Of a DNA stretch of 64,000 bases, positions 1 to 64,000 are shown piece by piece. The notes under the pieces were generated by a model that was given only the letters and a program-made list of their open reading frames with translations, searched no databases and had not been told where the DNA came from. The stretch lies in assembly GCA_963677485.1 (NCBI GenBank), contig OY781964.1:3392001-3456000 (forward strand), given 5' to 3'. The position numbers and the translations under genes are program-made. The stretch's first letter is position 1. Every line of letters starts with the position of its first letter. The DNA comes from Armatimonadota bacterium (GTDB lineage: Bacteria; Armatimonadota; HRBIN16).

Positions 1-1
1 C

Positions 2-175
2 CGGCTGGCAAATTCGGCACTTCGGGTTCAGGCCTCTTGCATGGCGATGGGGCAGTCGGCAGGTGCTCTGGCGGCGCTGTCGGTCGATAAGCAGCGGATA
101 CCGGCTGATCTGGAGCTTGCTGATGTGCGGAAGCTGCTGCTGGCCCATCATGCGATCCTGCCCGAATCGCGGTAG
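2..175 (+). CDS. C-terminal end of an FAD-dependent oxidoreductase (partial, runs off the left edge)
   Basis: Manual translation of frame 2 gives RLANSALRVQASCMAMGQSAGALAALS...LLLAHHAILPESR*. The S(A)LRV..CMAMGQAAG motif is typical of the PF12831-type family. Confidence 0.75.
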   Translation, partial: RLANSALRVQASCMAMGQSAGALAALSVDKQRIPADLELADVRKLLLAHHAILPESR

Positions 176-230
176 TGTATCCATATATTAAGTGTATGGT
201 CTTTACAAGACTACTGGAGGTATACCCAAA

Positions 231-1007
231 ATGAAGATCGGTTGTTGCGCAGGGCTAGAGTGTATGCAGACCGTCCAGGATGCAGGCTATGACTACATCG
301 AGCTTGGGGTTGGCACGGTGAAGCCCGAATCTGCGCGTTCAGAGTTCGATCCAATTGTGGAACAGCTGCGGAAGATTAGTATCAAACCGGAGGCGTGGAA
401 CTGCCTGCTGCCGGGTGATCTGCGTATCACCGGGCCTGGGACTGACGTAGATAGACAAAGGAGGTATCTGCGCACAGCTTTTGAACGGATTGAGGAGCTG
501 GACGGAAAAATAGTGGTGTTCGGCAGCGGCGGAGCGAGGCGAATACCCGAAGGATTTCCGCCTGAAGAGGCATGGCAGCAGTTGCTTGATTTTGTCACTT
601 TGGCTGGTCGGATCGCTGACGGACATGGGATCACTTTTGTGATTGAGCCCCTGAATAAGAACGAGACCAACGTGATAAACTCGGTGGAAGAGGGTATGAA
701 GCTGGTGATGGCTGTTCAGCATCCCTCAGTCAAGTGCCTTGCAGACCTCTATCACATCATGGAAGAACACGAGCCGCTCCAACACATCATCGAGGCCGGT
801 GGTGATCTTCGTCATACCCACATCGCCGACACCGGACGGTTCAGCCCCGGAACCGGCAGTTATCCAACACGGGAGTTTTTCGAGGCTCTGAAAAGTGCGG
901 GATATCACGGCATGATGAGCGTGGAATGCCGATGGACGGATTTCGGTACCGAGTGCAAACCCGCGTTGGAATACCTCAGAAAAATCGATACGGAAGTGAA
1001 CGGGTGA
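231..1007 (+). CDS. Sugar phosphate isomerase/epimerase (xylose-isomerase-like TIM barrel)
   Basis: GYDYIEL, VFGSGGAR, IEPLN, DLYH, HTHIAD and SVE metal-binding motifs. GGAGG RBS favours ATG 231 over the called start at 192. Confidence 0.85.
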   Translation: MKIGCCAGLECMQTVQDAGYDYIELGVGTVKPESARSEFDPIVEQLRKISIKPEAWNCLLPGDLRITGPGTDVDRQRRYLRTAFERIEELDGKIVVFGSGGARRIPEGFPPEEAWQQLLDFVTLAGRIADGHGITFVIEPLNKNETNVINSVEEGMKLVMAVQHPSVKCLADLYHIMEEHEPLQHIIEAGGDLRHTHIADTGRFSPGTGSYPTREFFEALKSAGYHGMMSVECRWTDFGTECKPALEYLRKIDTEVNG

Positions 1008-1121
1008 TTTGGTTGAGTTTTTGGTCTGAATACGCCGGTCTGGTTCTATTGAGTAGTCACACCTGCCTATCGTCATCGGTCTCCCGCTCCGGCAGCGGCT
1101 GCCGGAGCGGAGACCCGAATT

Positions 1122-3158
1122 CTACCAGTCGCTGGGTTTGACCCCCGCCCAGGCTGATTGCGCTGCGGCGGTGAGGCCATCCCATCGCTTCTCGGGGAGG
1201 TCGCCCCAAGCGGTATAGAACAGTCCCAGAATCTGCTTGTTACCTTTGTTCTTGATGAGCTGCTCTGACCAGAACTTGCAATTGTTGGGGTCAAACCACG
1301 GTGAGCCGGTGATGTCAAAACCCTGTTTCAGCCAAAAGTCGATAGACTTCTGAATCTTCTCATTGTCGGCGGGATAACTGTATGCCCAGGCGTTCATGAT
1401 GATGTCCTTGGGAAGCCGTTCCGCCGTTTTCTCCAGTTGGAAGATGGGAGCATTCGAGAACGGGTTGAGCGCATCGTCCCACATCATCATACGGCAGTGC
1501 GGATCGGCTTCCCGCAGATACTGCCTCATGCGGATGATGTCATCGGCGACAATCTCCACATTGCTCATATGGCGGGCTTTACAACGCGCGTCCTGGTTTA
1601 GTATCTGCGGTTCGTCATGGCCGATGTGCAGGTATTTGGGTTTCATACACTTGATGACATTCCTGATGGCCTTGCGCATGAGGTTGCGGTAAAGCGGCTC
1701 GGAGGGGCAGCATGTGATGGAGCCTTCGTAGATCGCGTCGAAACTGAGAAGCAGTTCCTCACGATTCTTGATTCGACTGTAGCTAGTGATCACCAGGCTG
1801 GATGATGATGGGCTCTTCATGATGGTGGGCTCTAGTATTTTGAAGTCTTTACCTTCTTCGTAGCTGATGCGTCCTGTTTTGTCGGTGAGCACGACAGGCC
1901 CAGTTATCAGCCCCGACAGCAGCCGCGTGTCGTGACTTACGCCAGTCACCGCGACCTCATCGAACCAGATGGTGCCTGAGGCATCCTGCATCCGTATATA
2001 GACTCGGAGTTTCGTGTATCCATCTGTGAAGAACTGTGCCGACAGCTTCGTCCAGTCATTTGTGCCCACGAGGTTTTTCGTGTAGCGAAGAGGGGCAGGC
2101 GATAATCCGCCATCCTCTTTGATGCCGTAGAGCTCGATGTAGGCACCAACGATCGTATCACGGGTAGCTTTCACGTCCTGTGTTTTTACAAAGCTGCTGA
2201 GCTCATAAATACAATGCGGCTGGCAAGGCACAGTTTGCCATGCCCTGAGCATACCTGAGCTCGATCGAGAGATACGCAGACTGCTTGCCCCCTCGTGTTT
2301 AACCGTCTGGTCTACCGCAACCTCACCATTTTTGTCGAACTCCCAGCCGATCGGTTTGCCTTGCTCGGACTGCTCAAAACCAGGATTGTTGACTGATAGT
2401 GCTGGGACAGCACTGTCTGGCACTTGAACCTTGCCATTGCGGGCCACAACGGGCAGATTAATTAGCGGTATGGCCTCGGCACAGCGCGGTTCGATGCTCA
2501 ACACCGCGTTCCCATGGCCAAAACTCTGGAGTTCAGGAATGGGCTCAACGAAGTGTTTTCGGCACTCATCCGCTATCTTCTTCCAGCGAGCGTTAGCGGC
2601 GGGCTTATCCAGCATATACAGCTCAGGATATTCAAACACGATGAAGTTCAACTTCATCGAGGCAAGATACTCTATCTTCTGTTCTGGATTGGCATCACAT
2701 ATATAAGTACCCCGAAGTTTCAGCTCAGGCCAGTCGGATATCTTCAGCATGGGCACGCTGCCATCGGATTGCACAAGCTGCATCATCGTCATAAGCCCGT
2801 AGTAGAGGCCCTGCACATCCTTACCCTGAATCACCACCCAGTCTATACCGACCATCAATCGGTACCCTTGCTCCTTCGGCATGGGCATGCCTGTGAACAT
2901 GTTGTCTAGCTTGGCACTCGGCTTTACCCCAAGCCAGAGTGTGCAAGGCGTACCCGGCTGCTTTGCGGCTGTAGATTTGGGGATCGGGGCCATTCGCTTG
3001 GTCTTGAGGGCGGCGTTCAACTGCTCGATCCCAGTTATCGCTTTAGTACTATCCCGTTCCAGCACGTAATTTTTGATCTGTTCGATCCGTAGTGAGCCGT
3101 CTATACCCATCGGACTCATATACTGTGGTGTCGGTAATAACTCTGGCATGCATGCCAC
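1122..3158 (-). CDS. GH20-like beta-N-acetylhexosaminidase with an inserted CBM4/9-like module
   Basis: GH20 domain-2 motif (EQGYRL...GLYYGLMTMMQL...ISDWPELKLRG), IPELQSFGHG and catalytic HIGHDE. An internal NPGFE...IWFDEV jelly-roll module is present. Confidence 0.75.
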   Translation of the reverse strand: MACMPELLPTPQYMSPMGIDGSLRIEQIKNYVLERDSTKAITGIEQLNAALKTKRMAPIPKSTAAKQPGTPCTLWLGVKPSAKLDNMFTGMPMPKEQGYRLMVGIDWVVIQGKDVQGLYYGLMTMMQLVQSDGSVPMLKISDWPELKLRGTYICDANPEQKIEYLASMKLNFIVFEYPELYMLDKPAANARWKKIADECRKHFVEPIPELQSFGHGNAVLSIEPRCAEAIPLINLPVVARNGKVQVPDSAVPALSVNNPGFEQSEQGKPIGWEFDKNGEVAVDQTVKHEGASSLRISRSSSGMLRAWQTVPCQPHCIYELSSFVKTQDVKATRDTIVGAYIELYGIKEDGGLSPAPLRYTKNLVGTNDWTKLSAQFFTDGYTKLRVYIRMQDASGTIWFDEVAVTGVSHDTRLLSGLITGPVVLTDKTGRISYEEGKDFKILEPTIMKSPSSSSLVITSYSRIKNREELLLSFDAIYEGSITCCPSEPLYRNLMRKAIRNVIKCMKPKYLHIGHDEPQILNQDARCKARHMSNVEIVADDIIRMRQYLREADPHCRMMMWDDALNPFSNAPIFQLEKTAERLPKDIIMNAWAYSYPADNEKIQKSIDFWLKQGFDITGSPWFDPNNCKFWSEQLIKNKGNKQILGLFYTAWGDLPEKRWDGLTAAAQSAWAGVKPSDW

Positions 3159-3392
3159 CCCTCTATCTGACGCTGGTGTTGCTATCTCTACTAAAGGATA
3201 CCATCAATATTCTTGTAACTGGTCGTATGGGCGTCCACGACCGTATAAATAACGGTGTGGGATGCCATGAACTCAAGTGCGGTGCTATTTGGTAGTCATA
3301 TGAGGCAATATGATATATGCCTGCACGCCTGTTATACAATATCACTGTGTCGGAATTCGATCATGAATGTGTCTGTCAAGAGGTGTGCGTAA

Positions 3393-4658
3393 GTGGTGTC
3401 CGCTCCAGAGCAAAAGTCATATAAGCTGACGATCTATGCCTGCTATTTAGGCTTTTTCGCCCAGGCGATAGTCATCAACCTCACCCCGATCTTGTTCATC
3501 CCACTGCGGAGGCTGTATGGGCTGTCCTACGAGCAGCTTGGCTTGCTGGTGTTCATCAACTTCACCACCCAGGTGATCTGTGATTTGGCATTCCACCGCG
3601 TGGTCGACAAATACGGGTACAGGCCATTCATCCTTGCCGCCAATGTTCTGAAGGTGATCGGATTTTTGGTCTTCGCCACGGCACCCAGCCTATTCAGCCA
3701 CCCCTACACGGGCTTCATCATCGGCACGATCATCTTCTCGGGAGCAGGCGGCCTGTTCGAGGTGCTGCTGAGCCCCATCGTGAATTCCATACCCACCGAT
3801 GAGAAGGCGACGGCGATGAGTGTGCTCCATTCCTTCTACGCGTGGGGGCAACTATCGGTCATACTTTTTACCACATTGATGGTCTATTACCTTGGCATCC
3901 ATTCCTGGCAATTAATCATCCTGATGTGGTTGATCGTGCCGTCTGTCAACTTTGTGATGTTTTTGAAGGCCCCGTTGGGACCGCTGGTGCCTGATGATGT
4001 CAGGCTGAGCAACCGATCGCTTGTGCGGAAGCCGTTCTTCGTGCTGGCTTTCCTGGCGATTATTTTTGGTGGAGCCTCGGAGCAGGTCGCGGCCCAATGG
4101 ACTTCTGCATTCCTTGAGATGGGGCTGAACATCCCCAAGGTGGTTGGTGATGTGGCAGGCGTCTGTTCATTTGCATTTTGCCTGGGTGTCACGCGGCTGC
4201 TGTATGGAATATTCGGCCAGAAGATTAACCTGCGGAAGGTGATGGTCTACGGTTCTCTGGTGGCGATGGGCTGTTATGTGGTCATCGCCTTCTCGCACAG
4301 TGCGGTGCTTTCATTCGCAGCCTGCATGGTGTGTGGATTTTCGGTCAGCTTGTTGTGGCCTGGCACGCTGGTCATCACCGCCGAACGGTACCCGCTGGCT
4401 GGGACCGGGCTGTTCGCCATGCTGGCCGCCGGTGGGGATGTGGGCTGCGCTTTGGGCCCCTGGATGACTGGTGTGGTGATAGAAACCTCTCAACGCACGC
4501 AATGGCTGCAGAACCTGGCCAAAGCCGGCGGTGACAACCTGGAGCAGCTTGGGCTGCGTTCGGGAATGCTGGCCGCAGCGATCATCCCGCTGGTGGCTTT
4601 CATTTGCATGTCTCGGCTGAGCAAGATCAAGCTGAAGGCAGAGCAAGTATCTGGATAG
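3393..4658 (+). CDS. MFS transporter, probably for sugars
   Basis: 421 aa with about 12 hydrophobic segments, an MFS loop motif (VDKYGYR) and SVLHSFYAWGQ; sits directly upstream of glycosidase genes. Confidence 0.85.
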   Translation: MVSAPEQKSYKLTIYACYLGFFAQAIVINLTPILFIPLRRLYGLSYEQLGLLVFINFTTQVICDLAFHRVVDKYGYRPFILAANVLKVIGFLVFATAPSLFSHPYTGFIIGTIIFSGAGGLFEVLLSPIVNSIPTDEKATAMSVLHSFYAWGQLSVILFTTLMVYYLGIHSWQLIILMWLIVPSVNFVMFLKAPLGPLVPDDVRLSNRSLVRKPFFVLAFLAIIFGGASEQVAAQWTSAFLEMGLNIPKVVGDVAGVCSFAFCLGVTRLLYGIFGQKINLRKVMVYGSLVAMGCYVVIAFSHSAVLSFAACMVCGFSVSLLWPGTLVITAERYPLAGTGLFAMLAAGGDVGCALGPWMTGVVIETSQRTQWLQNLAKAGGDNLEQLGLRSGMLAAAIIPLVAFICMSRLSKIKLKAEQVSG

Positions 4659-4734
4659 TTACCGATCGTCACGAATAAATGCATCAAACCAGCAATCACA
4701 ATAGTTGGCTGGAGTAAAATAAACGGAGTTATCA

Positions 4735-6816
4735 ATGCAGTTTGAGTCACAGTTCGATTTCTTCCCTTTCGGCACCCAGTATTACCGCGAGCCAACCCCG
4801 TTGCCGGAGGAGTGGGAGCATGACCTTAGCGAAATCGCCAGAGCAGGGTATACCCACATCCAGTTGCGCCCGCAGTGGATCTGCCACGAGCGGATTCGCG
4901 GGCAAGAAACCTGGGATGACATCGACCAACTGTTTGACCTTGCGCAGAAATACAACCTTAAGGTGATCTTGAAGCCCATGATGGAGTGCGCTCCCGACTG
5001 GGTCTACACCGAGCTTAATGGCTATCGGATTGGGTTTGGCGGAGAACGAATCTCGCCCGAAGGTCATGGCGCGTTCTACGCGGGCGGCTGGCTGCCGTGC
5101 TTCGACAACCCGCTGGTGCGGGAAGCCGCTTCAAGTTTCGTGCAGCACATGGCAGAGCGTTACCGAAATCACCCCGCACTGTGGTTCTACAACGCCTGGA
5201 ATGAGCCTCGCAGCCGTCCGTTGGGTCAGTGCCAGTGTGAGCATTCGGTGCGCAGCTATCGGCAGTGGCTGCAGCAGCGGTTCGGAAGCATCGAACAACT
5301 GAACACAGCCCTGGGCAAATACTGGACATCATACGACACGCTCAATCCTCCGCAGACAGCATGGGATTATGTGCAAATGTATATGTGGCGTCAGTGGGCT
5401 GCCGATGCTGTGGCCACTCATGTTAAACTGGTGACCGATGCCATCAAATGCGGTGATCCGAAAGCATTTGTGATGACACACGTAGGTGGCTGTTCTGTCA
5501 TTCAAGATCCTTGCTGCGATGCCAGTGATGATCTGGCGAATGCTCGCATGGTCGACCGTTACGGTACCAGCTACCCCGTGAACCTGCGCCCCCATTCCAT
5601 CGCCGACAACCACGGTGGCGATCTGATCTCTGACTGGTTGCGGCGGGTCGATGCCAACTACTGGTGCCATGAGTTCTACACGAATGAGGGTAACTGGTCT
5701 GTGCCGCCCACGCCGGAGGCGTTGAACCGGCTTGTTTGGCTTGCCGTTTCTGGCGGAACAGTCGGCTTTACTTTCTGGCAGTATCGCAGTGAGCGTGTGG
5801 GCAACGAGACCAACGGGTTTGGGATGCGCAACATCGACGGTACCGAGACGGAGCGCAGTATAGTTTGCGACGATATCGCCGAGATACTCCGAGACAAAGG
5901 TGCTGCCTTGGTAGACACCCATCGTGCGGAATCCAAGCTGAAGCTGATGTATAACCGTCATGCCGATGTGATGGCACGCGTGCAAAGCCTGACTAAAGAC
6001 GAGGTGACGGTACTAGGTAACTGCCTTGAGAATGGGGGAGGCAGCTTCTACAAACAGGCGCTGCACGGTGCTCACCGTTCCTACATGCTGGCAGGTGAGT
6101 GTTTAGATTTCGTTGTTCCGGGTGACCACCTGGACAGCGGTGATATGCTTCACGTGACAGCCGATGAGATGTGTGACCAAGCCACCGCGGATTGGCTGAT
6201 GCAGTTTGTGGCCGACGGGGGACGGTTGGTGGTCGAAATGCCATTTGCCTGCCGCGATGCCAACACCTGGGTGAGCGCCGCTCGGCCAAACCACGGTCTG
6301 GGGCGCCTACTTGGCTGCACTGAGATCGAGCGAATCCAGAGCCGGCATTCGAGCGCAGACACAGTCACGTTCGATGACGGCACCCAGATCACTGCAAGCC
6401 ACTGGAAGGTGGAGTTGCAGCCCACAGACGGTCAGGTGCTTGCCACCTGGGGTGATGGCTCCGCTGCGGTGGTGCTCAACCGGTATGGCAAGGGGCAGGT
6501 TCTCACCTGCGGCATCAACCTGAGCATGGCCTGCGGAGAACAACCAGACGATCCTGCGGTGCAGACGTTGCACAGGTTGATACGCGAGCATCTTGGTGTG
6601 CCCATCGGTGCTGCGAAGCTGCCCGTTGGCGTGTGGGTCAGGCGGCGCGTGGCTGAGGGACGCGAGGTGTGGTTCGTGTTTAACCTCACGAGCGATGAGC
6701 AGCATGTGGATCTGGCTTGCACCCCCGCGGACATCTGGCAGAATGGGGGATGCAGCCTGGATGGAGGCTGCTTGACGATGCCACCGCAATCGACCTGGGT
6801 GGCGAAGATGCGGTGA
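4735..6816 (+). CDS. GH42-like beta-galactosidase
   Basis: GTQYYREPTP..EW..DL, acid/base WNEP, CQC cluster, HEFY, FWQYR, and a C-terminal trimerisation-like domain. Confidence 0.8.
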   Translation: MQFESQFDFFPFGTQYYREPTPLPEEWEHDLSEIARAGYTHIQLRPQWICHERIRGQETWDDIDQLFDLAQKYNLKVILKPMMECAPDWVYTELNGYRIGFGGERISPEGHGAFYAGGWLPCFDNPLVREAASSFVQHMAERYRNHPALWFYNAWNEPRSRPLGQCQCEHSVRSYRQWLQQRFGSIEQLNTALGKYWTSYDTLNPPQTAWDYVQMYMWRQWAADAVATHVKLVTDAIKCGDPKAFVMTHVGGCSVIQDPCCDASDDLANARMVDRYGTSYPVNLRPHSIADNHGGDLISDWLRRVDANYWCHEFYTNEGNWSVPPTPEALNRLVWLAVSGGTVGFTFWQYRSERVGNETNGFGMRNIDGTETERSIVCDDIAEILRDKGAALVDTHRAESKLKLMYNRHADVMARVQSLTKDEVTVLGNCLENGGGSFYKQALHGAHRSYMLAGECLDFVVPGDHLDSGDMLHVTADEMCDQATADWLMQFVADGGRLVVEMPFACRDANTWVSAARPNHGLGRLLGCTEIERIQSRHSSADTVTFDDGTQITASHWKVELQPTDGQVLATWGDGSAAVVLNRYGKGQVLTCGINLSMACGEQPDDPAVQTLHRLIREHLGVPIGAAKLPVGVWVRRRVAEGREVWFVFNLTSDEQHVDLACTPADIWQNGGCSLDGGCLTMPPQSTWVAKMR

Positions 6817-6844
6817 TACGCCTGCACATCAACGATGTGTTAAT

Positions 6845-6872
6845 CCCGTCTTGGTTGTATGACCAAGGCGGG
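6845..6872 (+). terminator. Stem-loop after the GH42 gene (terminator or mRNA-stabilising hairpin)
   Basis: cccgtcttggt pairs with accaaggcggg (one G-U). There is no strong U-tract. Confidence 0.4.
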
Positions 6873-6980
6873 TTAATCACTGTGGGTTCTTTCCAGACTG
6901 TGGGATGACTGCTCGTGGGTCTCTGTCACCCACACAGGGCTCAAGCGGTTGAACGATCATGACGATAAAGGAGTGGTCAT

Positions 6981-9900
6981 ATGAAAAAGTTCGCGTATGT
7001 GCTCGTGGTTGTCTCGCTGGTATCGATGGCGGTCACGCTATCAGCATACGGCAGTGATTGTGCTTGTGAGGGCAGTATCTGCAGTCAGACCACCGATGGC
7101 AGTCTCAGGTTTGACTTCGAAACGGGGTGTATGCAGGGATGGCAGATCATGGAGGGCACGCTAGATAGCCCCGTGACCAGCATCGAGATGACCCGAAACC
7201 AGCCTTCTCAAAAGAGGAACAAGCAAGGGATATTCTATCTCAATACCGTCGAACTTCAAGATGGCGGATATGATGATAAAATGACCGGAGTTATTGAGTC
7301 ACCTGTCTTCACCTTGAAGTCACGTCAGGTCTCTTTCTTGATCGGAGGCGGATCATTTCCGGCCAGCACCTATGTGGCGTTGTGCGATATCAACGGTGAT
7401 GAACTGTTAAAAGCCACTGGTAGTAACTCGGAGATGATGACCGGGATCGTATGGGATACCAGCAGATATTTGAACAAAAAGCTGTTCTTACAATTGGTAG
7501 ACCGGAATACCGGGTCGTGGGGACACATCACCTTTGATGATTTCATCGCCGATGGAAAAGTGGATCTGAAAGCCACTCTGGCTGTCAGGAAGTCGTATGA
7601 CACTCGAGAACAAGGGCGGGAGCAACGCCGTCAAGCGCAACTTAAGAAGTGGGAGGATCAGAGGATGAAGCGTATAAAGAAACTCACATCACCAGACTAC
7701 CTTGTCATGGGGGGTAAAACAAAGGTATACAAGGGGGCTGAACTAGAAGCCATCAGTATTCCCATCGGGGGAATCGGTGCTGGGAATATCCAAATGGATG
7801 GCAAAGCACAGCGAGCCATCTGGCAGATTTTCAACAACTTCAAGTGCGTATCTCTTCCGAATAGCTTCTTTGCGGTTAGGGCTGAGGCTGAGCCCGGCCA
7901 ACCTGTCGTCAGAGTGCTTCAAACTGCGGCTGCTGCTGGATTTGCTCCCATGCGCAGCCTGACTTTTAAGGGTGAATTCCCCTATGGTTGGTATGATTTT
8001 CGCGATTCGAAGTTGCCTGTGTCCGTTAGTATGGAGGTGTTCAACCCGCTGATACCGCTGAATGCTAAAGATTCTGCCATTCCTTGTGCGATATTTAACA
8101 TCACCGCGAAGAACAAAGGGCCGAAGACAGTTGATGTCAGCTTGATGGCAACCCAACGGAACGCGGTGGGATACACCGCCGCGAAGGCATTCTCGATGAG
8201 CGGTCTGGCGGTTGAGCCAGGGGCTGTCACAGGCGAAGAGCTGGGTGGCAACCGGAACCAGATCATCAAGTCACCTGACAGCTCTATTCTCCATATGACC
8301 GCAGATATCCCGCAAGAGGCAGCAGGCTACGGTGATATGGCGCTGCTGGCTGTCTCGCCTGATGCGATAGGCTCCACGGATTTTGGTGATGTCAATGAGA
8401 TGCACAAGCAGTATTCCGAAAATGGCCTGATCACTGGGTCCGACCATGCGGGGCCATCCGCCAAAGGCAAGACTCTAGATGGGTTTTTGGCGGTACCATT
8501 CAAGCTGAAGCCAGGGGAGTCGAGGACTATCAGCTTTGTGCTCACGTGGTATTTTCCGAACGCCAGCCACGGTACAGAGAACTGGAGCGGCTCAGGCAAT
8601 ATGTATCAGAACTGGTATTCCAGCGCACTCGATGTGGCACAGGATGTGAAGACACGGCTGACAGAGCTGTCTCAACAGACCGATATTTATCATGACAGCT
8701 TCTACTCGTCGAATCTACCTCGCTGGATACTGGATAGAATCAGTTCGCAGGTATCGATCATGCGAACGCAAACCTGCTTTTGGGCGAAAGATGGCTATTT
8801 CGGTGGATGGGAAGGATCTGGCACCGGTGAGGGGTGTTGTGAGGGCAACTGCACCCATGTATGGCATTATGCACAAAGCCATGCGCGTTTGTTTCCCGAA
8901 ATTGGCCGGCGGATGCGTGAGCAAGAGTATGCGGTGCAGAACGAGGATGGCAGCATCGGTCACCGGCTGAGCAAAGGGTTCGCGAAATGGGTCGCTGCCG
9001 ATGGTCTTCTGGGCGACATACTCTCAACCTACCGAGAACACCAACTCAGTGCCGACAACAAGTGGCTTGACCAGTACTGGCCAAACTGCCGAAAGGCGAT
9101 GGAATACTGCATCAAGACCTGGGATGCAGATGAAGATGGTGTGCTCACAGGATACCAGTGGGATACACTCGACAGCGCACTGGAAGGCAACACCACCTGG
9201 ATTGGTTCGCTCTATCTGGCCTCTCTCGCTGCTTGTGAGAGGATGGCGAATGTTGAGAACAGTGCGACCGATGCTCAGCGATATGCCCGCATACTCCAGT
9301 CGGGAAAAGACAAGCAGAATGCCGAATTATGGGATGGCGAATACTACATCCAAAAACCTGATGTTGAGCCACCTGCTTATACTTACCCTGAACCTCGTGA
9401 AGATTATCTTACGGGTTGCGATACCGACCAGTTGCTAGGGCAATGGTGGGCACATCAGTTGGATTTGGGCTGGCTATACCCGTCTGAGCGTGTACGTAAG
9501 TCGATGCAGTCGCTTATGAAATACAACTTCCATGCGGATTTCCGTGGATATGAGCAGAAACCGCGCAAATTCGTAGACGAGCTTGACTCCGGACTGCAAC
9601 TGATCAGCTACCCGAAAGAGGGCAGGCCGGCTCCTGGTAAGGAGTTCCACAGCTCTTCCGAAATCATGTCAGGTTTTGAATATCCCGCCGCGGCCACTAT
9701 GATACAGGCCGGACTACTGAAAGAGGGGTTCGCACTGACACGGGCCATCTACGAGAGATACGACGGCAAGCTGCGCACCGGACAGTCAGCTCTGGATATC
9801 GGCAACTGGGGCTACACGGGCAACCCATTTGGTGATGACGAATGCGGGAAGTTTTACGCCCGAGCGATGAGCGTTTGGAGTATTCTGCTCGCCTGCCAGG

Positions 9901-10244
9901 GGTTCATCTATGATGGCCCTGCCGGCAAAATCGGGTTTCGACCTGTGTGGCAGCCAACTAATCACATGTCATTCTTTACAGCGGCGGAAGGATATGGGTT
10001 TTTTGTCCAAAATCGGTCGCAATACGGGCAGTCTGATGCGATCAGTATCAGCTCAGGCCTGTTGTCTATTAACACGATTGTGCTTGAGTATAAGTCCAAC
10101 CGTCCGTCATTCAAGGTCACCGTGTCGGTCGACGGCAAAGAGGTACCGTCATCGTTCAAGGTTGTGGATGGCGTGTTCACCATCTCACTGGATAAACGGT
10201 TAGTACTCACCGCAGAACAAATAGCCATGATACTCATCCGATAG
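6981..10244 (+). CDS. Secreted GH116-family glycoside hydrolase with an N-terminal beta-sandwich module
   Basis: Signal peptide; IPIGGIGAGNI...WQIFN (GH116 N-domain); GCCEGNCTHVWHY; DQLLGQW; ECGKFYARAMSVW. AAGGAG RBS. Confidence 0.85.
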   Translation: MKKFAYVLVVVSLVSMAVTLSAYGSDCACEGSICSQTTDGSLRFDFETGCMQGWQIMEGTLDSPVTSIEMTRNQPSQKRNKQGIFYLNTVELQDGGYDDKMTGVIESPVFTLKSRQVSFLIGGGSFPASTYVALCDINGDELLKATGSNSEMMTGIVWDTSRYLNKKLFLQLVDRNTGSWGHITFDDFIADGKVDLKATLAVRKSYDTREQGREQRRQAQLKKWEDQRMKRIKKLTSPDYLVMGGKTKVYKGAELEAISIPIGGIGAGNIQMDGKAQRAIWQIFNNFKCVSLPNSFFAVRAEAEPGQPVVRVLQTAAAAGFAPMRSLTFKGEFPYGWYDFRDSKLPVSVSMEVFNPLIPLNAKDSAIPCAIFNITAKNKGPKTVDVSLMATQRNAVGYTAAKAFSMSGLAVEPGAVTGEELGGNRNQIIKSPDSSILHMTADIPQEAAGYGDMALLAVSPDAIGSTDFGDVNEMHKQYSENGLITGSDHAGPSAKGKTLDGFLAVPFKLKPGESRTISFVLTWYFPNASHGTENWSGSGNMYQNWYSSALDVAQDVKTRLTELSQQTDIYHDSFYSSNLPRWILDRISSQVSIMRTQTCFWAKDGYFGGWEGSGTGEGCCEGNCTHVWHYAQSHARLFPEIGRRMREQEYAVQNEDGSIGHRLSKGFAKWVAADGLLGDILSTYREHQLSADNKWLDQYWPNCRKAMEYCIKTWDADEDGVLTGYQWDTLDSALEGNTTWIGSLYLASLAACERMANVENSATDAQRYARILQSGKDKQNAELWDGEYYIQKPDVEPPAYTYPEPREDYLTGCDTDQLLGQWWAHQLDLGWLYPSERVRKSMQSLMKYNFHADFRGYEQKPRKFVDELDSGLQLISYPKEGRPAPGKEFHSSSEIMSGFEYPAAATMIQAGLLKEGFALTRAIYERYDGKLRTGQSALDIGNWGYTGNPFGDDECGKFYARAMSVWSILLACQGFIYDGPAGKIGFRPVWQPTNHMSFFTAAEGYGFFVQNRSQYGQSDAISISSGLLSINTIVLEYKSNRPSFKVTVSVDGKEVPSSFKVVDGVFTISLDKRLVLTAEQIAMILIR

Positions 10245-10299
10245 TCTAGGCGACGCGTGATGATACGTACTATCGCCACCAACATTCATAGGAAATGAC

Positions 10300-11241
10300 A
10301 TGATAATAGACGTCCACACACATATATTTCGGCGCGTTCACGGGCAGATCGCCTCTGGGCCGACCCGCAGCATGGGGCAGGGACTCATCCAGATGGGAGA
10401 TCATCCACATCGGCTGATGCCACCTGGTGATGCGGAGACCACACATCCGGTGGAGGCCCTTATTGCGAAGATGGACGCTGCCGGTGTCGATAAGGCGATG
10501 CTTTTACAGGGTTCGCTCTACGGTGAGTGCAATGAGCTGGTGCTGCAGGCACTTGATGCCTATCCTGACCGCCTCTGGGCTGCCGCCTTCCTCGATATCT
10601 TCGTGTCAGACGCCCAGGCAGCCTATGAGCGTGCGTTCCAAGGCAAGGGGTTTCGTGCATTGAAGCTGGAGCTGTCTATGGAAACCGGGCTGATCGGACT
10701 GCATCCGGGTGCCTCCCTTGCCGACCACAACCTTGAGTGGCTCTGGAGTGCTTTGGAGGCGTCTGGGCAGGTGCTGGTGCTGGATATGGGCGGGGTGGGC
10801 AGCGAATCATACCAAACCGCCGCGGTCCGTCAGATAGCGCAAACGCATCCGGCACTGAACATCGTGATCGCCCACCTGGCTCAACCGAACTGGCAGGTGC
10901 TGCATGATCCTGCGTTGTGCTCCGAGTGGGCTGCACAGATTGAGCTGGGGCTGTTATCAAACGTCTGGTTTGATATGGCCGCGTTGCCGCTCTATCTACC
11001 AGCGGAAGCATACCCGTTCGCTTCGGCTTCCGAGTATCTCAAAAGAGCTGTGGATGTGATCGGCACCGACCGGCTGATGTGGGGCAGTGATATCCCGGGG
11101 CTATTGACCCGCGCGGATTACACCCATCTGTTAAGTTCCGCAGAACAACAGTTGGCATTTTTAGGTGAGGCCGAACGGCAGCGGGTGATGGGTGGGAACG
11201 CCTGGCGGTTGTATGGCGCTACCGGTAAGTGGAAGGGTTGA
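10300..11241 (+). CDS. Amidohydrolase family 2 protein (possible sugar lactonase)
   Basis: IIDVHTH, IAHLA and RLMWGSDIP motifs; GGNAWRLY near the C-terminus. Confidence 0.85.
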   Translation: MIIDVHTHIFRRVHGQIASGPTRSMGQGLIQMGDHPHRLMPPGDAETTHPVEALIAKMDAAGVDKAMLLQGSLYGECNELVLQALDAYPDRLWAAAFLDIFVSDAQAAYERAFQGKGFRALKLELSMETGLIGLHPGASLADHNLEWLWSALEASGQVLVLDMGGVGSESYQTAAVRQIAQTHPALNIVIAHLAQPNWQVLHDPALCSEWAAQIELGLLSNVWFDMAALPLYLPAEAYPFASASEYLKRAVDVIGTDRLMWGSDIPGLLTRADYTHLLSSAEQQLAFLGEAERQRVMGGNAWRLYGATGKWKG

Positions 11242-11286
11242 TGCCACTGCAGCTCAGATAGTAACTGATGCGGTTGCTTTCATTGC

Positions 11287-11446
11287 CTATGTCCGGGGCG
11301 GTCTGTGCGCAGGCTAGCGGTTGCAGATGGCTCGAGACCGCGCCGGTCTGGCGGACAGCCATGAAAGATTTGTTTCGGGAACAAGACCGGCGCGGTCTAT
11401 ACACAGTGGCCTCCGTAGGCGTATTGACAGACCGCCCCGGACATAG
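11287..11446. repeat. Nested inverted-repeat element (REP/MITE-like), 160 bp
   Basis: Perfect 20-bp outer IR ctatgtccggggcggtctgt (11287-11306 / 11427-11446) and perfect 15-bp inner IR agaccgcgccggtct (11335-11349 / 11384-11398). Confidence 0.75.
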
Positions 11447-11494
11447 CCAATCAAGTTACTTACAGGGGCATCACATGACATGCCCCCGTGTAGA

Positions 11495-13438
11495 CTAGAT
11501 AAATATCTTGTACAGTGACACACCCGTCATAGGACCGAGTATGGCCAGGATGCAGCCCACGGTGTAGTCACCTAACACCAACCCGAGGAAGAAGGGCACC
11601 GCTTTCTTGTATAGCTTCATCCCGCCGATCTGGATCATAGAACCTTTAATGACCCAGGCGATGAGGAAGCTGAACCAGAAATAGTCCATCGCGAAACTGA
11701 CGGCCAGCGCATATCCCGCCGGATGCAACGGCCACCAGGGAAGGGCTGTTCTGGCCACGCGTAAAATGCCCACAATCGCCGCACCCACCGCCATCGCCAC
11801 GTTGCTGTCCATCCGCCAGGGTTGGCTGATAGATATCCAGTTGTTCAGTTTGTTGAAGGACTCACCACCGACCCACGATTTGAACCCAATGGCTGCCTTG
11901 GCGGTGCCTCCATATATGAAGGTTACATGCAGGTTCGCCCAGCAGGCACTGACGTATCCCACCACAGTGGCCAGCAGGATCAGCCAGATCAGTGTACTCA
12001 TCACGCCCACGCGCTCATACATCTTCATCGCCTCTAGCTGGTTGGGCATGGGGTGCGCACGGTAACCGCGGTTAAACCAGTAGAAGCTGCTCATGGCGGT
12101 CAGGTCCTGGTTTTTGAAGCCGGACTTGCCAATAAATGTGCCCATGATGTCCTGCGGATGCACAAAATAGATCTCATGCGGGGTTCCCAGTTCTGCTCGG
12201 ACGCGGGTGATAGCCAGCGCGAGTATCAAGTATATCCCGAAGAACGCCGTGGCGATGCCTGCTCCAAACCCGGCCATCTTAGCGAACAACCCGATCACAA
12301 TACAGCAGACCAGAAAAGTGATGAAGGCGGTGCGGTATTGGCTCACCTCCTCGCGATTACTACCAGCTCCTCGCCAGGCGATGCGCCAGGAATCGCGGAT
12401 GGCATGTCTTGCTGCGAAGGCTAACGCGATACCCATCGCCATCCAGGCACCGCTGCCCTGCTCAATGAACCAGGGGAAGGTGCTCTGACCAGAAGCAAAA
12501 CCTTGTGTCACACCCCATACCTGGAACAGCCGTCGGGCGATGTAGAAGAACCAGCAGGAAAAGCCAAGGTCCAAAGGGGTGAAGAACGCCAGTCCAATCG
12601 CAAAGGGATACATATTAAACTGTGTGTCTGCGATCACATTCCACGGAGGCGATTGCGTGAAGTCCTGCATCTTCAGCCCTTTGACGAATGTGAGATAGGG
12701 CACGTTCGGGATGAAATCATGCAGACCATTGATGCCCGATATCGTGGCAGCTAATGCAAATCCCGCCCAGAGCAGCGGCATCTTGTAGAGCGACTGCCCG
12801 TCGATACCGGCACACATCGCCATCGGAAGTTGGATCAGCGGGAAGGTGAGCTTCTCCTGCTCACTCCATAGCCGCCTCACAAGCAGGTTCATGCTGAGTG
12901 CAATCCCCACAAGAGCGAACACCAGTATCGACCAGAGCGCGAGCGGTGCGATGAACGGCATGAACAGCTTGGGGTTGTTGGGGTCGGCGTTGCCGTTGTA
13001 GAGCGCTTTGACCGCCAGCGGGTCATCGACAAACAGGTGGGGAGGCAGGTATTTATACCAGGTGTCCCAGCTGGGGTTCATCGGCTTGAAATGGGCGGGA
13101 TGGGCGATCACACCAAACAGGTTCTGCACCATATCGTGCGCGGCCATTGAGGCACCGATCACCACAAGGATGTAAAGAGTGATCAGCTCCCCAGGGCTCA
13201 TGGCGAGCGATGGTTTCAGACGCTTGACCAGCAGATTGAACAGAGTCACCAGGAAAAGAATGAAAATAGGAGTGATGAAAAGCGGCAAACAGGAGCCGTC
13301 AAGAGAGTAATATCTTATCTCAATTAACGTGATCCAGTAGTTGTTGATCAGTATCAACACTATCCCAAGAAGCACGGTGCGCAAGCTTGCAGGGGAGCGG
13401 TGGCCGGGTTCAATGGAAGCCGAGGAACTTTTCGACAT
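11495..13438 (-). CDS. Polytopic membrane protein, DUF6785/DUF6784-like (putative transporter)
   Basis: 647 aa with many TM segments; motifs LVRRLWSEQEKLTFPL, TRVRAELG, WWPLHPAGY and PFFLGLVLG, recalled for this family. Confidence 0.7.
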   Translation of the reverse strand: MSKSSSASIEPGHRSPASLRTVLLGIVLILINNYWITLIEIRYYSLDGSCLPLFITPIFILFLVTLFNLLVKRLKPSLAMSPGELITLYILVVIGASMAAHDMVQNLFGVIAHPAHFKPMNPSWDTWYKYLPPHLFVDDPLAVKALYNGNADPNNPKLFMPFIAPLALWSILVFALVGIALSMNLLVRRLWSEQEKLTFPLIQLPMAMCAGIDGQSLYKMPLLWAGFALAATISGINGLHDFIPNVPYLTFVKGLKMQDFTQSPPWNVIADTQFNMYPFAIGLAFFTPLDLGFSCWFFYIARRLFQVWGVTQGFASGQSTFPWFIEQGSGAWMAMGIALAFAARHAIRDSWRIAWRGAGSNREEVSQYRTAFITFLVCCIVIGLFAKMAGFGAGIATAFFGIYLILALAITRVRAELGTPHEIYFVHPQDIMGTFIGKSGFKNQDLTAMSSFYWFNRGYRAHPMPNQLEAMKMYERVGVMSTLIWLILLATVVGYVSACWANLHVTFIYGGTAKAAIGFKSWVGGESFNKLNNWISISQPWRMDSNVAMAVGAAIVGILRVARTALPWWPLHPAGYALAVSFAMDYFWFSFLIAWVIKGSMIQIGGMKLYKKAVPFFLGLVLGDYTVGCILAILGPMTGVSLYKIFI

Positions 13439-13604
13439 GCCAAACCTCAGTATATGAACAACCTAATCACAATTGTACACCAATACCTGGAAATCCTTCA
13501 GTTGACCATCCGGCCTAGCCTATCATTGCGGATACGGGCGGTCCGGGTGAAGCTGAGCCTAGAACACTGTATAATAAGCCAATAGGTCAAGGAGAACGCC
13601 AGCC

Positions 13605-16421
13605 ATGCAATCAGCACAATTGAACAAAAATCTACTATCGCAATTCGGTATCACAGCTTCAGAGCTGTGTGGCTACTGGCGGTTTTTTGAGGCTGGCGAT
13701 GTGAAGGGGCTTCGCAAGTCGATGACGGCCGACAAGCTGACTCCAGGCATGAGCACACTGAGCTTGAGATCAAAAGAGAGTGTGGAGTTCGCAAACCGCG
13801 ATGGGCTGTGGGGGCATGATCGCTTCACCATCAACTTCTGGCTGAGGCTGCGCACAGAGCCTGGTGATCATGTCGCGCTGATCACCAAGGGTTCGGTGGC
13901 GCCATACGAGTTTCGCATCCATTTTGGTATCAACTCCAAGTTTACCTTCGGCTCTGAGAAGATTAGCTGGTACGGTGCCCACTCATCGCAGTCGGTGTGG
14001 ACAGGGCTGGATGCGACCACTCTGTGTGACAAATGGACGATGCTCTCACTGAGCATGGATAACGGCACCATACGCTCATATATAGACGGTCAGATAGACA
14101 CCGAGAGTATGGCCTATGACACCGGCAAAATGAACAGCACCACATCGCCGATTATTGTGGGAGCCGAAACGCTATATAAAATCCCCGGGATTGACGGCTG
14201 GATCGGTGAGCTCGCGATTATCAAGCGCGCCCTCCCGGAAGTTGAGCTACAAGGCCTCTACGCGAAATACTGCGAGCAGGTTCCTGAGCTTAAGCCGCCA
14301 GTGCCACGTCCGGCTGGTCTGGCGACCCTGCAAACCCGTTCTGTCACCCCTCTTAAAGGTGTGGATCCGGTGTTTGAGCAGCCAGGCCCTGAGTATCGGT
14401 TGACGCAGTTCGCGCAGGGGTGGGTGCCGCCGCTGGTCAACCTGGAAGACTACGGCATCGGCAACATCCAATTGGGTGTCGCTCACGAAAACTATCTGCG
14501 CGATGAAACAGCCTGGGATGATGTACTCACGCTTTACGATCAGGCCAAGAAGCGTGGCATTGGCTTCTGGCTGGCAGACGATGATCAGTATCCGGGTTCT
14601 GCAGCCGGTGGACTGACAGTAGACGGCCATCCTGAGTTGGCTTCCATAGGCGTTTACCAGCATGTGGAATACGGAACTGGGTTGATTGCCATCACGGTGA
14701 AGCTGCCGAAAGAGGCACTCCGAATTGTGGCGGCGGTGCTGTACCCCATGGAAAAGGGTGGTATTCAATACAAGAAGGGCGTGGTCTTTCAAACCGACGG
14801 ACAAACCGCTGCCACAAACGGGATGAACGGCCGTTGGGCCTTCTGTGTCTATATCTCTAAGAAGATGCTGGGTTACTCGGAGCGGCGCGAATACTGGCTG
14901 AACAAGGGCGAGATGCCCAACCTGTTGAACCCAAAGGCCATCAAGCGGTTTATCGAACTCACTTATGATACTTATAAGCAGCGTTTGGGCAGCCGGTTCC
15001 GTGATGTGATCGCCTTCTACACCGGCGAGACCTCGCTGGACACCACTGTGACCCTATTTGGTGCGCCGTGGCCGAAGAACCCCGAGGCCTACATCCCGTG
15101 GGAGGACGGCCTCCAGAATACATTCCGGTCTGACCACGGTTATGAACTGGCTCCATGCCTTGCGGCCTTGTTTGCTCCGAAGTCCGACGAGGGCAATATC
15201 ATCCGACACCACTTCTGGCAGAGCGTGGGCAATATGGTCTCAAAAAACTGCTTTGGTCAGATGGAGGCCTGGTGTAAAAAGAACGGCGCGGGCCTGTCGG
15301 GTCACCTGGTCGATGAGGAGGTCATGACCCATCATGTATGCATGTATGGCGACTTCATGCAGCAGATGTCTCACTTCAAGATACCGGGATATGACCATTA
15401 TATGTATAAGCACGGGCTAAGCCAGACCACCAACCTGATGATCCAGCGGTATGCCTATTCCGAAGGCCGTGCTCGCGGTGTGCATGTCGCTCAGTCGTTG
15501 ATTGAGCCGATTGTGACAGGCTGGTTCGACTTCGAATCCGGCAAGATGCGTAAAATACCCATCAGCGTGCTGCGTCGCAACATGAACATGATGTTCGCAG
15601 GCGGTGCCAGCATCATCAACAGCTATCTGTATTGGGGCATGTATCCAGCGCACATATACCGTGAGTTGACCGACTACGCCGCGAGGCTTTCATACCTGCT
15701 GCGCGGTGCCCGTGATCTTGCGAAGGTGGCGGTATACTACCCCATCGAGACATTCCAGGGACGCTACCGGCCGACGGTCAATGATGCCTTCAGCTTCGTG
15801 AATGATTCGGAATACAGCACGCTGCAGTCAAGGCAAAACGCGCTGTGTGAGGAACTCTTCAAGCACAATATCAGCTTCAACTATCTGAACGCAGAGGCCA
15901 TCGGAAAAGCGGTGCCGGCAGGACGGTCTTTGCGGATCGCCGGTTATGATTATCGTGTGATGATCATGCCTGATATGGACATCATCCCACTATCGGTACT
16001 GGAGAAGCTGAAGAGATTCCAATCGCATGGGGGAACGCTCATCTGGGCAGGCAAGCTGCCGCATCTTGGCGATAGTGACACGGAGACACCTCAGGTGAAG
16101 CGGATGCTGGCAGATGCGGTGTGCATCAACGACCCCAAACGACTTGCAGACAAGTTGCGGGGAGTGGGTGAGGGGGAACTGACAGTAAAGGCTTCGGTGC
16201 CCGAAAAACTCCACCATGTGCCTTTTGAACGCATGGTCGACAGGCATATGAGGAATATCCACCTTCTGGTCAATGATCACAGCGGCACGAATGAGGTGGA
16301 AATACGCGGGAGTGGTCAAGGGGCGCTCTACGATCCCTGGAAGGGCGACTACGCCACCGTCAGCCTGCCTCTGACCGTAAGCATCGGTGAGTATTACGCG
16401 CTGGTACTGGTGACCGGCTAG
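13605..16421 (+). CDS. LamG-domain + GH106-like (alpha-L-rhamnosidase-like) glycoside hydrolase, paralog 1
   Basis: N-terminal LamG-like jelly roll (FTINFW...YIDG...IGELAI), then WLADDDQYPGSAAGG, NLLNPKAIKRFIELTY, WCKKNG..LSGH and YAARLSYLL. AAGGAG RBS. Confidence 0.7.
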   Translation: MQSAQLNKNLLSQFGITASELCGYWRFFEAGDVKGLRKSMTADKLTPGMSTLSLRSKESVEFANRDGLWGHDRFTINFWLRLRTEPGDHVALITKGSVAPYEFRIHFGINSKFTFGSEKISWYGAHSSQSVWTGLDATTLCDKWTMLSLSMDNGTIRSYIDGQIDTESMAYDTGKMNSTTSPIIVGAETLYKIPGIDGWIGELAIIKRALPEVELQGLYAKYCEQVPELKPPVPRPAGLATLQTRSVTPLKGVDPVFEQPGPEYRLTQFAQGWVPPLVNLEDYGIGNIQLGVAHENYLRDETAWDDVLTLYDQAKKRGIGFWLADDDQYPGSAAGGLTVDGHPELASIGVYQHVEYGTGLIAITVKLPKEALRIVAAVLYPMEKGGIQYKKGVVFQTDGQTAATNGMNGRWAFCVYISKKMLGYSERREYWLNKGEMPNLLNPKAIKRFIELTYDTYKQRLGSRFRDVIAFYTGETSLDTTVTLFGAPWPKNPEAYIPWEDGLQNTFRSDHGYELAPCLAALFAPKSDEGNIIRHHFWQSVGNMVSKNCFGQMEAWCKKNGAGLSGHLVDEEVMTHHVCMYGDFMQQMSHFKIPGYDHYMYKHGLSQTTNLMIQRYAYSEGRARGVHVAQSLIEPIVTGWFDFESGKMRKIPISVLRRNMNMMFAGGASIINSYLYWGMYPAHIYRELTDYAARLSYLLRGARDLAKVAVYYPIETFQGRYRPTVNDAFSFVNDSEYSTLQSRQNALCEELFKHNISFNYLNAEAIGKAVPAGRSLRIAGYDYRVMIMPDMDIIPLSVLEKLKRFQSHGGTLIWAGKLPHLGDSDTETPQVKRMLADAVCINDPKRLADKLRGVGEGELTVKASVPEKLHHVPFERMVDRHMRNIHLLVNDHSGTNEVEIRGSGQGALYDPWKGDYATVSLPLTVSIGEYYALVLVTG

Positions 16422-16482
16422 GTTATCGAGCATACCGCAGTTTACATAAGGTATAAAGGGTATGTGAATACGGAGGATCATC

Positions 16483-18123
16483 ATGAAACCACTTGACCAA
16501 AACACAGCATCCGACGGCTATACGCTCTTCGTCAAGCCTGTCGATATCCTGCAGACGCCTGACAAGAAGGCTTGGGCGAACTACACCATCTATGACACCG
16601 TGGACAGCTGCTATTATGCGCTGTTCTGCACGGGACGAAAGTCAGAGCAGAACCCCAGCGCATACCCGTATGGGTTGGATGTTGCCTCGTCCACCGACGG
16701 GGTCCACTGGAAGTTCATCTCCCGAGATGCGGTCGAAATCCCAGGGGCCCATGCAGGCTTCGGCATCAAGCGGATCGGTGAATACTTCTACTACTACCCC
16801 ACGTGCTCCAACCCGGATCAGGGGGTACATTTCAAGGTCTACCGCACACGGAACTTCAAACAATGGGAGTATGTGGGCCAGCAGTTTGATGTGGCACCCG
16901 ACCGCAGCCTGTATCACGAACGCTGGGACGAAATGCACGTGATAGAGGAGGTGGAGGACGGCGATACCATCTACTACGGCTACATCTCCTCGGAGACCAG
17001 GGAGGATATCGGCGAACCCGGCGTCGCGATGCTGAAAAGCCGCGACGGCATCTCCTGGCAGGTGCTGCCGCCCGTCACCATTGAGTGGGGAGAGCTTCCA
17101 TCACACCACATGGAGCTGAACTTCGTGGAGAAGATTGATGGCCGATACTACCTCAATGCCTCTGGCCGGATGTATCTCGATAGCTATGGGTATGCCATCT
17201 ACACCTTCATCGGTGACTCACCAGCCGGACCGTTCAGACCGGATCGCGAGATGTTCCGACTTGCCGGTCACTCGCGGGCCTGCATCACCTGGCTCGGACA
17301 CACGCTTGATACACCCGACGGATTTCTGGTGGCACTCTGGCTCAGCCATGATCGTAACCCGGATATCCCCAGCCAAAGCTTCGCCATCGGCCCGTTGAAG
17401 CGGCTGAACTGCGAGAATGGCCACCTTCGCCTTGGATACTGGAAGAAGAATGACGCGGCGAAGGGACGTGGTTTGGCGCTTGATATGCAAAAATGCGTGT
17501 TGGCCCACCCTGCTGCTGCGGTGAAGACTGTTCGCGACACACTCCATGCGCTGGGTACCGGAAACCTGGTGCTTTCCGCATCGCGCGACGGGGGCGTTGT
17601 TCTGCTGGATATGCCATTCGATCGGCAAAAAGGCTTCATCATTGAGGGCTGTATGAAAGTCAGCGAGAACCGTGGGCACATCGCCACTCACCAGCATGCC
17701 GCTGCCGCCGGATTCTATTTCGAAGCTGAGCCTGGGAGTGGCGTCGCGATGGTACTCGACACTCTGGGTGTGACGAGAAGCGGCAATTTGCGATACGCCG
17801 ACCATAAGATCACAGATCAGAATATCTACGCCGATTCCGGTGATGGTATGGTTCAGGCCCGCTCAGGCGAGCTTCAGGGCACCCTTGCGTTTGACTTCAA
17901 TGACACCGTGGGACCTTTTGGGCACGCCTCATATGGCGGTGTTCGCCATATGAAGATGCACCACTTCCGGCTGATTGCACAGGGCGACTACTTCGAGCTC
18001 TACATCGACGATCTGTATGTGCAGACCTACTTGCTGCCTGAAACCATGACAGGCAGGGTAGGGTTGATGGGCTTCGATGGGGTGTGCGAATACACGGAAG
18101 TCACAGCCTGGGAGATCAATTAG
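16483..18123 (+). CDS. GH32/GH43-like five-bladed beta-propeller + beta-sandwich protein
   Basis: Asp-box-like ASSTDGVHW and KSRDGISW; ERWDE; E...VEKIDGRYYL; C-terminal ELYIDD sandwich motif. Confidence 0.55.
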   Translation: MKPLDQNTASDGYTLFVKPVDILQTPDKKAWANYTIYDTVDSCYYALFCTGRKSEQNPSAYPYGLDVASSTDGVHWKFISRDAVEIPGAHAGFGIKRIGEYFYYYPTCSNPDQGVHFKVYRTRNFKQWEYVGQQFDVAPDRSLYHERWDEMHVIEEVEDGDTIYYGYISSETREDIGEPGVAMLKSRDGISWQVLPPVTIEWGELPSHHMELNFVEKIDGRYYLNASGRMYLDSYGYAIYTFIGDSPAGPFRPDREMFRLAGHSRACITWLGHTLDTPDGFLVALWLSHDRNPDIPSQSFAIGPLKRLNCENGHLRLGYWKKNDAAKGRGLALDMQKCVLAHPAAAVKTVRDTLHALGTGNLVLSASRDGGVVLLDMPFDRQKGFIIEGCMKVSENRGHIATHQHAAAAGFYFEAEPGSGVAMVLDTLGVTRSGNLRYADHKITDQNIYADSGDGMVQARSGELQGTLAFDFNDTVGPFGHASYGGVRHMKMHHFRLIAQGDYFELYIDDLYVQTYLLPETMTGRVGLMGFDGVCEYTEVTAWEIN

Positions 18124-18146
18124 TAGCCATCAGTGACTATTCAACC

Positions 18147-18182
18147 TCACGCGAAGCCGCGAAGACGCGACGGTAATGACCA
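18147..18182 (+). repeat. 8-nt-period CGCGAAG mini-repeat element (copy A)
   Basis: tcacgcgaagccgcgaagacgcgacggtaatgacc; nearly collinear with the copy at about 57598. Confidence 0.6.
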
Positions 18183-18290
18183 CGCGGTTTGTCCGTTAGG
18201 GAAATTCGCGAATCGCCCTGGGTCACGGAGTTCTAAGGATATCTATCATTACTATACAGCCGTCAACATAAACCAAGGAGTTACCAAATA

Positions 18291-21152
18291 GTGCAAACAC
18301 AACCTTCAGCACGCATTCCCCTGCTTGAGCAATTCGGTATCACCAAGGCTGATCTTGGCGGGTATTGGAACTTCGCCGATGTTAAGGGCAACGCCGTTGT
18401 CGACCTATCGGGCCATGGTAACACCATCAAGCTGACTGACAAACGGATGCAGGCTGAAGGTCCGACGCCGGGCACCAAGGCACTCTCGCTGAGCCCAAAG
18501 CAGTTCGTGGAGATCGCCAACCGTGAGCAGTTGTGGGGACACGAGAAGTTCACCATCAACTTTTGGATGCGGATGCGGGAACAACAGAACAACACCGGTT
18601 CGCTGATTACCAAATGTGCGTTAGGCCCATTCGATTTCCGAATTCAGATCGGGCCCGCCCCGAACTTCGTACTGGCGTCTCAGAAGATTAGCTGGTACGG
18701 CGCGAACTCGGCCCAGATGGTCTGGTCGAATCTCGACAATTCTGACCTGACAGATAGATGGATGATGCTCACCATCAGCTTTGACGGCCAGCGGATCCGC
18801 TCCTATATAGATGGCAAACTGGATACCGAGAGCTCCGTTCTCGACACAGGCAAGTGGAACAACACCGCATCACCTATGCGGATCGGCAGTGAGCCGGCCT
18901 ACAACATCCCTGGTTTTGATGGATCGATCACGGAGCTTGCGGTGATCAAACACGCTCTGAGCGGAGATGAGCTGGCTTCGTTTTACGCAAAATACTGCCA
19001 GCAGCTTCCCCTGTTAGCACCCACGGTTGATAAGACACCTTCAGGAATCGCAAGCATATCAAGCGCAAAAGTGTCGCTTCTGAAGGGCACCGATCCAGTT
19101 TTCGAGCAGCCTGGTCCTGAGTATCGGCTAGTGCAGTACATCATGGGATTCCGAGCGAACTTCGATGAACTGCAGAAATACGGCATTGGCTCCGTCGTGC
19201 TCGGATTGCCTCACGAGAACTATCTGCACAATGACCGTGCGTGGGCTGATGTGGAGGCCAACCTCGATGATGCGATCAAGCGCAAAATGGGTGCCTGGGT
19301 TTACGATGAAGATGCTTACCCCAGCGGTGCTGCCGGAGGCCTGACTGTAGACGGCCATCCTGAGTATGTCTCTTACGGTGTTTGTCAAGTTACTCACTTG
19401 GGTAAAGGGCGTAAGTCGCTTACCGTGAATCTTCCGAAAGATGCGATGCGGTTTGTGGCTGCCGTATTGTATCCGGTGGTGAATGGAAAGATGCGCTACA
19501 AGAACGGCAGTGCGGTGGCCTGTAGTGCAGCGTCCGCCACCACCGATGGTATGGATGGCGACTGGGCGTTCTGTGTTTACGTCGCGAAGAAGATGCTGGG
19601 GCACCCGGAACGGCGCAAAACATGGTTCAACCACGGGGAGTATCCCAACCTGCTGAATGCCGATGCGGTGAAGCGCTACATCGCGATCACCCATGCGGCC
19701 TATCAGCAGCATTTTGGCAGCCGGTTTCGCTATCTGACCGCCTTCTACACCGGTGAACCCTCGTTGGCGACCGTGGCCAACTTCGAGTTCACGGAAGCCG
19801 TTCGGGCCAGCGGTGAGTCCTATCTGCCCTGGGATGACAGCATCCAGCAGGCTTTCCGTGCCGACCACGGGTATGAGCTGCTCCCCTGTCTCGCGGCGAT
19901 GTACCTGCCGCAATCCGATGAGGGTAACATCATCCGGCGGCATTTCTGGCAGACCGTGGGCAACCTGATGTCCAAAAACTTCTTCGGGCAGATCGCCGAG
20001 TGGTGTGCAAAGAACGGCAGCTCCCTTTCCGGTCACCTGCTGCTCGAGGAGTGGATGTCGTGCCACGTCAGCCTGTATGGCAACTTCATGCAGTCTATGG
20101 AGCACTTCAAGATTGCGGGTTACGACCACTATTTCAACCGCCACGGTATCAGTCAGGCCAATAATCTGGTGATGCAGAAATACTCCTTCTCAGGGAACCG
20201 CGCCCATGGTAACTTCGTGGCGCAAGCCTTGATTGAGCCGATCTTGTCAGGTTACCTGGATACGGTGACGCAGCAGTTGCGAATGATCCCGATCAGCGTG
20301 TATCGCCAGAACATTAATATGATGTGCGCGGGTGGGGCCAGTATCATCAACAGCTACGTGAACTACAACGCCTACCCGGTGGATGAGTTCCGCAACGTGA
20401 CGGACTATGCGGCCCGGCTCTGCTACTTCCTGCGCGGTACTCGTGATGTGGCGAAGGTGGCGGTCTACTACCCGATCGAGACCTTCCAGGGGCGCTATCG
20501 GCCTACGCCGCAGAATGTGTTCACCAGCTCAGGTAATCCCGAATACCAAACTCTGCAAAAGAGGCAAGATGCCCTTTTTGAGACGCTGTTCCGGCAGAAC
20601 ATCGACTTCAATCTGCTGGATGCCGACGCCATTGGTCGCGCTCAGTTAGCCGATGGTGCCATCAAGATTGCCGGTTACGAATACAAAGCGATGATCATGC
20701 CAGACATGGACATCATCCCGTTGGCGACCCTCCAGAAGCTGCTTCGGTTCGTCTCGCAGGGAGGTGTGTTGATCTGGTCAGGCAAAATCCCGGCACTGGG
20801 TGACAGCGAGGCCGAAACACCGCAGGTCAAGAAACTGCTAGCAGGCGCACACACCACCGGTGACCTTAAGAAACTTGTGAGTAACGTCAGTAAGATTGGG
20901 GCCGGTGGGCTGACGGTGACCGCTACACGGCCCGACCGCTTCTATTTTGTGCCGTATACCCGCAATATCGAGGGACGGCCAAAGAAGATTTTCCTGCTGG
21001 TCAATGACCACAGCCGCACGAACACCCTGAAGATCGGCGGCCGTGGCCATGGGGTGCTCTACGACCCATGGAAGGGCGAGTATGCCGTGGTTACATTGCC
21101 CTTGAGCGTAGGCGTAGAGGCGTATTCCGCCATGGTACTGGCGATGGAGTAG
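18291..21152 (+). CDS. LamG-domain + GH106-like glycoside hydrolase, paralog 2
   Basis: Collinear with 13605..16421 end to end (shared DPVFEQPGPEYRL, AAGGLTVDGHPE, AKVAVYYPIETFQGRYRPT, LYDPWKG). AAGGAG RBS before GTG. Confidence 0.7.
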   Translation: MQTQPSARIPLLEQFGITKADLGGYWNFADVKGNAVVDLSGHGNTIKLTDKRMQAEGPTPGTKALSLSPKQFVEIANREQLWGHEKFTINFWMRMREQQNNTGSLITKCALGPFDFRIQIGPAPNFVLASQKISWYGANSAQMVWSNLDNSDLTDRWMMLTISFDGQRIRSYIDGKLDTESSVLDTGKWNNTASPMRIGSEPAYNIPGFDGSITELAVIKHALSGDELASFYAKYCQQLPLLAPTVDKTPSGIASISSAKVSLLKGTDPVFEQPGPEYRLVQYIMGFRANFDELQKYGIGSVVLGLPHENYLHNDRAWADVEANLDDAIKRKMGAWVYDEDAYPSGAAGGLTVDGHPEYVSYGVCQVTHLGKGRKSLTVNLPKDAMRFVAAVLYPVVNGKMRYKNGSAVACSAASATTDGMDGDWAFCVYVAKKMLGHPERRKTWFNHGEYPNLLNADAVKRYIAITHAAYQQHFGSRFRYLTAFYTGEPSLATVANFEFTEAVRASGESYLPWDDSIQQAFRADHGYELLPCLAAMYLPQSDEGNIIRRHFWQTVGNLMSKNFFGQIAEWCAKNGSSLSGHLLLEEWMSCHVSLYGNFMQSMEHFKIAGYDHYFNRHGISQANNLVMQKYSFSGNRAHGNFVAQALIEPILSGYLDTVTQQLRMIPISVYRQNINMMCAGGASIINSYVNYNAYPVDEFRNVTDYAARLCYFLRGTRDVAKVAVYYPIETFQGRYRPTPQNVFTSSGNPEYQTLQKRQDALFETLFRQNIDFNLLDADAIGRAQLADGAIKIAGYEYKAMIMPDMDIIPLATLQKLLRFVSQGGVLIWSGKIPALGDSEAETPQVKKLLAGAHTTGDLKKLVSNVSKIGAGGLTVTATRPDRFYFVPYTRNIEGRPKKIFLLVNDHSRTNTLKIGGRGHGVLYDPWKGEYAVVTLPLSVGVEAYSAMVLAME

Positions 21153-21285
21153 GGTTGAACGTTGCCCTAGTATATTGCGAGCTATCGAATAAACCCCACC
21201 AATCTTGATGAAAACGGCATTGTATTCATCGTAGAGTGAGCGTACAATCCAAGTCGGTAAACAAACCGCGCATATAGATGAAGGG

Positions 21286-22101
21286 GTGAGTGTCTTGACA
21301 AAGTCACAGGTAATAAGAGTTGTAATCGTCGCGATCGCGGTGGTAATATTTGTGATCGCGGGTTTCTGGTACAAAAGCGGCATCATTGCACTGAAGAGAC
21401 TCGACGGCTCCATCATTATATCCGGTTATTACCCCAATCTGAAGGCCGCTCTGCAGGAAAATAAAAGGGACTTGCGAACATTGAGCCTGGAAACAATAGA
21501 AAGTGTGTCCATTCTTGGCCTGAAGATTCATGACAATAGCAACCTAAAAGGTATTGACCTACAAGGTGCCGATCTGCAAGGTGCTCTTATATGCATGAAG
21601 AGCATGCAAGGCGCCAATCTGAGAGGCGCCAATCTGCAAGGGGCCGATATCATTTCCGATTCTCTTGAGGGTGCTGATCTACGTGCGGCGAACTTGAACT
21701 GTGCAGATTTGGGTATGTGCAATCTAGACAATGCCAATCTGTCCGGAGCCTCGCTTATCCAGACGAGTCTGTTCGCTGTAAAGCTACATGGTGCATCACT
21801 GAGTAATGCAAATATGCGAAATGCTTATCTGATAGGTACAAAGCTGCAGGGTGCCAATTTAAAGAATGCGAATCTATCTGGTGCCTTTTTAAACGTCTCC
21901 TTCTTTACCGGTGCCAACATGATCTCAACTAATCTTGACGGTGCTTACGTGAAGGGTTGTGAAATGGATGGTGTCCAAATGCAGGGGATGAGCACAAATT
22001 CAACTCACTGGAACGAGATGCCGTGTAACTTGGATGATTTGATGGCGCAGTCAAAGGTGACAGGTAAACAACTTCTTACTGCGATTCGACAGGGTTATTA
22101 A
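21286..22101 (+). CDS. Membrane-anchored pentapeptide-repeat protein
   Basis: N-terminal TM helix followed by many A(D/N)Lxx repeats (GADLQ, GANLR, NANLS). Confidence 0.85.
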   Translation: MSVLTKSQVIRVVIVAIAVVIFVIAGFWYKSGIIALKRLDGSIIISGYYPNLKAALQENKRDLRTLSLETIESVSILGLKIHDNSNLKGIDLQGADLQGALICMKSMQGANLRGANLQGADIISDSLEGADLRAANLNCADLGMCNLDNANLSGASLIQTSLFAVKLHGASLSNANMRNAYLIGTKLQGANLKNANLSGAFLNVSFFTGANMISTNLDGAYVKGCEMDGVQMQGMSTNSTHWNEMPCNLDDLMAQSKVTGKQLLTAIRQGY

Positions 22102-22134
22102 TGACTTGGACCAGTCAAGCGAGGTGCGGAAACT

Positions 22135-22845
22135 ATGACTCCTCAAGAGGCTTATGATGCATATAAAGCCGAATGCACGGCTATATGGCGATTAAAAGAT
22201 TATACGCAACGCTATACCGAGTGCAAGAAGCTAAGGGAGCGCTGGAATGATGCGGAAAAGCTGATGCCATTGTTGAAATCGGACAAGATGGATGGTTTGA
22301 ACTGGTATCTGCTGCTATCGATATCCTTAGAATACATGATGAAGAAGAAGGTCAAGCTAGCACAGATTGAACCCATGATACATGACAAAAAGTTCCACGA
22401 CTACTTTGTTCATGCTCTGCCGTGTTTAGCTCGATTCTCTGAGAAGCGGAACGATGCAGCATTGTTAGGCAAATCCATGGGCTCATTTCTACAAGCGTTC
22501 AATGTTGCGATAAGCGGTGAAGTGTTGACACCACATATGATGAAGGCCTTGCACTATTACCGAAAGAACCGATTGATGGTAGTGATCGCCATTCAACCTT
22601 TCATGAAGTCAGTGTATGATGTTTTATGTAACTTTTCATATATGGCAGATCCGAAAGCCACACCATTAATCCAGGCATATAAACAGTTTCGCAACGAACC
22701 TTGGTGCCGTGACATGGTTGTATCCTGCATGTTGGAGTATCCATCAGATAGCCGCGAGGTGCGTGCGCTGATGAAGCAGATCGCCTATAATGACCCTGAC
22801 CAGAATGTGAGGCGCACGGCCAAATACTTCTTTCAGAAGGACTAG
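22135..22845 (+). CDS. Hypothetical alpha-helical protein with a HEAT-like C-terminus
   Basis: 236-aa ORF with a GAGG RBS; ends DPDQNVRRTA (HEAT-like). Confidence 0.6.
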   Translation: MTPQEAYDAYKAECTAIWRLKDYTQRYTECKKLRERWNDAEKLMPLLKSDKMDGLNWYLLLSISLEYMMKKKVKLAQIEPMIHDKKFHDYFVHALPCLARFSEKRNDAALLGKSMGSFLQAFNVAISGEVLTPHMMKALHYYRKNRLMVVIAIQPFMKSVYDVLCNFSYMADPKATPLIQAYKQFRNEPWCRDMVVSCMLEYPSDSREVRALMKQIAYNDPDQNVRRTAKYFFQKD

Positions 22846-22921
22846 GTGAAGCGCAGTGAGCTTTGCGCGATGGCTGTGCTTCGCGATGTATAAGTGATGT
22901 GAACGCATTGGAGGATCCCAA

Positions 22922-24955
22922 TTGTCTCGTATCTATCTTCTCGTGGTTTCCGTTCTGTGGATGATCTGCGCACCAGTATGGGCGGCAGATCATCTGTTGT
23001 TTTCAGACGGCTTTGAGTCGAAAACGCTCGGCAAATCCAGTGGTGTGAGTTTCGCGGCGGGGAAAGACGGGCTTGCCGCCTCGTTTGATGCCCCCGAGCA
23101 GACGATCGAGTATCCCGAAGAGTGCTTTTCGCTGGTCGCAGGTCGTGTTGAGTTTGATGTGCAGCTGAAAAAGCCACTCAGCACGAAACGACCGATCTGG
23201 TGCCTATTTTCGGATATCGGTGCGGCGGGATCGCACACTGGGGCCGTGACCTGCCGCTGGATGCCCACGAGCGGTGATCTGGACTACGGCATATACGAGT
23301 CCAACGTGGGACACCACTGGATTCAATCGAAGGGCTTCGACTGGCAGCCAGGTCGCTGGTACAAAATCGGGTTGGTATATGGCCTCACCGGTATGAAACT
23401 CGAAGTCGACGGTCAGGTGGTGGCTTCCAATGACTATCGAGGCGGACTGGGAGCTGGCCCGAAGAAGCTGGGTTATTATGATGCCTACTTCTCGACCGCG
23501 CCGATGCTGGTCGACAACTTCAAAACATACCGCACAGACGCATACGACCTTCGGGTGAGTGAGCCCCTGGTTTGTCCCCACAAAGACGGGTTCCTTGACC
23601 GCACGGTGATATCCTATGAAGTAGCCGAGTCATGCACCGTCACGCTGGAGGTGCTTGGCTCCACAGGATCCGTGTTGAAGACTATCCAACCCATAAAACC
23701 GACTAAACCGGGCCAAGTGCAGACGCATACCTGGAATGGCAGCGGTCTACCCACCGGCGACTACCAAATCCGTATGATCGCCGCGTCACCATCTGGCCGG
23801 ATAGAGAAGACGCTGCCAATCAGCATCAATCAGCAAGCGAAATGGCGTGAACCCAGAAATGTCTGCAAGGACTATTACCCCCGCGGTGTGTTCTATATGT
23901 GGGAAGATGACTTCTGGATATCGGGCACTCATGTGGATGATGAAGTGAAAGCCAGGGTCTACTACGAACGCACTCTTGGTGATCTGGCAAAGCAGGGCTT
24001 CAACACGGTCTTCGCCGTGTGGACCCCCACGGATCATCGCAAAATGGTGCTGGACATCGCGCAGGAACACGGCATCAAGGTGGTGGTCTACCTGCACGAA
24101 ATCTACCAGTGGATATCGGGCGATGGCAAGGCGAATATCATTAATCTGGCTGCTCAGACGGTGAAAGAGATAAAAGATCATCCCGCCGTGGCTGGATACT
24201 ACATCATCGATGAGCCGGGCGGTGAGCCGACCATGCTGAAACGAACCTTGAATGCTCGCAAGGCACTTGAGGTTGCGGACCCTAAACACCCCAGTTTCTA
24301 CTGCTTCATTGGTCAGACACAGTATGATCTCTCGCTCAAGACCGTGGGTGGACAGGCGTTGTTCATCGACCTGTATCCCGTGTATACCAACTGGAACGGC
24401 GACCTGAACGGGTATATCGGTGCGCTGGCATATGGACAGAAAAATGCAGAGCAGTATCATATACCTCTGTGGATGGCCACTCAGATATTTGGCAAGCCGA
24501 ATGCCTGGAAAATACCCACACCGGAAGAGATACGAGCTCAGGTTTGGCTGTCTCTGGCTTACGGCACCAAGGGCTTCATCCATTTCGTCTACCAGTCCAC
24601 CACCAGTATTCAAAGTGAATGGCTGCAGGGCGTGCTGTATATGGATCTGAAAGTGCTGGACCACCGGCTGGATGAGCTCCAACGAATCAACGGTGTGATC
24701 AAAAGGTTGGAGCCGTTATTGCTGTTACTGCGACCCGCTGAGATCAAGCTTCCTGCCGCGCCAGACAGCGTGGTCGTAAAGACATTTACCGCTCCGAAGG
24801 GTGGTAGAGTTGCGATCATCGCGAACAAGAGCACCACACAGAGTGTGCAGTGGCCGTGGCACGTGAAGGCGGTAGACGCTTTAACCGGAGATGCGCTTGG
24901 TCCCGTCGTCACGCTGCTGCCGGGTGATGGAAAAGTTCTGAGACTTGAGAAATGA
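22922..24955 (+). CDS. Secreted LamG + Ig/FlgD-like + putative TIM-barrel glycoside hydrolase
   Basis: Signal peptide; GGAGG RBS before TTG; LamG-like WQPGRWY...LEVDG; FlgD-like HTWNG...GDYQI; catalytic-like HPAVAGYYIIDEP and PTPEEIRAQVWLSLAYGTKG. Confidence 0.65.
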   Translation: MSRIYLLVVSVLWMICAPVWAADHLLFSDGFESKTLGKSSGVSFAAGKDGLAASFDAPEQTIEYPEECFSLVAGRVEFDVQLKKPLSTKRPIWCLFSDIGAAGSHTGAVTCRWMPTSGDLDYGIYESNVGHHWIQSKGFDWQPGRWYKIGLVYGLTGMKLEVDGQVVASNDYRGGLGAGPKKLGYYDAYFSTAPMLVDNFKTYRTDAYDLRVSEPLVCPHKDGFLDRTVISYEVAESCTVTLEVLGSTGSVLKTIQPIKPTKPGQVQTHTWNGSGLPTGDYQIRMIAASPSGRIEKTLPISINQQAKWREPRNVCKDYYPRGVFYMWEDDFWISGTHVDDEVKARVYYERTLGDLAKQGFNTVFAVWTPTDHRKMVLDIAQEHGIKVVVYLHEIYQWISGDGKANIINLAAQTVKEIKDHPAVAGYYIIDEPGGEPTMLKRTLNARKALEVADPKHPSFYCFIGQTQYDLSLKTVGGQALFIDLYPVYTNWNGDLNGYIGALAYGQKNAEQYHIPLWMATQIFGKPNAWKIPTPEEIRAQVWLSLAYGTKGFIHFVYQSTTSIQSEWLQGVLYMDLKVLDHRLDELQRINGVIKRLEPLLLLLRPAEIKLPAAPDSVVVKTFTAPKGGRVAIIANKSTTQSVQWPWHVKAVDALTGDALGPVVTLLPGDGKVLRLEK

Positions 24956-27462
24956 AAGAGGATACGATCTTGACATCTGACCATACCGAATACGGGAAAA
25001 TCTACGTACTGCCCTTTGCCCATCTCGACCTGTTCTGACTGGGCAACCGAGAGGAGTGCCTCTCACGAGCATATGACGGCATATTCAAGGCGATGGAGCT
25101 TTGTCGTCGATACCCGGACTTTCGGTATTTGATTGAGGATGTGGTGGTGCTGTCTGAGTTCGTTCAGACCTATCCTGATGCGAAGCCGGAGCTGCTGGGT
25201 ATGATATCCAGGGGGCAGGTGGAGGTAGGTGCGAAGTGGGCAGCCACCACCATCACGCAGACCAACGGTGAGACGATCCTTCGCAACCTGATGATCGGCC
25301 TAAGGGAAGCGGAGGCGATCTGTGGGAAACGTCCTGAGGTGATTCACCTGGGTGATATCCCCGGTATGACTCCGCAGTTCCCTCAGATGCTGGCGAAGAG
25401 CGGGATCCGCTACGCCGTCATCTCACGTGGCGGACCGAAGAAGACCCCTCTGTTTCACTGGAAAGCGCTAGACGGGTCGAGTGTGCTGACCTGGTATAGC
25501 CCATACTGCTACTCCTGGGGTATGCCGTTGGCCAACTCGCCTCTGTCCTTTGAGAGTATGGACATTCCCAGGTTCGAAGCCGAAGCCGATACGCTCCATC
25601 TGACCTCACCATTCAACATACTCATGCACTACGGCATGGACCTGTCTTTGCCCCGAGAGGAAGCGCTGCAGAATCTACAGGCCTGGAACAAGAGCTCGAA
25701 ATACCATATCCAGTTTGGCACGCAGGCTGAGTTCTTCCACTCCGTCGCTGCGTCGGACGGTGTGCCGACGCTGACCGGCGAAATCCCAACGGTGTGGGGA
25801 GCATGGCCAGACTGCGCATTCCTTGATGTGACCATTCACCACGCAGCCGCGGAGCGTGCTTTGCTCTGGGCTGAACAGATGGCCGCGACTGACCAACTGG
25901 CGGGCCGATTGGTGCAGAAAGCTGACATCACCGCCTTGTGGAAGCCTCTACTGGAGTCGCTTGATCACAACTACTCTGGCAACGCTCCAGAGGAGTATCA
26001 CGCCACCAAGAACCGGTTGACCACGCTGTCTTATCAGCAAGCGGAGAACATCAGCTTGCGCTCCATGACACGCATCGCCAGTGAGGTGGAACGGCCAGAT
26101 AACTCCATACCTGTGGTGGTGTTCAATCCTTCATCGTATGTGCGCACGGACCGGATTCGTCGGCGAGTCATGCTGTTCGGTGATTCGGTGGCTGCGACCA
26201 CACCGGAGTGGGCGGAGTTCCATTTGGAGGATGAGACCGGTGCGGTCGTGCAGATGCAGATGCCTCAACGTCGGTTTGGACCCACGAAAGAGGCCGATAT
26301 CGAGTTCCTGGCCACCGATGTGCCTGCCTTGGGTTACAAAAGCTATTACCTTCGCCCAGGCACGGCAGAAATCGTGGTTAATGCCGGTCATTCAGAATTG
26401 GATGCGCAGAGTATCACCCTGTCGGCTGAAGGTTTGAGTGTGGGCGTGTGCCAGCAAACGGGTGCCGTGCGTGTCTGCCAGTCTGACGGTACGCCGATCA
26501 TAGACAGAATCGAGCTTCGGGCCGTGGAGACGCTGCAGACCAACCAGACGATGCAGCTTAACTCCACCGGTCGCAGCTTCCCATTCCTACCGGAGCATTG
26601 TGAGCTGCTGAGGGAAGGGGAGGTGTGCTCCGAAGTGCTGATGAAGGGTACGATCGCCGGGGTGCCTGTGCAGACCACCATCACCATCACTCACAATTTG
26701 CCACGGGTGGATGTCAACTGCAGTATCCATTGGCCAGGTCATGGGTATCTGAGGGTGCAAGCGTATCTGAGGCTGCCATGCGAACGCGACGAACCCGTAT
26801 ACACCGGCGTGCCGTTCGGAGCGAACGGTTTTGAGAACATCATGCCGGGCTCGGGCCCAAGCCTGGGTGATGAGGTGACGGCTGACACCTGGGTGCGCAC
26901 ACGGGAAGCTCAAGACTGGCTGTTGATGGCAGCTAAGGGGTCTGACCACGCCGTGGCGGTGGCGACCGACCGCAAGCTGGTGGAGTTCTTTGACGATGGC
27001 TGCGCCATCAACTTCTTGTCCAGCATGAGCCCCAAATGGATGCAGCCTGAGATATTCCATCCCTTCGCTGGACACTACGAGACGGGTTTCTCTGTGTGCA
27101 GTATGGCTAGGGGAGATATCGACGCGGCGGCTCGGTTTGGCGAAGGACGGTTCATGCCGCTGAGGGCCATCTGCTCCTATAACCGCTCGATGTCTGAGCC
27201 GAAGCCATCGAAGGACGCAGGTATTACGTTGATCGGCGATGGTGTCCGGCTGAGCTGCATCAAGCCTTCGGAAGATGGCAACGGGGTGATCGTTCGGCTG
27301 CTGGAGTGCCGCGGTCTAGAAGCCACCGCGTCTGTCTCGTTGAAAGGCGCAGGCCAGACCGTGTGGGAGTGCAGTCTCATGGAGCAGAACCTTTCTGTGG
27401 TGGATGCGGCCAGCTTGAGTTTTGGACCGTTTGAGATCAAAACCCTGCGGTTTTGCTGTTGA
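24952..27462 (+). pseudogene. GH38 alpha-mannosidase-like gene with an in-frame TGA at codon 29
   Basis: ATG 24952 overlaps the upstream stop (ATGA) and is in frame with the called ORF at 25093. It reads ...IYVLPFAHLDLF*LGNREE, with TGA 25036-25038 at the Trp of the GH38 HxDxxW motif. The remainder has DIPG..PQFPQML, FHWKALDGS and FGPFEIKT. Confidence 0.75.
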
Positions 27463-27579
27463 AGTGACGATACATTCGGTCGGTGAATGATGGGCAGCCG
27501 GTGTTATTTGTGGGTGCCATACAAACGTCGGTTGAAAGTTTACGGTATACTACACTAAATTCTGTTCGAGGTGATTTTC

Positions 27580-27894
27580 ATGAAACGCATCCTTGCAATG
27601 GTTATCTGCGTCTCGATTCTCGGCGTTCTGGTTGGCTGCGGCCCTAAGGTTGAAGGCAAATGGTCGGCTAAGCTTGGGCAGGCTGACACCACTTGGGAGT
27701 TCAAGTCGGATAAAGTGTTCAATCTCACAATTGCAGGCAACACTTTGGCCGGCACATGGGAGCTTAAGGGCGACAAACTTAAGATGACTCTCCGTGGGAA
27801 AGCCGAAGAAATGGCTATGAAGATGGACAAAGATACTATGACCCTTACCCCGCCTAACGCCTCAATGGCATTAGTGCTGACACGCATCAAATAG
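27580..27894 (+). CDS. Small lipoprotein (lipocalin-like beta-barrel)
   Basis: MKRIL..., hydrophobic stretch, lipobox LVGC, then GKW...GTW repeats. GAGG RBS. Confidence 0.75.
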   Translation: MKRILAMVICVSILGVLVGCGPKVEGKWSAKLGQADTTWEFKSDKVFNLTIAGNTLAGTWELKGDKLKMTLRGKAEEMAMKMDKDTMTLTPPNASMALVLTRIK

Positions 27895-27963
27895 TAAGCG
27901 GTTACGTATTGTAGAGCTGGGGATCGGCCAAGTGAAGTAAACCATGGCGGTGTCCGGCTCTTT

Positions 27964-28440
27964 TTACTGTACGAGATACTTGTTTGGCTTGTGGCTATGT
28001 CGGTGGATGAGATATAACACGCCGATTCCGATAATGGCCCCAGCGGCATCGATCATCACGTCCCAAATGGACGGTGTTCGACTGGCCGAAAAGCTTTGGT
28101 GATACTCATCGAGCATCGCAAATACAATAGAAAATGCGACTGTAGCACGAAACGCGTGGGTCATTTTGCGCTGATAGCCCTGGTGCAGCGCTCGGTAGAG
28201 CAGCACAGCCAGGATAGCATACTCGGTCAGATGCGCGCACTTACGGGCCACCGCGTTCATATGTTCGATTATTTTGGGTGTGATTTCTGGATCCCATAGG
28301 TGCAGGAATTTTAACAGTATGTGTTCCGAGACAACACTCGAACCAGCCGATGTCGACAACATAAACATCAGACACATCCACAAAATCAATGGCAATATAT
28401 ACCGTACGAACCTGTTAATAGTCTTCCCCCTGTAATTCAT
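27964..28440 (-). CDS. VanZ family membrane protein
   Basis: RKCAHLTEYAIL and DEYHQSF...RTPSIWDVMID motifs. Confidence 0.85.
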   Translation of the reverse strand: MNYRGKTINRFVRYILPLILWMCLMFMLSTSAGSSVVSEHILLKFLHLWDPEITPKIIEHMNAVARKCAHLTEYAILAVLLYRALHQGYQRKMTHAFRATVAFSIVFAMLDEYHQSFSASRTPSIWDVMIDAAGAIIGIGVLYLIHRHSHKPNKYLVQ

Positions 28441-28565
28441 GGCACGCTGCCTGCACCACATTTATCAATGCATCATTTATAGCTTACCGAATTGACGGAG
28501 CGTTACCTAACGTTCTGAACGGATATAATAGTAGTTGAATAGTAAATTACGATCGGGAGGCACCG

Positions 28566-29849
28566 ATGAGGAGCATCAACACCGCAGAAGCGACACCACA
28601 AGCTGTCAGGGCTTTTCTGGCAAGGCCACTCGCCCAACATCATCCGGAAGTTGAACAGCGTGTGAAGGAGATTCTGCAGCTCGTTCAGGATCGGGGTGAT
28701 GCGGCTCTTAAAGAGCTGACCGCCAAGTTCGACGGAGCGGTGCTCGATGACCTTCGCGTAAGTGAACAAGAGTTCGATGACGCGATCGCCTCGCTGCCCG
28801 AAGAGGCGTTGGCTGCGATCCGCGTGGCCGCACAGCGTATCCGCAGCTTCCATATGAAACACCGCCGCGAGACCTGGATCGACTTCCAGCCAGGCGAGGC
28901 GATGGGGCAGATGATCATCCCGCTACGCAGTGCCGGTTTATATGTGCCGGGCGGTTTAGCCGCGTATCCCAGCAGTGTTCTGATGTGCGCCATACCAGCC
29001 AAAGTCGCTGGCGTGAAGCGCCTGGTGATGTGCAGCCCATGCGGGCCGGACGGCAAGCTGCCGGCTCTGGTGCTGGCGGCTGCGCGCGAGGCGGGCATTG
29101 ATACCATCTACAAGATCGGTGGAGCACAAGCCATCGCCGCCATGGCCTACGGCACAGAGACCATCATGGCTGTCGATAAAATCGCTGGCCCGGGTAACCT
29201 CTATGTCACCTATGCCAAGAAGCTGCTGTATGGTGTGGTCGGCATCGACATGCTGGCAGGTCCCAGCGAAGTGGGTATCGTGGCTGATGATACGGCCAAC
29301 CCGAAGTTCGTGGCTCTGGACTTGCTGTCTCAGGCGGAGCACGACTCGCACACCGCAGCCTTCCTGATCACCCCCAGCCAGAAAATGGCGGATGCCGTTG
29401 TGGCCGCGATCGCCGAGATTGCTCCGACGCTGCCACGCCATGAGATACTGGCACAGACACTGGCTGAGAACGGCGGTGTGGTGGTGACCCGGGACATGGC
29501 TGAGGCGGTAGAATACGCGAATGAGTGCGCGCCGGAGCACCTGGCGCTGATGGTTGCCGACCCATGGTCGCTGCTCCCGCAGATCACCTGCGCTGGGGCG
29601 GTGCTGCTGGGACATTACGCGCCGCAATCACTGGGTGACTATGTGGCGGGCCCGAGCCACACGCTGCCAACGGCTGGCACCGCACGGTTCAGCTCACCGC
29701 TAAATGTGGATGACTTCGTGAAAAAGACCAGTGTGATCAGCTTCACCAAAGAGGCGTTGCTGCCTTTGATTGGCACCATCGAAACACTGGCTGAGTTGGA
29801 GCACCTCGAAGCTCACAAAATCGCCGCATCGATCAGACGAGAGGAATAG
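28566..29849 (+). CDS. hisD: Histidinol dehydrogenase
   Basis: GLYVPGG..AYPSSVLM, GPGNLYV, IDMLAGPSE, LLSQAEH, APEHL, GDYVAGPSHTLPT. Confidence 0.97.
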   Translation: MRSINTAEATPQAVRAFLARPLAQHHPEVEQRVKEILQLVQDRGDAALKELTAKFDGAVLDDLRVSEQEFDDAIASLPEEALAAIRVAAQRIRSFHMKHRRETWIDFQPGEAMGQMIIPLRSAGLYVPGGLAAYPSSVLMCAIPAKVAGVKRLVMCSPCGPDGKLPALVLAAAREAGIDTIYKIGGAQAIAAMAYGTETIMAVDKIAGPGNLYVTYAKKLLYGVVGIDMLAGPSEVGIVADDTANPKFVALDLLSQAEHDSHTAAFLITPSQKMADAVVAAIAEIAPTLPRHEILAQTLAENGGVVVTRDMAEAVEYANECAPEHLALMVADPWSLLPQITCAGAVLLGHYAPQSLGDYVAGPSHTLPTAGTARFSSPLNVDDFVKKTSVISFTKEALLPLIGTIETLAELEHLEAHKIAASIRREE

Positions 29850-29852
29850 GCT

Positions 29853-30443
29853 ATGAACAACCGAACCGCATGTGTTGAGCGCAAGACTACCGAGACGGAG
29901 ATCAGCATTGAGTTGAATCTCGATGGCACCGGCCTTTCGACGATTGAGACCGGCGTAGGCTTTTTCGACCACATGCTGACTCATGTAGCACGGCATGGCC
30001 TGTTTGATCTACGCGTGAAGTGCGTGGGTGACCTTCAGATCGATGCGCACCACACCGTAGAGGATGTGGGCATCTGTCTAGGACAGGCGTTCGCGAAAGC
30101 GATTGGCGACAAGCGCGGGATCAATCGGTATGGCAGTGGTCTGGTTCCGATGGACGAAAGTCTGGTTCAGGTGGCCCTGGATATTTCCGGTCGACCCTTC
30201 CTGGCGAGTAATCTGATGCTGCCCCCAGCCATCATCGGCACGATGAGCGCGGAGCTGGTGGATGAGTTCCTGCGGGCGTTCAGTCTGCACGCTGGTTTGA
30301 CCCTGCACGTGAACAAGATGGCGGGAACCAACCTGCACCACATCGCGGAGGCGGCATTCAAAGCATTGGGACGCGCGCTGGCGGATGCCGTTCAGATGCG
30401 CGCCGGTGAAACGGGACTTCCGAGCACAAAAGGGGCGTTATAG
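29853..30443 (+). CDS. hisB: Imidazoleglycerol-phosphate dehydratase
   Basis: RKTTET, GFFDHML, DAHHTVEDVG, PMDE, NLHHIAEAAFKA. Confidence 0.97.
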   Translation: MNNRTACVERKTTETEISIELNLDGTGLSTIETGVGFFDHMLTHVARHGLFDLRVKCVGDLQIDAHHTVEDVGICLGQAFAKAIGDKRGINRYGSGLVPMDESLVQVALDISGRPFLASNLMLPPAIIGTMSAELVDEFLRAFSLHAGLTLHVNKMAGTNLHHIAEAAFKALGRALADAVQMRAGETGLPSTKGAL

Positions 30444-31076
30444 ATGATCGAGATCGTGGACTACGGCATGGGAAATCTGCGCAGCGTGGAGAAGGCGTTC
30501 CACAAAATCGGGGTAGATGCGGCCATCTGCAACGACCCCGAACGCATCCTTCATGCCGACCGCGTGGTGCTGCCCGGCGTAGGGGCATTCGGTGCTGCGA
30601 TTGATAATCTGCGGACCTCAGGTTTGCTGGATGCTGTCAGGCAGTTCATCGAGACTGGCAAGCCGTTCCTGGGGATATGCCTGGGATTGCAGCTGCTATT
30701 CGATGAGAGCGAAGAGAGCTTCAACGGGTTCACACCGGGTGGTCTTGGGGTGATCCCGGGCAACGTGATCAAGTTCCCTTCTGAGATGACGGGTCCGGAT
30801 GGCTTGCCTCTGAAGGTGCCTCAGATCGGCTGGAATGTGCTGAAACCCTGCGTAGAGGACGCGCTGTTTGCAGGTGTTCTCGAAGGATCGTATGTCTATT
30901 TCGTGCATAGCTATTACGGTGCTCCCAGTCAGCGAGAGAATGTTCTGGCCGAAAGTGAATATGGCATACCGTTCTGCTGTGCGGTGCGTAAGGGGAATGT
31001 GCGGGCGGTGCAGTTCCACCCCGAGAAGAGCAGTGCGGTGGGTATGACCATGCTGCGCAATTTTTCGCAGCTCTAG
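30444..31076 (+). CDS. hisH: Imidazole glycerol phosphate synthase, glutamine amidotransferase subunit
   Basis: DYGMGNLRSV, LPGVGAF, GICLGLQ, YFVHSY, QFHPEKS. Confidence 0.97.
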   Translation: MIEIVDYGMGNLRSVEKAFHKIGVDAAICNDPERILHADRVVLPGVGAFGAAIDNLRTSGLLDAVRQFIETGKPFLGICLGLQLLFDESEESFNGFTPGGLGVIPGNVIKFPSEMTGPDGLPLKVPQIGWNVLKPCVEDALFAGVLEGSYVYFVHSYYGAPSQRENVLAESEYGIPFCCAVRKGNVRAVQFHPEKSSAVGMTMLRNFSQL

Positions 31077-31091
31077 CGGCATTGTGGGTTT

Positions 31092-31180
31092 AGTCGTAGA
31101 GGCGTCCCTTGTGGGCGCCCTAAACTAGAACTGTCGATTGAACAACGATTAGGGCGCCCACAAGGGACGCCCCTACGACT
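31092..31180. repeat. REP doublet (REPIN-like) 1
   Basis: 32-bp arms agtcgtagaggcgtcccttgtgggcgccctaa (31092-31123) and 31149-31180 in inverted orientation, 1 mismatch. Each arm is GTAG plus an internal palindrome. Confidence 0.85.
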
Positions 31181-31263
31181 GTATCAGTTACAGCCGGGGC
31201 TGCCGTGCATGCACGGGCGGGTGCTTACCTGTGGCCTCGGGTTGAAAGCCCTGCGTTGTTCAT

Positions 31264-31382
31264 TCGTAGGGATGGCCCTTGTGGCCATCCGCAAATAGCG
31301 ACGGTATAAAGATTTGGTCGCAGGCGGTAACAGACCGGTGGACATTAATGTGAGCGGATGACCACAAGGGTCATCCCTACGA
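31264..31382. repeat. REP doublet (REPIN-like) 2
   Basis: 29-bp arms tcgtagggatggcccttgtggccatccgc (31264-31292) and gcggatgaccacaagggtcatccctacga (31354-31382), 2 mismatches. Confidence 0.85.
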
Positions 31383-31475
31383 CATGCGTTTGCAGGCTTA
31401 ACATCCGAACCGCCCATATTGCACGATGTGCTAACACATAACGGAAATCACAACACATACACAGGATACAAACAC

Positions 31476-32204
31476 ATGAGCATATTCAATATATACCCCG
31501 CGATTGACTTAAGAAACGGCAAATGCGTTCGACTTCTTCAAGGTGACTTCGAACAGGAGACGGTGTTCGGCGAGGATCCGGTAGAGATGGCACTGCAGTG
31601 GCAAAGCCAGGGAGCCAAGTGGCTTCACATGGTAGACCTGGATGGAGCCAAAAGCGGTGAGCCGAAACAGCTGGAGATCATCAAACGGGTGAGCCAGGCC
31701 ATCAGCATACCCATCCAGTTGGGCGGAGGGATCCGCAGCCTTGAATCCGCAGGAGCAGCTCTAGCGGCTGGTGCCAGCCGTATTGTGATAGGCAGTGCTG
31801 CTGTGCGCGATCCAGCGTTCGCGGGCAAGGCATTCGCCGAGTTCGGCGAGCAAGTTGCCTTGGGTGTCGATGGACGGCATCGTATGGTGGCGATTGATGG
31901 TTGGCAGAGTCAGACCGAAATCCCCGCCATTGAGCTGATTCAACAGATGGCTGCAATAGGCGCGAAGCGCGTGATCTACACAGAGATCAGCCGTGACGGC
32001 ATGTTGAACGGCTTTGATGAAGAACTTTATACCTGGCTGTGTGCGGCTTCACCTATCCCCATCATCACCTCCGGTGGTTTTGCCACACTCGAAGATGTGG
32101 CGATTTCTATTCGCAGCGGTGCTGAAGGTGCGATCGTAGGGAAGGCGCTCTATACCGGGGCGGTGAAGTTAGCGGACGTGTTGAAGTTGGTGGAAGGCGT
32201 ATAA
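31476..32204 (+). CDS. hisA: ProFAR isomerase
   Basis: YPAIDLRNGKCVRLLQG, HMVDLDGA, QLGGGIRS, TEISRDGMLNG, GKALY. Start moved to ATG 31476 after AGGA. Confidence 0.96.
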   Translation: MSIFNIYPAIDLRNGKCVRLLQGDFEQETVFGEDPVEMALQWQSQGAKWLHMVDLDGAKSGEPKQLEIIKRVSQAISIPIQLGGGIRSLESAGAALAAGASRIVIGSAAVRDPAFAGKAFAEFGEQVALGVDGRHRMVAIDGWQSQTEIPAIELIQQMAAIGAKRVIYTEISRDGMLNGFDEELYTWLCAASPIPIITSGGFATLEDVAISIRSGAEGAIVGKALYTGAVKLADVLKLVEGV

Positions 32205-32409
32205 GCCTTCCGTCTGTCTTCTTCCAAGCGGCTATAACACTAGTCCTCCTGCATCGTCTGTCAAGTAGTGTCGGTAGATGAGCGACCACTGAAAACCCAT
32301 GAGATGGGATTCATCTGTCGTTTATCGTTGGTGTCTCAACTCGTTTTTATGAGAATTTGAGATTTTGCCCAGATTATCTCAGAAATGAGCCATTTTGTTG
32401 CAAAAACTG

Positions 32410-32438
32410 TTGACTTCGCTAAATATGGGTGGTACGCT
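32410..32438 (+). promoter_or_regulatory. Sigma70-type promoter for the PEP-CTERM gene
   Basis: TTGACT-N17-TACGCT with a TG extended -10. Confidence 0.55.
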
Positions 32439-32557
32439 TAATGTGGTGCTGATGTAGCGGATGGTTCCCATTACAGCAGTGCTCGACGCCTGTCATTCCT
32501 GTGCACGTTTGGAATGATGAGGCTGACTTGCAAGTCAGGCTTTGGAGGTACGAGTGC

Positions 32558-33334
32558 ATGACCAAACGGAAGAAGATTGTTGCGGCGATCGCTGTAGCTT
32601 TCTGCACCTTATCCGCGTCGGTCGCATTTGCAGCTAGTTCAGGGGCAGTAAACAGTAACACGGTATCTAATACCGCAGTAACTGGTTCTTCTCTCGATCA
32701 AGCTGCGATTGACGCCCTTCGAAGCGAGGTAGATCCGTCCGTATTCTTAGCATCTGGTACATTGGATGATATCAGTGAATCTTACGCCGTCAGTAATTTG
32801 GTTTCTATAGATATGCTTAGTCAGATATCTATCGATCAAGTAATGGCGTTAAGCCAGGCGCTAAGTAATAAGGCGAATTCTCAAGAAGGAGGACTGCTTG
32901 GAATTCTCCAACCAGTTCAGCCGACAACCGTAGATGACCAATCACCTGTCTCAATTTCGATTGATTTCGGTGATGAATTATCGACAGGTTCCTCGCTTCG
33001 TGTAGTCAGAGGAGCAGTAGTTTATATGCCTGTTCCTAACAAAAACCTTGGTAGCTACAAGTTGGTGCCTGTAACCACAGTCTCTCCTTTCCCAGGATCA
33101 GTGCTGAAAAGCGCAGAGACCCTGACGGCTGGACTAGTGAAACAAGCATCTGCCCAATCGGGTAATGTGGCTGTGAGTATCGATACACCAGTACTCTCGC
33201 AAATTGGTGTGGGTGTCTCACGTGTCACATCTAGTAGTAGTTCACAACCCAATCCGGTTCCAGAACCTTTCACCATGGCATTGCCATTGGCTGGAATGGC
33301 CATTCTGCGAACCCTTCGCAAACGCAACAAATAA
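32558..33334 (+). CDS. PEP-CTERM-sorted surface protein, Ser/Val-rich
   Basis: Signal peptide (..AFA), low-complexity body, C-terminal VPEP + hydrophobic helix + RTLRKRNK. GGAGG RBS before ATG 32558. Confidence 0.85.
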   Translation: MTKRKKIVAAIAVAFCTLSASVAFAASSGAVNSNTVSNTAVTGSSLDQAAIDALRSEVDPSVFLASGTLDDISESYAVSNLVSIDMLSQISIDQVMALSQALSNKANSQEGGLLGILQPVQPTTVDDQSPVSISIDFGDELSTGSSLRVVRGAVVYMPVPNKNLGSYKLVPVTTVSPFPGSVLKSAETLTAGLVKQASAQSGNVAVSIDTPVLSQIGVGVSRVTSSSSSQPNPVPEPFTMALPLAGMAILRTLRKRNK

Positions 33335-33355
33335 ACTAACCGAAGCTTACACGAA

Positions 33356-33396
33356 AAAATCAGGGCTGGCTCACCACCAGCCCTGATTTTGTTTTC
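33356..33396. terminator. Bidirectional intrinsic terminator
   Basis: aaaatcagggctgg / ccagccctgatttt stem flanked by A and T tracts, between convergent genes. Confidence 0.85.
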
Positions 33397-33412
33397 TTGT
33401 GCGGGTTGGCTT

Positions 33413-34084
33413 CTACCGAAGGTTACACGGCCTCGGCAGTGTGTCTGTGTCCCACTCGGCGAATGTGCGGATGTAGTCAGAGGCTGTGTCAGAGATATCC
33501 TGCTCATCTGACGCCGCTGAGGCGTCATAGACTCCAATTGTCGTAAACCCAGCGTTGACGGCAGTGCGGATGGCGTGGAGCGCATCTTCAAACACCAGAC
33601 ACTCCTGCTTCGCCACCCCCAGCCTTCGAAGCGCCTCCTCATAGATATGTGGCTCATTCTTGCCGTGACCAACCTCAATGCATGTCACGATGTCGTCGAT
33701 GTATTGGAACACATCGAGCCGGCGCAGCGCGGCCTCTACCACCCTGCGGTGTGAGGCAGTGGCGACGCAAAACCTCATACCAGCTTTATGCATGCGTTCC
33801 AGAAATGGCTTGACATCGGACTTCAGGGGCACTTCGTGGCAGAACTGCTGCTCCACCATAGCCATGATCTGCTCAATGATCTCGGTGTTGGTGTAGGGCA
33901 AACTGTAGGTGGTGCGGAAATACTCTGACGACTGTCCCAGGCTGAACTCTTTCAATGTATCCCGCAGATCAGGCGGTGGTGTGATACCTTGTCCGCGCAG
34001 GTAGTTTTCGCCCACATACTTCCACACGGGCATTGAATCCAAAAGTGTTCCGTCGAAGTCCAGAATGGCTGCTTTATATCGCAT
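33413..34084 (-). CDS. HAD-family phosphatase (beta-PGM/CbbY-like)
   Basis: ILDFDGTLLDSM, ATAS, GKNEPHIY, VFEDA motifs. Confidence 0.88.
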   Translation of the reverse strand: MRYKAAILDFDGTLLDSMPVWKYVGENYLRGQGITPPPDLRDTLKEFSLGQSSEYFRTTYSLPYTNTEIIEQIMAMVEQQFCHEVPLKSDVKPFLERMHKAGMRFCVATASHRRVVEAALRRLDVFQYIDDIVTCIEVGHGKNEPHIYEEALRRLGVAKQECLVFEDALHAIRTAVNAGFTTIGVYDASAASDEQDISDTASDYIRTFAEWDTDTLPRPCNLR

Positions 34085-36289
34085 CAGCGTTCTTACCGCC
34101 CCAGTATCTTGGATTGTGGTTGAGCATAAATGCACAACCGAGTGTCATTTTACCCTCCTAATAGTGCTGGTGCATCGTGATGGTAACTCTCAACATGCTT
34201 ATCTAGTCATTTCATATAGTCCCTGACAGCTATATGGAATAGTTGCATAGGTGAGATTTATACTACAAAAGTCGGGAGATTTTAATGGATTGCTCGAACA
34301 AGAATTGGTGTGGTCATTCCATACCGCTCATCTTTGCCACTGCATTAGCAGTCATGTTTCTCGCCATGCCGATCACTGGACACAGTGAAGAATCGGCCGA
34401 TTTCTATGTGTCACCAGTTGGCCGTGACACATGGTCTGGTCGGCTCGCTGCCCCAAACTCCTCGCGAACTGATGGCCCATTCGCAAGTATCCGTAAAGCA
34501 CGCGATGTCATCCGCAAGTATGGTGCGGGAAAAGCACGAAGGGACCATTCCTGGACGGTATACCTGCGCGGAGGCAGCTACGCACCGAATGAGGTGACTA
34601 TATTCACGCCAGCGGATTCCGGACGCAAGGCACAACCGGTGATATTCAAAGCTTATCCTGGAGAACAACCGGTGATTACTGGGGGCAGAGTGATCAGTGG
34701 TTGGAAGAAGTCAACTCAACCCCTTCCGGGACTGACGAATGAAGCGAAAGACAAATTATGGGTGGCGGAAATACCAAAGGGCTGGTTGTTTCACAGTATG
34801 TTTGTTGACGATGTAAAGCAGCCTCGTGCGGCAACTCCGAATACCGAAGACTGGCGAAAGTGGCCATATATCCGGGGAGCTGGAGAACGCGCTCCAGGTG
34901 GACAGCCTCTACAGTTTAAGGGCGGCGAACTAGACAATGTGCCAGGTAATGGCGATGTTGAGATGTGTTTCTTGCCTCACTGGCGGTATATGAACGAGAT
35001 GTTTGTGTTGCGTGATGTCGATCCGGTAAAACGGACGGCGAAAAGGCATAGCAAGAACATCACATACCCAGGAAGAAGGGGCGATCCATATAGGATCGAG
35101 AATGCACTGGTGGCTCTCGATATGCCCGGTGAGTGGTGTGTCGATTCGACTCTGGGGAGGGTCTACTATTGGCCGCTTAACGGCAGTATGGATGGGTTGA
35201 AGGTGGTTGCACCAAAGCTGAATAACCTGATCCGATTTCAAGGTAAAGAAGAGAATGGTCCCTGGGTACATGACATCATCCTCAGTGGGATCACTTTCAT
35301 GCACACAGACAGGCTGCCGGAAGACAAGTGGCCTGACTCGTGGCTGAAGCGCAATTTCGAGAATCCTGACGCCGCGCTGTTTATGCAGGGCGTTGATAGC
35401 TGCACCGTTGAGCGCTACCGGTTCCTGCATATGGGAACATATGCGGTGGCTCTAGATCACTACGCTCAAAGAAACCGCATCACCGGCAATGAAATTGGGT
35501 ATACGGGCTCCGGAGGGATTCAACTCTACGGGTATGGTTCCGGCACCACAGACGTCAACAAATTCAACGAGGTATCACTTAATCATATCCATCACTCTGG
35601 GCTAGTATACTGGCATGCAGCAGCGATCACTTTGTCTGGCAGCAACAGCAACAAGATCGAGTTGTGTATCGCACCCGGTTACACAGACACGGGTTAGTGT
35701 TAAGCCGCAGTTGTAATGGAGTGCTCTTCTACAAAGCACTGGCGGGTTTCAAGCGGCGTTTTGAATCCCATCTTCTCCAATCGCCACGAACGATTGTACT
35801 CCTGTTTGAATTGTAGCACTGCTTCCCTCACTTCGTCGACATTCTGAAATACATGTGCGTAAATGACCTGTTCCTTTAGTGTCCGGTTGAATCGCTCAAC
35901 CACACCATTTGTCTGGGGCTGTTGCACATAGCTGAAGCTGGGTGTGATCCCCAGCCGCTTGATTTCATACTGGAAGTGATCGGAGCAATTTGCGGATCCG
36001 TTGTCGAGTCTCAGAGTAAGCCCGTTGGCGACAGCACGCTCTACGCTGCCATATATAGCCTGAACCCCTTCAAGCACAGGTTGAACGGCGTTGAACCGGG
36101 TACCGAGTTTGCAGACATATATGCCTACGCACTCACCGTTCCAGTGTTCTACCGCACTGAATATCCAGATATTTCCATCATCAACCGTGTCAATAGTCAC
36201 CTTATTACTACCACCCATGTTCGGCATATGTATACCACTTGACTAGTTCGTGTTCATTGCCCAATGTAAGTGTTGGATGCGTCGGTATC

Positions 36290-37057
36290 TCACTCTACGG
36301 ATGCATTATCCGGCTTGCTTACCTCCCCTCTGCGCTGCCTTTGGCGATAGCTCTCACCGGTGACAACAGTCACCCGGGCATGGTGAGTCAATCTGTCCAT
36401 AGCAGCTGAAGCGAGAAGAGAGTCGCCAAACATCTCCGGCCATTCGGAGGGAGCCCGATTAGATGTCAATACAATACTGCCCTTCTCGTATCTCTGGTGG
36501 ATGATCTCGTAGAGGTCTTCCGCTCCCTGAATTGTGATGGGGCGAAGACCAAAGTCGTCGAGTATCAGGAGGTCAACGTTGACCAATTTCTTAATCAACC
36601 GCGTATAAGCATCGTCTGCCCTGGCCGCAAACATCTCCTGTTGCAACTTGTGGACAGAACTGTTATAAACACTGTAGCTTCGCTTAATGGCCTCATAACC
36701 TATGGCGGTGGCTAGATGTGTCTTGCCCACACCAGTGGGACCACACACCAGCCAGTTGGCATGTTGAGCGATAAACTGGCAGGTCGCCATCTCCCTTACC
36801 AGCGAACGATCAAGGGTAGGTACAGCGTTGAAGTCGAAGTGGGACAGCAGTTTCGTGTTCTCGAAACAGGCCGCCTTCTCCATCTTTACCTGTTTAGTTT
36901 GGCTGCGTCGCTCAAGCTCATCATCTACTAATAACGCAAGGAACTCCGTTGGTGAGAGCTTTTGCTCACGGGCTAGCTCCGCTCTCTCTTCGAGGCTATC
37001 AACCATGCCAGACCATCTGAGTTGCCTGAGCTTGGGTAGCAGTGTGTGAGTTAACAC
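36290..37057 (-). CDS. istB: IS21 helper AAA+ ATPase
   Basis: GPTGVGKTHLA (Walker A), LLILDDFG (Walker B), LTSNR, AAMDRLTHHA, GESYR. Confidence 0.95.
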   Translation of the reverse strand: MLTHTLLPKLRQLRWSGMVDSLEERAELAREQKLSPTEFLALLVDDELERRSQTKQVKMEKAACFENTKLLSHFDFNAVPTLDRSLVREMATCQFIAQHANWLVCGPTGVGKTHLATAIGYEAIKRSYSVYNSSVHKLQQEMFAARADDAYTRLIKKLVNVDLLILDDFGLRPITIQGAEDLYEIIHQRYEKGSIVLTSNRAPSEWPEMFGDSLLASAAMDRLTHHARVTVVTGESYRQRQRRGEVSKPDNASVE

Positions 37058-38610
37058 GCTTCTACCTCCATATTGGTGTCAGCATTACTGACCAAAATGA
37101 ATTCGTCGGCACTACGAGCGAAGAGGTAGTCTTTTTTAGGGGGAAGAGAAGATGTTATTCCCATTGGCTCGTGATCTGTACCGGCCCTCAGTATCTTAGC
37201 AATGCGTTGGTAACTACCATCTTGGTAATAGAGAGAGCGTGCGCAGGCCGCTTCCAGGCGACTACTGCTGTACGTTTGAACTAGCCGGACGATCCTCTTC
37301 ACGGATTGTCTTCGGTCTACAGGCCTGTCAGCCAGCAAAGCATTAAGCACCGTAACACAACTGGGGCCGATGTCATGCCCTAATTCCAGGCAATTCTCGA
37401 TTGAAAGAACCATATAGGCCACTTTATGTGTTGGGTAATCAGTCATGCGGGTAATGCGCTGCCCTTGTTGTGTCGCTCTTTGATGTGTTCCAACTAGTTT
37501 ATGGTCGTTATCATATATCTGCACCACTCGTTCGTGCAGATGCACGTCCATTTGGCTGCCTATGTAGCTGTAGGGCACGGAATAGTAAGAACCATACACT
37601 GTAACATGACAGTCCCGATGGACTTTCGCACTACGAACTTCAATGAGATCAAATTCCGTGTCTGGTAATGACTTAAGCGTGCTCTTCTCTACCTGATTGA
37701 ACTGCGCCAATGGCTGTTTATGTGTGGTTCCATGGTTACGCAGACCTGCCTCTTGGGTGATCCAGGTCTTCACAAGCAGGTTCGCTTCGTCGATATCCAT
37801 GAACTCCCGGCCTGCAATGAAGTTTCGCTGCACGTAATGAACCCCGTTTTCCACTTTTCCTTTATGCTCCGGGGTTCTCACTCTACACGGATGAATGAGG
37901 AAGTCGTAGTGCAAGGCCAGTTGCCGATACGGCTCCGAGATGACAGGGTCGTATATATCTGCTTTGAGAACCGCTGACTTTAGATTGTCTATCACAAGTT
38001 CCTCTGGAACGCCTCCGAAGAATTCAAAGGCGTTGATATGGCAGTTCACCCATGTGGGTATCCTTTGATTGAATACAAACTCCACATATTGATGTCGAGA
38101 GTGTGATAGCGTCATCAAGAAGGCATACGTTGAACGCATCTTGCCTGTTGCGGGGTCCTTCATTTGCCCCACAAATCCGAAGTCAACCTGGGCCTGTTTT
38201 CCTGGGTCTGTCTCTAGACGTATAATGGCCAACTGCTCTTTGGGGGTCAGTCCGTTAATGAAGCGAATAACCGAAGAGTAGCTACCGGTAAACCCGTATA
38301 GTCGTTTGAGGTTGTTGTGGATGGTCACTGCCTCTATGTGAGTCTGGAGATAGGTCTCGATGATTTCGCGGTATGGTTCAGCACTAGACACATTACTGCG
38401 TCGTTTGCGCTGCGGTAAGGTGTCACGAAATGCCTCCATACTCGGCATATCTGAATCTGGAGCCAGGTATCCAAGTCGAGAAGCCCACTGTGCGTATTGG
38501 CTGACGGTGTTACGAGCGCAGCCCGTGTCACGAGAAATCGCTCGTTGGGACTGCCCACGCCGCAGTCGGAATATGATCTCTTCTATGATCTGCATTCTTA
38601 GCCTTTCCAT
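37051..38610 (-). CDS. istA: IS21 DDE transposase
   Basis: N-terminal HTH, PGKQAQVDFG, FFGGVP...DNLKS, KGKVENGV, YYSVP. Confidence 0.95.
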   Translation of the reverse strand: MERLRMQIIEEIIFRLRRGQSQRAISRDTGCARNTVSQYAQWASRLGYLAPDSDMPSMEAFRDTLPQRKRRSNVSSAEPYREIIETYLQTHIEAVTIHNNLKRLYGFTGSYSSVIRFINGLTPKEQLAIIRLETDPGKQAQVDFGFVGQMKDPATGKMRSTYAFLMTLSHSRHQYVEFVFNQRIPTWVNCHINAFEFFGGVPEELVIDNLKSAVLKADIYDPVISEPYRQLALHYDFLIHPCRVRTPEHKGKVENGVHYVQRNFIAGREFMDIDEANLLVKTWITQEAGLRNHGTTHKQPLAQFNQVEKSTLKSLPDTEFDLIEVRSAKVHRDCHVTVYGSYYSVPYSYIGSQMDVHLHERVVQIYDNDHKLVGTHQRATQQGQRITRMTDYPTHKVAYMVLSIENCLELGHDIGPSCVTVLNALLADRPVDRRQSVKRIVRLVQTYSSSRLEAACARSLYYQDGSYQRIAKILRAGTDHEPMGITSSLPPKKDYLFARSADEFILVSNADTNMEVEAC

Positions 38611-40485
38611 GTATGCCCTCCTGATAAAACTGTGTCTATCATTTAGGCGGTCAGGGGCATCGAAACACGGCTAGAGTGGTATAGTCATGCCGAACATGGG
38701 TGGCTCACACATGCCGAATGGGCTGGTATAGTGTAACCCGATTAGCGACAATCAACCGTCCGCACCTGTGTGCCGTCAGTACCCCACATGATATTGGGAG
38801 CATCAGTAATGATCGTTCCATTGTGTTGATTAGTATCTGCCTTAGGTCTGCGATAAGGCGATAGAAGCTCATTGTTACGCATTAGCCGAAGCACACGGTT
38901 CCTGCCCACTCGCAACTTCTGTGCTCCAAAGTGCAGTGACGCGTGGATTTTCTTATAGCCTTCACCTTGAAATGGAGAGCCATTGATTACAAGCTTGATC
39001 GCTTCCAATAGTTCATCATCGGAAACGGAGGTCTTGGGTCCACGCTTTAGCCTGGGTGTGCTTAAAGCAGGATGAACAACCTCTGTGATTTGCATATAGT
39101 AGGTAGAGCGAGGTTGTTCCCAAACTCGGCATACCCTTTCTACACCATAGTGAGCGCATGTGGCGGGGGAAATGGCAGTGCTCATTTCCGTAATTTCCCC
39201 CGCGTAAAAGGGGCTTCTCTCCGGTGACATCGCTCGTATAGGAGTTCAATCTCCATAGATTGCTCACCGATACGTCGCTGGGCCTCTTTGAGCTGATGCT
39301 CTAAGGGATCTTGAACACGTATCTTCAGAGCGGATTCCATGCCAGCCAGGGCTCACTCTATCACGCCACTCCTCAATCTGATATATCGGTACACCTATTT
39401 GCCTTGATACGATCTCCAAGGATCCGCCGCCAATCAAGCGTTGAACCACCTCAAGTTTGCGTCGGCAGGACCACCGTCGGCTCTCCGGTAAAAAATTTAC
39501 GTCCGGGGTGGAACTCGCCCCTTCAGTCGCGCTCCGCGCTCCTTCCGGGGCTCTTTCCACCCGGACGTCGGAACAGACATCGGATCCGGATCATTCAAAT
39601 GATGTGTCTTCATGAACTCAGTTTACCTTAAGATTTTGTCTGTAAAAATTCGGGTGCCGCTCAACAAGATCGAGTTGAACTATATGCACGACTTGCCGTA
39701 TAGTGCCATAATGATCTCTGGTCAGAAAACAACATGTTGGAATCGGCGTAATAAGTGCGAATCAGATGCATATGGAAACATTGGCGCGATGTTTAACGTG
39801 CGGTGGGATGAGCTTCCTGCTGGATCATACGATCGATGGCTGGCGAATGACGGATCATACGATGAATACAGCATCAAACGCTACCTGAACAATGGCACGA
39901 ACTATATGGAACACAATATCGTGGAGCGTTTCATGCAGCGGCTAAATGACGGTGGCGCACTCTATTCTTTCTATGTAGCTGGCGGGAATACCTGGCGGAA
40001 GAACGCTGTGTTTAGCGACACCGACATGCATCTGTTGAATCCCATCTACATGGATGGGGGCTCCGATGGGTCAATCCTTGAGGGGAATGTGATCTGTGCC
40101 CTTGGTAAAATATGGGATAACGGCGGTGCTGGCACCAACAAATGGGTCGCCAGCAATACTAAAGCACCAAGCTATCAGTTGGAGTCTGATTGGACAAACA
40201 ACCGGTTTAACGGTGAGGAGATACCAGCTTTCCCATTCATGCTGGAGGTTCCATACAAGGGGCTGACACCAGAATATCGACTGCTGGTGAAGGAGATTGC
40301 CAAGGAGGCCGCAGAACAGGGTGGGTGGATTAACGCACCACAGCCTGTTGGACTAGATATGTAGCTTGTGCATCTGTCAGCCATTGGGGGAGCATCAATG
40401 GCTGACGCTCTGATAGTTAGTAGGATATACTCATGTGTGTCTCGAACACTACGGATGTAAGTGATCATTCTGAACACATCATGAG

Positions 40486-43248
40486 GTGCTGTCCATGCGA
40501 TATATTGCCCACCTTGCCACCATACTGGCGGCTGCTACTCTCTTCCAACTAAGCGCACAGGCGGTGACGCTGTATGTCAGCCCAACCGGGCGCGACACCT
40601 GGAGCGGGGATATTCCTGCCCCTAATAAGGAGCAGACCGACGGTCCGCTGGCCAGTATGGACGGGGCCCGCAAGCGCATCAACCAGATCAAACCGCTGAA
40701 GATCATGCGCACACCGGTGGACGTGCAGTTTGCCTCAGGCCGGTACCCGGTGCTCAAACCAATCGAGTTCCACAGCGGCGATACCGGGTATATTGACATG
40801 CCCATTACCTATCGGGCGGCCAAAGGGGCCACGGTCTGGTTCGATGGGGGGCAGCGCATTAAGGGCTTCACTGTGGGCAAGGATGGCGTCTGGCGGATCA
40901 AGCTGCCTCAGGTGGCGGCTGGCAAGTGGTATTTCGAGCAGCTCTGGGTGAATGGGCAGCGCGCCATGCGTGCCCGAACGCCCAACAACAGCACTCTGCG
41001 GTTGAAATATACGCCCACCGATGATGGCGGGAGCACTAACTGGGTGCCGCTAAAGCCTGTGGATGCTGAGCCGCTGAAAGGGCTTTCGCCCCAGGAACTG
41101 CTGGATACCCAGATTGTGGTCTATGAAAGCTGGGAGCGGTCCAGGCATCGCATTACCAGCATTGATGCGGACAGTATCGCGCACCTCACCAACCGACCAG
41201 CCAACCCCTTTACTTACTCCGGTCCCAACGCGCGGTATCACTACGAAAACGCGCGCGTCTGCCTGGATAAGCCCGGGGAGTGGTTCTTAGGTCGTGACGG
41301 TGTGCTGAGCTATATTCCGCTGAAGGGACAGAAGCCCTCCAATACCGAAGTGGTGGCCCCGGTCACCGATGGGTTTATTTCACTTAAGGGTGACCGTGAG
41401 AAGGGCGAGATCATCAGTTTGATCAGCTTTGAAGGGTTGAAGTTCGCCCATTCGCAGTGGATCACCCCTGAGCAGGGATACGCCGATGCGCAAGCCGCGT
41501 TCAACGTGCCTGCCGTGATCACGGTTGACGGCTGTGAGAATGTGAACTTCCGCGATTGCGAGATATCGCACATAGGCACTTACGGCATATGGGTCCGGCA
41601 GGGAAACAAGAACTGCCTGGTGCAGAAGAACTACATTCACGATATGGGCGCCGGCGGTGTACGCATAGGCGTGGCGACTGTGCCGTTGGGCGGTTATGTG
41701 GAAGATGACAGCGACGGTAGTGTGGCATCTGGCACACAGAAGGTCTCGCGAAGCGCCGCCACTTCACGCATCACAGTGGATAACAACATCATCCGCGAGG
41801 GTGGTTTAATCCATATGGATGCGGTGGGTGTATGGGTTGGTGAGTGCGGCAATAACCGCATCACGCACAATGAAATCGCTGATATGTATTACACCGGCAT
41901 CAGCGTGGGATGGGTGTGGGGATACGGCCCCACCGCCACGGTGAACAACCTGGTAGAAGATAACCACATACACCACATCGGTAAGGGCGTGTTGAGTGAT
42001 ATGGCGGGTATCTATACGCTGGGAAACGCGCCGGGAAGTATCAACAGGGGGAATCGCATCCATGACATCCGCCGGTTTACATACGGCGCCAGCGGTATCT
42101 ACCCTGACGAAGGCAGCAGCGGCTGGCTGATCGAAAACAATGTTTGTTACGACACCGATGATGGCGGGTTGTTCCATCACTACGGTAAGGAGAACAGGGT
42201 CAGGAACAACATATTTGTCGACTCCGCCTATACTCAGGTCTATCTCGCCCGGCCGGAGCAGCATCGCTCGTTCTGGTTTGAAAACAACATCGTGAGTTAT
42301 ACCCAGGGGGCTTTGCTCAGCGCCAGCACGCCGCAAGCCGTGGTCACGTTTGATAACAACCTCTACTGGAACCGGCTGAAGCAGCCGCTTCAATGTGGGC
42401 CATTGAGTTTCGACGCATGGCAGGCCAAAGGACAGGACAAAAACTCGATCGTGGCTGACCCGCTGTTTGTGAATGTGGAGAAGCGTGACTTCCGGCTGAA
42501 GCCAAACTCACCAGCGCTCAAAGTCGGGTTCAAGCCCTTCCCGCTGGACCAAGCTGGCGTTTATGGCGACAAAGCCTGGGTAAAGCTGGCCGCGAATGGT
42601 CCGAAGCCGGTGTCAGAGCTGAGCGGTGATCAGGTGCAGACGGTCTCAACGGTCGTGCCTAACCCCATCAAGGAGAGTTTCGACAGTAACGGACCCACCG
42701 CCACGCCACCCGGTGCAGAACTCAACACGGAAGGCAAGACAGAGCTGATTACCGTCAGCAGCAACGAGGCCCACTCAGGGAACAAGAGCGTGAAGATCAC
42801 CGATGCCCCAGGATTGACCAATAATTTCGATCCGCACCTGGTGTATCACCCCAACCTCAGAGACGCTGTGGTGGCTTGCCGATACGCGCTGTTCATCGAT
42901 GAGAGAACCGACTTTATGGTGGAGTGGCGTGACTGGCTGACCAACCCTTCGCAATACATCACGGGCCCGCTGCTGTCTATCAAACAAGGCAAGCTCGCCG
43001 GAAGTGTGGTCGCGGACATCCCTTACCGACAGTGGGTGGTGATTGAGATGCGTGCCGGTGTGGGTAAACGCTACACCAAAAGCTGGGATCTGACGGTGAC
43101 TCTGCCCGGAGCGAAGCCGCAAACTTATGCCAACATCCCATGCACCGCTCCAACGCTGCCGATAGTGAGTTGGGTGGGGTTCATCAGCAATGCGACCGAG
43201 GCGACCGATGTGTATTTGGACGACCTCACTATCGACAAGCTGAAATAA
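40486..43248 (+). CDS. Secreted right-handed parallel beta-helix protein with a C-terminal beta-sandwich (putative polysaccharide-active enzyme)
   Basis: Signal peptide, YVSPTGRDTWSG, YYTGISVGWVWGY, LSDMAGIYTLG, IYPDEGSS, ADPLFV..DFRLKPNSPA. Confidence 0.8.
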   Translation: MLSMRYIAHLATILAAATLFQLSAQAVTLYVSPTGRDTWSGDIPAPNKEQTDGPLASMDGARKRINQIKPLKIMRTPVDVQFASGRYPVLKPIEFHSGDTGYIDMPITYRAAKGATVWFDGGQRIKGFTVGKDGVWRIKLPQVAAGKWYFEQLWVNGQRAMRARTPNNSTLRLKYTPTDDGGSTNWVPLKPVDAEPLKGLSPQELLDTQIVVYESWERSRHRITSIDADSIAHLTNRPANPFTYSGPNARYHYENARVCLDKPGEWFLGRDGVLSYIPLKGQKPSNTEVVAPVTDGFISLKGDREKGEIISLISFEGLKFAHSQWITPEQGYADAQAAFNVPAVITVDGCENVNFRDCEISHIGTYGIWVRQGNKNCLVQKNYIHDMGAGGVRIGVATVPLGGYVEDDSDGSVASGTQKVSRSAATSRITVDNNIIREGGLIHMDAVGVWVGECGNNRITHNEIADMYYTGISVGWVWGYGPTATVNNLVEDNHIHHIGKGVLSDMAGIYTLGNAPGSINRGNRIHDIRRFTYGASGIYPDEGSSGWLIENNVCYDTDDGGLFHHYGKENRVRNNIFVDSAYTQVYLARPEQHRSFWFENNIVSYTQGALLSASTPQAVVTFDNNLYWNRLKQPLQCGPLSFDAWQAKGQDKNSIVADPLFVNVEKRDFRLKPNSPALKVGFKPFPLDQAGVYGDKAWVKLAANGPKPVSELSGDQVQTVSTVVPNPIKESFDSNGPTATPPGAELNTEGKTELITVSSNEAHSGNKSVKITDAPGLTNNFDPHLVYHPNLRDAVVACRYALFIDERTDFMVEWRDWLTNPSQYITGPLLSIKQGKLAGSVVADIPYRQWVVIEMRAGVGKRYTKSWDLTVTLPGAKPQTYANIPCTAPTLPIVSWVGFISNATEATDVYLDDLTIDKLK

Positions 43249-43251
43249 CCA

Positions 43252-44496
43252 ATGATAAACATGCGGGAGTTTCAAATTGGGGCCTGGCACGGCCTGGGCT
43301 ATGGGCGGATGAACGAAAGAACGGTTCGTGAGGTGAAGGAGGCTGGTTTCACGCTGATCATGCCGCCAGGACCGTGGGAATACCGGCCGAAGGGTGTTAG
43401 TTATGTGCCGGGTAACCGCCAACTGCTTGACCTCTGCCAAAAGATGGGCATCAAGGCGCTGTTGTTTGATATCCGCATCGAAGAGGCCTTTTGGGGGTCG
43501 CTGCCAGTGGAGAAGGTTCTCGAAGCGGTGCAGGACTACCGCAGCCACCCGGCTCTGTATGGCTATTATCTGACCGATGAGCCGTCACGGAAGTCCTTTG
43601 AGCATGTGGCCGATATGGTGAGGCTGAGTCGCCAGGGTGACCCAAACCATCTGCCGATGGTGAACATCCTGCCCACCTACGGCGGACCTGTCCTCGGCAC
43701 CGCTACCTACCAGCAGTATGTGCGCCAGTATATCGAGGTGGTCAAACCCGATATGGTGTGCTACGACAACTACCACTGGTTTATCGACCCCAAGGCCCCT
43801 CCCATGCCCAACGATCAGGGGGAGGAGGCCTTGCAGCGCTGGATGGAGCTCTGGGGGAACAAGGCCTCAGGGTTTGATGCGCCTGGCTACATCACCAACC
43901 TGGAGATCGTGCGCGATGAGTGCCTGCGCGCGAAACTACCCATGTGGGTGACGGCGCAGCTTGTGCCTCAGGGTAACTGCCGCGACCCCAGACCGGCGGA
44001 ATTGCGCTGGGACGCCTATCATGCGCTGGCTTACGGCGCGAAGGGGATGTTGTGGTACAACTTCTGCACACCACCTAAGGATCAGTATAACTACCGCGAT
44101 GCCTGCCTGGACAGGGATGGCCAGCGCACGCACAACTATTACGAGATCGCCGAAATCAATAAAGAGATCATGCCGATCGGTCAGGTGCTGGCCCGCCTGG
44201 ACAGCACCCACGTGATGCATGTGGGCAAGGAGAGCGAGCCGGTCAAGCCGTTTAAGCCTACGGTGCCGCTGCTGTCCGTTCAGGGCGAATCGCTGACTGT
44301 GGGCATGTTCACGAAGGGTCACCTGATGGTGGTCAACAAGCTGCGCGACCGCGGTGCCTCCGTGCGCTTGGGCCTGAGCAGCGGCTGGCAGTTGGAGCGG
44401 TATGATGGGGCCACGCGGCGATTCGTGGCGATGCGCGGCACGGGCTTCGAGCTGCCTGCCTCCGGCGCGCAGCTTCTGCGCATGGTGCGGGGGTAG
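43252..44496 (+). CDS. Putative TIM-barrel glycoside hydrolase (unclassified)
   Basis: HPALYGYYLTDEP and PRPAELRW..YHALAYGAKG, shared with the catalytic part of 22922..24955. Confidence 0.6.
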   Translation: MINMREFQIGAWHGLGYGRMNERTVREVKEAGFTLIMPPGPWEYRPKGVSYVPGNRQLLDLCQKMGIKALLFDIRIEEAFWGSLPVEKVLEAVQDYRSHPALYGYYLTDEPSRKSFEHVADMVRLSRQGDPNHLPMVNILPTYGGPVLGTATYQQYVRQYIEVVKPDMVCYDNYHWFIDPKAPPMPNDQGEEALQRWMELWGNKASGFDAPGYITNLEIVRDECLRAKLPMWVTAQLVPQGNCRDPRPAELRWDAYHALAYGAKGMLWYNFCTPPKDQYNYRDACLDRDGQRTHNYYEIAEINKEIMPIGQVLARLDSTHVMHVGKESEPVKPFKPTVPLLSVQGESLTVGMFTKGHLMVVNKLRDRGASVRLGLSSGWQLERYDGATRRFVAMRGTGFELPASGAQLLRMVRG

Positions 44497-44503
44497 GGAT
44501 GTG

Positions 44504-44825
44504 TCACGCGGAGACGCGGAGGACGCGGAGAGCGATACATTTTAACGCCAAGGTGCAAGGATGCAAAGGCGCAGAGGGGATTGTAGGGGCATCGCGTGCG
44601 GTGCCCATGTGATTGTCTGAACCACGGATTACGCGGATGGAACGGATGACACGGATGGGGAGGGACGTGCCAATCGGGAGATTGGCATTTGCTGGAACGC
44701 GCGTACTAGGGGCAACCCCCCGTGGTTGCCCCATCACCCGGTGTCGGCCCTATCTCCTGGTGCTTGCCCTATCACCCGTTGTCGGCCCCATCACCTCCTG
44801 CACCGGCCCCATCACCCGGTGCCAC
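44504..44825. repeat. Mosaic of short repeats: periodic mini-repeats, REP-like palindromes and a 19-bp tandem repeat
   Basis: CGCGGAG x3 (44504-44530); GCAAGG-like x4 (44544-44576); GTAG palindrome (44583-44606); CGGAT x4 at 9-nt period (44620-44657); palindromes at 44669-44686 and 44707-44732; five ~19-bp units at 44729-44825. Confidence 0.75.
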
Positions 44826-44853
44826 CCAACGCCAATCCGTCCGCCTCAATGCG

Positions 44854-45582
44854 TCACTGCAGGTCGTAGGCGCTGTCGTCGTCGCTGAGGTCCGCCAGGT
44901 CGGGGGCTTCGGTGCGCGGGTGGTATTTGGCCTTGGCGGCTTTCGTATGACCGTCACAATAGGCCACGGTGGCGGTGCCAAGATGCCGGAAATGCACATT
45001 GGGGCCTGTGTAGCCGTAGAAGACATCCAGCGGGGCCCGCAGATAGTTATTGCCCGCACGGGAACCGCCGCTTAACATTGCACTGTCAGCCATCAGCACC
45101 GTGTCAGAGGGCTGGGTGATGGCACTCTCCGTGGCGGGTAGACGGAACTCCGGCGGGTCGGGTATACAGCCGATATAACTGGTGTTGTAGGCATAACCGG
45201 TGTAGGGGCGTCCCCATTGTTCCTTGATCTCGTTGGCCGGGCAACTGCTTACTGCGTTGCTTTTGGTGTAGGCACCGATCAGACCGGGCTGCAGCTTAAC
45301 GACCTTATACTGCTGGTTCCAGGTGATGGTGTAATCCCAGGCGGTCTCCACCGTGTAGTCGGTGTTGTAGTAGACCGCCATCGGGTAGGTCTCATCGTAA
45401 TCCTGGTTATACATGCGGAAACCTAGTGCGGTTTGCTTCAGATTGCTCAAGCAGGTAGTCTGCTGCGCTTTGAGCCTGGCTTGCGCGAACACAGGGAACA
45501 AGATGGCGGCCAGTATCGCGATGATGGCGATGACCACGAGCAGTTCAATGAGGGTAAAAGCCTTGTGGGCGCGGTGATGCAT
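44854..45582 (-). CDS. Prepilin-type N-terminal cleavage/methylation protein, DUF1559 (H-X9-DG) family
   Basis: [29 protein letters not shown]...CLSNLKQ...QDYDE, and C-terminal [14 protein letters not shown]. Confidence 0.92.
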
Positions 45583-45633
45583 CAACAGATATACCCCTTT
45601 TTCCACGAAGAGTCCGTGCTATGACGGTGTGTT

Positions 45634-45736
45634 TCGGCATCCGGGCACTCGGGCTTATCTCGCAAGAGATACACCGTAGCGGGCCTGCAGCGGATTCTCA
45701 CCGCTTTCCCCCGGTCAACGCAATTGCGTATGCCAC
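45634..45736 (-). ncRNA. Cobalamin riboswitch (compact, class II-like)
   Basis: Minus strand reads GGGAA-AGCGGTGAGAATCCGCT-GCAGGCCCGCTACGGTG-TATCTC(TTGC)GAGATA-AGCCCGAGTGCC, matching the GGGAA / T-loop P4 / CCCGC-AC / B12-box layout. Located about 50 nt upstream of a start codon. Confidence 0.8.
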
Positions 45737-46018
45737 TCGATTCATTTTATGGTGATTAGCGTCGGCTGTCAAACGGAGGGGGTAGATGGCTCAGATTTGG
45801 GTGGATGTGGGTTACGGCGAAAGCACGATATTCGGCGTGATGGTCCATTTTACCGAGACATAAATGTCAGTCTATTGCCCACAAATATTGCATGACCAGT
45901 AGGCCACCGGTTCCGAGACATTGATGTCGCGGTATAGGGCGTGAGGGCTTCCGGTATAAATCGGGGCTATAAACTGTTAGGCGCATTCCACCGCTATCTC
46001 CACCCGGTCACGGAGCCG

Positions 46019-47299
46019 TTAATCTCCGGCTTTGTTTCGTGCGCGTGCGGGCTTGATGCTGGCGTTGAACCTTCTGGGTGTGGCTCCCTTTGGCGGGCGA
46101 GGCCACAGAACTGCCCTGAAGAACACCGCGAAACCAAACACCCCGATGATGAGGTTGCGGCGGGCGGTGTTGGGGTAGACATCCTCAGCGGTGACGGCCG
46201 CTACGGTGTAAAGCAGCTTACCATCAACGCTTACCTGAAGCTCACCCATCTGTTCGCCTTTTTTAACCGGTAGTTTGGGCTTATCTGTGGTGAGGCTTGT
46301 TGTGACCCTTCCATGCTCACCTTTTGGCAGCACCACGCGAACCTCCGCGGCAGTGACCAGAGGCACCGGCTTACCAAAGACCCCCAGCGCGGGTATCGTC
46401 TCCAGCGGCTTTCCGGCAGGCATCACCTGCGTCGGTTCGTAACGTGCGAAAGCCCAGTCCGCTATCGCTTGCGTATCGGCAGTGAAGCAGTGCGACTTCA
46501 TCACCACGGTAATCAGGCGCCATCCGTTGCGGGTGATCGAGCCCGTCAGGCAGTTACCGGCTTGTTTGGTATATCCCGTTTTGATACCGTCACAGCCGGC
46601 AACCGCCCATAGCGCCTTGTTCAGGTTCTTCAGCGCAAGGTCTTTTTGGTTGATGCTGCGCACCATGACATGGTGTTTGGTGGCCACGATCTCATTGAAC
46701 AGCGGGTGTTTGATGCATTCCGAGGCGATGAGCGCCAGGTCATGGGGCGTGCTATGGTGTCCGGCCTGTTCCAACCCATGCGGGTTCATGAAGTGCGTGC
46801 CCGTGCATCCCAGCTCTTTCGCTCGTTTGTTCATCTCAGCCACGAAAGCTGCCACGTTACCTTTGAGTGCTTCGGCAGCGGTCACACAGCCATCATTCGA
46901 GCTGCGCATCAGGATGGCATACAGCATCTCTCTGAGGCTGAACTTCTCGCCAGGCTTCATGTTCAACGATGCGAATTTCATAGCGATAGCACGGGGGCTG
47001 GCGGTGATGACCATGTCCGGCTTTGCCTGCTCCATGAGAATCAGGGCTGTCATCATTTTAGTTGTGCTGGCGTTGGGCCTGGACTGGTCGGCGTTTTTAC
47101 TCCACAGCACCTGCTTGCTGACGGGGTCCATCACAATGGCGGCCTCGGCATCCACCACGGGGCAGTTGGCGGGCTGTATGATGGGGGTAGGACTGATTCC
47201 AGGCGTCAGACCTCGTGTTTGTGCATCAAGATGAGTACTCAGGTTAGAAATAAGTGCTGATACGATGGCGAGTATATATAAATGACGGCGAAAGTTCAT
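46019..47299 (-). CDS. D-alanyl-D-alanine carboxypeptidase (peptidase S11)
   Basis: ASTTK (SxxK), SSN (SxN), NPHGL and IKTGYT motifs; signal peptide from ATG 47299; C-terminal TM segment. Confidence 0.92.
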   Translation of the reverse strand: MNFRRHLYILAIVSALISNLSTHLDAQTRGLTPGISPTPIIQPANCPVVDAEAAIVMDPVSKQVLWSKNADQSRPNASTTKMMTALILMEQAKPDMVITASPRAIAMKFASLNMKPGEKFSLREMLYAILMRSSNDGCVTAAEALKGNVAAFVAEMNKRAKELGCTGTHFMNPHGLEQAGHHSTPHDLALIASECIKHPLFNEIVATKHHVMVRSINQKDLALKNLNKALWAVAGCDGIKTGYTKQAGNCLTGSITRNGWRLITVVMKSHCFTADTQAIADWAFARYEPTQVMPAGKPLETIPALGVFGKPVPLVTAAEVRVVLPKGEHGRVTTSLTTDKPKLPVKKGEQMGELQVSVDGKLLYTVAAVTAEDVYPNTARRNLIIGVFGFAVFFRAVLWPRPPKGATPRRFNASIKPARARNKAGD

Positions 47300-47318
47300 A
47301 GTAATTGGCCTTGTAAGT

Positions 47319-47897
47319 TTACTCAACGGTCTCAGCCTCCTGTTCCGCAGGAAGGGCTTCTTCGACGGGGGCAACCAGGGTGCTGAACTGGTCGATATCG
47401 GGTAATTCGCTGATGTCGTTCAATCCGAAGTAGTGCAGAAATTGCCGTGTGGTGGCATAAAGCGTCGGCCGGCCCGGGGTGTTCTTCTTACCGCACTCTT
47501 CGATGAGCCGCTTCTGCGCCAGTTTACGCACGACCGCGTCACTCTGCACACCGCGCACCTGCTCGATTTCGGGAATGGTAACCGGCTGCCGGTAAGCGAT
47601 GATGGCCATGACTTCAAGCTGAGCACGGGTCATGCGGTTTTGGTTGGGGTTGAGGTATTTCGCGATGATCTCGCTATAGCTGCCTTTGGTGCAGAGCTGA
47701 TAACCACCAGCTAGTTGCACCACGTGAAGACCGCTGTATGCACATCGCGCCGATAGCAACTGCAGTCCTTCTTCTATCTGCTCACGATCTAGTTCCAACA
47801 GTTTCATCAGGTCAAGAATTTGGACAGGCTCATTGCTGACAAACAGCAGGCATTCCAGCAGTTCACTGAGTGCCTGGGTGTCATTCTGAAAACTCAA
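47319..47897 (-). CDS. scpB: Segregation and condensation protein B
   Basis: LECLLF, AGGYQL, LEVMAIIAYRQPVT..EIEQVRGV, PGRPTLYATT..FLHYFGL. Confidence 0.95.
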   Translation of the reverse strand: MSFQNDTQALSELLECLLFVSNEPVQILDLMKLLELDREQIEEGLQLLSARCAYSGLHVVQLAGGYQLCTKGSYSEIIAKYLNPNQNRMTRAQLEVMAIIAYRQPVTIPEIEQVRGVQSDAVVRKLAQKRLIEECGKKNTPGRPTLYATTRQFLHYFGLNDISELPDIDQFSTLVAPVEEALPAEQEAETVE

Positions 47898-48661
47898 TCT
47901 ATCTCTTCCTCCCGCATCATCAGCTCAATTTCTCCAAATGTATCCCGTTGTTCTACCATCAGTCTGCCTTGCTTTAACAACTCCAGCATACTTAAAAATG
48001 TGATGACCACATCCCATCGGTTATACTTCTCGTCCAGCAGTTCCCGAAACCGAACCCGCTTGCCTTGCCCCGCACTTGAAACACGTCGCCAAACCTCTAC
48101 CATGCGGATGCGCAGCGAGATTCGCTTTTTCGGCACGATGGTGGTGGGTGGGGCCTCGTCCTCCATGGCGTCTGACAGCAGCTTATCCAACGCTCTGGCC
48201 AGCCAGTCGCTGGTCATTTCGCCTTCTTCTAAAGGCAGTTCGTAATCCGCACCAGCATTTTCTGGGTTGCGGAAGAACCACAGCAGCCGGTCCTGTTCCC
48301 AGGCTTTCAGTGTTTCCACTGCCGCCTTATATCTGCCATACTCCTCTAAGCGGGCGGCGAGTTCCGCGCGGGGGTCTTCGAGCTCCTCGTCTTCCTGCAG
48401 TTTTGGAGGTTTCGGCAGCAGAGTGCGTGACTTGATTTCGATGAGTGTGGTGGCCATCACCAGAAAGTCGCTGGCGATCTCCAGGTTCATCTCCTCCATC
48501 ATACGGAGGTATTGTAGATACTGGTCGGTAATCAACGCGATAGGGATATCAGTGATCTCTACCCTGTTTTGGCGTACCAGATGCAGCAACAGGTCCAAAG
48601 GCCCCTCAAACAGCGGTAACTTGAGGCTGATTTGCGAAGAGGCGTGGAGTATGTTGGTCAC
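47894..48661 (-). CDS. scpA: Segregation and condensation protein A (kleisin)
   Basis: FEGPLDLLLHL, ITDQYL, FLVMATTLIEIKSRTLLP, TFLSMLELLK. Confidence 0.95.
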   Translation of the reverse strand: MTNILHASSQISLKLPLFEGPLDLLLHLVRQNRVEITDIPIALITDQYLQYLRMMEEMNLEIASDFLVMATTLIEIKSRTLLPKPPKLQEDEELEDPRAELAARLEEYGRYKAAVETLKAWEQDRLLWFFRNPENAGADYELPLEEGEMTSDWLARALDKLLSDAMEDEAPPTTIVPKKRISLRIRMVEVWRRVSSAGQGKRVRFRELLDEKYNRWDVVITFLSMLELLKQGRLMVEQRDTFGEIELMMREEEID

Positions 48662-48888
48662 TGATCACTCGCCGATGTATAAAGTGTAAGCAAGTTATAT
48701 GGTAACACAGCGCATCGTTTGTGTCGTGACATTACTGTATGGTCAGGCGAAATGTGTTATTCACATGTGTAACAGTGGATGAAATACATTAAGATAGATC
48801 ACAAATTCACCCCAAATGGGGAACAATCCATAGCTCTGAAGAGGTAAACTACATACACACCACAGGATAAAAAAGCTGCCTGTGGACT

Positions 48889-50121
48889 ATGCGAAAGAGG
48901 TACACGGCAATGGGCACCTTTTTGGAGACCAATGACATCGAAGGGCTGCGCGCGGCCCTCAAGCTGGCGTGCCACTGGCTAGTAGACGTAGCTCAGGTAA
49001 AAACCGAAGAGCTTACGTTTGAGAAGAACAAAGCCAGTCACCCCACTTCCAACTGGAAGGGCGCGATCCGTGGGGAATACAGTGTAGCCAGAAAACAGTG
49101 GAGCTTCTTCTGCCCCACGTGGCACACCGGACAAGCTATCAAAGCACTTGTGATGGCTTCTCAGGTTCTCAAGGATCAGAGTCTGCTTGAGGCCGCGATT
49201 TTCAGTGCCGGTTTCATCGAAAACAACCGCATCTCCGACCCCGAACATCCCGATTACGGATTGATCCTTGCTTATGAGGATTTCCCGGATTTAGTCAATA
49301 CTTCAGCGATTCTTGAAGCACTTGACGGACTATTCGTTCTCTCTGCAGTGACTGGCGACACCAAATACCAGCAATGGGCATTGGACGCTCTGACCTGGGT
49401 TATCCGCAGGATGTATCTGCATGGCGAAGGCCTTTTCAGAGACTGGTATGATCCTAAAGATCAAATGGTGGTGGAGAATAATGCTCTCTCACACAGTTTT
49501 CCCGGCCGTCCGCTGATTGATGACGCTATCTTGCTGAAAGCATATGAGATTACAGGAGATGAAGACTTCAAACGGGTATTTTATGAGATTGCAGAACGTC
49601 TGCTTCGCGAAGAAGACCCACCCGGTAACTGGGTGGCGTTTGGCCCCAGTAATCCCATTAAGGGCAGCATACACCCAAGACAGAGCTACTGGTGGGGACG
49701 TCCCATGTTGGCCGCGTATAAGCAAAGTGGTGACCACAGATACCTTAGCTGCTTCGTAAGGGCAGGCGAGTGGTATGCGGGTGCACAGCGCAAAGACGGC
49801 GGGATTCTGCGGGGCACGTACACCAACTTGAAGACTGAGTCTTTCGGTCATGCTACCAGTGCCACCGCGTGTGCAGTGATGGTCTACCTTGATCTGTATA
49901 AACAGACGCATGACCATAAGTGGGTTTCGTTGATCATGCGGGGAATGCGCTATTGCATGAAGATGCAGATGGTAAAGCCTGTTGATCCAAATCTGAAGGG
50001 TTCCATAATCGAGAAAATTAACAAGCCTGATGGCACAGATGACAACCCGTATCACATCCGTGATATCGGATCGATATTCTTCATCCAGGCCGCTTCGGAG
50101 CTACTGTCCGAGCATATCTAG
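48889..50121 (+). CDS. Hypothetical (alpha/alpha)6-barrel protein, possibly a glycosidase or epimerase
   Basis: Repeated helical units (TGDTKYQQWA, TGDEDFKR, SGDHRYL, AQRKDGG) typical of six-hairpin folds. Confidence 0.55.
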   Translation: MRKRYTAMGTFLETNDIEGLRAALKLACHWLVDVAQVKTEELTFEKNKASHPTSNWKGAIRGEYSVARKQWSFFCPTWHTGQAIKALVMASQVLKDQSLLEAAIFSAGFIENNRISDPEHPDYGLILAYEDFPDLVNTSAILEALDGLFVLSAVTGDTKYQQWALDALTWVIRRMYLHGEGLFRDWYDPKDQMVVENNALSHSFPGRPLIDDAILLKAYEITGDEDFKRVFYEIAERLLREEDPPGNWVAFGPSNPIKGSIHPRQSYWWGRPMLAAYKQSGDHRYLSCFVRAGEWYAGAQRKDGGILRGTYTNLKTESFGHATSATACAVMVYLDLYKQTHDHKWVSLIMRGMRYCMKMQMVKPVDPNLKGSIIEKINKPDGTDDNPYHIRDIGSIFFIQAASELLSEHI

Positions 50122-50137
50122 CTAACAGCCAGCCAAC

Positions 50138-50170
50138 GCCGTCCCTCATCAGCCGTGTTTGAGGGACGGT
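50138..50170. terminator. Hairpin between convergent genes
   Basis: gccgtccctca / tgagggacggt, an 11-bp stem. Confidence 0.6.
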
Positions 50171-50173
50171 GCT

Positions 50174-51538
50174 CTATTTGCCCACACAAAAGCGGCTGAA
50201 TATCTGCTCAATCACATCTTCTGTGGTGGTCTCACCGGTAATCTGTCCCAGATTATCTAACGCGTAACGTAACCCCACGGCTGCCATATCCAGCTCTTCT
50301 CCGTGCGCCAGCGTATCGATGGTGCTTTGTAGCCCCACGGTGGCCTGTATAGCGGCCTCAGCGTGACGGTTGTTGGTCAATAAAGGCAGCTCACCGGCGG
50401 TATATTGCTTAACATGGGCCGCGATCGCCTCTCGTAGATCCTTCATACCGGTGCCACACTTCGCGCTGAGCACAATTTGGGGCTGTGTCTGCCATACAGA
50501 TGGCAGTGGCGAAGGTTGATCGGTCAGATCGCCCATGCTTCTGACCAGTATCAGCGGTCTGGGCAGGCGGGTTTCTATGAGGCTGTGCTGCTGTTGTTCC
50601 ACTGGCAGGTGAGCGGGGAGCAGATAAAGGCACAGCTCGCACTGCTGCACTGCTTCGCGGCTGATCTCCACACCCATCTGCTCGATGCTGTCCTGAGAGC
50701 TGCGCAGTCCAGCGGTATCCTGCAGCCGAACCACCACGCCGTCGATCTCCATGCTTTCTGAGACCATGTCACGGGTGGTACCTGCGATGTCGCTGACGAT
50801 GGCGCGTTTGTGCCCCAGCAGGGCGTTCAGAAGGCTGGATTTGCCGGAGTTGGGCAGACCAGCGATGGTGAGCACTACCCCGTCTTTCACGGCGCGAAAG
50901 CGGTCCGCCTGCTCCGCGAGCGAATGCAGGTGGGTGCAGATGGCCCGCAGCTCTTGTATGGCCGGAATGGGGTCGAACTCATCCATCTCATCAGGAAAGT
51001 CGATGTGGGCCTCTATCAGCGCGATAAGGGCGGTGATCTGATGTTGATATCCGCGCAGGCATTCTGACAAGTCTCCGTGGTGCTGCCTGGCGGCCGCCTC
51101 CGCAGCGAGCTGGCTGCGCGAGGCGATTAGGTCGGCCACCGCCTCCGCCTGGCTCAGGTCCATGCGGCCATTCAAGAACGCCCGCTGGGTAAACTCGCCG
51201 GGCTCTGCTTGGCGCGCACCGTGCTGAAGGCCTGCCTGTATGGCTGACTGCAAGATGCCCTGACCACCGTGCAGATGCAGTTCCGCGGTCTGCTCTCCGG
51301 TATAGCTGTGGGGTTGTTTGAATAGTAGAAGCAGGCATCGGTCAATGCGGTATGGGAAGCCTTCGGGCCACAGCCAGCTGGGATACACCTTGTTGGCCAC
51401 AGGATGCTTAGGGAAGGGCTTCACGAGCTGCCGTGCGATATTCCACGCGGATGGGCCTGAGACGCGAATAACACCAATACCGCCAGTGCCCTGAGGTGTG
51501 GCGATAGCGATGATAGTATCCGGTTGGGTATTGGTCAT
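50174..51538 (-). CDS. mnmE: tRNA modification GTPase
   Basis: DTIIAIATP, SYTGE, PGEFTQRAFLNG, GLPNSGKSS, GTTRD, DTAG, C-terminal FCVGK. Confidence 0.97.
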   Translation of the reverse strand: MTNTQPDTIIAIATPQGTGGIGVIRVSGPSAWNIARQLVKPFPKHPVANKVYPSWLWPEGFPYRIDRCLLLLFKQPHSYTGEQTAELHLHGGQGILQSAIQAGLQHGARQAEPGEFTQRAFLNGRMDLSQAEAVADLIASRSQLAAEAAARQHHGDLSECLRGYQHQITALIALIEAHIDFPDEMDEFDPIPAIQELRAICTHLHSLAEQADRFRAVKDGVVLTIAGLPNSGKSSLLNALLGHKRAIVSDIAGTTRDMVSESMEIDGVVVRLQDTAGLRSSQDSIEQMGVEISREAVQQCELCLYLLPAHLPVEQQQHSLIETRLPRPLILVRSMGDLTDQPSPLPSVWQTQPQIVLSAKCGTGMKDLREAIAAHVKQYTAGELPLLTNNRHAEAAIQATVGLQSTIDTLAHGEELDMAAVGLRYALDNLGQITGETTTEDVIEQIFSRFCVGK

Positions 51539-51569
51539 TTTGTCTGTATGGGGAGGCAGAAAATAGAAA

Positions 51570-51659
51570 TGGCGGAGCGGGTGGGATTCGAACCCACGTT
51601 ACCCTTACGAGTAAACACGCCTTCCAAGCGTGCGCCATCGACCACTCGGCCACCACTCC
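51570..51659 (-). tRNA. tRNA-Ser(GGA)
   Basis: GGAGTGGTGGCCGAGTGG...CACGC-TTGGAAG-GCGTG, a long variable arm, GGTTCGAATCC and an encoded CCA. Confidence 0.96.
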
Positions 51660-51738
51660 GCGCGAGGTTCATTGTACACCAGCACAGGGGATGCTGTCAA
51701 ATCGATCGACGGTGGTCATCTCATATCGCTGTGTCATC

Positions 51739-51771
51739 GCTATCGGTGCGGCGTTCCACCGCACCGATAGC
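51739..51771. terminator. Perfect 13-bp hairpin after the IPT gene
   Basis: gctatcggtgcgg / ccgcaccgatagc. Confidence 0.6.
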
Positions 51772-51792
51772 TCGATGTCATGACCGCCGTGG

Positions 51793-53505
51793 CTAGTCGC
51801 CTTTGGCTCCAAAGTTGGTGTCAAGCACCACGTAGTCAAACAGGTTCACATTGCCATCGCCATCCAGGTCCGACATGGAATCTGTTTGCCCCCAATGAAT
51901 GTCTAGCTGTACATAGTCGAACAGGTCTACGCCGTTGTTACCATCGGCATCACCATTCGTCAGGGTGGTGTTCACAGCGTTTGTGCCGTTCACATCAATC
52001 TGGCTGATTTTCCTGGTCAGCCAGTGGCTGCCATTAATCGTCAGGCTGTAAGTGCCAGGAGTGATCCCATCGATGGTCGCTTTCCCGTTCGAGTCGCAGA
52101 CTAAGTTCCCGGTGTAGTGTGCTGCACCATCAAGAACGTATTTTACGGCGATACCGCTGTAGGCTCCCTTGTAGTCAGAACCTGGGTCGATGTTGACATC
52201 AAGGGATGTCGTTGTGATCTCTACCGTGAAGTCGTTGCTGCTGGTAAATGTCCCTGTATCTGTGGTGACTGTCAGCGGGCCGGTGACGGCACCCGCCGGA
52301 ACCTTCACACTTAATGATGTTGGGCAGAGCACTGTGACGTCAGATGCCCACATGCCGGTGAAGTCTACCCATGTGTTGTCAGTCACGAAGTTGGTGCCAG
52401 AGATTGTGATAGTGTCTCCGGCTTTACCGTTTGATGGGTTGATCGATGTGATGGTTGGGCATGAAGTGACAAAGTCGGTGGTGGTGACTGCCGTGTAGAA
52501 ATCTGTCCAGACCGTGATTTTTCCTGTAGTGGCATTCTCAGGAACCCAGGTCGTGATGGTGTTGCTGTCATCAACGTTATAGGCTGCAAACGTGCCGTTG
52601 AAGTCCACACCCCAGACTGTATCAAAGTCGGTCCCTTTGATGGTCACTTCCTGGCCGACATCACCACTGATGGGTGTGAAGGAAGTGATGGTCAGGTTTA
52701 GTTCAGGGATCACGATAAACTGGCCATAACTGAAGCAGTATCCGTATGGGGTCACGATGATGATATTACCCGTAACCGCGTTAGCAGGCACTTTCGCTGT
52801 GATCAAGGTGGCGCTTCTCACAACGAACTCCGCGGGCTCTGCTCCAAACTGGACTACAGTGGCTCCTGTGAAGTTCGTGCCGGTGATTGACACCACTTGG
52901 CCAGGTTTACCCTCAACCGGAAGATAGCTCACAACGGTGGGGGAATCCGTAGCGAAGTCTGTATCACTTTTCGCAGTGCCATATGGTGTTACTACTGTGA
53001 TTTTGCCATTGTAGGTATTTTCCGGAACTGTGGCGGTGATCGATGTGTCGCTGTTGACTGTGAAGACCGCTGTACCGCCATTGAACCTTACCTCAGTGGC
53101 CCCAGTGAAGTGCCTTCCACTGATGGTCACCTGTAGTCCGGTGTTACCTCGTGAGGGGCTAAACCCAGTTATTACAGGTGGGTTGATGGTGAATTGAGCC
53201 CATGTTTGGCTGGTGCCATATGGGTTAGTGACAGCAATGACACCTCTGGATGTATTATCAGGTACCGTGGCGGTGATGGTGGTGTCGCTGACGACTGTAA
53301 AATTCGCAGCATAGCCACAGAATGTCACTTTGGTGGCACCAGTAAAATCTGTGCCTGTGATGGTGACTATGCTACCAGCCTCGCCTGACTGTGGAGTGAA
53401 TGAGGTGATGGCGGGCAAGCCGGCGGCACAGACGGGTAGGGTAACCATCATATATGCCAGTACCATCAACCATACTGCAGATGCTAGAACTCGTAATCGT
53501 GCCAT
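51793..53505 (-). CDS. Secreted protein with four IPT/TIG repeats and a C-terminal dockerin-like domain
   Basis: Signal peptide; repeats of P.IT.F.P..G..G..VTI.GT.F...IT..VP..A.TG.I.V.T; GDADGNNGVDLFDY and DLDGDGNVNLFDY. AAGGAG RBS before ATG 53505. Confidence 0.88.
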   Translation of the reverse strand: MARLRVLASAVWLMVLAYMMVTLPVCAAGLPAITSFTPQSGEAGSIVTITGTDFTGATKVTFCGYAANFTVVSDTTITATVPDNTSRGVIAVTNPYGTSQTWAQFTINPPVITGFSPSRGNTGLQVTISGRHFTGATEVRFNGGTAVFTVNSDTSITATVPENTYNGKITVVTPYGTAKSDTDFATDSPTVVSYLPVEGKPGQVVSITGTNFTGATVVQFGAEPAEFVVRSATLITAKVPANAVTGNIIIVTPYGYCFSYGQFIVIPELNLTITSFTPISGDVGQEVTIKGTDFDTVWGVDFNGTFAAYNVDDSNTITTWVPENATTGKITVWTDFYTAVTTTDFVTSCPTITSINPSNGKAGDTITISGTNFVTDNTWVDFTGMWASDVTVLCPTSLSVKVPAGAVTGPLTVTTDTGTFTSSNDFTVEITTTSLDVNIDPGSDYKGAYSGIAVKYVLDGAAHYTGNLVCDSNGKATIDGITPGTYSLTINGSHWLTRKISQIDVNGTNAVNTTLTNGDADGNNGVDLFDYVQLDIHWGQTDSMSDLDGDGNVNLFDYVVLDTNFGAKGD

Positions 53506-53594
53506 ACTGTGAACTCCTTTATCGGGTGCCATGAACGATGTTGCCGAGTGACGCCTTAGTCAAACCGTGCGAGCCGTTCCACATCGTTACAAAT

Positions 53595-53623
53595 ATTATG
53601 CGCGTTCATCACAAAGATGTCAA
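53595..53623 (-). promoter_or_regulatory. Near-consensus sigma70 promoter for the IPT gene
   Basis: Minus strand TTGACA-N17-CATAAT. Confidence 0.7.
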
Positions 53624-53921
53624 TGGGTTCCATTGGCCGTTAAGGGTGGTGTTGGTAACCTCAGTGTTGTATTGTGTGGACGATTAGCATTCAGTTCACT
53701 TGTTACTCACAGGGGCATATACATACGGATCTGTTGGTGCCTTACGGTGAAGGCAGTTTATTACCCACATCTCCAGGCTGATTTGTGAGTAGCGGTATAA
53801 CCACAGAAAGTCATGTGCTACGCATAGTCCGACTACCCACGTAGTGGGTGTCTGGATTATAACCATCTTATGCTACCAGTTTGTGGGTAATAGACTGTGG
53901 TGAAGGGGTGGAGAGTTGGGG

Positions 53922-56900
53922 TTACGAGCTTAGCTGTTCATGCACGAGCGGTGCTTTATAACTGATGATGGTGCTGACACCAGGCTCTTGCATGGTGACA
54001 CCATACCAGCTATCTGCGCGTTCCATCGTGCTGGCGTTGTGCGTGATCACAATCACCTGACTTCGCAGCGAGAAGCTCTTGAGCAGATCGGCGAACCGCT
54101 CCACGTTGGCACCGTCCATCGCGGCGTCGACCTCATCCAGTGTGCAGAAGGGGCTGGGCTTCACCGTCATGAATGCGAACAGCAGGGCGGAGGCCGTTAG
54201 GCTGCGCTCCCCACCAGACAGCAGGTTCAGGTTCTGACGCCGTTTACCTGGCGGTTCCACATAGATATCGACACCGGTCTCCAGCGGATTGTCAGGCATG
54301 GTGAGCGTGAGCTGCGCTTCACCGCCACCGAACAACTCGGTGAATATTTTGCTGAAGGCTTCCTGCACCTGCAGGAAGGTGTTGGTAAAGAGGTCACGAG
54401 TGCTGTGGTCAATCTCTTGGATGGCTTGAAGCACATTGGCTCTCGCCAGATTCAAGTCCTCATGCTGTTTCGTCAGGAAATCAAACCGCTCCGAGATGCG
54501 GTTATATTCTTCCACCGCGCCTACATTTACGTTGCCCATGCTTCGCAGATCACGGCGCAGCCTGTTGATCTCAGATTGGACTTCTTTGGGCGGTGCTTCG
54601 AATTCCGCAGGTGGCCCCTGGTTGGCGTCGATGTCGTAGTCCTCCCACAGGCGGGTGACCAACTGGCTGTGCTGCACCTCCAACCGAGCGAGCTGTAGTT
54701 GCAGTTGGTGCTGCTGGTCGCTGTTAGCCTGCTGTTTGCGCACTAGTTCGCGCACACTGGCATTGTTGGCTTGACTCTTCTCGCTGCGTTCCGCTCGGGC
54801 GACGCGCTTCTGGCTGAGGTTAACGTCAACCTGGTCGCGCTGACCTTTCAGGTCGGCCAGTTTGATGCTGAGCTCAATCAGGCTCTTCTCGTCCGCTTCG
54901 CTGCCCTGAGAGAGCTTGCTTAGGCGCTCCTGGCGCAGTTGGAGCTGTGCACTGGCATCGGCGATGGCCTTGATGAGCGCCTGGTCTTCGCGTGCGAGTG
55001 AACGCTGCTGCTCCTGGATTCGCCCCAGCTCCACTTCGGCTTGCTGGCTGAGCTGCGCAGCTCCCTCGCGAGCGGCCTGCAGCTCCGCGGTGGGGTTGGC
55101 GGCGGATGGATTGGTGTCATCCAAATGCTCTAGCTGCTGTTTGATCAGCTCCACTTGTGGTGACAACTCAGCGAGCTGCTGTGTGATGGAGGCGATACGC
55201 ACCTCACCGGACTGCTTGTCACGGCGCACGGTCTCCAAACGCTGGGTTGCAGACTGGTGCTCGCGCTCTTGTTTCATCAGCTCAGACTGCATCTGGCTGA
55301 GGCCTTTGCGCGCTGTCTTGAGCTCGGTGTCGTGCTGGTTGAGCCACTCGTTAGCGTTGGTGGTGGACTGCTTGTGTTTCGCCTCTTGGTCACGGCCGGT
55401 GGCCAGTAACTGCTCTGTGCGGGCTTTTTCCGCTTTCCGGGAGACGATGCCTGTGGCCTTACCCGGCATCTTGCCGCCGGTGACGGCACCGCCAGGAGTG
55501 AACAGCTCCCCTTCTGGAGTGACGATACGTGCCCAGCCGTTGTATTTCCGGCTGATCTTCACTGCAGAATCATAATCTGCCGCGACCACCACACGACCCA
55601 GCAGGTGAGCTGCGACATCCTCAAACCCGGGTTCTATTCGCACCAGATCGTTGGCGTAACCGATGGCCAACCCCTCATCGATCGCCTTATCAAGCTCCTT
55701 GGGCGGTATGTTGGGCTGAATGCTGTCCATGGGCAGGAAGGTGGCGCGTCCGCGGGAGGCCTGTTTCAGCCAGTTGATGGCCATGCGCGCCTCTTGCTGG
55801 GTGGGGCAGACAATGTCCTGCGCGCTGGCACCTAAAGCGACCTCAATGGCGGTGACGAACTCTTCGAACGGACGCATGATATCCACGACCAGTTGGTAGT
55901 TGCCATCAATCTCGAGCTTCTTGATGCCATCTAGAACGGCTTTGACCCCGCCGAATAGGCCCTCCTGAGCGGCTTCGCTTTCGACCAAAGCTTGCAGGCG
56001 GGCGGCCAGTGCGGCGTTCTGCCGGGCCGACTGCTGCCAGGCCTCCTGGCTCTTGCTGATGGCCGCGCGGTCCTTTTGAATCTGATCTTCGAGCGCTTTT
56101 ATATCGGCTTCAAACTGTGTCAGGCTGTCTTGCGTGGTCTGCCGGACCGTGTCAGACTGGGACACTGCCTGCAGCATCTGCTCCTCACGCGTGGAGAGCT
56201 CTTCCTGAGCCTTCACGATGCGCTGTTGACCCTGGCGGTGCTCTGCCTCACGCTGTTGCAGGTTGCTGAGCTGGGTGCGGAGTTTACTGACCTCTTGCGC
56301 ACGGCTCAACTCTGCGAGTTGAGCCTCCTGCAGTACCCGCTGGGCGGTGTTAAGGGCCTGTTTGGCTGCGGCACAAGCCTGCACAGCGGTCTGATGCTGT
56401 GTCTGTAACTCCTGGGCCTGTTGGCGCAAGACTGCGAGCTGGGCCGTGTTGGCACTCTGTCTGGCTTGCAGCTCCGTGATCTCAGCTTGAAGTGTCTCGG
56501 AGTTGGTCTGCGCGTTGTGGATGCGTTCCTCAGATAGCCGCCGGGTGCCGTCGCCGCGTTCGATCTCGGTGATCAACCGCTGTTGTTCGACCCGGAGAGT
56601 GTCGATCTGGGTGTCCAGGTGGGCGATCTCCGCCGCCAGCCGCCTGGAGTCCGCTTCACAATGGGTCATCTGCTCATTGAGCTGCAAGACCGACTTGTGC
56701 AGAAGCTGACCTTGCGTTTCCGCCTCTTGACGGCTCTGTTCGGCTTGAATCCACTGGGCCCACAGGCTGTCCACTTCGATCTGCTTTAGCCGGTCAGAGA
56801 GGGTGAGGTAGCGTGAGGCGATCTCGGCCTGGATGCGCATGGGTTCACGCTGCACATCGAGCTCGCCCAAGATGTCGATGACTCGGTTGAGGTTGGCCTC

Positions 56901-57452
56901 GGTGTTTTCCAGACGTCGGAGTGCTTCGCGCTTTCGGTTGCGGTATTTCTGAATACCCGCCGCCTCTTCAAACAACATGCGCCGCTCTTCTGGCTTGGCT
57001 GAGAGCACGGCATCAACCTCGCTCTGGGTGAGGATGGCGTAGCTGCTGCGCCCCACACCGGTATCCATGAACAGCTCCTGGATATCCTTCAGACGACAGG
57101 GGCTTTTGTTGATCAAAAACTCGCTTTCGCCGGATCGGTAGACGCGGCGGGTGATGGTGACCTCAGCGAAGTCGGTGGGAAGAATGCGGGCGGTGTTGTC
57201 GATGGTGAGGCTGACTTCCGCCATGCCAAGCGGCTTGCGCTTGGTGCTTCCGGCGAAGATCACCTCTGAGCTGCTGTCAGCCCGAAGGGTGCGTGCGTTC
57301 GATTCGCCCAGAACCCAGATCATCGCATCGCCGATGTTACTCTTGCCAGAGCCGTTGGGACCCACAACCGCCGTCACACCATCGGCGAAGTCGATGGTGG
57401 TCTTATCGGCGAAACTCTTAAATCCCAGAATCTGGAGGCGTTTGAGGAACAT
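53922..57452 (-). CDS. smc: Chromosome segregation protein SMC
   Basis: MFLKRLQILGFKSF start (57452), GPNGSGKSN, coiled coils, hinge GRATFLP...GGAVTGG, LSGGE, LDEVDAAMD. Confidence 0.97.
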   Translation of the reverse strand: MFLKRLQILGFKSFADKTTIDFADGVTAVVGPNGSGKSNIGDAMIWVLGESNARTLRADSSSEVIFAGSTKRKPLGMAEVSLTIDNTARILPTDFAEVTITRRVYRSGESEFLINKSPCRLKDIQELFMDTGVGRSSYAILTQSEVDAVLSAKPEERRMLFEEAAGIQKYRNRKREALRRLENTEANLNRVIDILGELDVQREPMRIQAEIASRYLTLSDRLKQIEVDSLWAQWIQAEQSRQEAETQGQLLHKSVLQLNEQMTHCEADSRRLAAEIAHLDTQIDTLRVEQQRLITEIERGDGTRRLSEERIHNAQTNSETLQAEITELQARQSANTAQLAVLRQQAQELQTQHQTAVQACAAAKQALNTAQRVLQEAQLAELSRAQEVSKLRTQLSNLQQREAEHRQGQQRIVKAQEELSTREEQMLQAVSQSDTVRQTTQDSLTQFEADIKALEDQIQKDRAAISKSQEAWQQSARQNAALAARLQALVESEAAQEGLFGGVKAVLDGIKKLEIDGNYQLVVDIMRPFEEFVTAIEVALGASAQDIVCPTQQEARMAINWLKQASRGRATFLPMDSIQPNIPPKELDKAIDEGLAIGYANDLVRIEPGFEDVAAHLLGRVVVAADYDSAVKISRKYNGWARIVTPEGELFTPGGAVTGGKMPGKATGIVSRKAEKARTEQLLATGRDQEAKHKQSTTNANEWLNQHDTELKTARKGLSQMQSELMKQEREHQSATQRLETVRRDKQSGEVRIASITQQLAELSPQVELIKQQLEHLDDTNPSAANPTAELQAAREGAAQLSQQAEVELGRIQEQQRSLAREDQALIKAIADASAQLQLRQERLSKLSQGSEADEKSLIELSIKLADLKGQRDQVDVNLSQKRVARAERSEKSQANNASVRELVRKQQANSDQQHQLQLQLARLEVQHSQLVTRLWEDYDIDANQGPPAEFEAPPKEVQSEINRLRRDLRSMGNVNVGAVEEYNRISERFDFLTKQHEDLNLARANVLQAIQEIDHSTRDLFTNTFLQVQEAFSKIFTELFGGGEAQLTLTMPDNPLETGVDIYVEPPGKRRQNLNLLSGGERSLTASALLFAFMTVKPSPFCTLDEVDAAMDGANVERFADLLKSFSLRSQVIVITHNASTMERADSWYGVTMQEPGVSTIISYKAPLVHEQLSS

Positions 57453-57551
57453 AGCTGTTTGGTAGTAGCCCTTATGTGTGAAATAACCGTGTGCCGTAGT
57501 TATTATGCCAAACCGCGGCCAGTTCCGCGAAGGGACGGGATTTTGAGTCCG

Positions 57552-57679
57552 TCCACAGATGACGCTGACTAGCGCAAATGACCGGTGTGGATACATCACA
57601 CGCGAAGACGCGAAGGCGCGAAGAGTGATGACCGCGAAAGTTTGTCGGTATACTCCCTGTCGACGTGTGATGTATATCC
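57552..57679 (+). repeat. Periodic mini-repeats upstream of smc (copy B of the CGCGAAG element) within a hairpin
   Basis: tccacagatgacgctgactagcgcaaat (9-nt period), then cacgcgaagacgcgaaggcgcgaagagtgatgacc; IR tacatcacacg (57592-57602) / cgtgtgatgta (57664-57674). Confidence 0.6.
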
Positions 57680-57901
57680 AATGAGACATAGCGGCTTGCA
57701 CAATATCTACACGCCATTCGTCCGCAGGTTTTGCCCCGTATATAACCGAAAACAACCATTGATATGAGCTAAAATCGCTTGACATCAAAGTGGAGATAGC
57801 AGTATGCTTGTATCAGTGCGATGAAAAAGGATACAGTGAAGTAAACAACGACAGCGACGGACATATTACGCATGATGGCCACCTCTTGCATGGACTACTA
57901 A

Positions 57902-58192
57902 TATAGGCGTAACTCGGCCGTCATCGGCGTTATACGCCTCACCCGTACTAACGGCGGCAACCCGCTGAGCTGGGCAGACAACACAGACAAGTTCATTAAG
58001 ACATTCAGCTTCGACAACCAGGGAAGATTAGCTAACGCAGACATCCCTGGCGTGAGCCGCACGGATTACGGCTACGACAGGGTAGGGAACAGCACTAGCC
58101 TCACCGCGGTATATAATACGGCTGATCAGTTAACAAGCTACGGCGGCAATAGCTACAGCTACAAGACGTTTGGTGTCGATGAACCTGTGTAA
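57902..58192 (+). pseudogene. RHS/YD-repeat gene remnant, 5' fragment
   Basis: Manual translation gives TFSFDNQGRLANA...TDYGYDRVGNSTS...YNTADQLTSYGGNSYSY. No start codon. Confidence 0.75.
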
Positions 58193-58315
58193 GTATAATT
58201 TACCCGGGATTTGAGGATATAATGATTAACACTCGCTTCAATAAGCACATAATGCTATATACGACTGAGCGGCACCCGAATTTTTACAGACAGAATATTA
58301 AGGTAAACTGAGTTC

Positions 58316-58744
58316 ATGAAGACACATCATTTGAATGATCCGGATCCGATGTCTGTTCCGACGTCCGGGGTGGAAAGAGCCCCGGAAGGAGCGCGGAGCG
58401 CGACTGAAGGGGCGAGTTCCACCCCGGACGTAAATTTTTTACCGGAGAGCCGACGGTGGTCCTGCCGACGCAAACTTGAGGTGGTTCAACGCTTGATTGG
58501 CGGCGAATCCTTGGAGATCGTATCAAGGCAAATAGGTGTACCGATATATCAGATTGAGGAGTGGCGTGATAGAGCCCTGGCTGGCATGGAATCCGCTCTG
58601 AAGATACGTGTTCAAGATCCCTTAGAGCATCAGCTCAAAGAGGCCCAGCGACGTATCGGTGAGCAATCTATGGAGATTGAACTCCTATACGAGCGATGTC
58701 ACCGGAGAGAAGCCCCTTTTACGCGGGGGATATTACGGAAATGA
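58316..58744 (+). CDS. IS OrfA (HTH DNA-binding protein)
   Basis: RRWSCRRKLEVVQRL..GESLEIVSRQIGV...EEWR, then a leucine-zipper-like segment. Confidence 0.85.
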   Translation: MKTHHLNDPDPMSVPTSGVERAPEGARSATEGASSTPDVNFLPESRRWSCRRKLEVVQRLIGGESLEIVSRQIGVPIYQIEEWRDRALAGMESALKIRVQDPLEHQLKEAQRRIGEQSMEIELLYERCHRREAPFTRGILRK

Positions 58745-59655
58745 GCACTGCCATTTCCCCCGCCACATGCGCTCACTATGGTGTAGAAAGGGTATGCCGA
58801 GTTTGGGAACAACCTCGCTCTACCTACTATATGCAAATCACAGAGGTTGTTCATCCTGCTTTAAGCACACCCAGGCTAAAGCGTGGACCCAAGACCTCCG
58901 TTTCCGATGATGAACTATTGGAAGCGATCAAGCTTGTAATCAATGGCTCTCCATTTCAAGGTGAAGGCTATAAGAAAATCCACGCGTCACTGCACTTTGG
59001 AGCACAGAAGTTGCGAGTGGGCAGGAACCGTGTGCTTCGGCTAATGCGTAACAATGAGCTTCTATCGCCTTATCGCAGACCTAAGGCAGATACTAATCAA
59101 CACAATGGAACGATCATTACTGATGCTCCCAATATCATGTGGGGTACTGACGGCACACAGGTGCGGACGGTTGATGATGGAAATATCTGGATATTCAGTG
59201 CGGTAGAACACTGGAACGGTGAGTGCGTAGGCATATATGTCTGCAAACTCGGTACCCGGTTCAACGCCGTTCAACCTGTGCTTGAAGGGGTTCAGGCTAT
59301 ATATGGCAGCGTAGAGCGTGCTGTCGCCAACGGGCTTACTCTGAGACTCGACAACGGATCCGCAAATTGCTCCGATCACTTCCAGTATGAAATCAAGCGG
59401 CTGGGGATCACACCCAGCTTCAGCTATGTGCAACAGCCCCAGACAAATGGTGTGGTTGAGCGATTCAACCGGACACTAAAGGAACAGGTCATTTACGCAC
59501 ATGTATTTCAGAATGTCGACGAAGTGAGGGAAGCAGTGCTACAATTCAAACAGGAGTACAATCGTTCGTGGCGATTGGAGAAGATGGGATTCAAAACGCC
59601 GCTTGAAACCCGCCAGTGCTTTGTAGAAGAGCACTCCATTACAACTGCGGCTTAA
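58741..59655 (+). CDS. IS OrfB, DDE integrase-core transposase
   Basis: GYKKIHA, WGTDGT, LRLDNGS, PQTNGVVERFNRTLKE, YN..W. ATG 58741 overlaps the orfA stop (ATGA). Confidence 0.9.
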   Translation: MSTAISPATCAHYGVERVCRVWEQPRSTYYMQITEVVHPALSTPRLKRGPKTSVSDDELLEAIKLVINGSPFQGEGYKKIHASLHFGAQKLRVGRNRVLRLMRNNELLSPYRRPKADTNQHNGTIITDAPNIMWGTDGTQVRTVDDGNIWIFSAVEHWNGECVGIYVCKLGTRFNAVQPVLEGVQAIYGSVERAVANGLTLRLDNGSANCSDHFQYEIKRLGITPSFSYVQQPQTNGVVERFNRTLKEQVIYAHVFQNVDEVREAVLQFKQEYNRSWRLEKMGFKTPLETRQCFVEEHSITTAA

Positions 59656-59692
59656 CACTAACCCGTGTCTGTGTAACCGGGTGCGATACACC

Positions 59693-59830
59693 TGGGGCAA
59701 GGTAGTGTCCAGCGCAGGCACAACAGTCAACCCGTATTAATACGTCAGCAAGTTGGGGTATTATTCAGATGCAGGCACGGGTTTGATGCTGCTGGGCAGT
59801 CGCTTCTGCGACCCGGAGGCGGGGGAGACG
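59693..59830 (+). pseudogene. RHS-associated core remnant, 3' fragment
   Basis: Manual translation WGKVVSSAGTTVNPY*YVSKLGYYSDAGTGLMLLGSRFCDPEAG matches the RHS core. It has an internal TAA and breaks off before the DPxG motif. Confidence 0.8.
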
Positions 59831-60026
59831 GAAACACCACAATGCTATCCGCCTGACCGCCTTATCAGTCCACTATCTGCCTAAACACGTGATTATGGCT
59901 TGCATGATCTACAAACGCTGTTGTCCATCATCCGATACCATGCTTATACTCGCATCTGATAAACCCGCAGAGGGGCTCACTGCAAATCGAAGCGGATTCA
60001 ACGGATAATAGTATGGAGGTATCTAA

Positions 60027-61073
60027 ATGCCATTTACCAATAGTAACATGAGACAAGAGATCGGGCAGCAGCCTGAGGTGTTGGCCAATCTGATGCAGAT
60101 CGGCCCGCAGATGGTTAAGCCGCTGGCGGATGAGATACGTAAACGCAATATCCGGTTCGCGATGATTGCAGCCCGCGGCACATCAGACAATGCCGCCCAG
60201 TATGCCAAATACCGTTTTGAAATCGAGCTCGGTATCCCCGTGGTGCTGGCTGCACCTAGTGCTTTCACGCTGTATGGCGGGAAAATGGACCTGAACCAAA
60301 CCCTGGTGATTGGCATCAGCCAGTCCGGCAAGGGTGCAGATGTGGTGGAAGTAGTGTCTGCCGGACGAGCGGCTGGGGCCTTAACTGCGGCGATCACCAA
60401 CGATGACACCAGTGAGCTGGCTCAGACAGCAGAGTATCTTTTAAGCTGTCACTGTGGCGTGGAGAAGGGGTTTGCCGCCACCAAGACCTACACATCCACG
60501 ATGGCCATCATCGCGATGTTGGTCGCGAACCTGGCGGGTGAGGACATCCAGCCGCAGCTTCTGCAGGTCAAAGCCGGGATGGAACACGCCCTGAACTCCG
60601 AGGAGAAGATCGCCAGATTGGCAGAGCGTTACCGCTATGCGCCGGCTTGTTTTACTCTGGCCCGCGGATATAACTACTGCACGGCACACGAAGCGGCCTT
60701 GAAGATGATGGAGACCAGCGGCACATTAGCCAAGAGCTATTCGGCTGCAGACTTCATGCATGGTCCGCTGTCGGTGGCCAATGCCGGCTTCCCTTGCTTC
60801 CTGTTCGCCCCAGATGGCCGCGGTTATGCCACCATGCTTCAACTGGCGAACACCCTCATGGAGCGTCGGGCTGAGGTGATTGTGTATAGCTCTCAGACCG
60901 AAATCCAGGATGTGGCCACCAAGTGTGTGCAGATCGCAGGGTTCCCAGATGAGCGTATCAGTCCGATCGCACTGATTGTCTATGCTCAACTGTTCGCTTG
61001 TCACCTGACGATGACCCGCGGTATGAACCCCGATGATTCCAAAGGGTTGAACAAGATCACCATCACATTCTAG
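60027..61073 (+). CDS. Double-SIS-domain sugar-phosphate isomerase/deaminase (GlmS C-terminal-like)
   Basis: MRQEIGQQP, ARGTSDNAA, ISQSG, AATKTY, EAALKMME, FMHGP, RGMNPD..GLNKIT. No glutaminase domain. Confidence 0.88.
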   Translation: MPFTNSNMRQEIGQQPEVLANLMQIGPQMVKPLADEIRKRNIRFAMIAARGTSDNAAQYAKYRFEIELGIPVVLAAPSAFTLYGGKMDLNQTLVIGISQSGKGADVVEVVSAGRAAGALTAAITNDDTSELAQTAEYLLSCHCGVEKGFAATKTYTSTMAIIAMLVANLAGEDIQPQLLQVKAGMEHALNSEEKIARLAERYRYAPACFTLARGYNYCTAHEAALKMMETSGTLAKSYSAADFMHGPLSVANAGFPCFLFAPDGRGYATMLQLANTLMERRAEVIVYSSQTEIQDVATKCVQIAGFPDERISPIALIVYAQLFACHLTMTRGMNPDDSKGLNKITITF

Positions 61074-61091
61074 GCGATGACGGCAATCTGA

Positions 61092-61146
61092 CGCGTCGAT
61101 GGGTCAAGATCAGGCGATTTTCACCTATCGACGCGGCCGGTTTTTC
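61092..61146 (+). terminator. Probable intrinsic terminator
   Basis: cgcgtcgatgggt / acctatcgacgcg stem, with a T-run shortly after. Confidence 0.5.
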
Positions 61147-61175
61147 GCTATTTCTGGACTGCTCATGGAGGCCAT

Positions 61176-62306
61176 ATGGTCAATCAACAACGCCTCGTCG
61201 ACCTATTTAAACAGCTCTGCCTGGTCAACAGCCCCGCACTTCATGAAGCGGAGATAGTGGCGCTGGTGGTTCCGATGCTGCAGCAGCTTGGGATGCACGT
61301 CACTCAGGATGATGCCGGTGCGAAGCTGGGCGGCAACGCGAACAGCGTGCTGGCGGTACTGCCTGGCAACGGCGGCCCCCAACGACCGATGTTCTTCAGC
61401 GCTCACTTCGATACCGTGGAGCCGACCACCGGCATCCAACTGGTGGAGCATGACGGTGTGATCAGCACAGACGGCAAGACGATCCTTGGTTCTGACGATA
61501 AGGTCGGCTTGGCTGTGCTGATCGAAATGATCCGGTGCATTCAGGAAAACAACCTGCCCCATGGCCAGATCAGCCTGGTGCTGAGTGTGGCGGAGGAGAT
61601 CGGTCTGCGCGGGGCCAGCGTATTCGACTGCTCACAGATAGAGGCCGACTACGGTTATGTGCTGGATACTAGCGCGCCGGTTGGCAAGATCGTAGTGAGC
61701 GCCCCTTCACATGACGTTTTTGAGATGGTCATCACCGGGCGGGCTGCCCATGCAGGGATGCATCCTGAGCAGGGGATTAGTGCCATCCAGGCGGCCGCCA
61801 TGGGAATCGCCGAAATGCGGCTGGGCAAAATCCATGCGGATACCACCGCGAACATCGGGATCATCTCGGGTGGTCAAGCCGTCAATGTAGTCTGCGAACG
61901 GGTAGAGATCACGGCAGAGTCGCGCAGCCGCGATGCCTCCAAGCTGGTGGTGCAGACAGAGCATATGATCGACTGCATGCAGCGGGCCGTTGATAAACTA
62001 GGGGCCAAGCTGGAAGTGGATCTTCACCATGAATATGTCGCCTACCGGCTGGATGAGCAGCATCCGCTGGTTGTGGTAGCGCAGCACACGCTGCAGCAGA
62101 TGGGCATCGAACCGGTGTTGTTCCACACGGGCGGGGGAGCGGACGCCAACATCTTCAACGCGAACGGCCTGCCCAGCACGGTGTTGAGCTGTGCGATGCA
62201 GAATGTGCATACCCACCAGGAGTGCTGTCACATCGACCAACTGGTTGCCAGTGCAGAGCTGGTGCTGCGTATCGCGACCAGCACACTGCCAGAGGCTTGC
62301 CGATGA
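61176..62306 (+). CDS. M20 family metallopeptidase (PepT-like)
   Basis: SAHFDTV, LGSDDKVG, EEIGLRG, AHAG..PEQG, GGADAN, HTHQE. Confidence 0.9.
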   Translation: MVNQQRLVDLFKQLCLVNSPALHEAEIVALVVPMLQQLGMHVTQDDAGAKLGGNANSVLAVLPGNGGPQRPMFFSAHFDTVEPTTGIQLVEHDGVISTDGKTILGSDDKVGLAVLIEMIRCIQENNLPHGQISLVLSVAEEIGLRGASVFDCSQIEADYGYVLDTSAPVGKIVVSAPSHDVFEMVITGRAAHAGMHPEQGISAIQAAAMGIAEMRLGKIHADTTANIGIISGGQAVNVVCERVEITAESRSRDASKLVVQTEHMIDCMQRAVDKLGAKLEVDLHHEYVAYRLDEQHPLVVVAQHTLQQMGIEPVLFHTGGGADANIFNANGLPSTVLSCAMQNVHTHQECCHIDQLVASAELVLRIATSTLPEACR

Positions 62307-63379
62307 TCGGGCTGAGCCGCGGAGTGGTTCTGCAGGTTCTGAGCCATACCCCGGGCCTTCAGGAGCTGGAGCTGCGCGTGGGCAACGAATTGCGGCAGGC
62401 ACTCTGCCAGACTGGTCTGGTCGGGGTGGCCGCCGTCGGTGATGAGGTCGTGGTGAATGACACCGCGCGTCGACTGAGCCTTGGCTCGGGTGGGTATGAC
62501 TATGTGCAGAGCATCTGCGGCAAACTGCCGGATTATACTGCTGATCCTGGGCATATCATGAGGCTGCGATACACCCCGCTGCAGCACGCGGTGTTGAGCT
62601 GTGAAGAGCAGCATAGCGTGCATCATGAGCAGTTGGCCGATGCCGATAGTCTGGACGGGTTGCCGGTGGTTTGTACCTGTCTGCATAGTCAGGTGGCAGC
62701 CGTGGCTGCCGGGATTTCGGCGGTGAACCCGGAGCTGCGGGTGGTGTATGTGATGACCGACACCGCGTGCCTTCATCTTGGTGTGAGCAAACTGGTGGGG
62801 CAGCTCAAGAAGGCCGACCTTCTGCATGGCACGGTGAGCTGCGGACAAGCGTTTGGAGGGGATTTGGAGGCAGTGAACGTCTATAGCGGCTTGCTGGCTG
62901 CCCAACGGGTTCTGCAGGCCGATGTGGTGATCACAGGCCAGGGCGTGGGCAATACAGGAACTGGCACGAAATTCGGCTTCAGCGGTGTGGATCAGGGTTT
63001 GTGTCTGAACGCGGTGAATAGTCTTCATGGGCAGGCGTTTGCTGTGCTGCGCATCAGCGAGGGCGATAAGCGGCCCAGGCATCAAGGGCTCAGCCACCAC
63101 AGCCTGACGGTGTTGTCGCAGGTGTGCCTGGCAGGATGTGTGGTACCGGTTCCTTCCGACGGGGGCGAGTATGGCGAAGCAGCGGAAAAGGCGGTGCGTT
63201 CGCTGCCCCTGGCTCATGAGCTGGTCTATACGGCCGGACAGCCTGCGCTGGATGTGTTGGCACAGCGCGGCGTGGGTGTGAAGACCATGGGACGCAGCAT
63301 TGAAGAAGACCGTGTGTTTTTCCTGGCTGCCGGCGCCGCCGGCATCGTAGCCGCCCAGCGGGTGAAGGCAGGAGGGTAG
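62303..63379 (+). CDS. DUF3866 family protein
   Basis: LSLGSGGY, GHIMRLRYTPLQ, LHSQV, YVMTD, GQAFGGDLEAVN, GTGTKFGFSG, RHQGLSHHS, TMGR. ATGA overlap with the peptidase gene. Confidence 0.85.
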   Translation: MIGLSRGVVLQVLSHTPGLQELELRVGNELRQALCQTGLVGVAAVGDEVVVNDTARRLSLGSGGYDYVQSICGKLPDYTADPGHIMRLRYTPLQHAVLSCEEQHSVHHEQLADADSLDGLPVVCTCLHSQVAAVAAGISAVNPELRVVYVMTDTACLHLGVSKLVGQLKKADLLHGTVSCGQAFGGDLEAVNVYSGLLAAQRVLQADVVITGQGVGNTGTGTKFGFSGVDQGLCLNAVNSLHGQAFAVLRISEGDKRPRHQGLSHHSLTVLSQVCLAGCVVPVPSDGGEYGEAAEKAVRSLPLAHELVYTAGQPALDVLAQRGVGVKTMGRSIEEDRVFFLAAGAAGIVAAQRVKAGG

Positions 63380-63414
63380 GTGTCCGGTAATCTCTAATTC
63401 GGAACCCTGGGAAC

Positions 63415-63432
63415 GCCAATCTCCCGATTGGC
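63415..63432. repeat. REP-like palindrome, second copy
   Basis: gccaatctcccgattggc is the exact reverse complement of 44669-44686. Confidence 0.7.
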
Positions 63433-63500
63433 ATCCCTCGACCCGCCACCAACCACGGTCATGGGTATGGCCTGGGTCATCCTAAGGTCGATGCCTACCC

Positions 63501-64000
63501 CTAAAACCACTTCTGCAGGCGCACAGGGGGCTGGTAACTGGCGATGTAGCTCATCGCTTCCTCGGCGTGCTGTGCGATGTGATACAGCTCGCGGTAGTGC
63601 GGCTTTGCAAACTGCTGTTCAAACATCATCTCAAAAGAGTCTATCAACGGCTGGTAGAAACCGGTCGTGTTGATCATCACAATCGGCTTGGCGTGCTGCC
63701 CAAGCTGCTTCAGGGTGATCATCTCCAGCAGCTCCTCCAGGGTTCCAAATCCGCCAGGCAGCGCGATGAAGGTGTCCGCCCGCTCCGCCATGATGCGCTT
63801 CCGTTCGTGCATATCCTGGGTGAGCACCAGTTCATCAGCTTGATCGTAGACCACTCCGGGGATATTCAGAAAGTGGGGGATCACTCCCACCACCGTTCCG
63901 CCTTGCCCTTGGGCAGCCCGTGCTGAGGCGCCCATCAAACCGATGCACCCACCGCCGTAGATCATAGAACAGCCTGAGCGGGCAATGGCGGTGCCAAGCT
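63501..64000 (-). CDS. LOG family nucleotide phosphoribohydrolase (TIGR00730-like; 5' end beyond the window)
   Basis: IYGGG..GLMG, MHERK, PGGFGTLEE, KPIV motifs. The frame stays open to the window edge. Confidence 0.92.
   Translation of the reverse strand, partial: LGTAIARSGCSMIYGGGCIGLMGASARAAQGQGGTVVGVIPHFLNIPGVVYDQADELVLTQDMHERKRIMAERADTFIALPGGFGTLEELLEMITLKQLGQHAKPIVMINTTGFYQPLIDSFEMMFEQQFAKPHYRELYHIAQHAEEAMSYIASYQPPVRLQKWF

Follow-up and report, generated by a model that had tools for sequence, protein, structure and literature searches.

In E. coli, vitamin B12 uptake combines a btuB riboswitch, the TonB-dependent β-barrel receptor BtuB and the BtuFCD proteins. Competence type IV pili and type II pseudopili offer a precedent of another kind, that of pilins which bind a cargo and move it through a secretin. 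For Bacteroides, the accessible text of three articles describes BtuG, a β-propeller, and BtuH as B12-regulated accessory envelope proteins capturing corrinoids ahead of the transporter (PMC6143338, PMC8941943, PMC13616437). The literature searched contains no link of pilins, pseudopilins or DUF1559 proteins to B12; PMC12530212, in its accessible part, deals with c-di-GMP riboswitches, and the available portions of the open literature mentioning the DUF1559/H-X9-DG family assign it no function.

The locus described here lies in a 64,000-nucleotide stretch of an Armatimonadota genome (the window) and shares features with each of these systems. It would resemble E. coli uptake in having a B12-repressed first envelope step, and the genome carries BtuF-like and FecCD-type genes, which other families keep together with the pilin-like gene in one operon. 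It differs in that the regulated protein has a pilin fold where E. coli has the β-barrel BtuB, and the search for TonB-dependent receptors (TonB_dep_Rec) gave neither a match nor a candidate in this genome and none in its genus. Like BtuG, a partner encoded in the same genome is a β-propeller; BtuG and BtuH, however, are lipoproteins working with BtuB according to the accessible text, whereas here we find a prepilin and a PEP-CTERM-anchored protein of no related sequence. With competence pili and type II pseudopili the protein has in common a class III signal with Glu at +5 and a fold made of a helix plus a β-sheet, but it would have a vitamin as its cargo, its head bears H-X9-DG, and no pilus genes are adjacent. 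We consider this pilin-like protein a probable, hitherto undescribed component of B12 acquisition.

The earlier note had placed a compact B12 riboswitch at 45634-45736 of the minus strand, directly upstream of a prepilin-type H-X9-DG gene, and both elements were recovered. Combining the RF00174 match with the closing helix, the aptamer spans 45636-45734 (−) and comprises P1 (45734-45730 paired with 45640-45636), the P2 hairpin, P3, the P4 hairpin, P5/L5, a short P6 and the B12-box region. With permissive filters, RF00174 matched 45636-45710 (−) at 29.1 bits, over model positions 46-168 only, with an E value of 1.8e-5 in the local search and 3.1e-5 against the whole genome. The Rfam check proposed in the note therefore gave a significant match which lies under the gathering score of 31.5 bits, and a search of the whole window at that threshold returned only a tRNA. 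Within clan CL00101 (RF00174 Cobalamin, RF01482 AdoCbl, RF01689 AdoCbl-II), RF00174 scored best for this RNA, RF01689 being best only for loci L027 and L043. The RNA shares with the clan its core, the P1-P6 layout and the position in a 5' leader, and its orthologous loci likewise put B12-related genes under control; it departs from the clan by its score and by a reduced P6 extension, and the ligand selectivity (AdoCbl versus MeCbl/OHCbl) is unreadable from its sequence. Short forms of cobalamin riboswitches tend to favour smaller upper ligands. In the window copy, 24 nt replace 69 model positions of the P6 peripheral extension, and in the global structural alignment, with the near-identical leader of genome G002, 5-24 nt stand in for 59-69 of these positions. 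The core sequence is present (GGGAA, P4 loop, L5 and B12-box region), with posterior probabilities mostly maximal there.

A sub-threshold, local match of this kind could be a relic or a coincidence, B12 sensing having been lost, and the fold energy of the RNA, no better than that of shuffled sequences (z-score 0.20), would agree with such a decayed or chance RNA. Against it stand the genome-wide E value and the conservation of the leader: five leaders share an invariant core with a mean column identity of 67%, and compensatory changes occur in 4 of the 28 predicted pairs, in P4 and P6. Leaders of the orthologs that are 90% and 79% identical align column for column with that of the window and score 30.4 and 33.7 bits globally, and the centroid fold displays the closing helix and the P2 hairpin. 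Since a homologous leader is also kept before the orthologous gene across many families, and a consensus promoter sits precisely at P1, we regard a relic as extremely improbable. In relatives, the orthologous gene is preceded by aptamers that pass the threshold or are full-length (up to 114 bits), so that the window RNA is, by homology, a genuine cobalamin-class riboswitch, and the gene is very probably under true B12 control. Our own riboswitch model R1 gave 107.7 bits, but the window sequence belongs to its seed.

The promoter at 45744-45772 (−) is sigma-70-like, TTGACA-17 nt-TAAAAT, and agrees with the consensus at 11 of 12 positions. Four promoter-like sites occur in the region against a mean of 1.0 in shuffles, and the leader alignment shows the −10 region kept in G001 and G002; transcription would start a few bases before the P1 helix. 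The expression platform (45583-45635, −) contains a hairpin at 45604-45618, conserved in five sequences with G-C to G-U changes, and a Shine-Dalgarno sequence at 45594-45600, and it has no U-rich terminator; no terminator-like site was found on the minus strand of the region. Because of this, and because the Shine-Dalgarno lies 35 nt behind the aptamer, control would most likely act at translation initiation. Folding of the platform gave no single conserved switching helix: the Shine-Dalgarno is partly paired in minimum-energy folds, but with a partner that differs between orthologs, and its pairing with ACTCTTC, suggested in the earlier note, was neither confirmed nor excluded. A single metatranscriptome contig, covering 45520-45703 and differing at 2 positions, hints weakly at expression; it is not strand-resolved and may reflect DNA carry-over. 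Metatranscriptome depth at 45466-45576 corresponds mostly to the conserved prepilin N-terminus of other organisms, and the uncovered parts of the gene carry no meaning.

The open reading frame behind the riboswitch covers 44854-45606 (−). Its likely start is the ATG at 45582, since a TAG stands upstream of that ATG in the G001 ortholog, giving a gene at 44854-45582 (−) and a protein of 242 residues. Annotation of the neighbours agrees with what had been read from the DNA: the next gene downstream (43252-44496, +) is convergent, so that the unit is monocistronic, and neither btuB, btuF nor any transporter gene was found beside it in this genome. The neighbouring genes encode a PBP5/DacA-like carboxypeptidase, ScpB, ScpA, a GH141-like protein and one unknown protein.

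The arrangement recurs throughout the phylum. Among 41 sampled genomes, a riboswitch precedes the pilin-like gene in 31 firm cases and 1 probable case, a count which includes five genomes and the probable one beyond a set of 29 loci; the adjacency survey of relatives proposed earlier thus found the pairing in most genomes. In that set of best-hit loci, the riboswitch is upstream on the same strand in 25, at a distance from the pilin motif of 57-366 nt in 24 loci and of 1212 nt in one. Leaders of orthologs in a set of 17 loci scored above the cut-off in 14 (33.3-101.1 bits) and below it in 3 (30.4, 30.1 and 22.6 bits); in a second set of 8 hits, 7 were above (one as RF01689) and one, at a contig end, reached 30.8 bits. 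Leaders of more distant orthologs gave 37-114 bits. Only 4 of 78 background DUF1559-type loci had an upstream riboswitch among the matches listed, these loci being a superfamily sample from a search with the N-terminal motif, not orthologs. In the R1 census, where 120-150 candidates were scored per genome, the leader of the pilin-like gene was the only match in 12 g2 genomes and in 7 of other families; R1 was trained mainly on pilin leaders and is in effect a sequence profile, RNAalifold having given only 4 consensus pairs on the 21-sequence alignment. A weak RF00174 match at locus L004 (14.8 bits) was not recovered by R1 and was treated as chance.

In other families the pilin-like gene is the first of an operon, and in at least six lineages the operon is devoted to transport or salvage. 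The partners include a Peripla_BP_2 (BtuF-like) protein in L012, L013, L014, L032 and L043, an ABC_tran protein in L014, CobU in L011, L012 and L013, and CobT in L011. Genomic comparison thus supports the pilin-like gene as a conserved member of the phylum's B12 regulon. These operons also bear on a reading in which B12 starvation governs behaviour, the protein being an adhesin or pilus subunit that attaches the cell to B12 producers or to surfaces and takes no part in transport. Pilins commonly mediate adhesion and the gene stands alone in this genome, but its leading position in transport and salvage operons, together with a thiamine pyrophosphate (TPP)-controlled paralog beside thiamine salvage genes, fits nutrient handling better, and we hold the adhesin reading to be highly improbable.

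The protein itself bears the marks of a prepilin. It matches PF07963 (N_methyl) at 35.4 bits (cut-off 21.2) and TIGR02532 at 31.7 bits (cut-off 16.3), and its class III signal consists of a short basic leader and a hydrophobic helix with Ala at −1 and Glu at +5. All 22 clade members share the sequence F-T-L-I-E without variation; at −1 of the prepilin site, the window protein and many clade members have Ala, whereas others have Gly (e.g., L010, L011, L014, L032 and L034). Ala at this position is tolerated by prepilin peptidases, but as it replaces the Gly of competence pilins and pseudopilins, processing is not assured. The AlphaFold2 model (pLDDT 79.3, pTM 0.76) predicts a helix at 11-61 followed by the strands of a β-sheet head. 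Its best VIA-align matches are pilins and pseudopilins, namely PilA4 (Z 5.8), EpsG (Z 4.4) and PulG (Z 3.8), with PilV and ComP also found; these matches are modest (Z 5.8-3.6, rmsd 3.0-4.8 Å over 84-126 residues), and Foldseek returned nothing from the PDB at E≤0.001. With 242 residues against 111-158 for most of the matched chains, the protein has a head about twice the classical size. Among its listed Pfam, NCBIfam and fold-search matches, none is a B12-binding family or fold (BtuF, BtuG, BtuH or transcobalamin-like), a result that is compatible with a new kind of binding site.

Assignment to DUF1559 was upheld in part. With DUF1559 (PF07596, 'SBP_bac_10')/H-X9-DG proteins the window protein shares the N-terminus, a conserved Cys pair and the YxxDxD and H-X9-DG-H motifs; a regular expression located H-X9-DG within the C-terminal 120 residues, and the clade conserves its His, Asp and Gly. 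The match to PF07596 reaches 15.6 bits (E 0.017, residues 34-80 only), under the cut-off of 23.3, and the NCBIfam search of the protein gave no match at E≤0.01 to TIGR04294, which we take to be the accession for H-X9-DG. Since each of the 22 clade members has a PF07596 match at E≤10 (best value 8.8e-14), the clade is, judged from these profile matches, a divergent branch of DUF1559. In contrast to the family in Planctomycetota, Verrucomicrobiota, Lentisphaerota and Armatimonadota, the window protein lies below the Pfam cut-off and carries clade-specific residues, G129, Y132, A165-D166-S167, P184, G202 and A204, which are absent from 16 paralogs. Its orthologs are 90, 79, 56, 56 and 51% identical to it. 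The expectation that riboswitch-linked proteins form one clade holds against the paralogs of the window's genome, but against a broad background they form a grade of four groups.

Does the cell have the machinery for such a protein? The genome encodes one prepilin peptidase (Peptidase_A24), three secretins and eight T2SSE ATPases and, for B12, one BtuF-like protein, one strong FecCD and three proteins with B12-binding domains; CbiC, used as single marker of de novo synthesis, has no match. A riboswitch ahead of a TonB-dependent receptor was seen in the R1 census only in G033, G034 and G036, all of which lack the riboswitch-pilin arrangement, a complementarity that rests on three genomes. TonB-dependent receptors exist in 29 of the 41 genomes of the phylum, including 12 of the 13 g2 genomes with a riboswitch-controlled pilin-like gene, so that the pilin-like protein need not replace BtuB. 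Their retention alongside would suit a protein that stays unpolymerised, with its N-terminal helix holding it in the inner membrane, and serves as an additional periplasmic binder of corrinoids or hand-over partner for BtuF/BtuCD, with no outer-membrane role. Operons shared with Peripla_BP_2 and an ABC ATPase, the possible weakening of cleavage by Ala at −1 and the large head speak for this tethered binder too. We nevertheless find it rather unlikely: an N_methyl motif with Glu at +5 that never varies among 22 clade members is what one would expect of a protein that has to be processed and assembled, the genome encodes a peptidase, assembly ATPases and secretins, and, no TonB-dependent receptor having been found in it, passage across the outer membrane would be left unexplained.

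A second B12 riboswitch of the genome precedes a PEP-CTERM protein whose fold is a six-bladed NHL/paraoxonase-like β-propeller; the 38 Foldseek matches listed for it (ranks 1-50) include neither BtuG nor BtuH chains. Its homologs have a riboswitch in 8 of 8 loci, and those of L034/L123, L122 and L057 stand in one operon with the pilin-like gene, the operon of L034 also containing a FlgD_ig-like protein. These secreted or surface partners, together with a pseudopilin-like fold matching EpsG and PulG, raise the idea of a cargo-specific pseudopilin that adapts a type II-like system to the export or display of exoproteins that scavenge B12, the propeller for example, and does not itself carry corrinoids. 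Most operons, however, pair the pilin-like gene with BtuF, CobU or CobT and contain no secreted partner, PEP-CTERM homologs are confined to 8 of the 41 genomes, whereas 31-32 have the pilin-like gene, and the TPP-linked paralog has no secreted neighbour, which makes a secretion adaptor improbable. Prediction of a complex between the propeller (28-300) and the pilin head (36-242) scored 0.01, a value uninformative either way.

Genomic context, that is, conserved adjacency and operon partners, argues well for a role of the pilin-like protein in corrinoid acquisition, which we judge fairly probable. The same grade applies to our preferred explanation as a whole, a B12-riboswitch-controlled prepilin-type protein acting in corrinoid acquisition; B12 repression, translational control, ligand binding, filament assembly and hand-over to BtuF are steps that we infer. 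A compact riboswitch devoid of the P6 extension, with its own promoter, would switch the single gene off when cellular B12 is sufficient. The protein would act upstream of a BtuF/BtuCD-type inner-membrane importer: cleaved by the prepilin peptidase, it may become a minor or tip subunit of a short type IV pilus or type II pseudopilus-like fibre passing through one of the three secretins, and its enlarged head domain could bind corrinoid and bring it to the periplasm and the BtuF-like protein. It would thereby fill the place of BtuB in this genome, in which the search gave no TonB-dependent receptor, and the PEP-CTERM propeller would probably belong to the same pathway, at the cell surface. The mechanism of pilus-borne capture itself is a tentative proposal, for which we see appreciably less than an even chance. 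It would point to B12 uptake without BtuB in bacteria that have no TonB-dependent receptors.

Few protein families in Planctomycetota, Verrucomicrobiota, Lentisphaerota and Armatimonadota are as large as the DUF1559/H-X9-DG prepilins, and matches of this type number from 7 to at least 66 per genome here. For such proteins a riboswitch marks function with unusual clarity, because it names the metabolite. The earlier idea of substrate-specific DUF1559 paralogs gained a second case in the same genome, where a TPP riboswitch precedes a DUF1559 paralog, followed by thiamin pyrophosphokinase and an SSF symporter. Each of two different vitamin riboswitches in this genome has a paralog of its own behind it, and in many families the B12-linked paralog stands first in btuF/cobU/cobT operons, so a family long without a function becomes directly testable. 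More speculatively still than the capture mechanism, DUF1559/H-X9-DG prepilins may be interchangeable, ligand-specific capture subunits for nutrient import by pili or pseudopili through secretins, a TonB-independent vitamin route across the outer membrane in Armatimonadota and PVC diderms; the B12-riboswitch clade would serve corrinoids, the TPP-riboswitch paralog thiamine, and the dozens of unregulated paralogs per genome other substrates. Finally, in the same genome a match of 20 bits precedes a CobA_CobO_BtuR adenosyltransferase, which indicates that true B12 switches can score below threshold here; with copies at 29 and 20 bits, the Rfam threshold misses such switches in this lineage.

In the window, the riboswitch and the prepilin-type gene that it precedes lie on the minus strand as the earlier note had described them, and layout, ORF and convergent downstream gene (43252-44496, plus strand) all agree with its coordinates. 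A near-consensus sigma-70-type promoter (45772-45744, minus strand; TTGACA, 17 nt, TAAAAT; 11 of 12 positions) is followed, ten bases further on, by the closing helix of the aptamer (45734-45730 with its partner 45640-45636), whose strands enclose a short hairpin, a GGGAA junction, the P4 hairpin, the L5 loop, a short P6 hairpin and sequence resembling the B12 box. Then come a conserved hairpin 3' of the aptamer (45618-45604) and a Shine-Dalgarno sequence (45600-45594), both on the minus strand, the latter ahead of the start codon. The start given by the ORF finder is GTG 45606 (250 aa); because an in-frame TAG interrupts this N-terminal extension in a 90%-identical ortholog, translation is likely to begin at ATG 45582, for a predicted product of 242 aa. 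Upstream, the neighbouring genes on this strand encode a PBP5/DacA-type carboxypeptidase, ScpB and ScpA. Across the whole window, only one feature passes the Rfam gathering threshold, a tRNA of 87 nt with a long variable arm (51573-51659, minus strand; 54.4 bits).

For the cobalamin riboswitch proposed earlier, Rfam, used with the curated threshold, has no match at the pilin-like gene. Once the filters are relaxed, RF00174 (Cobalamin) aligns to 45636-45710 (minus strand) with 29.1 bits, under the gathering value of 31.5, at an E-value of 1.8e-5 in the local search and 3.1e-5 over the whole 5.22-Mb genome. The match spans model positions 46-168, and 24 nt stand where RF00174 has 69 model positions of peripheral P6 extension. 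RF00174 also matches elsewhere in the genome, with 51.2 bits at one place and with 20.0 bits at another (L003, G000:C1:1128225-1128298), the latter over the same model range as that of the window. Bona fide B12 leaders can score below threshold in this genome, since a CobA_CobO_BtuR adenosyltransferase immediately follows the 20.0-bit match; this match reaches 44.8 bits with R1, our own riboswitch model, seeded mainly from pilin-gene leaders and in effect a sequence profile. This means that true B12 switches are missed by the Rfam threshold in this lineage. Across the leaders of the five nearest orthologs, mean column identity is 67% and the core is invariant; RNAalifold found compensatory changes in 4 of their 28 predicted pairs, within P4 and P6. 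Aligned globally to RF00174, the near-identical leader of a 79%-identical ortholog shows P1, P2, P3, P4, P5 and a truncated P6 (33.7 bits), and full-length aptamers of 70-114 bits stand ahead of more distant orthologs. The fold energy of the window aptamer, taken as a single sequence, is not better than that of shuffled controls (z 0.20), and RNAalifold obtained no good consensus structure from the wide leader alignment (just 4 pairs). From the sub-threshold B12 leaders, the ortholog-leader alignment and the full-length aptamers, we conclude on sequence grounds that the window RNA is a real cobalamin riboswitch.

The pairing of riboswitch and pilin-like gene extends well beyond the window. The best protein match was taken in each of 40 relatives, which yielded 29 loci apart from that of the window. 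Rfam scanning of these found a cobalamin-clan match in 17 of 17 loci of one set and 8 of 12 of the other. All 25 lie upstream of the pilin-like gene on the same strand, at 57-366 nt from the pilin motif in 24 loci and at 1212 nt, with an intervening gene, in one. R1 recovered all 25, together with loci outside its seed, and had no match in the four riboswitch-negative loci. A second search, of the 15 genomes without a locus or without a riboswitch, found the pairing in five more (in two of them with a paralog other than the best match), a riboswitch ahead of a TonB-dependent receptor in three, ahead of a PEP-CTERM homolog in one and ahead of another, uncharacterised ORF in one; five had no R1 match. 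The pairing is therefore firm in 31 of the 41 genomes and probable in 1, where a contig end cuts the locus. By comparison, only 4 of 78 background DUF1559-type loci (Armatimonadota, Verrucomicrobiota, Lentisphaerota, Planctomycetota and others) have a same-strand upstream riboswitch, with Rfam scores of 70, 47.1, 44.7 (RF01689) and 35 bits (RF01482, below cut-off). R1 has no match other than the leader of the pilin-like gene in 12 genus g2 genomes and 7 of other families, on a scan of 120-150 candidates per genome with a model biased to pilin-type leaders, which other B12 switches may escape. Two short public MAG contigs (L039, L043) carry PVC-type DUF1559 genes under the record labels Hyphomonadaceae and Clostridium; these labels look like binning errors, since the encoded proteins cluster with Phycisphaerae and PVC sequences. 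In the open full-text literature, subscription journals lying outside, we found no link of a cobalamin riboswitch to a pilin, pseudopilin or DUF1559, and no relevant paper on a riboswitch/PEP-CTERM/cobalamin link or on an Armatimonadetes cobalamin riboswitch; DUF1559 as such turns up in just four openly available articles.

Whether the riboswitch-linked proteins form one clade, as the earlier note had suggested checking, depends on the breadth of the tree. Compared with 13 other paralogs of the window's genome they form one group (27 rows, 26 with riboswitch; support 93/87). In a broad quick tree of 77 rows, from which eight near-identical g2 rows were removed and to which background proteins were added, the riboswitch label remains strongly clustered (5 changes versus 21.9 in shuffles), but the linked proteins make a grade of four neighbouring groups; unregulated Armatimonadota paralogs nest beside the window's subgroup (supports 81-92) and two riboswitch-linked PVC cases are placed elsewhere. 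The Chthoniobacteraceae protein clusters with a pair from the window's phylum (support 96), a hint that the module may have been transferred.

The genes that follow the pilin-like gene behind the riboswitch include Peripla_BP_2 (BtuF-like) and then CobU in L012 and L013, Peripla_BP_2 and an ABC ATPase in L014, a small ORF and Peripla_BP_2 in L032, CobU and CobT in L011, and a 141-aa ORF and Peripla_BP_2 in L043. Elsewhere a PEP-CTERM protein comes between riboswitch and pilin-like gene, directly in L034, from the window's phylum, and with a further 267-aa uncharacterised ORF in L057, from Chthoniobacteraceae; the pilin motif begins 101 nt (L122) or 119 nt (L123) past the PEP-CTERM stop codon. 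This pair is split in the window's genome, where each gene has a separate riboswitch: the only above-threshold cobalamin riboswitch there, the 51.2-bit match (L001/L117, G000:C1:2996758-2998023), leads a 327-aa PEP-CTERM protein, which shares 37% identity with that of L034 along its whole length (E 3e-37) and is weakly related to the Chthoniobacteraceae counterpart (E 4e-5 and 2e-7). Homologs occur in 8 of the 41 genomes, all 8 with a riboswitch upstream. Its model (pLDDT 86.1) is a predicted six-bladed beta-propeller of NHL/paraoxonase type; Brat, TRIM2, Drp35 and PON1 resemble it with TM-scores near 0.6, and BtuG and BtuH are absent among the listed structural matches.

A thiamine counterpart exists in the same genome. 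Scanning 580-800 nt upstream of 14 other prepilin-type paralogs against all Rfam families gave a single match, a TPP riboswitch (RF00059; 65.1 bits versus a gathering value of 54.3) at a locus outside the window (L139, about 1166-4139; G000:C1:1156365-1159338), where it precedes a 248-aa paralog, thiamin pyrophosphokinase and an SSF symporter. This paralog passes the DUF1559 cut-off (35.1 bits), and the tree places it well away from the B12 clade. B12- and TPP-linked DUF1559 paralogs co-exist in one genome. Two vitamin riboswitches, each with its own DUF1559 paralog before salvage or transport genes, give the strongest support here for the earlier idea of substrate-specific subunits. Also outside the window, three closely related H-X9-DG prepilin paralogs (269, 269 and 286 aa) stand in tandem at G000:C1:1441340-1444594, with no Rfam match upstream.

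The assembly of the window's genome (97.4% complete, one contig) has no match to CbiC, a single marker from which we infer that B12 is not synthesised de novo. It also lacks any match, or even a candidate, for a TonB-dependent receptor barrel, and contains one stand-alone BtuF-like protein, one strong FecCD permease match, three proteins with B12-binding domains, one prepilin peptidase, three secretins and eight GspE/PilB/PilT-type ATPases. TonB-dependent receptors occur in 29 of the 41 genomes, none of them in the window's genus or genus g3. No genome with the riboswitch-pilin pairing has a riboswitch directly ahead of such a receptor, the receptor of G014 being divergent from the riboswitch leader; the three that do (G033:C15, L146; G034:C13, L145, with a 173-aa ORF in between; G036:C7, L143) are all without the pairing. 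The two arrangements are suggestively complementary, on the basis of three genomes and subject to the sensitivity of R1.

In the protein itself, the N-terminal methylation motif (35.4 bits) is the sole Pfam match, and NCBIfam adds the prepilin domain together with the N-terminal parts of numerous pilin and pseudopilin models; the residue preceding the prepilin cleavage site is Ala, not Gly. PF07596 (DUF1559) scores 15.6 bits, under its cut-off of 23.3, yet it matches all 22 aligned clade members at E<=10 (best 8.8e-14) and the H-X9-DG motif is present, so we call the protein a divergent DUF1559 member rather than a certified one. The AlphaFold2 model (22-row alignment; pLDDT 79.3, pTM 0.76) has a helix of 50 residues at its N-terminus, followed by a beta-sheet head. 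Foldseek gave no match at E<=0.001; an independent fold search ranked pilins and pseudopilins first with modest scores (PilA4, Z 5.8, rmsd 3.3 Å over 124 aligned residues; EpsG, Z 4.4; PulG, Z 3.8), and no known B12-binding fold was among its matches. On balance, the protein probably acts in corrinoid acquisition, ahead of BtuF/BtuCD. Within this role we tentatively favour a capture subunit borne on a pilus or pseudopilus, which would work through a secretin; the main alternative is that the protein would be a tethered periplasmic binder.

As for regulation, the riboswitch would repress translation of the pilin-like gene, because the aptamer has the Shine-Dalgarno sequence nearby and no terminator-like site on its 3' side. 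In minimum-energy folds a CCUU tract pairs with the Shine-Dalgarno sequence in two ortholog groups, and in the window's own sequence it is the early coding region that does so. Metatranscriptome contigs from two runs, with 2 differences each, span 45594-45743 and 45520-45703, the latter running on a single molecule from the aptamer over the start codon and 62 nt into the coding region; giving neither strand nor level and possibly derived from DNA, they are a weak hint that the locus is expressed. The spacer between the convergent genes carries tandem repeats of period 19/38 (44722-44821; 2.6-4.8 copies, 67-79% matches), together with shorter repeats at 44506-44531 and 44624-44658.
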